The notes beneath the pieces are model-generated. The model ran no database searches, was not told where the DNA came from, and saw nothing but the letters and a program-made list of their open reading frames with translations. Made by a program: the position numbers and the translations under genes. DNA of 63,983 bases, filler included, from Octopus bimaculoides (lineage: Eukaryota): the NCBI RefSeq assembly GCF_001194135.2. It is 9 parts of 9 records of this genome, joined end to end, with 100 filler letters (N's around TTAATTAATTAA, not from the genome) between each part and the next. Parts side by side here need not be neighbours in the genome. Positions count along the whole stretch, not along the records: positions 48,428 to 54,294 come from NW_026361930.1; 8 more parts are not named here. One strand, 5' to 3'. Positions 1 through 63,983 of the stretch are shown here, one piece after another; within the stretch, counting starts at the first letter, position 1; every line of letters starts with the position of its first letter.

Positions 1-43
<43 letters not shown>

Positions 44-60
44 TGTATATATATATATAT

Positions 61-300
61 AAATATATTGTCCTGAAGACGCGGCAATTAACAATAAATG
101 CAGACAAAGATGTAAATTTTGCAGTTGTGCGTTAATTGCTGCAGAAGCATATGTAGGTGCAAAAATGAAAAGAAATAATTAACTGCTGAATAAAACTCGA
201 TATAAATCTCTGTTCTCCTTTGATATGTATGTATATTGCGTTATTTCTTCTTATTCCTTATGTTTGACGGATTATGCTGTATTTCTTATATATGTTCATT
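61..300 (+). mobile_element. Penelope-like terminal-repeat remnant with hammerhead-like fold
   Basis: CTGAAGA (73-79), 12-bp stem GCGGCAATTAAC/GTTAATTGCTGC (81-92/131-142), then GAAG-CATATGT-A. Confidence 0.4.
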
Positions 301-1151
301 GAGGGGGTGCGATATGTTGAGTCGTTAACCCAGTGTTTTAATTCTTTAACTAATATATATATATATAACAAATGAAAGACAGAAGATGGAATATATGCAT
401 GTATGGGTACAGGACGTCCGCAATTGTAAACAAAATGAGTACGAAAACAAACAGGTTAAATACGCAAACAACGAGAGAAAAAAAACTGAAAACAGAATAA
501 GTAACACAAAGGACGATCCTTCATCAGTTGTCGGCTGACTATCTACTCCTCATTTCGAGCATTCAATGACAATATGAGTCTTCGAAGACAGTTGCTCCCA
601 TAACTTCCAAAATAAATTTTGGATTTTATGGAGGGTCAAACTCCATAAAATGGAGCGGAAACTGGAGAGGACATGAAATGTAAAAACCAGACTGGATTAG
701 TTTATGCGCAACTCCATTGTCTCCCGAGACAAACAGATGCCAACAATACANNNNNNNNNNNNNNNNNNNNNNNNNNNNNNNNNNNNNNNNNNNNNNNNNN
801 NNNNNNNNNNNNNNNNNNNNNNNNNNNNNNNNNNNNNNNNNNNNNNNNNNNNNNNNNNNNNNNNNNNNNNNNNNNNNNNNNNNNNNNNNNNNNNNNNNNN
901 NNNNNNNNNNNNNNNNNNNNNNNNNNNNNNNNNNNNNNNNNNNNNNNNNNNNNNNNNNNNNNNNNNNNNNNNNNNNNNNNNNNNNNNNNNNNNNNNNNNN
1001 NNNNNNNNNNNNNNNNNNNNNNNNNNNNNNNNNNNNNNNNNNNNNNNNNNNNNNNNNNNNNNNNNNNNNNNNNNNNNNNNNNNNNNNNNNNNNNNNNNNN
1101 NNNNNNNNNNNNNNNNNNNNNNNNNNNTATATATATATATACATGCATATA

Positions 1152-1192
<41 letters not shown>

Positions 1193-2312
1193 AAAATAAG
1201 TACTAAGCTTAAAAAATAAGCCTTGGAGCAAAACATTTCACAGCAGTGCTCTAGCATGACCACCGTCAAATGACTGAAACAAGTTAAAGAATATATATGT
1301 GTATTTATATATATATATATGTGTGTGTGTATGAATGTATGTATATATATATATGTGTGTGTATATATAAGTAAGTTTATCTCATATATATAGAGATAGA
1401 TAGATAGATAGATAGATAGAAACACACACGTAGAGATAGATATTGAGATAATTAATGATAGTGAAGAAATACATAAAACTCCGTCTAGACAACCTCAATG
1501 TAGGAGTCAAATTATAACATCAAAGAGTCCAAGGTGAAGTATAAACCCATTTAATCTCAAGGATCCATCCCAATGTACAGGTCTATTCAAAGCTATAAAA
1601 CACTTCAATGTACCTAACATACCGGTAGAAGAGTACCTGAACGAACCAACAAGACAATAAAGTACCATAGCCAAGTTTTCGTACACTCCCGTTTTTTCTG
1701 ACTAAATTACTATGATTCAATCAATGTATTAAATATCTTGTTATAGTATTATGATCGACTTTCGATATTAAACATCTGGGTAGGGCATTTAGGCAACTCT
1801 AGGCTTTTTAGGTCAATCTGCAATTGCTCAAGTTTGTTTTGAAATGGGTGTATGTGTGTGTGTGCGTGTGTTACATGTATGTATTATATATGAATGTATA
1901 GCTGCATACGTGTACGACACACAGGGGCATGCGCGCGCACACACACACACATACATATATGTATTTGTGTATGTATACATACATATATATGTATATATAT
2001 ACATTTATATATATTATGTATATTATCATTTAATTGAATGCCACGCATCCATTTCCAAGTAAGTTTATCCTAACCTTTTTGATGCGATTCTACTCTTTAC
2101 TGTTTTCTTCCTCGATCCTTCTCTAATGTCCTTTTTCTCCCCTTCACCGTTTTCTATCTCTCTTTCTCTCCCTTTCTTTCTTTTTCTCTCTCTCTCGTTG
2201 CTCACACGTGACCATCGTCCATCTTTCTTTCCCTCACGTGACCATCTTTCTTTGCATTCGATTAATCTCATCCTAAAGTTACTGGCCTCGTGTCAAAATT
2301 TAAATTCAAAAG

Positions 2313-2790
2313 TAGTCAGCCGGCAGAATCGTTAACATGCCAGACAAAATACTTAGCGGTATTTCTTCCGGTTTTATGTTCTGAGCTCAAATTTTCCGTC
2401 GTGGTTGATTTTGCCTGTCCTCCTTTTGATGTCGATGAAATAAGTTCCAGTTGAGCACTGGAGTCGATGTAATCAACTTGCCTTCTCTCCCAAAACTTCA
2501 GGCCTTGTGTCTATAGTAGAAAGAAAGAAAAATGTACCAAAGAAAGTCATTTTCTCTGGAAATGAAAATTAATCTATAAAATTAACTAGCAGAACCGTTA
2601 GCACGCTAGGCGAAATGCTTAGTGACATTTCGTCTGTTTTTATGTTCTGAGTTCAAATTCCACCGAGGTCAACTTTGCCTTTCATCCTTTTCAGGTTTGA
2701 TAAAATAAATACCAGTTGAGCAATGGGGTCGATGCATTCGATTAAGCCTTCCCCCAAATTGCTGGTCTTATGTCAAAACTGGAAACCAAT
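2313..2790 (+). mobile_element. Two tandem copies of the abundant tRNA-derived SINE family M
   Basis: Copies at about 2313-2524 and 2584-2790 share the head (ggcagaatcgttagcac..gcttagcgg..tctgagttcaaatt) and core (ttgcctttcatcctt..gtcgataaaataagtaccagttgagcactggggtcgatg) seen in more than 10 copies in the window. Their 3' tails differ. Confidence 0.85.
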
Positions 2791-3147
2791 ATATAAAGAT
2801 TAACTTCAAAATTTAAAGAGTTTAACAAACTGCAAAACAGCTCAACGTGAACGAAGTAAATTATTAGAACAATCTACAGAAACGAAGAAAAGAAATCGCT
2901 GAATCTCCAGTAGCTTTAACATTCATATCATACGTACGTAAAAACAGTATTGAAGCAGTAGATAAAAGATGTAAAAAAAATAACTTTTTCGCATACAAAC
3001 ACGATAGTCATATTTATTTTGCCGATTTCAATGAATCATTATTTCAATTTTGTTTGTACGTTTTTATTTAATAACATCATTAAAAACGTATGTCCGTCTT
3101 TTTTTTTTACCACGCTCTCGAATTGCATGTTGACAAGCAGAAGACAA

Positions 3148-3178
<31 letters not shown>

Positions 3179-3264
3179 TACTGTAAGGCACTCATACATG
3201 AATACATACATATACATATATATTTATACACATACATACATATATATATGTGTGTGTGTGTGCG

Positions 3265-3510
3265 TTTATCCATCAATCTCTGCGCATTATTCCTTGGAGG
3301 ATCATGGGATAGAGTCGTAAGTCACCTCCTCCGTAGGGTCCTACCAGAAGTAACCATCATTAGACTACCCAGTTGAATTCCCAAGCATTTCCAACTGAGA
3401 CCATGGATATTATCCAACCATCTCCTTCTTGGTCTACCCCTAGTCTCCCGCCGGTTGGTTCGACTTGAAGAATGCGTGATGCGATTCTTTCTTGTGACAT
3501 TTTAATCACA
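3265..3510 (-). mobile_element. RTE-clade LINE 3' fragment (degenerate)
   Basis: Frameshifted minus-strand translation MSQERIASRILQVEPTG/RGRPRRRWLDNIHGLSWKCLG matches the RTE ORF C-terminal motif GxRxRGRPxxxW. Confidence 0.7.
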
Positions 3511-3516
3511 CACAGA

Positions 3517-3556
<40 letters not shown>

Positions 3557-4566
3557 GCACACACACACACATACACACACACAAGCACTTACACATATAG
3601 TTCACAAATGATATCCAGATATTCTTTGTATAGAGGACACTTAGTAACGCACAAAAAATTCAAACTTAGACTCCAATGTCTTTACAGGGCATCATTCCAC
3701 AAGGTAAAGAAAGGCTATAAGAAGGATCAGGTTGAGCGGGTATAGAAGCAATTATTGAGATAAGAAAATAAAACACATCAAATATATTTAATATATTAAT
3801 ACACTTAGCTATCAACATTTAATCATTCCATCTTTGAACTTATCTGTATTAAGACCTGATGTTGGAGGCTCGTCTCATCCACACGACTGCATTTTGTAAT
3901 GGACTAAATCTGCTAACATTATTAGGGATCTCTGAGCCCCCAGAGTCAGCTGTCGGACTCATAATACCTTTATCATTTGTACTCTGTGTAAGTTGCACCT
4001 ATTTATACACTAGTATATATATCTATTAATGGCACTGTGAAGATTTGTAAGACATTCCAAAATTTCTCCATCTGAGATTCTTATGTATATGCTTCGCAAC
4101 CAACACATCAACTCAACTACATATTTACAAATACCGAGAACTCTTAACTCAAAAAGTCTTTTCCTTTTGTGAGCGGCCGGTTATCAACAAGAAAAATCAT
4201 ACATATCGGCACAAGGAATAGTTTCCAGTCTTCTTTCTTTCTTTCTTTCTTTCAACACAAGGAATATTGATGGCACGTTCTCATCTAGACTTCTACGAAG
4301 AGTAGACATAACAGACCTGCTATTGTTATTTGGAGCTGAAAAGACGCCATTGTATAGTCAAAGAGGTCAGTGGTCCTGCAAATGTGAAAATCTCTTCGAA
4401 AAACATCGAGAAGGAGAATATCTATGAACAACTACTTTGAAATTTGCAGCTCTTTTATCCGGATTATAAATTTATATACATACCAATAATTATTGGTATG
4501 TATGTAAAATGATTATAATCATTGGTGCGCACAGTTATATTGGTGAATGTCTAATCAACAATCTTA

Positions 4567-4953
4567 GGAGGCGCAATGGCCCAGTAGTTAGGGCAGCGGA
4601 CTCGTGGTCATAGGATCGCGGTTTCGATTCTCAGACCGGGCATTGTGAGTGTTTATTGAGCGAAAACACCTAAAGCTCCACGAGACTCCGACAGGGGATG
4701 GTGGCGAACCCTGCTGAACTCTTTCACCACAACTTTCTCTCACTCTTACTTCCTGTTTCTGTTGTGCCTGTAATTCAAAGGGTCAGCCTTGTCACACTGT
4801 GTCACGCTGAATATCCCCGAGAACTACGTTAAGGGTACACGTGTCTGTGGAGTGCTCAGCCACTTGCACGTTAATTTCACGAGCAGGCTGTTCCGTTGAT
4901 CGGATCAACTGGAACCCTCGACGTCGTAAGCGACGGAGTGCCAACAACAACAA
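4567..4953 (+). mobile_element. Full-length tRNA-headed SINE, family A, with (CAA)n tail
   Basis: Head GGAGGCGCAATGGCCCAGTAGTTAGG..GGTTTCGATTCTC (A/B-box-like), (CAA)n tail, flanked by AATCAACAATCT (4553-4564) and AATCAACGATCT (4953-4964) as a probable TSD. Near-identical copies at 9842-10228 and 13094-13410. Confidence 0.9.
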
Positions 4954-5664
4954 ATCAACGATCTGGAGAGGCTAGGACTTTCAAGCGAAAAAGAGAACGA
5001 CTAACACCAACTTTGCAGATGCAATGTGTAAGTGAAACAGTATAAATATGAAAGACTTGCCCAAAGTTAAATACGTAACGATTATTGTTATTGTTAACCA
5101 ATTTTCTTTCTTTCTTAGAAACCAGTTCTCTCCTCTAAGGGAGAATGCTAATAACGAAAGTGACACCATACTTACAAACATATGTACGTGTGTGTGTATA
5201 TGTACGTACGTATGTATGTTTATGTTTACATACATACGTATATACATACATACATACAAGCATACACACATACATACATACATACATACATGCATACATA
5301 CATACATACATACATTCTCACACACCGACACCTACATACAATTTGGTTTACAAATTTACGTTGTTAATATACATTAACGAAAAAAAAGACAAAAGAGGAA
5401 GAAGAAGAAAAAAAACGGAAAGATCCTCTTGAAAATAATTATATAAAAGCTACAAACAAAAACATCCCACCAACGTGAACAACAACAAGAAAATCCATTT
5501 ATGGATTAGCAAATAACAAATAGGAAAGAATAAAAATGTAAATTTACATGTAAATTTAACATGTTTCTCTACGAAACCCTTTTATTCAGTGAAATTTTGT
5601 AGGCGATATTCATTCTTAGTATAAATAAAGCTGGTTTGATTTTTAAATAACAAATAGTTTCCAG

Positions 5665-5740
<76 letters not shown>

Positions 5741-6249
5741 GTGTGCTCTCTCAATAACTGTTTCCGGTCTCAATCTACTTTTGTAACAAGAGGATTTGCC
5801 TAATAATTATTTATATATTCACGTTCTCTAGTCGTCCCTGTTAAAGTAGAGGTGGTATTTGATCGTAATGGTGTTAGTAGTTGCAACAGCTGTAATAGTA
5901 GTAGTAGTAGTAGTAGTTGTTGTTATACTGAAGTAATGGTGGTGGTAACATTGACAATAGTAACACAACAAGAGGCATAGCTGCCGTATGATTAAGGCGT
6001 TTGCTTCAAAACCACGATGTTCCAGGTTTGATCCCACACAGTGGAATCTTAAGCAAGTCTCACTCTTGGACTATATTCCAGGGTAACTTAAAAATGTTTT
6101 GGCGGTAACAGTACGAAACACTATTCTGTATATATGGTTTCTACACTGCTGATTTTTCCCGACCGGGCAGTCAGTGTTGTTGACCGGTTTTAGCTAAAGC
6201 TACGTTTTTAGATCTGCTCAGAGTTACCTCCCTTCGGTATTTCCCATTG

Positions 6250-6890
6250 AGAACAGCTATAGAGCTAGAAACTGGACAGATGAGGTGTTTTATATCATTT
6301 GTAACACCTGTGGTTAAGTATGGTCGCGCATCCTACCCATATGTTCACAAGTACACTTCTTCACATAATCTTCAGAGTGGGTCCTTTTGCACTGCTCTCC
6401 TCTGCTGGTTTGCTGCTGTTCAAAAAGTGTTGTGCACTTATCGGAGAAGAAAAGAGATGCGAATGAACTCTAATCGCCAAAATTCAAGTCGTGTGGATTT
6501 CGGCTTAGAGCAGATCTCACTCCAACGTCCTTTTTAGTCCATATTCTACGGCCCTAAATTTTTGCTCTTTCTCTTCTAGGTGATGGAACTTAGCATTGTT
6601 TGTGTCTCTCTTCTGCGTTCGATCTGTTTTCCACTGTTACAAGAAGTGATATGTTCCCAAGAAAGACCCTTAAATTTCCGGTAGTGTCGTTCCATTTCAG
6701 CTACCCGTCTACGTCCCAATCCTGTTGTAACGTCTACATATCTAATCCTTTCTCCAGTCTGGAGTCTATGTACATCATTACAACACTGCAATTTACCACC
6801 TTGTTCTCAATTCGTAATTGCCGACATCTGTCTCCATTATACAGCTTTATTGATGTGAAATCTTTCTTCGTCATATCTCGTCGCCTTCCT
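6250..6890 (-). mobile_element. Degenerate RLE-type non-LTR retrotransposon fragment (HERO-like)
   Basis: Minus-strand segments VTTGLGRRRV and FWRLEFIRISFLLR*VHNTF*TAANQQRRAVQKDPL*RLCEE resemble the HERO/R2-group region RISFLLRSVYDxLPxPxNLxxWxxxxDPxCxLC preceding the CCHC finger. Many stops. Confidence 0.6.
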
Positions 6891-7455
6891 TAGATATCAT
6901 TGGCAATTCATAGATCGCCAGTGGTCATATTAGTATCAGCTTTCTAAGATAGAAAAGCCAGGCAAAGAATTGTCCTGTTAAATCTGATCCCTCTTTAGAC
7001 TTCAGTCAGTTATTAACCTGTTCTGTAAGTAAAAAGGTCATAATACCACTGCGCTAGGCATTTTACTGGGGATTTTCTCAATTGCTAGCATAACTTCCCG
7101 TTGAGCTTGGACTTGAAACTTTCTGGTTACTTTCAAACTTCTGATCAGCAATCTTTTGTTTTATCTGAGCTAGATTTATGTGCATTTTCAGACACACACA
7201 CAAACACACATGTAAGTATGTACATATATATGTATGCATGTGTATGTTTATACATACGCACACACACACATATGTAAATAAACATCTATGTATGCATATA
7301 CATATATATGTAATATATGCATATAGACATATCCATATACGCACATGTGTGTGTGTATATATATATGTATATATATATTTATATACATATGTGTGAATAT
7401 GTATATGCATAACCTAACTGTCTGGATGTTTCGCGTTCTTGTCCCATTTTGTATT

Positions 7456-7491
<36 letters not shown>

Positions 7492-7829
7492 NNNNNNNNN
7501 NNNNNNNNNNNNNNNNNNNNNNNNNNNNNNNNNNNNNNNNNNNNNNNNNNNNNNNNNNNNNNNNNNNNNNNNNNNNNNNNNNNNNNNNNNNNNNNNNNNN
7601 NNNNNNNNNNNNNNNNNNNNNNNNNNNNNNNNNNNNNNNNNNNNNNNNNNNNNNNNNNNNNNNNNNNNNNNNNNNNNNNNNNNNNNNNNNNNNNNNNNNN
7701 NNNNNNNNNNNNNNNNNNNNNNNNNNNNNNNNNNNNNNNNNNNNNNNNNNNNNNNNNNNNNNNNNNNNNNNNNNNNNNNNNNNNNNNAGCGGCGTACGTA
7801 CACTTTGGTCTCTTATATGTAAGTACATA

Positions 7830-8540
7830 TTTACCTAAATCTTGTACGACTCTATTTTTTCTTTCTATCAGCCCTTTCACGCTTATTCGTTCATTCCACT
7901 CTTCGTTCTTTCGTTCCCCCTCTCTCACATTTCCCTGTCTTCTCTTCTTGCTCACTTTCCCTCCTCTTTTCACTTCACTGTGTCCCTGTCATTTTTTTCT
8001 CGCCTCTCCTTAATTCTTCTGTCTCTCTGCCTCTACCTCTCTCTTCTCTCCCCCACGTGACCGGTATTCGGCCAAGCCTGATCTTTCTTTCTTGGTTCGG
8101 CCGTGGTCCGTGCAACATCTATATTCCTCCCTGTGCCTGTGAAACCTTGTATCCCTGCCGTAAGGCTTTATTTCGTCACACGCCAGCTTAATTTAATTCG
8201 TCCTAAGTCGAAAGACACCTGTTGTTAAGTCCTGTTATTTGTATTTGTGTAACATTCTCCGTTTTTTTTTCCGTCCTTGTTTTCGTATACATTCGCTGTT
8301 TTCTTCCAAGGAATCTAATGCTCTTAGCTTAGTTTTTCCTTGGGGCTAGCCAGATTGGAACAATCTCGAGTACAACTAGCCGAAATTGCAAAGATAATCT
8401 GGAACTCGACTGAGGAAAGAAAACTCCGAATGACCCATCCTTGTTTTCTTTGTATCGTCTATCTGGATGCTTTGTTGTCCCTTTTTTGTATCACCTAACT
8501 GACCTGATGTTTTGCGTTCTTGTCCCATTTTGTATTATAT
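7830..8540 (+). mobile_element. Pyrimidine-rich non-coding repeat, probably Penelope-like terminal repeat; 3' end also present at 7412-7455
   Basis: The 3' segment cctaactg..gatgttt.gcgttcttgtcccattttgtatt occurs at about 7412-7455 and 8492-8535. Internal stem GGCTAG/CTAGCC followed by GAAA (about 8343-8385). A related piece with cacgtgacc lies at 2060-2250. Confidence 0.45.
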
Positions 8541-9304
8541 ATATATATGTATATGTATATCTATACGTATATGTATATATATATATATATGTATATTCAT
8601 GCCGTTGCTATTATGTTAAACTGTCGTATGTCCAAATTTGGCCTAATCCGTTGTTTTCACCATTTATTTTTGCATGCAGTAGCCGGTTCCTTGGTCAGAC
8701 TGTCGTATCTCCAGCTGCTTCAGGTGCCAAAATATCAAAAAATTGTCGGTGTTAGTACAACGGTTTTGTTATGGGATCGTGAAACTATTTTCCGGTTTTC
8801 TGAAAAAAAACAAAAAACAACGTTTGGACTTACGACACTTTTGCATAATAGCAACGATACACACGCACACAGACATATAAACGCGGGCGCGCATATTCGA
8901 GCCTCTGTGTGCGTATGCATAGATATACATATGCATGTGCGTTGGAGCGTGATTGTGAGTGTGTGTGTGAAAACTAGTTTTTTAATACTTTTTTTTTATA
9001 ACGTCATTTTATTGAATAAGCAATAAGCCACACTATTCTATAGAGAATACATTAACCGAGTATAGTATTCATTTGTAAAGAGACACATGTGTGTATAGAA
9101 CGATCTTATGTATTTCGGCTTTGTAGATAAATGAACAGATAAAATAGGAAACGAACCGTGTGCAGATATAGTTTATTATATTTTCGTGGTTGTTTAGATT
9201 TATGAGAAGCCTTATTTATATCAAATCTTATACACGCATGAATGATTGCAGGTACACACATACTCATATATATACGCGCGGCCGAACGTTTATGTACGGT
9301 TCTA

Positions 9305-9340
<36 letters not shown>

Positions 9341-9841
9341 TTCAACTCGTCGTTGCCGTGTCTCTAGCGATTTGTCCTATATACACACAGCCATACATGC
9401 ATATATACATACATACATACATACAGGCATACACACACACACACACACTCATACACACATATATATTCACACTCATACACACATACATGCAAACACGTAC
9501 GCACACACGTACATGCACACACACACACACACACACGTACTCTCACACATACACATACACACTCACATACAAAGATTCATAGCACCGACTACCTGTTGAG
9601 TCGTTGTGCATTCTCAGCGATTAAGTATCTCGGATAAACTAAAATTACTATATCTGGGCTATAAGCCTACATACAACATGCTATATATATAATACACACA
9701 CACACACACACTCACACACAGAGCAAATCTTGGAAATAAATGGGCCAATAGCATGAATATAGCTATTTGATGCAAGTAGTGATCTACTTAACGAATTGTA
9801 GCTACTTCTTAGAAGTAGAAAGAAAATAAATACTTAGTAGT

Positions 9842-10228
9842 TGTTGTTGTTGACACTCCGTCGCTTACGACGTCGAGGGTTCCAGTTGATCCGATCAACG
9901 GAACAGCCTGCTCGTGAAATTAACGTGCAAGTGGCTGAGCACTCCACAGACACGTGTACCCTTAACGTAGTTCTCGGGGATATTCAGCATAACAGAGTGT
10001 GACAAGGCTGGCCCTTTGAATTACAGGCACAACAGAAACAGGAAGAAAGAGTGAGAGAAAGTTGTGGTGGAAGAGTACAGCAGGGTTCGCCACCATCCCC
10101 TGCCGGCGCCTCGTGGAGCTTTAGGTGTTTTCGCTCAATAAACACTCACAACGCCCGGTCTGAGAATCGAAACCGCGATCCTATGACCGCGAGTCCGCTG
10201 CCCTAACCACTGGGCCATTGCGCCTCCT
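9842..10228 (-). mobile_element. Full-length SINE family A (inverted relative to 4567-4953)
   Basis: Reverse complement differs from the 4567 copy at about 14 positions by eye. Exact 9-bp TSD CTTAGTAGT at 9833-9841 and 10229-10237. Confidence 0.92.
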
Positions 10229-10759
10229 CTTAGTAGTAATCGCTATCAAACCTTAAAGAAATGGGGCTATGATTGAAAGTCTTGCTTTAATTCCACTTGT
10301 AGTGGTAAAAGAATATTGTAGCGCCTGTGCTCTGTGTTATTGGATTTAGTCTCCATTCCATTTTAAGGAAGTGTCAGCGATGCATGTACACCAGAGGTGT
10401 TCATAAGCTAATTCCTCAAATTGTCAATCAATATCAGATCAATCAACAATGCACTGAAATTAACAGCTGTACACTTTAAATTTTTGTTCAGTGATTTAGA
10501 TATTTTCGGAGCATTACCACGTTTAATTGTTGCTCGTTGAGTGTGATGAAATTTTTTTGTAAAATCAACTACTTTTATTACTTTTTGTTTTTTAATCGTT
10601 GTCTAGAATTATTTTGTGAATTTGTACGATATTCTGGTCGAAATTTTTTACGACAAAAGTGCCCTTGTTCTACAGTATAAGCTTTCTAACTTCTCTGGTT
10701 TGGAAGATGATATCATATTGGATTCTTTTGTTCATTATGCTTAATTTGTCAATCACAAC

Positions 10760-11100
10760 TGTATCTGCTTATAAAGTACCTTTGTGATCTTTCAGTGTGA
10801 TGTATGCTTAATGTATTGTTAGGTTCTCTTCTATCTGTAATGTTGCTAATAAATTTAGTTCTCTGTTCTATATGTCGAGGTTTTATTTTTTAATATGCTT
10901 TGGTAATGTTGTCCAGGCAGAGTTTTTTGTGAGTATCTTTGTCTGTTGCATACAGCTTTTTCCTTTGTCTTTAAATATCCAGGTTTTCTCTGACATCATA
11001 GTGATACGATGTTTGAATGTAATTTATTTTGGAAACTAAGTTATTTTTAGATCTTACAGTCTTCACTGTGTTTATGAGAATCATTTGGAATTTATTTGTG
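10760..11100 (-). mobile_element. Degenerate Penelope-like element RT N-terminal fragment
   Basis: Minus-strand pieces HKKLCLDNITKAY*K and AYITLKDHK match motifs typical of one group of PLE ORFs (KLLxxNITKxYKK; AF/YITLKDHK). Frameshifted. Confidence 0.5.
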
Positions 11101-11214
11101 TTGTTAAGTTGTAGGTTTTGATGCCAGACGTTTGTCGCATGGTGCGTCACCTTTCTTTTTCTCTAAGTGGTAAGCATTCCACTACATACGTTTGATTATA
11201 TCATCTAGAACCAG

Positions 11215-12320
11215 AAGAAATGTCGCTAAGTATTTTGTCTGATACGCTAACGATTCTACCTGCTCACCGATAGTTTCTGATTTAGGCAGAAGACCAGCAA
11301 CTTTGAGATAATGGGGATTAGTTGATACCATTAACCCTGTACTTAACTATCACCTTAATTTATCGGTCCCATAGAGATAAAAGGCAAAGTTGACTTCAGT
11401 ATATTAATGGTTTCTATTTTGGACACTAGTTCAGAAATTTTGATGTGAGGCGAGTTAACCGATACTACCGACTTCAGTTGTGGAGGTGCGTGGCTTAGTG
11501 GTTAGTGCTGTTGGACTCGTGATCGTAAAATTGCGGGCGACGCGTTGTGTTCTTGAGCAAAACACTTCATTTCACGTTGCTCCAGTTTTGCCTAGCTGGC
11601 AAAACTGAGTAATCCTGTGACGGACTGGGGTCCTGTCCAGGTGGATAATTTATACGCCATGAAACCGGGAAACCGGCCCTTATGAGTCGAGATGACTCGA
11701 GAAGGTAATTTTGCCTTTTACTTCTACCGATTTTAGTAATCAACTGATATTTTATTTCAACGACCCTGGAAGAATGAAAGTTGACCTCGGCGGAATTTGA
11801 ACTCAGAATGTAAAGAGCCTGAACAAATGCTACAAAACGTTTTTCTGACGATCTGCTGATTCTGTCAGCTCATCGCCCTCTATCTATTTAAATTAGATAC
11901 AAGCTCTGAAAGTTAGGGATGGGGGATGGATTTAATCGGTGCCATCGATCCCAGTACTTTAGTGGTACTTATTTTATCGATCTCGGAAGGATGAAAGAGC
12001 TAAGTTAACCTTAGCGGGTTCTGAACTCAGAATGAGAAGGCTCGAAACTGAATTAAAATAATAATCTTTTCTACTATAGGCACAAGGCCTGAAATTTTGG
12101 AGGAGTAGGAGAGACTAGTCAATTTCATCGACCCTAGTACTTAACTGGTACTATTTTATCGACTCCGAAAGGATGAAAGACAAAGTGGATCTCGGAGGTA
12201 TGTTAATAATAATTATGCTCAAAGTTCCAATTCCGCCTTGACAGACTTCGCCTTTCATCCTTTCGAGGTTGATAAAATAAGTACTAGTTAAGCACTGGTG
12301 TCGATGTGATCAACGTAACT
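11215..12320. mobile_element. Pile-up of at least five SINE family M fragments (mostly minus) around one family B SINE
   Basis: Repeated ggatgaaaggcaaagtcgac/ctcggcggaatttgaactcagaa/gtactggtact-like motifs at about 11215-11410, 11730-11880, 11900-12050, 12062-12200 (minus) and 12220-12320 (plus). Confidence 0.8.
11482..11720 (+). mobile_element. tRNA-headed SINE family B
   Basis: Head GGAGGTGCGTGGCTTAGTGGTTAG, body gttgtgttcttgagcaaaacacttcatttcacgttgctccagt, tail gccatgaaaccgggaaaccggcccttatgag. The same tail recurs inverted at about 26960-27035. Confidence 0.8.
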
Positions 12321-12993
12321 ACTTCAGTGTTATAGTATAAAAACTGCACTCCTCTGCTGAGCTATGCTGAGCCGGTGTGGTAGAGTTGGCTCTTCAAACC
12401 AATGTGATCTCAAGCTCAAATTCACGGCCTCCACAGCACACTGTGGTAAGTGGAGAGAAAATACTGAGGCCTTCCGCCCGGCAGAGGACTGAACATAGGA
12501 TATCCAATCCAATCCAATCCAATAATAATTATAATGATCTCTGACGTAGGTAGACGGCCAAAAACCCAAAACATCACATACTATTTTCCTGACTATTGGT
12601 CGTTAAAAATATATTAGAAGAATTAAAAACAATAACATTAGGGGGTGGAGAGGGGAAAAAAATAACCAAAATAAAAACAGAACAGTAACAATTGCAACAA
12701 AAATAACAATAAAAATACAATAGCAACAGCAGCAACTGAAAAGCCAAAAAAAGAAAAACAAAAAATAAAAAAAAACAAACAAAATTCTGAAAAACGAAAA
12801 CAGCAACAAAGCGACCGACAAAAACAACAACAACAACAACAAAACCAATCTCGACAACTCTACTCCACCACAGAAAAAAATCAGATTTGAATTAAATCTG
12901 GGAATGATGTGAGAAAAAGTGGGTGTGTCAATTGCAGATACAATAGCGAAAAGAATAGCTTATATTTCTTATGATGTTTTTCAAACGGTAAAT

Positions 12994-13093
12994 NNNNNNN
13001 NNNNNNNNNNNNNNNNNNNNNNNNNNNNNNNNNNNNNTTAATTAATTAANNNNNNNNNNNNNNNNNNNNNNNNNNNNNNNNNNNNNNNNNNNN
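12994..13093. other. Assembly spacer: 44 N + TTAATTAATTAA + 44 N (one of eight)
   Basis: Identical 100-nt spacers at 12994-13093, 21025-21124, 29599-29698, 42414-42513, 48328-48427, 54295-54394, 60713-60812 and 62074-62173. Confidence 0.97.
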
Positions 13094-39456: not shown

Positions 39457-40344
39457 ATTATAAAAAACATTTTCTATTATATATACGATTTTGTCATTCG
39501 TTATTACAAATGCTCAACGATCCACTTTTTAGCAATCGCTTTTAATTACATCGGTTGCTGACAATCTAAATATTACGAACCATAAAATATTTCAACCAAA
39601 TAGGAATTTTATATCGATTCAGTTTTTTTTGTTTTTTAATGAATATTAGATTTATTTATAATTCTAAACGAAATTATAATAGCTATCGCTATTCAGTCAC
39701 AATATAATATTTGTAAAATTCAAGTATAAATAAAATGAAAACATTTTCTGCTTTTCTGGTCTGATGACTTGGAAATGTTTTGGTCTGGTTGTTTAGAATT
39801 AATAAGAATATTAACTTCTGAAATCAAATGGAATAAATTGAAAATTTCTATGGAGAGTGATATTGTTACTTGAGCTATTTAACTTATATAGTTTCGTTTA
39901 AATTTGATATTTATTATATGATTTGCTGATTTTGTTTTAAAGGAAAGTTAATTCTTCAATATGATACACCGATCTTAAAAAAAGTCTTTATAACTAAAGT
40001 TACTCTTTTTAATAGTTTAATAGTTTTGACATTATGTAAAAAAAAAGCAGTTCAGCCTTAGGCTTCTGGTTTGTTGTTTTTTCAGTTTCCTTCCAGTGAT
40101 TTCCGTTACGAACTTTGTATTCGTAAATTTGTAAGCATTTAGAATATACTGTACAATGAAGCATATATTTAACGTCCTTCAAACTATATAGTATAATTTT
40201 TGAATTTACACTCATCCTATATATGTATTAATCTCACTTTCTCCTTTTTATCGTACACACAAACACATATACATACATGTATATATGTGTGCTGTGTATG
40301 TTGTATATATATATATGTGTGTATGTATGTATGTATGTATATAT

Positions 40345-40389
<45 letters not shown>

Positions 40390-40539
40390 GAAGGGCAGTC
40401 GTAGTTGTATGATAAGAGGTTTGCTTCCGAACCACATTGTTCCTTGTTCTGTGCCACTGCATGATACTGTAGCCTCGGTCCAGCCAAAACCTTGTGAGTA
40501 GATTTGGAGGACGGAAAATGTAAAAAGCCTGTCATATAT

Positions 40540-40609
<70 letters not shown>

Positions 40610-41237
40610 GAACAGGCTTTAATCATAAGTATATACATATACATAAATATAAATATATAAACAGACACACCGAGACACACACATGTATGTCTAAATATTT
40701 ATAAATAAATATGTACATATACNNNNNNNNNNNNNNNNNNNNNNNNNNNNNNNNNNNNNNNNNNNNNNNNNNNNNNNNNNNNNNNNNNNNNNNNNNNNNN
40801 NNNNNNNNNNNNNNNNNNNNNNNNNNNNNNNNNNNNNNNNNNNNNNNNNNNNNNNNNNNNNNNNNNNNNNNNNNNNNNNNNNNNNNNNNNNNNNNNNNNN
40901 NNNNNNNNNNNNNNNNNNNNNNNNNNNNNNNNNNNNNNNNNNNNNNNNNNNNNNNNNNNNNNNNNNNNNNNNNNNATGTACATATTTATTTATAAATATT
41001 TAGACATACATGTGTGTGTCTCGGTGTGTCTGTTTATATATTTATATTTATGTATATGTATATACTTATGATTAAAGCCTGTTCATTTTACACACACACA
41101 CACACACTCACACACACATACGCACACATACAGATAAATATATATATTAATACATTTTCATGTGCGAGTACACCCTTGTGCCTACGCGCGCTCGTGTCCT
41201 TATGTATGTATGTACGTATGTATGTATGTTTGACACT

Positions 41238-41560
41238 GGTCTCATGAGTCATTTTCGTAGTCACAAAGCAAGACCGATGATTGACTACTAGGCCGCTGGT
41301 GATGATGCTACACACCATACTAATCATGTCTGTCGGGCATGTGGAAGGGAGTGTGATTCAGCAGGAAAACTTAAACAACATGCAAAGGTACATGGAGCCC
41401 AATTAGAACAGCCAGCTATTGCCAGTAAAGGTTTTGGATGCTAACTCTGTTCAAGGCATTGTAGATCTTTGGCTGGGCTAAAAAGTCACAATGGATCACA
41501 GCACCGTTAAGTTAAGCTTCGTGCAATGGCCATACTCGATAACGAGGAGGCAGCCATCAT
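41238..41560 (+). mobile_element. Probable RTE/BovB-like LINE 3' end with C2H2-type zinc fingers (pseudogenised)
   Basis: GLMSHFRSHK..*..VCRACGRECDSAGKLKQHAKVH..FGC*LCSRHCRSLAGLKSHNGSQHR*: two in-frame stops, CxxC..GLxSH motifs without TGEKP linkers, then a short 3' UTR (atggccatactcgataacgagg). Confidence 0.55.
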
Positions 41561-42358
41561 GTATATATGAATATATACGCACATTAGTATTTTCAAAGTA
41601 ATTGAAGTAAACTACTGGTTTTGGTTTGAAACATTATTTCCGACATTATATCCTGAAGAACCTTCAGAACGAAGACCACTGAGCACCAGTTCAGAGATGT
41701 TCGGGAAATGTAGCCACATCAAAAAGCATTTTTACGGAAATGAGTAATACTACATTCTCCGCACGAAAACGACACAAATGAACGGATATTTGACATTGAA
41801 ATTGCTACACATATTTTCTTGAGTTTTGCTATCCCTTTCTTAATCAAACTTTCTTTTTCTTTCTCTCTCTGATTTCGTTATGTTTGTCCCAAAATTCTCT
41901 TTTCTTATCCTTCACCACTATCATATTCGTAATATGCTCTTCGTAGTATATCGTCACCTTAATTATTACGTTATATAGTTCTTCCTCGGGTCTAACAAAA
42001 AAAAAAAAAAAAAAAAAGAAACATTTACTTAAAACATTCAACGCTTAACTTCAAGCATTAGTATCGAAATAACTTACCTACTAAAAATTATTCACAATAG
42101 CGGAAGCAGAAACATACCCATGTATTCATCACGTCCTACAGCCGCACGGCTGTATTTTGTTTCTATATCTATATTTATCTTGGTTGTATATTCATGTTTG
42201 TGCCATATTTCTTTACGTCACTGTCCCCAACATTATGAGGTTTGAATGGAGGCATGAAATGAAAACTTGTAGTAGCTGTGAATATTACTGGTATGGGTTC
42301 ATAAATATAAATGCTGGCCTACTTTTTTTATATCTTGTATATGCATACATTCACATAT

Positions 42359-42413
<55 letters not shown>

Positions 42414-42816
42414 NNNNNNNNNNNNNNNNNNNNNNNNNNNNNNNNNNNNNNNNNNNNTTAATTAATTAANNNNNNNNNNNNNNNNNNNNNNNNNNNNNNN
42501 NNNNNNNNNNNNNGACGATGATGATGACGATGATGATGGTACTGGTGTGGTAGTGAAGATATTGGAGTGGTGGCGCTGTAGAAGGTGGTTGTCATGGTAG
42601 CGGTGCACAGTTGTGGTGGTGGTGGTGGTGGTGGTGTGTAGTATTGGTAGTAATGATGGAGGATGTTGGTGATGGTGGCTGTGGTTGCGATGTTTTGGGG
42701 AGGAGGGTCATCGGGACCGTTAAGATTTTTGGGAACACGTTTCGAATGTCCCTTATTATCATATATCTACTTGATCAGGGCTCATACGAAGCTAAACAAC
42801 ATCAACAACAACAGTT

Positions 42817-43199
42817 GCGCAAGCGTACCTGTGTCACGAGTAGGTTACTTCCCAGCCACATGGTTCTGGATTCAGTCCCATTGCGTGGCACCTTGGGCAA
42901 GTGTCTTCTACTGTAGCTTTGGGCTGATCAAAACCTTGTGAGTGAATTTGATAGACGGAAACTGAAAGAAGCCTGTCGTATATATGTAGATGTAGATGTT
43001 TGTGTGTGTGGCTTGGTCCCCACCACCGCTTAACAACCGGTGTTGGTGTATTATGTCCGTGTAACCTAGCGGTTCGGTGAAAGACACCGATAGAATGAGT
43101 AGCTGGTTTCACAAAAGAATGATAAATGATTTGTTCGACTAGATTTCTTCAAATTGGTGCCCCAGCATGGCCGCAGTCTAATGACTGAAACAAGTAAAC
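42817..43199 (+). mobile_element. Full-length SINE family C
   Basis: ccacatggttctggattcagtcccattgcgtggcaccttgggcaagtgtcttctact..gacggaaactgaaagaagcc, short internal microsatellite, 3' end cagcatggccgcagtctaatgactgaaacaagtaa. Confidence 0.88.
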
Positions 43200-44416
43200 G
43201 ATTCTAACAACATTATTGAAGAAACGAATGTCTTTCCCCCTTCGTGGTCATTCGAACTGCTAGAAATAACAGCTAAATGTTTTTGCAATCACAGCGGACA
43301 GTCTTCAAATCTGTAAGACACACCGCAGCATAAAGANNNNNNNNNNNNNNNNNNNNNNNNNNNNNNNNNNNNNNNNNNNNNNNNNNNNNNNNNNNNNNNN
43401 NNNNNNNNNNNNNNNNNNNNNNNNNNNNNNNNNNNNNNNNNNNNNNNNNNNNNNNNNNNNNNNNNNNNNNNNNNNNNNNNNNNNNNNNNNNNNNNNNNNN
43501 NNNNNNNNNNNNNNNNNNNNNNNNNNNNNNNNNNNNNNNNNNNNNNNNNNNNNNNNNNNNNNNNNNNNNNNNNNNNNNNNNNNNNNNNNNNNNNNNNNNN
43601 NNNNNNNNNNNNNNNNNNNNNNNNNNNNNNNNNNNNNNNNNNNNNNNNNNNNNNNNNNNNNNNNNNNNNNNNNNNNNNNNNNNNNNNNNNNNNNNNNNTG
43701 GCGTTGTCGGTTGTAGTGGTAGTGGTGGTGGTGGTGGTGGTGGTGGCGGCGACTCTGATGTTGGTGGTGTTAGGGTTGGCGTTGGGTGTAGCGATGACGA
43801 TGGCGGTGGTTCCGATAATGGTGGTGGTGGTGGTGGTATTAGTTTCGGTGGCGGTGGTGGCGGTGCACAACTGCGATGCTTGCCAAATTTCCTACCAAAC
43901 ACCATCTGCTCTGCACAATGGTTATGAATAATGAAAAGTTTTTAAGCATCGACTAAATGTTGTGTTCTGTTTCTATTGGCGGCCCAGTGGTGATCAGGGG
44001 AAAGCGATGTCCCTTTACTAGTGATAACTTCTGATTGAGACACGCTATAAAGAGCAAATTTGTTGGCAGCTAGCATTGTAATATGTATTCTGAAAAAATA
44101 TAATTCAGAAATAAATACAAAGACACACAGAAATAAATAGGATTTTGGTCGATTAAGTCAGTTCACGACGCTCATTCGTCAGGTCGTTTTTTATTTCTAT
44201 CGTGGCATTAAAGAATTACTTTAAAACAATCGATTTTAATTTTATTGTAATACATCGGAAGCAGTTATGGGAGGCGAGGAGCCTGGCGGGGGAGAATTCG
44301 ATAACAGTTATTTGTCGGAGATACAGTACAGGTAACTCCAAGATATACAATTTAAGGGGAGGTTACACTGAAAAGAACAAATCGAAACAACAGTAAAATA
44401 ATAATAATAATAATAA

Positions 44417-44625
44417 TGGTTTCAAATTTTCCCACAAGGGCAGACATTTGGGGCGAGAGAATGTGTCGATTACTTCAACACCAGTATTCAACTGGTACTT
44501 ATTTTATCGACCCCGGAAAGATGAAAACCAAAGTCGACTTCGGCGGAATTTGAACCAGAACGTAGTGACGGGCGAAATACCGCTAAGCATTTCGTCCAGC
44601 GGGCTAACGATTCTGCCAGCTCGCC
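44417..44625 (-). mobile_element. SINE family M, full length, between (AAT)n tracts
   Basis: Head ggcgagctggcagaatcgttagc (plus-strand gctaacgattctgccagctcgcc, about 44603-44625), core and ttgaaaccat tail. (ATA)n on both flanks. Confidence 0.88.
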
Positions 44626-44632
44626 AATAATA

Positions 44633-44684
<52 letters not shown>

Positions 44685-44721
44685 TGATGATGATGCTGAC
44701 GACAACGATGACGACGACGAC

Positions 44722-44754
<33 letters not shown>

Positions 44755-44755
<1 letters not shown>

Positions 44756-45145
44756 CACCCGAAAGCATTATTGAAAATGATAATGCAAAGATCCTGTGGG
44801 AATTTATGATTGAGTGCAACGATGAGATAGAGATCAGGAAACCAAATATAGGGATAATTGAGAAAAGAGAGTAAACAGTGCGATATTATGGATATAGCAT
44901 GTCCAGCTGACAGGCAAAGCATGCGATAAAAACAGAAAAAAAGTGGAGGGATATGACGGGTGAGGAAGTGAAACAGTCTGAAAAAGGTGGTCGTAATTTG
45001 AAAGATTGTCCGAGCCTTAGGAGCAGTAAGTAAAGGTGTTGAGAAGCACGTTAAACAAATAGGGGTTGCAATCCGGGTGGAGCACCTGCAGAAAACAGCA
45101 TTGCATAGAACAGCTCGAATATTCTGGAGGGTGTTTGAAAAATAA
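44755..45145 (+). mobile_element. Second, more decayed R4/Dong-like 3' fragment
   Basis: PESIIENDNAKILWEFMIECNDEIEIRKPNIGII, MDIACP, RALGAVS, IRVEHLQKTALHRTARIFWRVFEK*: homologous to 17111-17848. 5'-truncated in a (AAT)/(GAT)/(GAC) tract. Confidence 0.85.
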
Positions 45146-46102
45146 GGGGTCTTATTTCAGTTTGTTGGTGTTAAGGAGAGTAGGTGCAAAAACACGATAA
45201 CGCCATACGACGCCTATCGTATGAAGTGAAGGTTGTCGGAGAAAGATACGCCGTGTGGAAGTCTCCGACTAAATCGCTGACAACAAACATCAACCTCTAT
45301 GCAAGCACCTTTACCAAAATCTAATATTCTTTTATTATCAGAATTTGGAGCCAGCAGTTGTCTATTTTTTCAATATTTCTTCTTTATTTTATTTATTTAT
45401 TTATTTATCTTTTGTCACAAGCATGACAAAAATATAAAGTATTTAGTATTTTCATTGAAATCTTCACTGTTTTTCTCTCTTTCCCTTCCTTACTCGTGCC
45501 CTCCCTCACTCATTCGCCGCCACCACCCCCGCCTCTCCCGCAGTTTCTAGCCCTGCCCGTCCACCTCTCACTTTATTTCGGTTCATGGCCACTTCCAAAT
45601 AGCGTAGAAAAGCAAATAAAATATGAAAAGTTTGAATTATGAAAGATAAAACTTGAACATAGTCGTGTATTTAATGAAACATGAAACGAAAGCTGTTCCC
45701 CGTATATACAAGCGTGTATGTATGTATGTATGCATGTATGTATGTATGTATGTATGTATGTATGTATGTACGTACGAATGCATATTTATCTATATATCTT
45801 TGTATCTATGTATCTCTATGTGAATCTATGTTTGTTTATTTGTATGTCGATATGTATACATGTTTGTTTACTAAACTAGCTACCCATATCGCTATTAAGT
45901 TTATTTACATCTATAACTAAGTTGTTATGTATCTAATATTGTATTTACATGAATTAAAACACACTCTATCACGCACTTCCATATACATAAATGTAGGCAC
46001 ACATACATATAAACACGTACGAACGGTTTAGGAAGACGTCCACATATACAACAGGTGCACATAAATATGCAGCTACAAACACAAGCACGCAATACACACA
46101 CG

Positions 46103-46135
<33 letters not shown>

Positions 46136-46409
46136 GTATATATATACATACACACATGTACACACGGGTACACGTACGTAGTAGCCATATTTAGAGACAG
46201 CTGTGTGCAGTTACAGAGATGCGTGGTGAGTCACCCTGAAAGAATTTCCACGATATCATTGGCTGTTAAAGATTATAAACCATGATATCAATGATATCAC
46301 ATCTGTAGTTCCGAGATGTACTTTTACAGACACACGCCATAAAGACACGCACCATACAGACATACATTCATATGCATATAAACACAAATATATAGACAGA
46401 CAGACAGAC

Positions 46410-46466
<57 letters not shown>

Positions 46467-46510
46467 TGCATACATATACATTAATACAAATAAATCCATT
46501 CATCCATATA

Positions 46511-46575
<65 letters not shown>

Positions 46576-48287
46576 GCATATACGGGTACACACACGCACA
46601 CACACACACACACGTACACACACGGACGCACACGGACGCACACGGACGCACACAGAAAGAGAGACGGAGGAGGGAAAGTAATTACATCACGAGAGAGTCA
46701 TTTTGGCCATTAACTATTTAACAATAGAGAACCCTTTGTCCTTCCAGGTATAAAACTAATCACTCAAATCCCTTCTCAATCCTTGTTTATTCATTCTCCT
46801 TCTATCCTTCCTCCGCCACCAGCAAAAGGCTCCACGCGAAACATCGCCACGACAAAACAAACATTAGTCAATAATACACTGACGGATAAGCTGACCAACC
46901 CACAGAATAATGCAGACTCCACTCATAAATTGAAAAAAACCCAACATGAAATATTAAACAAACGTATCACTGTACTTCATGAACTAAATGCACCCTGGTT
47001 CTGCCGGGTATTTACACTATGTAAAGACATGACTGGTGAAACAGAACACAATAATCATAATATACATTCATAATTATAAAAAAATGCCAGCGTTTAGAAT
47101 TATGATTTGAACAGAAAACCACTGCGGTTGCTATATAAACATGCGTTAGTTGCATTAATTATTATATGTTAAAATCATTTCAAAATTAAAAACCTCTTTA
47201 TTAAATGCAAGCTACGAGGTTCCAGACTAATGAATAACCATACTTCAAATGACTAATTAGTGACTAATTAATGTAATTTACGGATTTGTATGCAAATGTT
47301 GAAGCTGTAAAATCCATGACCTGAGCATGTAACAATTGCCAGACTTGTACGTGTTTATTTTCAACCGACAATGCATCTATAACAAGCAGACATTGCAATA
47401 CATTATGTTAGAAAAACCGAAAATAAACTAGAAAGAAAAATATAAAACAAAAATTGCTTGATCATGTGATCATTCTATGAAGGATTTCCAATAAAAAAAA
47501 AATAAGCATCAACTTAATCATGCAATAAATATGAATAACTAAACAGAATGCAAGAATTAACACACAAATACCGCACTAAATGAACAAACCAAGACCAGTT
47601 CGAGATTATTGAAATAAACCTAACGTTGGTGGTCAAATATTTTCTTTAACCATTTGTAACTACGTCATTAAAACGCTATTCATCAAACCAACGAGGAAAT
47701 CTCTACGTAGTCGCTACACTTTTATGAAATTATTTGTTTTAAATGATAGGATGGTCGTACCGCTGGTCATAGCTCTGACTGATCATAACTGACTTGGAGC
47801 AAATGAACAGAAACATCTTTGGCATGGTAAATGTATGAACAAAATACACAGCGGCATTATATCAGGCCTTTAAAATTCAGAGTTCAAATACCGCTGGAGT
47901 CAATTTTGCCTTTCAACCTCTCTTGATCTCCATAGTACATACACACATACATACCTGCATGCATACACACACATACATACAGACAGACAGACAGACAGAT
48001 ATGCATGCATAAATTGGTAGCATAATATATATATATAATGAATGGAAAACCGAGACATTAGCTTGATATGGTCAGTAAAAATGAAGTTATATTGTTTCAT
48101 ACCAATTAAGGTGTTACATCTAAGTTCAGGAATTCAACATTTCTCCTGTTTTTCTGTGAACATGAATGTTAACAAAAGAAATGTTTCCCTTTGTCGAACC
48201 GCAAGGTTGCCGAGACGTAAACACACCAACACCACGTGTCAAGCGGTGGTGGGGGACAGAGACGCACACACACACACACACACACAC

Positions 48288-48327
<40 letters not shown>

Positions 48328-48917
48328 NNNNNNNNNNNNNNNNNNNNNNNNNNNNNNNNNNNNNNNNNNNNTTAATTAATTAANNNNNNNNNNNNNNNNN
48401 NNNNNNNNNNNNNNNNNNNNNNNNNNNATATATATATATTTATATATATATATATATGCATGTTTGTATGTATGTATCGCCATTCTTGAACGCTAGCTTT
48501 TTTATCCTCTCTGTGTTTATTTCCTCATGTTCCTTTCTGTTGAAGCGCCTAGGCTCAAAACATAAAAAATTTTCTCATCTTCCTAAGCATTAAACTAAAA
48601 CAACCTGTTTGTTGTTTCCATTGACTTAGCTACACCATTATTTGAAACCTCCTCTGATATGTGGCATTTGATGAATGAGGAACCCTTAACAGGAAGAGAT
48701 GCAGTTTTGTTTTAAAGACACATCTACACCATGCAGGTCTCTCAGGTATTTTGGAAGGATAAAAAAGAGCCGTGAGCCCTTAAAGCCCAAGCTGTTGCAG
48801 TATCTGGTCCTGTATTTTGATGGTAATGCTGAGATTAAAGAAACGATAAAGAAGAGACAACTGGAAATACTTTATTTTTGGTTTTGTTTTATCCCTCTTA
48901 GAATATATAGTAATAAA

Positions 48918-49118
48918 GATTTTTAAATTTTGGCACAAGGCCAGCAAATTTAGGGGTGGTGGCTTGTTGTTTACATTCACCCCAATGTTTAACTGATTCT
49001 ATTTTATTGATTTTAAGGATAAGTCAACCTTGGCAGAATTTGAACTCAGAACGTGAAGACTGATGAAATGCTGCTAAATATTGTAACTGGCGGGCTAATG
49101 ATTCTGTCAACTCGCCAT
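48918..49118 (-). mobile_element. SINE family M in the intron just upstream of the VAMP exon
   Basis: aaattttggcacaaggcc tail, ggcagaatttgaactcagaacg, ctaatgattctgtcaactcgcc head. Confidence 0.8.
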
Positions 49119-49204
49119 CTTAAAATAATAATGAAAATGTGATTTCATTTTTATTTAGAAATATATTTTCCTCTCTTAATGATTATTTTCTTAATTATTT
49201 TTAG

Positions 49205-49335
49205 GTCTGTTCCAAATAACGACCACATTGTTCGACTAAATGAACAAGTTAATGAAGTTACTCGTTTGCTTAAGACCAATGTTGAAAAGATTGTTGAGCA
49301 TGGAGATCGACTTGACAATCTGCAGACACGCTCAG
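49205..49335 (+). CDS. VAMP: Internal coding exon of a synaptobrevin/VAMP-family R-SNARE (VAMP4/VAMP8-like; subfamily unresolved)
   Basis: T-rich tract plus AG acceptor (ttatttttag, AG at 49203-49204) and donor G|gtaaat (GT at 49336). Translation SVPNNDHIVRLNEQVNEVTRLLKTNVEKIVEHGDRLDNLQTRS aligns without gaps to the R-SNARE motif (cf. VAMP2 [30 protein letters not shown]). The exon starts in phase 2 and ends in phase 1. Other exons were not confidently located. Confidence 0.88.
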
Positions 49336-49415
49336 GTAAATGTTTTATTAAATCAGAAAATAGTAAAAATAAGCCCAAAATTCAAGATTGTTATATGGAA
49401 AATAAGTTAATATTA

Positions 49416-49479
49416 TGTATGAGGTGGTGTCTTTTGTATGAGGTGGTGTCTTTTGTATGAGGTGGTGTCTTTTGTATGA
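49416..49479 (+). repeat. 19-bp tandem repeat x3.4
   Basis: Three perfect copies of TGTATGAGGTGGTGTCTTT plus TGTATGA. Confidence 0.95.
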
Positions 49480-50046
49480 TGCATTTCCTTTACAGGTGAG
49501 TTCAGCAGATATGGGTTGAGTAGTTCCACCCATGTGTAGTGATTAGTATCACTATCAGATGGTTAACTGTTGATATTATTGTTTCTCCAATACCAGCATG
49601 AAAGATCACTAAAACATAGTAATGGCTTGTTTTACTACATCTGCTGCAAAACATGGTGTTACCACATGTTTTAATCTGTCACTTCTTCTTTCATCAGCAT
49701 CTACTTAGAATATTTGCACTACCAACTCTGGCTTTTTATGACATCCATTTGGATCATACTCAAGGATTAACTGTTATACATACTGCAAATATCTCCTAAT
49801 ACATCTGTTGTGCGCTAGGATAATTAGATTTACTTATTCATTTCTAAATATTATAATCATGGATTATTGTTTCATTTTCTGTGGTTCTATGTCTAATAGT
49901 CATGTACAATAATGTTCAGAGAATAATAGTGGTTTTGACACCTGTGACATCCTGTCATGACAATTCATCAGGGAAATAGTTCACTGGAGAGAAAAGAATT
50001 GCTATGTAAATATGAATTTGAGTTGGATCACGAAAACTTCAATATG

Positions 50047-50279
50047 TTCTTATTTCTTTATTGCCCACAAGGGGCTAAACATAGAGGGGACAAACAAGGA
50101 CAGACAAAGGGATTAAGTCAATTACATCGACCTCAGTGCATAACTGGTACTTAATTTATCAACCCCGAAAGGATGAAATGCAAAGTCGACCTCGGCAGAA
50201 TTTGAACTCAGAATGTAATGGCAGACGAAATACCACTAAGCATTTCGCACGGTGTGCTAACATTTCTACCAGCTTGCCC
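50047..50279 (-). mobile_element. SINE family M variant with a distinct LINE-like 3' tail
   Basis: Family M head and core at about 50118-50279. Tail (minus) gacttaatccctttgtctgtccttgtttgtcccctctatgtttagccccttgtgggcAATAAAgaaataagaa. Confidence 0.85.
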
Positions 50280-50356
50280 CTTTTCTCTGGAACTATCAGA
50301 CAAACTTATATCATTCATATATAAAAACCAAGTTATAGCTTTTAGTTTTACATGTT

Positions 50357-50505
50357 ATGGCTGTGTGGTTAAGAAGTTCACTTTTGGACCCTATGGTTAG
50401 GGGTTCAGTTCCACTGTGGACACACTTGGCTGGTGACTTGGACAGTAGCTATAAGCTGAACAATACTTTGTGAGTGAAATTGGTTGACAGAAACCAAAGA
50501 TCCCC

Positions 50506-50520
<15 letters not shown>
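50357..50520 (+). mobile_element. SINE family C 5' half; other partial copies at about 40390-40535 (+) and 61890-62045 (-)
   Basis: tggctgtgtggttaagaagtt..gggttcagttccactgtgg..tactttgtgagtgaaattggttgacagaaac, then (TG)n. Confidence 0.75.
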
Positions 50521-50542
<22 letters not shown>

Positions 50543-51585
50543 ATGCACACACACACACACTCACACACATATATATGGAAAAAGTGAAAGGGATACAGTG
50601 AACTTGCCATGAGGAGTGGAATGTCCAATGTTTCGGATTCAATCCTTCATCAGGGGCAGAGAAAAAGAGAAGAAAAGGAGAAAAAAGTCAGAGTTTACAT
50701 CCTCTCAGCTTAAAAAATTGGCTGCAACTGATAATGGACACAGAATAACACAGGCTTCTAACGTGAAACAGAAGTTATAGGAGAGTGCATGCAGAAAGGA
50801 AAAGGGTGGTGGAGAGAGTAGAGGTAAGTAAATACAGGAATATTTCAAGTCTTGCCAATGCAGAGCTATCTGATTATTGCCTGATTATTACATATTTTTT
50901 ATCGGATGAATGTAAGTTCGCCCTGAAAGCTTGTATAGAAATAATCAGTATATGACCTAACTTATTAAACAAAGTTCAACAAATTCATTCATATTTATGT
51001 AATGGAGGAGATTAGATGTTAAAATGGATTATAGTTTTTATTTTTCATATTGCTATACAATTGTTTCGTACAAATGGACTAAGATTTTCATAAATAGAAA
51101 ATTGTAATAATCATATTTGCAATCTTCAATAGCTGATACAAAAACTAAAAGAGACATTTGAAGTACATAGATTTTTTTCTTATTTATCATTTTCGGATTA
51201 GTATATTTGTTCTTCTAGTCATGTCTATTTGAATCAAGACTAAAAAATATATTAAGTGGGTGCTAATATATGTAATATTAAAAACTGACACTCTCTCTAT
51301 GAAATCCAATATGTGTCTCTATTTAAAACTCCTTAAATGAATTTTATTACTGGTCAAGCTGTATTTGTATGTACGTTGAGAAATACCAAATAAGGAGGTA
51401 TATGTATTTTCAAATACATACTTACTTTTTACTTAACCGTCAGTTTTCCTTTTGACTTGAGATATTTTTAGAAACATTGGTGATTAGTACTAGTATTAAA
51501 GAATAATTTCTGGTTTATAAAATTTATAATTTAAGTATTTATTGTTCTATATTTAAGAGATGAGGAATTATTTACATTATATGTC

Positions 51586-51825
51586 CACGGGCATATGGCG
51601 TAATGGTTAAGAGCGCAGGCTACTAACCCCAAGATCGGAGTCCGATTCCAAATAGTGACCTGAATAATGATAATAATAATAATAATATCGAAAAAATATC
51701 GTAGGAATGAGAACCCAGGTTCAAAATTTCTCCAAGACACCTGATGAAGGCTGGAGGGTATATCAGCCAAAACGTTGTGTTAACAACAAACAAGATGAGG
51801 ACAAATTTCCATCAAATGTAAATTA
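51586..51825 (+). mobile_element. tRNA-headed short element (family F) with internal (AAT)n and minimal hammerhead-like module
   Basis: A box TGGCGTAATGG (51596-51606), B-box-like GTCCGATTCC (51640-51649), tRNA-Ser-like TGGTTAAG..CTACTAACCCC, (AAT)n spacer, then GACAC-CTGATGA-A-GGCTG/CAGCC-AAAA-CGTT-GTGTT (51736-51781). Confidence 0.75.
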
Positions 51826-52294
51826 AGTATTTATTGTAAATAATAGGTTTAATATTCATAGACAAAAATAAGTGTTATATGTTGTAATTAATTATCTAGG
51901 TACAGCTTAATATATTTTTAAGATTTAGAAATAAATTCTATACAAGGTCGAAAAGAAATAGTGATTACTTACGTGATAAACTTATATATAATCAGATATA
52001 GTACCATCTAGTATATAAGAAAGGTTTCATTTTTTGTTAGTGTATGTCGAAATAGTTGTGTATGTTTTCATAGAGAGGGAAAACGAACCAAAAATAAGCT
52101 GGTGTAATTTGTAGTAATGTAGGGGATACAATAATTAATATGCTGCGATATTTACAGATATTATACGGGTGTACATAGATTTATATATACAAATGTAAAT
52201 ACACTAACACACTGATATAGAAATATGTACACTCAAATACTTGTGTATACATACCAATGCACATATAGTTATATATACCCACACAGCCATATAT

Positions 52295-52713
52295 ATATGC
52301 TGTGCGTGAGAAGACCCGGCAAGCCAAGTAAGATCGTTGCCAGTGCCCCTGGACTGGTTCTTGTGCGGGTGGCACATGAGATGCACCATTTTGAGCGTGG
52401 CCGTTGCCAGTACCGCCTGACTGGCTCCTGTAGGATTTTCGAGCGAGATCGTTGCCAGTGCCCCTGGACTGGCTTGTGCGGGTGGCAAATAAAAGACACC
52501 ATTTCGAGCGTGGCCGTTTTCGTGCGGGTGACACGTAAAAGCACCCACTACACTCTCTGAGTGGTTGGCGTTAGGAAGGGCATCCAGCTGTAGAAACTCT
52601 GCCAAATCAGACTGGAGCCTGGTGTTGCCATCCGGTTTCACCAGTCCTCAGTCAAATCGTCCAACCCATGCTAGCATGGAAAGCGGACGTTAAACGATGA
52701 TGATGATGATGAT
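52295..52713 (+). mobile_element. RTE LINE 3' UTR-only copy (same family as 58390-59563)
   Basis: gatatgctgtgc.tgagaa..ggcaagccaagt junction, internal subrepeats, ttggcgttaggaagggcatccagctgtagaaactctgcc, catgctagcatggaaagcggacgttaaac, (GAT)n tail. Confidence 0.88.
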
Positions 52714-52729
52714 AGGTATATATACATCC

Positions 52730-52764
<35 letters not shown>

Positions 52765-53026
52765 TACATACATACATAAATACACACATACACATGCATG
52801 TACATTCCTACATACACATCGTTATATACACACACATATATGTATAAGCACTCAATAGATACTTACATACTGGTAGGTGGGCATATATGCACATATACAT
52901 GTTTTTAAAAGTTATGATTTGTAACTTGGATAACTGGATATTCAGGTATATTATTATTTTGTAATATATGCATACATATATCCACATATATACATACATA
53001 GATATATACATATACAAATACACATA

Positions 53027-54294
53027 CAGGGGTTGGACAAAATAATGGCAACAACTTAAAATTTCAACCAAATTTTAATATGGGGTAGGACTGCCTTTGG
53101 CAGTAATTACAGCTTGCATTCTACAAGGTTCTTACAAAGTTTGAATTGTTTCTGAAGGAATTTGTGTCCATTTTTCAGCTAAAACAGTCTCCAGTTCTTG
53201 TAGTGATGATGGTGGAGGATATTAACTCCTTGGTTTTCTAAAATGCACCATAGATGTTCAATGATCTTGAGATTTGGGGACTGTGGTGGCCAGATAAGAT
53301 GTTCAGCTTCACTAGAATGTTCCTAGTGCCATTCAGTAACAACTTTGGCTGTGTGAATTGGTGCNNNNNNNNNNCACTAGAATGTTCCTAGTGCCATTCA
53401 GTAACAACTTTGGCTGTGTGAATTGGTGCATTATCATCCTGAAAGATTGCGTTTCCCTCCAGAAGTAGTTCTGCAACAACCATAGGATGAATTTGATCAG
53501 ATAAAATGCTTAAATAGTCTTGACTATAAATTCTGCTATGAAGAGAAACCATTGGGCGGGCGGATTTCCAAGTGTATCCCCCCCCCCCACATCATCACAG
53601 ATCCTCCTCCATGTTTAACAGTTGGAATAAGGGAAGTTTGGATCAAATAATTCTTTTGGCTATCTCCACACGTACACTTGGCCGGTGGTCAGAAATAAGG
53701 TAATGGATGACTTGTTTGAGAAAATAACATTCTGCTCTAGGGACAAATTCTGTAGGTTTTTACTCCACTCTAAATGCTTTGCAATGTTTGTTTTTGAAAG
53801 TAGTGGTTTTCTGATTGCAGCCTTCCTGTGAAATCCGACTCTGTGCAGCTCCCAGTAAACAGCTTTTGTGGAAACTGGGTTCTCGAGGTGGTCATTAAGC
53901 TCTACAGTACTTTCAGGAGCTGTACTTTTGTGATCCTCTCTAATAATTCGCATAAGAGTCCGACCGTCCCTATCTGAAAGTTTTGGCTTTCTTCCGGAGA
54001 TTTGCTTCGGCGAGGAGGTTTTTCCCTCTTTCTCAAAGGCTGTCATTACTTTCAAGACAGTACTTCTTGATACACCAAACATTTCAGCTGTTTTCGTTAC
54101 ACTAGCACCTGCCATACGAGCACCTAACAATTTGACCTCTTTGAAAGTCTGATAGATCTGTTATTATAATGAATCTTAATTACCTCTTTCTATTGGTATC
54201 TGAAAAGAAACAGCAATTTTAACAAAACATATTAAGCAACTCTAATGATAAATAAAAAAAACAACATAAAAATAATCAAGCTTTTAATGGTTTT
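53027..54294 (-). mobile_element. Decayed Tc1-like DNA transposon with DD36E spacing; 5' TIR lost in gap
   Basis: TA then CAGGGGTTGGACAAAATAATGG terminus at 53027. HTH region GARMAGASVTKTAEMFGVSRSTV..SGRKPKLSDRD, AAIRKPLLS, FQDDNAPIHT, WPPQSPNLKIIEHLW. One premature stop and frameshifts. Confidence 0.9.
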
Positions 54295-54394
54295 NNNNNN
54301 NNNNNNNNNNNNNNNNNNNNNNNNNNNNNNNNNNNNNNTTAATTAATTAANNNNNNNNNNNNNNNNNNNNNNNNNNNNNNNNNNNNNNNNNNNN

Positions 54395-55436
54395 ACGATG
54401 TATTTGGCTTACGTTTCAGATTTTCTGCATATTCACGAAATGCCAACGATATAATCGGCTTACGTTTCAGCTTTTCTGCTTATTCACGAAACGCCAACGA
54501 TGTACTTGGCTTACGTTTCAGCTTTTCTGCTTATTCACGAATCTCCAACGATGTACTCGCCTTACGTTTCAGCTTTTCTATTTTTTCACGAAACGCCAAC
54601 GATGTATTTGGCTTACGTTTCAGATTTTCTGCATATTCACGAAATGCCAACGATATAATCGGCTTACGTTTCAGCTTTTCTGCTTATTCACGAAACGCCA
54701 ACGATGTATTTGGCTTACGTTTCAGCTATTTTGCTTAATCACGAAACGCCAACGATGTACTCGCCTTACGTTTCAACTTTTCTGCTTATTCACGAAACGC
54801 CAACGATGTACTCGGCTTACGTTTCAGCTTTTCTGCATATTCACGAAACGCCAACGATGTATTTGGCTTACGTTTCAGCTTTTCTGCTTAATCACTAAAC
54901 GCCAACGATGTACTTGGCATACGTTTCAGCTTTTCTGCTTATTCACGAAATGCGAACGTTATATCTGGCTTACGTTTCAGCTTTTCTGTTTATTCACGAA
55001 ACGCCAACGATGTATTTGGGTTACGTTTCAGCTTTTCTGCTTCTTCACGAAACGCCAACGTTATATCTGGCTTACGTTTCATCTTTTCTGCTTNNNNNNN
55101 NNNNNNNNNNNNNNNNNNNNNNNNNNNNNNNNNNNNNNNNNNNNNNNNNNNNNNNNNNNNNNNNNNNNNNNNNNNNNNNNNNNNNNNNNNNNNCGAAACG
55201 CCAACGATGTATTTGGCTTACGTTTCACGTTTTCTACTTATTCACGAAACGCCAACGATGTATTTGACTTACGTTTAAGCTTTTCTGTATATTCACGAAA
55301 CGCCAACGATGTATTTGGCTTACGTTTCACCTTTTCTAATTATTCACGAAACGCCAACTTGGCTATCATTTCGTATTTATTCACGAAACGCCAACGATAT
55401 ACTTGACTAACGTTTCAGCTTTACTGCTTAGTCACA
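54395..55436 (+). repeat. 51-bp minisatellite/satellite array (about 20 units incl. gap); degenerate units again at about 56858-56935
   Basis: Unit ACGATGTATTTGGCTTACGTTTCAGCTTTTCTGCTTATTCACGAAACGCCA. Unit starts at 54395, 54446 and 54599 confirm a 51-bp period. No intervening spacers. Confidence 0.95.
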
Positions 55437-55439
55437 AGA

Positions 55440-56857
55440 ATATAGTGATATACTCTGATTTTTTTCCTGAAAATTGAGTTGGATTAATTTTTACCTACCA
55501 CTGAAATGTCACTCTTTATATCATTTTATTCCACCGCTGGACGGTGGGGTTCATTCCTCTCCTCCGGACCAAGTGGGTTCACTTGTTATGGAAACGTTTC
55601 ATTCAATATTCTAAATCTTTCTTTGTTGACTAACATGCACTTCGTTCCTTGTCCTAATCCTCTGTTAAATTTACCCTGGAAGTGTATTTTATTTGCGTTA
55701 GTTTTCTTTGAAATTTTCTGTATCGTGCAATATGTTACCAAATATAGTTTCTTTCTGTCTATATTTTTGCCCACCTGTACGTCTTGTGTGTTTGTCTTTA
55801 TTGGTGATACTGTGGGCACGTTGTTTCTGCTTGTCTTCGGTATGATTCTGCCTCCTCTGTCTTGTGTTTCTTTTGTCGTAATTCCTCCTCTGGCGGGTAG
55901 TCTCTCCTTTCTCTCTTCCTGCTTTGTGAACTCTGGTTCCTGTTCCGTGTCTTGGGTCGTTTGCTTCGTTTCCAAGTCCTGTCCTCTATTTCTGCAATCT
56001 CTTTTACTTGTTTGGGACGCCTTTTTTTTTATATGTCGCTTCCGTTCACAAGAATAACAAGTCGGTAGCCTTCCTACCAGCATTACTTCTAGCTTGACCC
56101 CATTGGCCAGCTCTACTTGGTTGACCATGAAGAATATCTCCAGCCCGTACCTCTATCAATTTATTTGTTGGGTCCGGGATACCCGGATTATTTGCACGTC
56201 CTCATCTCTTCCTTCCTCTCCTACGGTGAAGACCGCTACTATTAGCTACTCGGGCTCAATTTCAAGTGGAATCCAGCCTATCCTGACCCTGGTAACACAT
56301 TTGCTTCGGTGGGTAGGCAGGTGTGTCCATTCTTCCGAGTGTAACGCCACAGTGGAGTACCTTCTTGCCTCCCCTTCGGAGACAAAAGTGACTGCCACTG
56401 GGCCGTACCTTCTTCCTCTGGTATAGAAGCCAATATCCTTCAGGTATTCCTCCACTTCTTCCTGAGTTGCAATCTCTATTCTTTTCTTGCTTTTCGAGAA
56501 CGTTCTATAGACTCTCTCTCTCTCTTCTTTCCATTTTCTTCCTCTGGCGCGGAGTGATCAACTTCATGTTAGACCCCTTCCTCTTAAATATATATCTTGG
56601 TATTTTTCAACAAGCTTCACCTTGTAATCCACTTCGTGCTCCTCCAGCAAACTCGGAACCACAGCATCCTGTCTTTCGGTCACTGCAGCGTAGCTTTTCA
56701 CCTCCATTGAGATATCTCTCTCACTTGAAAACAAAGTCACAGGCCAACAAATAAGGAAATCGTTACACTCAGAAAATTCCCTTCTTGATACTACATATAA
56801 AATTACATTCTTAATAATCACCGACTCCAACTGAAAACAGCATAAACTAACTCAAAG
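55440..56857 (-). mobile_element. Frameshifted ORF1 (zinc knuckle) of an L1/Tx1-like element, no ORF2 present
   Basis: Minus-strand pieces MEEYLKDIGFYTRGRRYGPVAVTF..VTRVRIGWIPLEIEPE and VELANGVKLEVMLVGRLPTCYSCERKRHIKKK (degenerate CX2CX4HX4C preceded by GR.P.C), typical of L1/Tx1 ORF1p. Confidence 0.65.
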
Positions 56858-57490
56858 ACGACAATGACACTTGACTTGTCTTACGTTTCGGCCTTTCTGC
56901 TTAATAACGAAACCACAATGACACTTGACTTAGTTCACTTTATTTCTCCTCCTCCTGTCAAAATATCTGTACGGAATTCGTGAATATCAATCTTACCAAT
57001 TTGCCTAGTTTCTTCCCTTTCTTTTATCCAAAATAAACATTCTGGCTGGTGTTACTTCAATAAAAATCGATGTACCTTTTGCTATTTATTCAGCGAGTGT
57101 TAAACGAAACTTCTTTTCCTTGCAAACTATGTTCTTTTCTGTTTCATTGAATTATTTAAATAAATAATGATGAAGAGAAGACCTGCTTGATGCTTTTTAA
57201 TCTTATCATACTGTTAAGACACTCTCTAAACAAACTCGACGATGTGACGTTCATGCGTTCGGCCAGAAATATTGATTTCATAAATGAGATATAAATCGAT
57301 TCCAATCAGAAATCAAATTTACCAAGAACTTACTACCAATCCTACAATACTCATTTGTTTCATAAATATATCAGCTTCTAATGGTTTCTGTGATTATATT
57401 TTAATCTAATGTGAGCTGAAATTGCTCTGGTGAAGGACATAATCCTCTGGGCAAACAGTATGTGTACCCATGATTCATTACTGTCTTTAA

Positions 57491-57709
57491 CCCTTTAACA
57501 TTCAGATTATTCTGTCAAATATCAATCTTTATTCACATGGCTTTCAATTAATCATGCATTATCTTGTAGCTTTGAGATTTCACTGATGTGATTCTTTATT
57601 TTTAGAATGACATATTGCAAGGTAGGTGTGAGAGACCAGATCTGGCTGGCTTGAAAATAAAACAAGCGGAATATTCGGGCCAGATACTGCTGGTTTAAAT
57701 GCTAAAGGG
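57491..57709. mobile_element. piggyBac-type MITE
   Basis: TTAA at 57487-57490 and 57710-57713. Termini CCCTTTAACATT / AATGCTAAAGGG (11/12 inverted match). 219 bp, no ORF. Confidence 0.85.
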
Positions 57710-58389
57710 TTAAACACCTAACCTCACCTTAACATTACCTGTACACTGCCCTTTAACTCTAAGGCGGGGGTGCTACTTGCCCAGGTCAAGAATCACCTTT
57801 CTAAAGTTATGTTTTGATCATGTGGTTGATCTATTTTTCTTTTCTTTTTTTTTTTAGCTCAGGTGATAAAGTGATTGTTGTGAGACATTTCATAAGGTTC
57901 ACTGTTATCTTGATTTTTGTTGTACACTGAATATGTTACTTTTAAAAGTTGGTCGTCTGAATTTCATTGACAATAATACAGAGCCAGATATGAAAAATGT
58001 AATTTAACCTCTCCCCTCTTAAGATCAATAAGAACAATCATAAATAGCAGGATTATATCAGAAACCATGTAGAAGATTCTGTTAAGAATGTCAAATTGGT
58101 TTCAAATGTTTCTAAACTAAACTTAAAAATATACAATAAATTCACAAAACATACATAAACATTGTTAATAACTGTTTTTGATTCCAACTCTCCAAAGACC
58201 ACCCCTGGTTCTATATGAACTTGCTGTTTTAAAGTGATTCTAAATTAAAGTCTACCCGCAAAATTTCATGTTATGGTCCAAACATCAGTATAATGACAAA
58301 TTTATTTTATGAAATTCATTATTTTCATGTACCCAGTGTAAGCTCTGGACACATAAGAGGTGCAGCAATATCAAAGGAAGGTTAACTGG

Positions 58390-59563
58390 GAAGATAGATT
58401 TTGTGTGTGGCAAATGCTCAGGGGCAGTAAACACTGACAATGTACAGAAAACAGATTCCATCACATTCCAAGGGGAAAAACTAGAAGTAGTTGATAGCTT
58501 CCACTACATAGGTGACCAAGTCAGTAGCTGGGGTGGATGCTCTGAGAGTGTAGCTGCTAGAATAAGAATAGCCTGGGCAGAGTTCAGAGAGCTCCTACCT
58601 CTGTTGGTAACAAAGGGCCTCTCGATCAGAGTAAAAGGTAGACTGTATGGTGCCTGTGTGAGAAAAGTCATGCTACATAGCAGTGAAACATGGGTCGTGA
58701 TTGCCAGAATGCTCCGCTGGATGTGTAATGTCAGTGTGCATACACGACAGTGTAAGCGCCCTGAGAGAAAAGTTGGACTTAAGAAGCATCAGATGTAGTG
58801 TGCAAGAGAGACGACTGTGCTGGTATGGTCATGTGTTGCAAATAGATGAGGATAGCTGTGTGAAAAAGTGTCACACCCTAGCAGTTGAGGGAACTTGAGG
58901 TAGACCCAGGAAGACCTGGGATGAGGTGGTGAAGCATGACCTTTGAACATTGGGCCTCACCAAGGCAATGACAAGAGACCGAGACCTTTGGAGATATGCT
59001 GTGCTTGAGAAAATTTGGCAAGCCAAGTGAGACCATGGCGTAAGCCAGTCCTATATAACCAGCCCATTTAAGAGTACCCTTCAATCATTGGACAACAAAC
59101 TACGCTTGCGAAGACCTGTTGAGGCAAGTGAAATCGTTGTCGTGACTGATGATAGTACCGCCTGATTGGCACCTGTACCAGTGGAATGTTAAAAGCACCA
59201 GCTGAGCGTGATCGTTGCCAGGGCAACTGACTGGATCCCGTGCTAGTGGCACGTAAAAAGCACCATTCGAGCGTGATCGTTGTTAGTGTCGCATGACTGG
59301 CTCCTGTGCTGGTGGCACGTAAAAAACACCATTTGATCATGGTTGATGCCAGTACTGCCTGATTGGCCCTTGTGCTGGTGGCATGTAAAAGCATCCACTA
59401 CACTCTAGGTGTGGTTGGTGTTAGGAAGGGCATCCAGCTGTAGAAACTCTGCCAGATCAGATTGGAGCCTGGTGCAGCCTTCTGGCTTGTCAACCCTCAG
59501 TCAAACTGTCCAACCCATGCCAGCATGGAAAGCGGACATTAAACAACAATGATGATAATGATT
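58390..59563 (+). mobile_element. 5'-truncated RTE-clade LINE (RT C-terminus plus 3' UTR)
   Basis: LEVVDSFHYIGDQ..ARIRIAWAEFRELLPLL..KGRLYGACVRKVMLHSSETW..RMLRWMC..ERRLCWYGHVLQ..RPRKTWDEVV, then a 3' UTR with subrepeats and an aaacaacaatgatgataatgat tail. Confidence 0.92.
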
Positions 59564-59836
59564 ATTTTCAAAATTAATTGCGACAAAAGGAAGTGTATTT
59601 CAAGAGGAAGATGGCAATGAAAGGGTTTAGTAAATACCTTTATATATTTATCAAAAACAACTACAATAACCTCGGATCTGGTGCCTCTGTCACCTCTTTA
59701 CTAATCAACTTCATATGTATTCTAATACAAGTTATTTTAAGCCATTTGTTACTGTATTTCTTTGGAAATACTCTGCCTCTAGAAAATTACTATTTTTAAA
59801 TCTCACAACGAGAGATATTCAGCAACAGTTCTTTGG

Positions 59837-60044
59837 AGTAAAGATTGTTTGCCAACATAACATGGCAGTCCTGGTTTAGGACGAACGTTACTGTAATTTA
59901 GCCCCAGGAGACATCATCTCCAGCTGGCTATACGACATGATCTGTATCGTATAGCCAGCTGGAGACGATGTCTCCTGGGGCTAAATTACAGCGACATTCA
60001 TCATAAACCAGGACTGCCATGTTATGTTGGCAAAAATCTTTACT
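59837..60044. repeat. 208-bp foldback inverted repeat
   Basis: Arms 59837-59935 and 59947-60044, about 7 differences in about 99 bp, 11-nt loop CATGATCTGTA. Confidence 0.95.
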
Positions 60045-60235
60045 ACACTGTCTCTGTTTCATATTAATTTTGAAAATAATGAAGAAATTAGTAAAATAAG
60101 TCATTTTTAAGCTGCTGTTCAAAACATAAATTAACATGAAATTTTCTTGGCACATCTTAATTTAGAATCACTTTAAAACTAAGTTTGTATTGTAAAACTA
60201 GCAACAATCTCAAGTGGGTTGGTATCAAACTAGTT
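60045..60235. repeat. AT-rich interspersed repeat, inverted partner at about 58170-58330
   Basis: ttttaaagtgattctaaattaa..aaaatttcatgtta..cattattttca at about 58227-58330 is the reverse complement of tgaaaataatgaag..aacatgaaatttt..ttaatttagaatcactttaaaac at about 60070-60180. Confidence 0.7.
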
Positions 60236-60812
60236 ATGAATCACAAACTGGATCATTCTTTAGTCATGTTTATAATTAGAGAAGGCAGGATTTATGACTA
60301 AACTAATGCTCAATGCTGTATCTAATGAGATAGTATGTTGTCAACTTAAAGTGACAGTCCCATAAAAGGGAAGAATATTACTGTCATTTGGCCCAAGGAA
60401 ACAGTGTTTCCTGTTGGACTTGACACATTTCCTGTGTCCTTATGTTTTCAAAGTGGAGACAAGCACCTCCACCCAGCAAAGCCAGCATCCAGAGTCTAGT
60501 TTCAGAGTCATTGCTCATCATGAGTCTAGAATAGCATGGCTTGCTGGTTGTCGATGCCTATCCGCCTTTGAAAACATATTTCAAGTGAAATACATTCACT
60601 GATTTTTTGAAAATTGAAAATAATATCTAATGTCTTTTTTCTAAAAGTGGCCACAAGTTTGGCCAAGGATTTAATATTTCCCTTTGGTGCTTCCACTGTT
60701 TTACATTTTTCTNNNNNNNNNNNNNNNNNNNNNNNNNNNNNNNNNNNNNNNNNNNNTTAATTAATTAANNNNNNNNNNNNNNNNNNNNNNNNNNNNNNNN
60801 NNNNNNNNNNNN

Positions 60813-60850
<38 letters not shown>

Positions 60851-61321
60851 ATGTATGTATACACGCACACACACACACATGCACACACACATATTTATAC
60901 AAACATATGCATACAGTTTATGAATATGAAATGGGATCGTTAGATTTTGACAGGTTTTGCGCTGAATGTTGGGGAATGCTTATAGAATTCTTCTTCGGAA
61001 CCACAAAGTAACCAAAAGTCGGTTTATGTGTGAGAGAGAGAGAGCAGCAGTCTCTACAGGAGTGGGGGTGTGGTGTGTGTCTGTCAGTGTTTGAGGGGGC
61101 GGGTTTAAATTTTTTCTTTTTGATAAAATATTGATAGTTAACTCAAGATGGAATTTTCTATGCATCAAAAATGTTTCTTGCTATATAATATCTATCAACC
61201 ATGTCATTCATACATACACACATACATACATACATACAAACATACATACATAAATTCATAAATGCATGTATATAAACACACACACACAAATATATATATA
61301 TATGCATATATGTATGTGTGC

Positions 61322-61402
<81 letters not shown>

Positions 61403-61421
61403 TACATGCATACACACACAG

Positions 61422-61463
<42 letters not shown>

Positions 61464-63983
61464 ATATATATATATGCATAAACATACATACGTACGTAGA
61501 TACATGCATGCATACACATATCTATGAATCTATCTGGTATTATATATATATATATATATACATATATAAATACGTACATATATATACACACATATATATA
61601 CATAATGCATATAATATATATATATGTGTGTGTGTATCGCGTATGTGTGTGCGCGCACGTGCGCGTGCGTGTGTGTGTGGAGCCAGTGAAGACAGGGGTA
61701 AACGCGCACCAGAGTCACACACACACCGACATATAGGAACGGACACGTTTGTATAAAATTGTGTAACTACATAAATCTTTACCTAAAATATCCATACTCA
61801 ACTTCAAACATGATTTGTTATAGGCAGACAAGTTTGTTTATTGTTTGTACATATATATATATATATATATATATACATACATATATATACGATGGGCTTC
61901 TTTCAGTTTCCATCAACCAAATCCTCTGACATCCTTTGATCCGCCTGGGGCTATAGTAGAAAACACTTGTCCAAGTTCAGTGGACTGAACCCGGAACCAT
62001 GTGGTTGAGAAGGAAGATTTTTACCACACAGCCACGCCTGCGGCTATACATATATAGATATATGTGTGAGTGTNNNNNNNNNNNNNNNNNNNNNNNNNNN
62101 NNNNNNNNNNNNNNNNNTTAATTAATTAANNNNNNNNNNNNNNNNNNNNNNNNNNNNNNNNNNNNNNNNNNNNTTGGTCTTGTAAATGGACTGTGATATT
62201 ATTGGGTTGCACTACATTTTCCTTATATCGACTTCATATAACAGGTAAGAAAGGATGCTATGAGTGCTGTTTGCTGATCAGCAATCAGTTAACAGTCTGT
62301 GAAATGAATATTTTCGCATAAAACGCGCTTTCAGGTACGCACGCACGCACGCACATATACTCACACACGCACACGCAAGCACACGCGCATACACATACAC
62401 ACGCGCACACACATACAGACGCGCACACACATAACTACACATACATATAAATTCACAAACAAACACTCAAAACGTTCAAAGATACAGGCTTTTTATGTAC
62501 TGTGTCACACTGATAGTACCTAAATGTAAATTGTGTGCAGAATGCTCAGGCATTAATGTGCTATTCATTTGGGAGATAATTCAGTTGATCCAGCTTCATT
62601 ATCATCNNNNNNNNNNNNNNNNNNNNNNNNNNNNNNNNNNNNNNNNNNNNNNNNNNNNNNNNNNNNNNNNNNNNNNNNNNNNNNNNNNNNNNNNNNNNNN
62701 NNNNNNNNNNNNNNNNNNNNNNNNNNNNNNNNNNNNNNNNNNNNNNNNNNNNNNNNNNNNNNNNNNNNNNNNNNNNNNNNNNNNNNNNNNNNNNNNNNNN
62801 NNNNNNNNNNNNNNNNNNNNNNNNNNNNNNNNNNNNNNNNNNNNNNNNNNNNNNNNNNNNNNNNNNNNNNNNNNNNNNNNNNNNNNNNNNNNNNNNNNNN
62901 NNNNNNNNNNNNNNNNNNNNNNNNNNNNNNNNNNNNNNNNNNNNNNNNNNNNNNNNNNNNNNNNNNNNNNNNNNNNNNNNNNNNNNNNNNNNNNNNNNNN
63001 NNNNNNNNNNNNNNNNNNNATATGCTGTATGTTAACTCAATGTAATTATCTCTTATATTTCTGAGAAATTTGCTAATATATTACTGTTAGTGTATCAAAG
63101 ATTGCCTAATGTTCATGATATTGGCCTCACGATTGTGGTGTAACGATTTCGATCCATCCTATTGATATTTTGTGCGTGTATTCTAGTATACTGTGGCTGT
63201 GGGCTAACATACTCAAATGAGACACCTACTAATCATACATCATGATATTGTAACATAATCTATAGTCTACGGAAGACTCAAATACTTTAAAACAAGTGTC
63301 TATACTCTATTCCACTTCGTCTGTCCTGCTACGCTGGGTATCAAACGATATACACCTTTCGAAAATGTGAGACATTTAAACCCTTAACTGTGAATTTGTT
63401 TCTAAATATTTTCTTCCAATTCATATACTATTATTTTCATTGTTATTGTTATTATTATTATTGTTATTAATATTATTAACTTAATTATTATCTAAAGCAG
63501 TGTGTGTGTGCATGTGCGTGCGTGTATGTGTTCAAAGATACATCACTTTATATCTGTTTCAGTTGAATCCGATCTCATCAATCTTGATATATTATGCAAT
63601 GATATATGCAGCTATTGATACTTGAGGTGTCATTAAAATGACTCTTCAGACTCATCAGAATTGTGTATAGAATTAATGTGCTGTAGAAACTTGAATCATC
63701 AGTAATTTATGTATATACTGAGTTGCACGATATCTGCAAAATATGCTGTGATCGAATTCCGATGAAATAAAAATCTTGCTCACTCCCTTCGTATTGTGTG
63801 TAATTGTAAAAGTTCAACGGATGTTTGTGGTTTTCAGATATTTGATAATATAGACTATATCGAGAGTATTGTCGTGTCTGAAAGCATGTACCCTTGAATG
63901 AACTTAATAGAGTAAACTCGAGTGCTAATACGAGATTGAAGTTATTATGGCATACATATATTTATATATGCATATATATATAT

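What the first reader, a model, noticed from the sequence alone, without database searches (positions are those of the whole stretch)
49299..49301. R-SNARE whose zero-layer Arg is genomically His (CAT), one A-to-I edit away from Arg
Seen: the exon aligns without gaps to VAMP2 residues 31-67, and NVEKIVE-H-GDRL places His exactly at the ionic layer (VAMP2 R56 in [12 protein letters not shown]). The codon is CAT with the A at 49300. Established: inosine is read as G, so editing CAT gives CGT = Arg; coleoid cephalopods recode mRNAs extensively by ADAR; the 3Q:1R zero layer is a conserved feature of SNARE bundles. Inference: editing could toggle this VAMP between a non-canonical H-SNARE and a canonical R-SNARE, giving a tissue- or temperature-tunable switch on vesicle fusion or on NSF/SNAP disassembly. 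Caveats: the neighbours (5' C, 3' U) are not the optimal ADAR context, and I found no obvious nearby editing-complementary sequence.
Basis: partly seen in the sequence, partly recalled or inferred. Interest (0 to 1): 0.8.

Follow-up and report, generated by a model that had tools for sequence, protein, structure and literature searches.

The report
Octopus SNARE with histidine centre
An Octopus bimaculoides vesicle-fusion protein (a short VAMP4/5-like brevin) carries histidine in its genome where every relative found has the hallmark central arginine, but nothing available here shows that RNA editing restores the arginine, so for now it is an unusual single-residue variant.

Summary
Window 49205-49335 (+) is a spliced coding exon of an Octopus bimaculoides brevin (XP_014790153.1/XP_014790154.1). 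CAT at 49299-49301 puts His exactly on the zero-layer Arg. The exon is real: Pfam Synaptobrevin matches, exon structure is the same in Argonauta hians, and pN/pS there is 0.1-0.2.

The His is derived and unique. Of 133 aligned homologues, 129 have Arg, including Argonauta (AGG) and a cephalopod-like transcript (CGA). Only the three entries for this one octopus gene have His.

The gene is not the neuronal synaptobrevin. It belongs to a mollusc-wide family of short brevins, closest to VAMP4 and VAMP5.

The editing idea could not be tested, because no RNA-derived copy with H or R exists in the collections. Indirect evidence is neutral to negative:
- The neighbours are 5'C and 3'U.
- The A sits at the loop edge of a weak 11-14 bp hairpin (z -1.4) that Argonauta does not share.
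- No complementary partner stands out in 21 kb of pre-mRNA.

A to G here would count as "restorative" editing, a known class in coleoids with low typical levels. The most likely reading is a tolerated lineage-specific Arg-to-His substitution. An assembly error or private allele on this unplaced scaffold remains possible.

The parts
49205..49335 (+). Coding exon (131 nt) of the O. bimaculoides brevin gene. It starts with the G that completes an AT|G start codon and ends with the G of the next codon (G|AA). It encodes SVPNNDH...LQTRS, which is SNARE layers -7 to +3.
   Evidence: Translation. Pfam PF00957. 100% identical to XP_014790154.1 = P0001. Same exon and phases in Argonauta hians at L001 22467-22642.
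49299..49301 (+). CAT = His at the zero (ionic) layer. The A at 49300 is the proposed editing site.
   Evidence: Among 133 aligned homologues, 129 have R, 3 have H (all this gene) and 1 has N. Argonauta has AGG and the Logan transcript L002 has CGA at this codon.
49179..49204 (+). Intron tail ending in the acceptor AG (49203-49204). The in-frame ATG at 49179 is the start used by the RefSeq models (MIIFLIIFR...). It is most likely an annotation artefact, because the true first exon lies off the scaffold.
   Evidence: The piece is bases 1-5867 of scaffold LGKD02067058.1. The Argonauta model splices M|SAQ... into the same acceptor.
49336..49341 (+). Splice donor gtaaat.
   Evidence: The spliced product continues EKLEDCS... 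from L005 13195.
49288..49321 (+). Local hairpin: AGAUUGUUGAG (49288-49298) pairs with CUUGACAAUCU (49311-49321). It has 11 bp including two G-U pairs, plus up to 3 weak extra pairs. The CAU codon lies at the 5' edge of the loop.
   Evidence: MFE is -13.6 kcal/mol, z -1.39. P(paired) of A49300 is about 0.35. The hairpin does not form in the Argonauta sequence.

Best explanation
The exon belongs to a functional, selectively constrained Octopus bimaculoides gene. The gene encodes a short tail-anchored brevin of about 120 aa: MSVPNNDH..., then the SNARE motif, a transmembrane helix and a short luminal tail. It belongs to a mollusc-wide family of longin-less R-SNAREs closest to VAMP4 and VAMP5, and it is not the synaptic VAMP2 orthologue.

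In the octopus lineage the invariant zero-layer Arg codon was replaced in the genome by CAT (His). The likely path is a G-to-A transition from CGT, a CpG-type change (inferred). I take the protein to be made and used as encoded, so the central layer is 3Q:1H. Neutral His can still hydrogen-bond with the three Gln, so the bundle should assemble with at most a modest loss of stability or register fidelity. This resembles the R-to-Q zero-layer mutants that work in yeast exocytosis and in Drosophila Ykt6. RNA editing is not needed for this explanation.

Shown: the exon, the codon, the homology, the derived state of His, and purifying selection on the gene. Inferred: the mutation path, tolerance of His, and the absence of substantial editing.
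For: - Exon, codon and register.
- Identity with XP_014790153.1/XP_014790154.1 and with scaffold LGKD02067058.1.
- Full spliced ORF with intact splice sites, and Pfam E 7e-27 over all 89 model positions.
- Constraint against Argonauta: pN/pS 0.20 overall and 0.11 in the SNARE motif, dN/dS 0.08.
- Arg in 129 of 133 homologues, and His only in this gene.
- No excess of other O. bimaculoides-specific changes in the motif: my reading of alignment A2.
- Zero-layer Arg is dispensable in some R-SNAREs (yeast exocytic complex, Drosophila Ykt6 R164Q) but not in others (PMC5937789).
- His occurs naturally at the zero layer of the fungal Qc-SNARE Syn8 (PMC11204939).
- No dsRNA partner stands out for the site.
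Against: - Arg is otherwise invariant across about 45 mollusc orthologues and nearly all other R-SNAREs found. A free ride for His is therefore not a given. In yeast, Sec22 and Ykt6 do not tolerate R-to-Q (PMC5937789).
- Coleoids edit heavily, and A-to-G here would restore the ancestral residue, the class reported as enriched among edited sites (PMC6881472).
- The base call rests on a single assembly, on an unplaced 25.7 kb scaffold.
- No transcript of the gene was seen, so expression in Octopus is itself unverified.
Confidence: 0.55

Rival explanations
1. Restorative (harm-permitting) A-to-I editing. ADAR converts A49300 to inosine in a useful fraction of transcripts, so many protein molecules carry the ancestral Arg. 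That would have allowed the G-to-A substitution to fix. The reader's 'tunable switch' is the adaptive sub-case, which I rate at roughly 0.02-0.03.
For: - CAT to CGT gives Arg.
- Arg is ancestral and otherwise invariant.
- The gene is under purifying selection, so loss of a key residue calls for an explanation.
- In coleoids, restorative sites are edited more often and at higher levels than synonymous sites (PMC6881472).
- A small local hairpin does include the site.
Against: - No RNA evidence of any kind.
- The 5'C and 3'U neighbours are not the preferred ADAR context (established knowledge).
- The hairpin has only 11-14 bp, scores z -1.4, puts the A at the loop edge with P(paired) 0.35, and is absent in Argonauta.
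- The best long-range duplex is -38.6 kcal/mol, against -37.0 +/- 2.6 for shuffled targets.
- Even among real restorative sites the median level is below 2.5%, and only about 13% exceed 20% in squid.
- The gene is not a neuronal-type VAMP, while coleoid editing is concentrated in neural tissue.
Confidence: 0.09
2. The His is not a fixed feature of the species. It would be a base-call or assembly error, or a private or heterozygous allele of the single sequenced animal, carried on an unplaced (possibly alternative-haplotype) scaffold.
For: - The piece is the start of a 25.7 kb unplaced scaffold with 3168 N.
- An N gap at 53365-53374 is flanked by a perfect 55-nt duplicate, a typical assembly artefact.
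- All three H entries derive from this one assembly.
- No second Octopus species or individual was available for comparison.
Against: - Consensus base errors are rare in deep short-read assemblies.
- The rest of the exon reads cleanly and is conserved.
- A CGT-to-CAT change is an ordinary real mutation.
Confidence: 0.2
3. The gene is losing its function in Octopus, and the zero-layer change is an early disabling hit in a gene now under relaxed constraint.
For: - No transcript-derived copy from any Octopus is in the collection, while the related cephalopod-like transcript family is seen on about 100 Logan contigs.
- No orthologue from other annotated Octopus genomes turned up.
Against: - The ORF, all splice sites and the transmembrane anchor are intact.
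- pN/pS is 0.11 in the SNARE motif.
- There is no excess of O. bimaculoides-specific replacements at conserved positions.
- Missing transcripts may only reflect what the collection holds.
Confidence: 0.1

Closest known systems
VAMP4 (early-endosomal/TGN R-SNARE; structure 2NPS)
   Same: Best solved-structure match for the exon (E 1.8e-6, 43% identity). 38% identity over 89 residues of the whole protein. Same E-x-G-[DE]-[RK]-L-D-x-L-Q motif around the zero layer.
   Different: The octopus protein has His instead of Arg. It has only about 6 residues before the SNARE motif, so it lacks VAMP4's roughly 50-residue N-terminal sorting extension. The juxtamembrane sequence is CWKN rather than WWRG. 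It has a luminal tail.
VAMP5 (myobrevin)
   Same: Very short N-terminus, an NEVT motif, LQ-RS after the zero layer, a CW-N juxtamembrane motif and a Ser/Thr/Pro-rich tail after the transmembrane helix.
   Different: Orthology is not established, and scores are lower than for VAMP4. VAMP5 has Arg.
Mollusc-wide short brevin family, variously annotated 'VAMP8-like', 'VAMP4-like', 'VAMP3-like' or 'synaptobrevin-1-like' (for example Aplysia, Mytilus, Biomphalaria, Argonauta hians)
   Same: Clear orthologues, with E 1e-28 to 1e-51 against the family profile. Same length and architecture, and the shared core EVT-LLK-NVEKV--RG.
   Different: Every other member has Arg at the zero layer.
Restorative (harm-permitting) A-to-I recoding sites of coleoids (Jiang and Zhang 2019, PMC6881472)
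   Same: A genomic A whose reading as G would restore an ancestral, conserved amino acid. [quoted passage not shown]
   Different: Editing has not been shown at this site, and the structure and sequence context are unfavourable.
Natural or engineered non-canonical zero layers (fungal Syn8 with His; yeast Snc and Drosophila Ykt6 R-to-Q)
   Same: A polar, non-Arg and non-Gln residue in the central layer of a SNARE that is otherwise normal. These cases show that such layers can be functional (PMC11204939, PMC5937789).
   Different: Syn8 is a Qc-SNARE, not the R helix. The R-to-Q cases are laboratory mutants. A natural His on the R helix was not found among the 133 homologues examined.

Membership tests
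Synaptobrevin/brevin family (Pfam PF00957) | Sequence homology of the SNARE motif plus membrane anchor to the family profile | tested here: met
   The exon alone scores E 1.1e-7. The spliced 120-aa product scores E 7.1e-27 over profile positions 2-89 of 89.
Synaptobrevin/brevin family (Pfam PF00957) | Heptad pattern of hydrophobic layers around a central polar layer, followed by a C-terminal transmembrane helix | tested here: met
   Ungapped alignment to solved VAMP4/8/2 motifs. Layer residues are I8, L11, V15, V18, L22, N25, I29, H32, L36, L39, S43. The TM segment LILGFVILLLLGIIVGVIVG lies in the next exon.
R-SNARE in the strict sense (3Q:1R rule) | Arginine at the zero layer | tested here: not met
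   The genomic codon is CAT = His. Of 133 aligned homologues, 129 have Arg. Whether mRNA restores Arg cannot be tested here.
Neuronal synaptobrevin (VAMP1/2) orthologue | Closest similarity to VAMP1/2, the ERDQKL zero-layer motif and the WW juxtamembrane motif | tested here: not met
   VAMP4 outranks VAMP8, which outranks VAMP2, for the exon. Identity is 31% to VAMP2 against 38% to VAMP4. The motif is EHGDRL, of the ERG type, and the juxtamembrane sequence is CW.
VAMP4 orthologue | Long N-terminal extension with sorting signals ahead of the SNARE motif | tested here: not met
   The start inferred from the Argonauta-supported splice (AT|G) leaves 6 residues before the motif. The first exon itself lies off the scaffold and was not seen.
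Restorative A-to-I recoding site | Genomic A whose A-to-G change is nonsynonymous and restores an ancestral amino acid | tested here: met
   CAT to CGT gives Arg. Arg is present in Argonauta and in all other relatives.
Restorative A-to-I recoding site | An A/G mixture in RNA with pure A in genomic DNA of the same animal | not testable with these tools
   No RNA-derived copy is in the collections. Nothing was found in the held supplements.
Restorative A-to-I recoding site | The site is embedded in a double-stranded RNA substrate for ADAR | tested here: inconclusive
   There is only an 11-14 bp hairpin with the A at the loop edge, z -1.39 and P(paired) 0.35. The 401-nt fold scores z -1.07. The best distant duplex is within the shuffle range. 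Prediction cannot exclude a substrate.

The most novel reading that the evidence does not exclude
A49300 is edited at substantial and regulated levels, varying with tissue or temperature. The octopus would then make both an H-form and an R-form of this brevin. This would be the first case of RNA editing rewriting the defining zero-layer residue of a SNARE, and a clean natural example of harm-permitting or restorative editing at a residue that is invariant across eukaryotes.
Probability: 0.06. Interest if true: 0.7.

Novelty: new variant of a known kind. Interest (0 to 1): 0.35.

Why it matters
The zero-layer Arg defines R-SNAREs and is almost invariant. A natural, selectively maintained brevin with His there gives a ready-made test of how much the 3Q:1R layer matters, for example by comparing H and R forms with their cognate Q-SNAREs.

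The site is also a sharply defined test for the harm-permitting model of coleoid editing. It is a single base in a conserved gene where the ancestral state is certain. If RNA-seq shows no editing, the finding reduces to a tolerated residue variant or an assembly issue, of modest interest.

Tried and rejected
1. Word-indexed homologue search with the 43-aa exon found nothing. The exhaustive HMMER search was needed to find the protein.
2. I looked for other exons in the piece by tblastn. Only this exon is present. The rest lies on L005 at 13195-13338 and 20457-20542.
3. Exact look-ups of the intron-read-through ORF and of the inferred full-length H and R proteins found none of them in the collection. 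RNA evidence could therefore not be obtained this way.
4. I searched the held supplements of PMC8382921, PMC9989829 and PMC9068888 for VAMP, synaptobrevin, SNARE and XP_014790153. There were no relevant hits. The Cell 2017 editing paper was not held under the PMC id I tried, which I recalled from memory.
5. Rfam scan of the piece returned only sub-threshold microRNA-model hits on TG/TA microsatellites, which I rejected as low-complexity noise. No tRNA was found.
6. I considered whether intronic repeat pairs could form dsRNA around the exon. The two SINE-like copies flanking the exon are direct, not inverted, and the listed inverted repeats are all microsatellite matches.
7. I compared two near-identical Logan transcript proteins (P0043 and P0137) for editing-like differences. 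They differ by A/V and S/T, which are not A-to-G type changes, so this was uninformative.
8. Pseudogene idea: the intact ORF and low pN/pS argue against it.

Full report
**What is there**

The piece (window 48428-54294) is identical to bases 1-5867 of the unplaced 25,713-bp scaffold LGKD02067058.1 of the Octopus bimaculoides assembly GCA_001194135.2. Between an acceptor ttttag|G (exon starts at 49205) and a donor CAG|gtaaat (exon ends at 49335) lies a 131-nt exon. Read from 49206, it encodes SVPNNDHIVRLNEQVNEVTRLLKTNVEKIVEHGDRLDNLQTRS.

The exon alone passes Pfam's Synaptobrevin threshold (E 1.1e-7). It aligns without gaps to the solved SNARE motifs of VAMP4, VAMP8 and VAMP2, with His opposite the zero-layer Arg. 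The a/d positions (I8, L11, V15, V18, L22, N25, I29, H32, L36, L39, S43) match layers -7 to +3.

**Which gene**

An exhaustive HMMER search found a 100% match, P0001. This is XP_014790154.1, and its cluster mate is XP_014790153.1, annotated 'VAMP4-like isoform X2' and 'synaptobrevin-1[-like]' of O. bimaculoides.

The rest of the gene lies further along the scaffold, at L005 13195-13338 and 20457-20542, with canonical splice sites. Both RefSeq models start at an ATG inside the upstream intron (49179, MIIFLIIFR...). In Argonauta hians the same acceptor receives an upstream exon that ends in AT, giving M|SAQ.... The real octopus protein therefore most likely starts MSVPNNDH, and its first exon lies beyond the scaffold end.

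The spliced 120-aa product matches the whole Pfam model (E 7e-27). It has a transmembrane helix and a short Ser/Thr/Pro-rich luminal tail.

**Family**

A profile search retrieved about 45 mollusc proteins of the same length and architecture (E 1e-28 to 1e-51). Their annotations are inconsistent: VAMP8-like, VAMP4-like, VAMP3-like or synaptobrevin-1-like. Next came longin-type VAMP7 proteins of other phyla.

Features that resemble VAMP5 are the short N-terminus, the NEVT motif, the CW-N juxtamembrane motif and the luminal tail. The gene is not the neuronal synaptobrevin orthologue.

**Is the His derived, and is the gene alive?**

In a MAFFT alignment of 133 homologues, the zero-layer column holds 129 Arg, one Asn, and three His, all from this one octopus gene. 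The octopod Argonauta hians has Arg (AGG). A cephalopod-like Logan transcript has Arg (CGA). Arg is therefore ancestral. The likely route to CAT is a G-to-A transition from CGT (inference).

Between O. bimaculoides and Argonauta, pN/pS is 0.20 over the whole coding sequence and 0.11 in the SNARE motif. dN/dS is about 0.08, with saturated dS. The other octopus-specific replacements in the motif are few and conservative. The gene is constrained and is not an obvious pseudogene.

**The editing hypothesis**

[quoted passage not shown] That class is edited more often than synonymous sites in coleoids. Its median level is nevertheless below 2.5%, and only about 13% of such sites exceed 20% in squid.

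I could not test editing directly:
- The 90% cluster of the protein holds only the two genome-derived models.
- Neither the inferred H nor the inferred R full-length protein, nor the intron-read-through ORF, is in the collection.
- The held supplements of three cephalopod editing papers do not mention the gene.

Predicted structure gives little support:
- The 401-nt fold around the exon scores z -1.07.
- The site sits at the 5' edge of the loop of an 11-14 bp hairpin (49288-49298 pairing with 49311-49321). That hairpin has MFE -13.6 kcal/mol and z -1.39, and P(paired) for the A is about 0.35 in every context, including the spliced CDS.
- The hairpin does not form in Argonauta.
- A scan of 21 kb of pre-mRNA for a complementary partner gave a best duplex of -38.6 kcal/mol. 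Shuffled targets gave -37.0 +/- 2.6.
- The 5'C and 3'U neighbours are not the preferred ADAR context (established knowledge).

**Most likely explanation**

I take this to be a lineage-specific Arg-to-His substitution that is tolerated as encoded, giving a 3Q:1H central layer. The literature shows that zero-layer Arg is dispensable in some R-SNAREs (the yeast exocytic complex and Drosophila Ykt6 R164Q) and essential in others (yeast Sec22 and Ykt6) (PMC5937789). His occurs naturally at the zero layer of the fungal Qc-SNARE Syn8 (PMC11204939). I give this explanation 0.55.

The rivals are:
- An assembly error or private allele, 0.2. The scaffold is unplaced and gap-ridden, and the base rests on a single assembly.
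- Incipient loss of function, 0.1.
- Restorative editing, 0.09. The regulated 'switch' version is a small part of this.

**Novelty and score**

The gene is annotated, but I found no description of its non-canonical zero layer, and no natural His on the R helix among the 133 homologues examined. It is a new variant of a known kind. It is interesting mainly as a sharply testable candidate, since one base and one RNA-seq pile-up decide it. Interest is 0.35. If substantial regulated editing were shown, I would put it at about 0.7.

Noticed in passing
window 53660-54130 (-), possibly continuing to 53388: A 156-aa ORF carries Tc1/mariner-type transposase HTH domains (PF01498 E 4e-9, HTH_23, HTH_7). 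It is an intronic transposon remnant, and the catalytic part appears broken into short ORFs.
   Followed up: partly
window 49021-49116 and 50183-50278: Two direct copies (71% identical) of a SINE-like element contain GGCAGAATTTGAACTCAGAAC, one in each intron flanking the exon. They have the same orientation, so they would not pair with each other. ARAGORN finds no tRNA. Related repeats at 52550-52713 have many copies in the Argonauta locus.
   Followed up: partly
window 53310-53429: A 10-N gap (53365-53374) is flanked by a perfect 55-nt duplicate. This is a typical scaffolding artefact and a reminder that the local assembly quality is modest.
   Followed up: no
window 49416-49479: A perfect 19-nt tandem repeat (TGTATGAGGTGGTGTCTTT, 3.4 copies) lies 80 nt downstream of the splice donor, in the intron.
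   Followed up: no
window 49179-49204: The RefSeq models XP_014790153.1 and XP_014790154.1 begin at an ATG inside the intron (MIIFLIIFR). By comparison with Argonauta, the true start is an AT|G split across an upstream exon that lies off this scaffold.
   Followed up: yes
P0065 (ENA metagenome protein): This is the only other non-Arg zero layer among the 133 homologues: Asn in ...DKALQNVEDLD.... Its organism is unknown.
   Followed up: no
L002-L004, L006-L011 (Logan transcript contigs): Cephalopod-like relatives of this brevin (P0004, P0043, P0137; 42-44% identical overall, with a 15-aa identical core NEVTRLLKTNVEKIV in P0004) are seen on about 100 RNA-derived contigs. No Octopus transcript of the gene was found. 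The species of these sequencing runs were not identified.
   Followed up: partly
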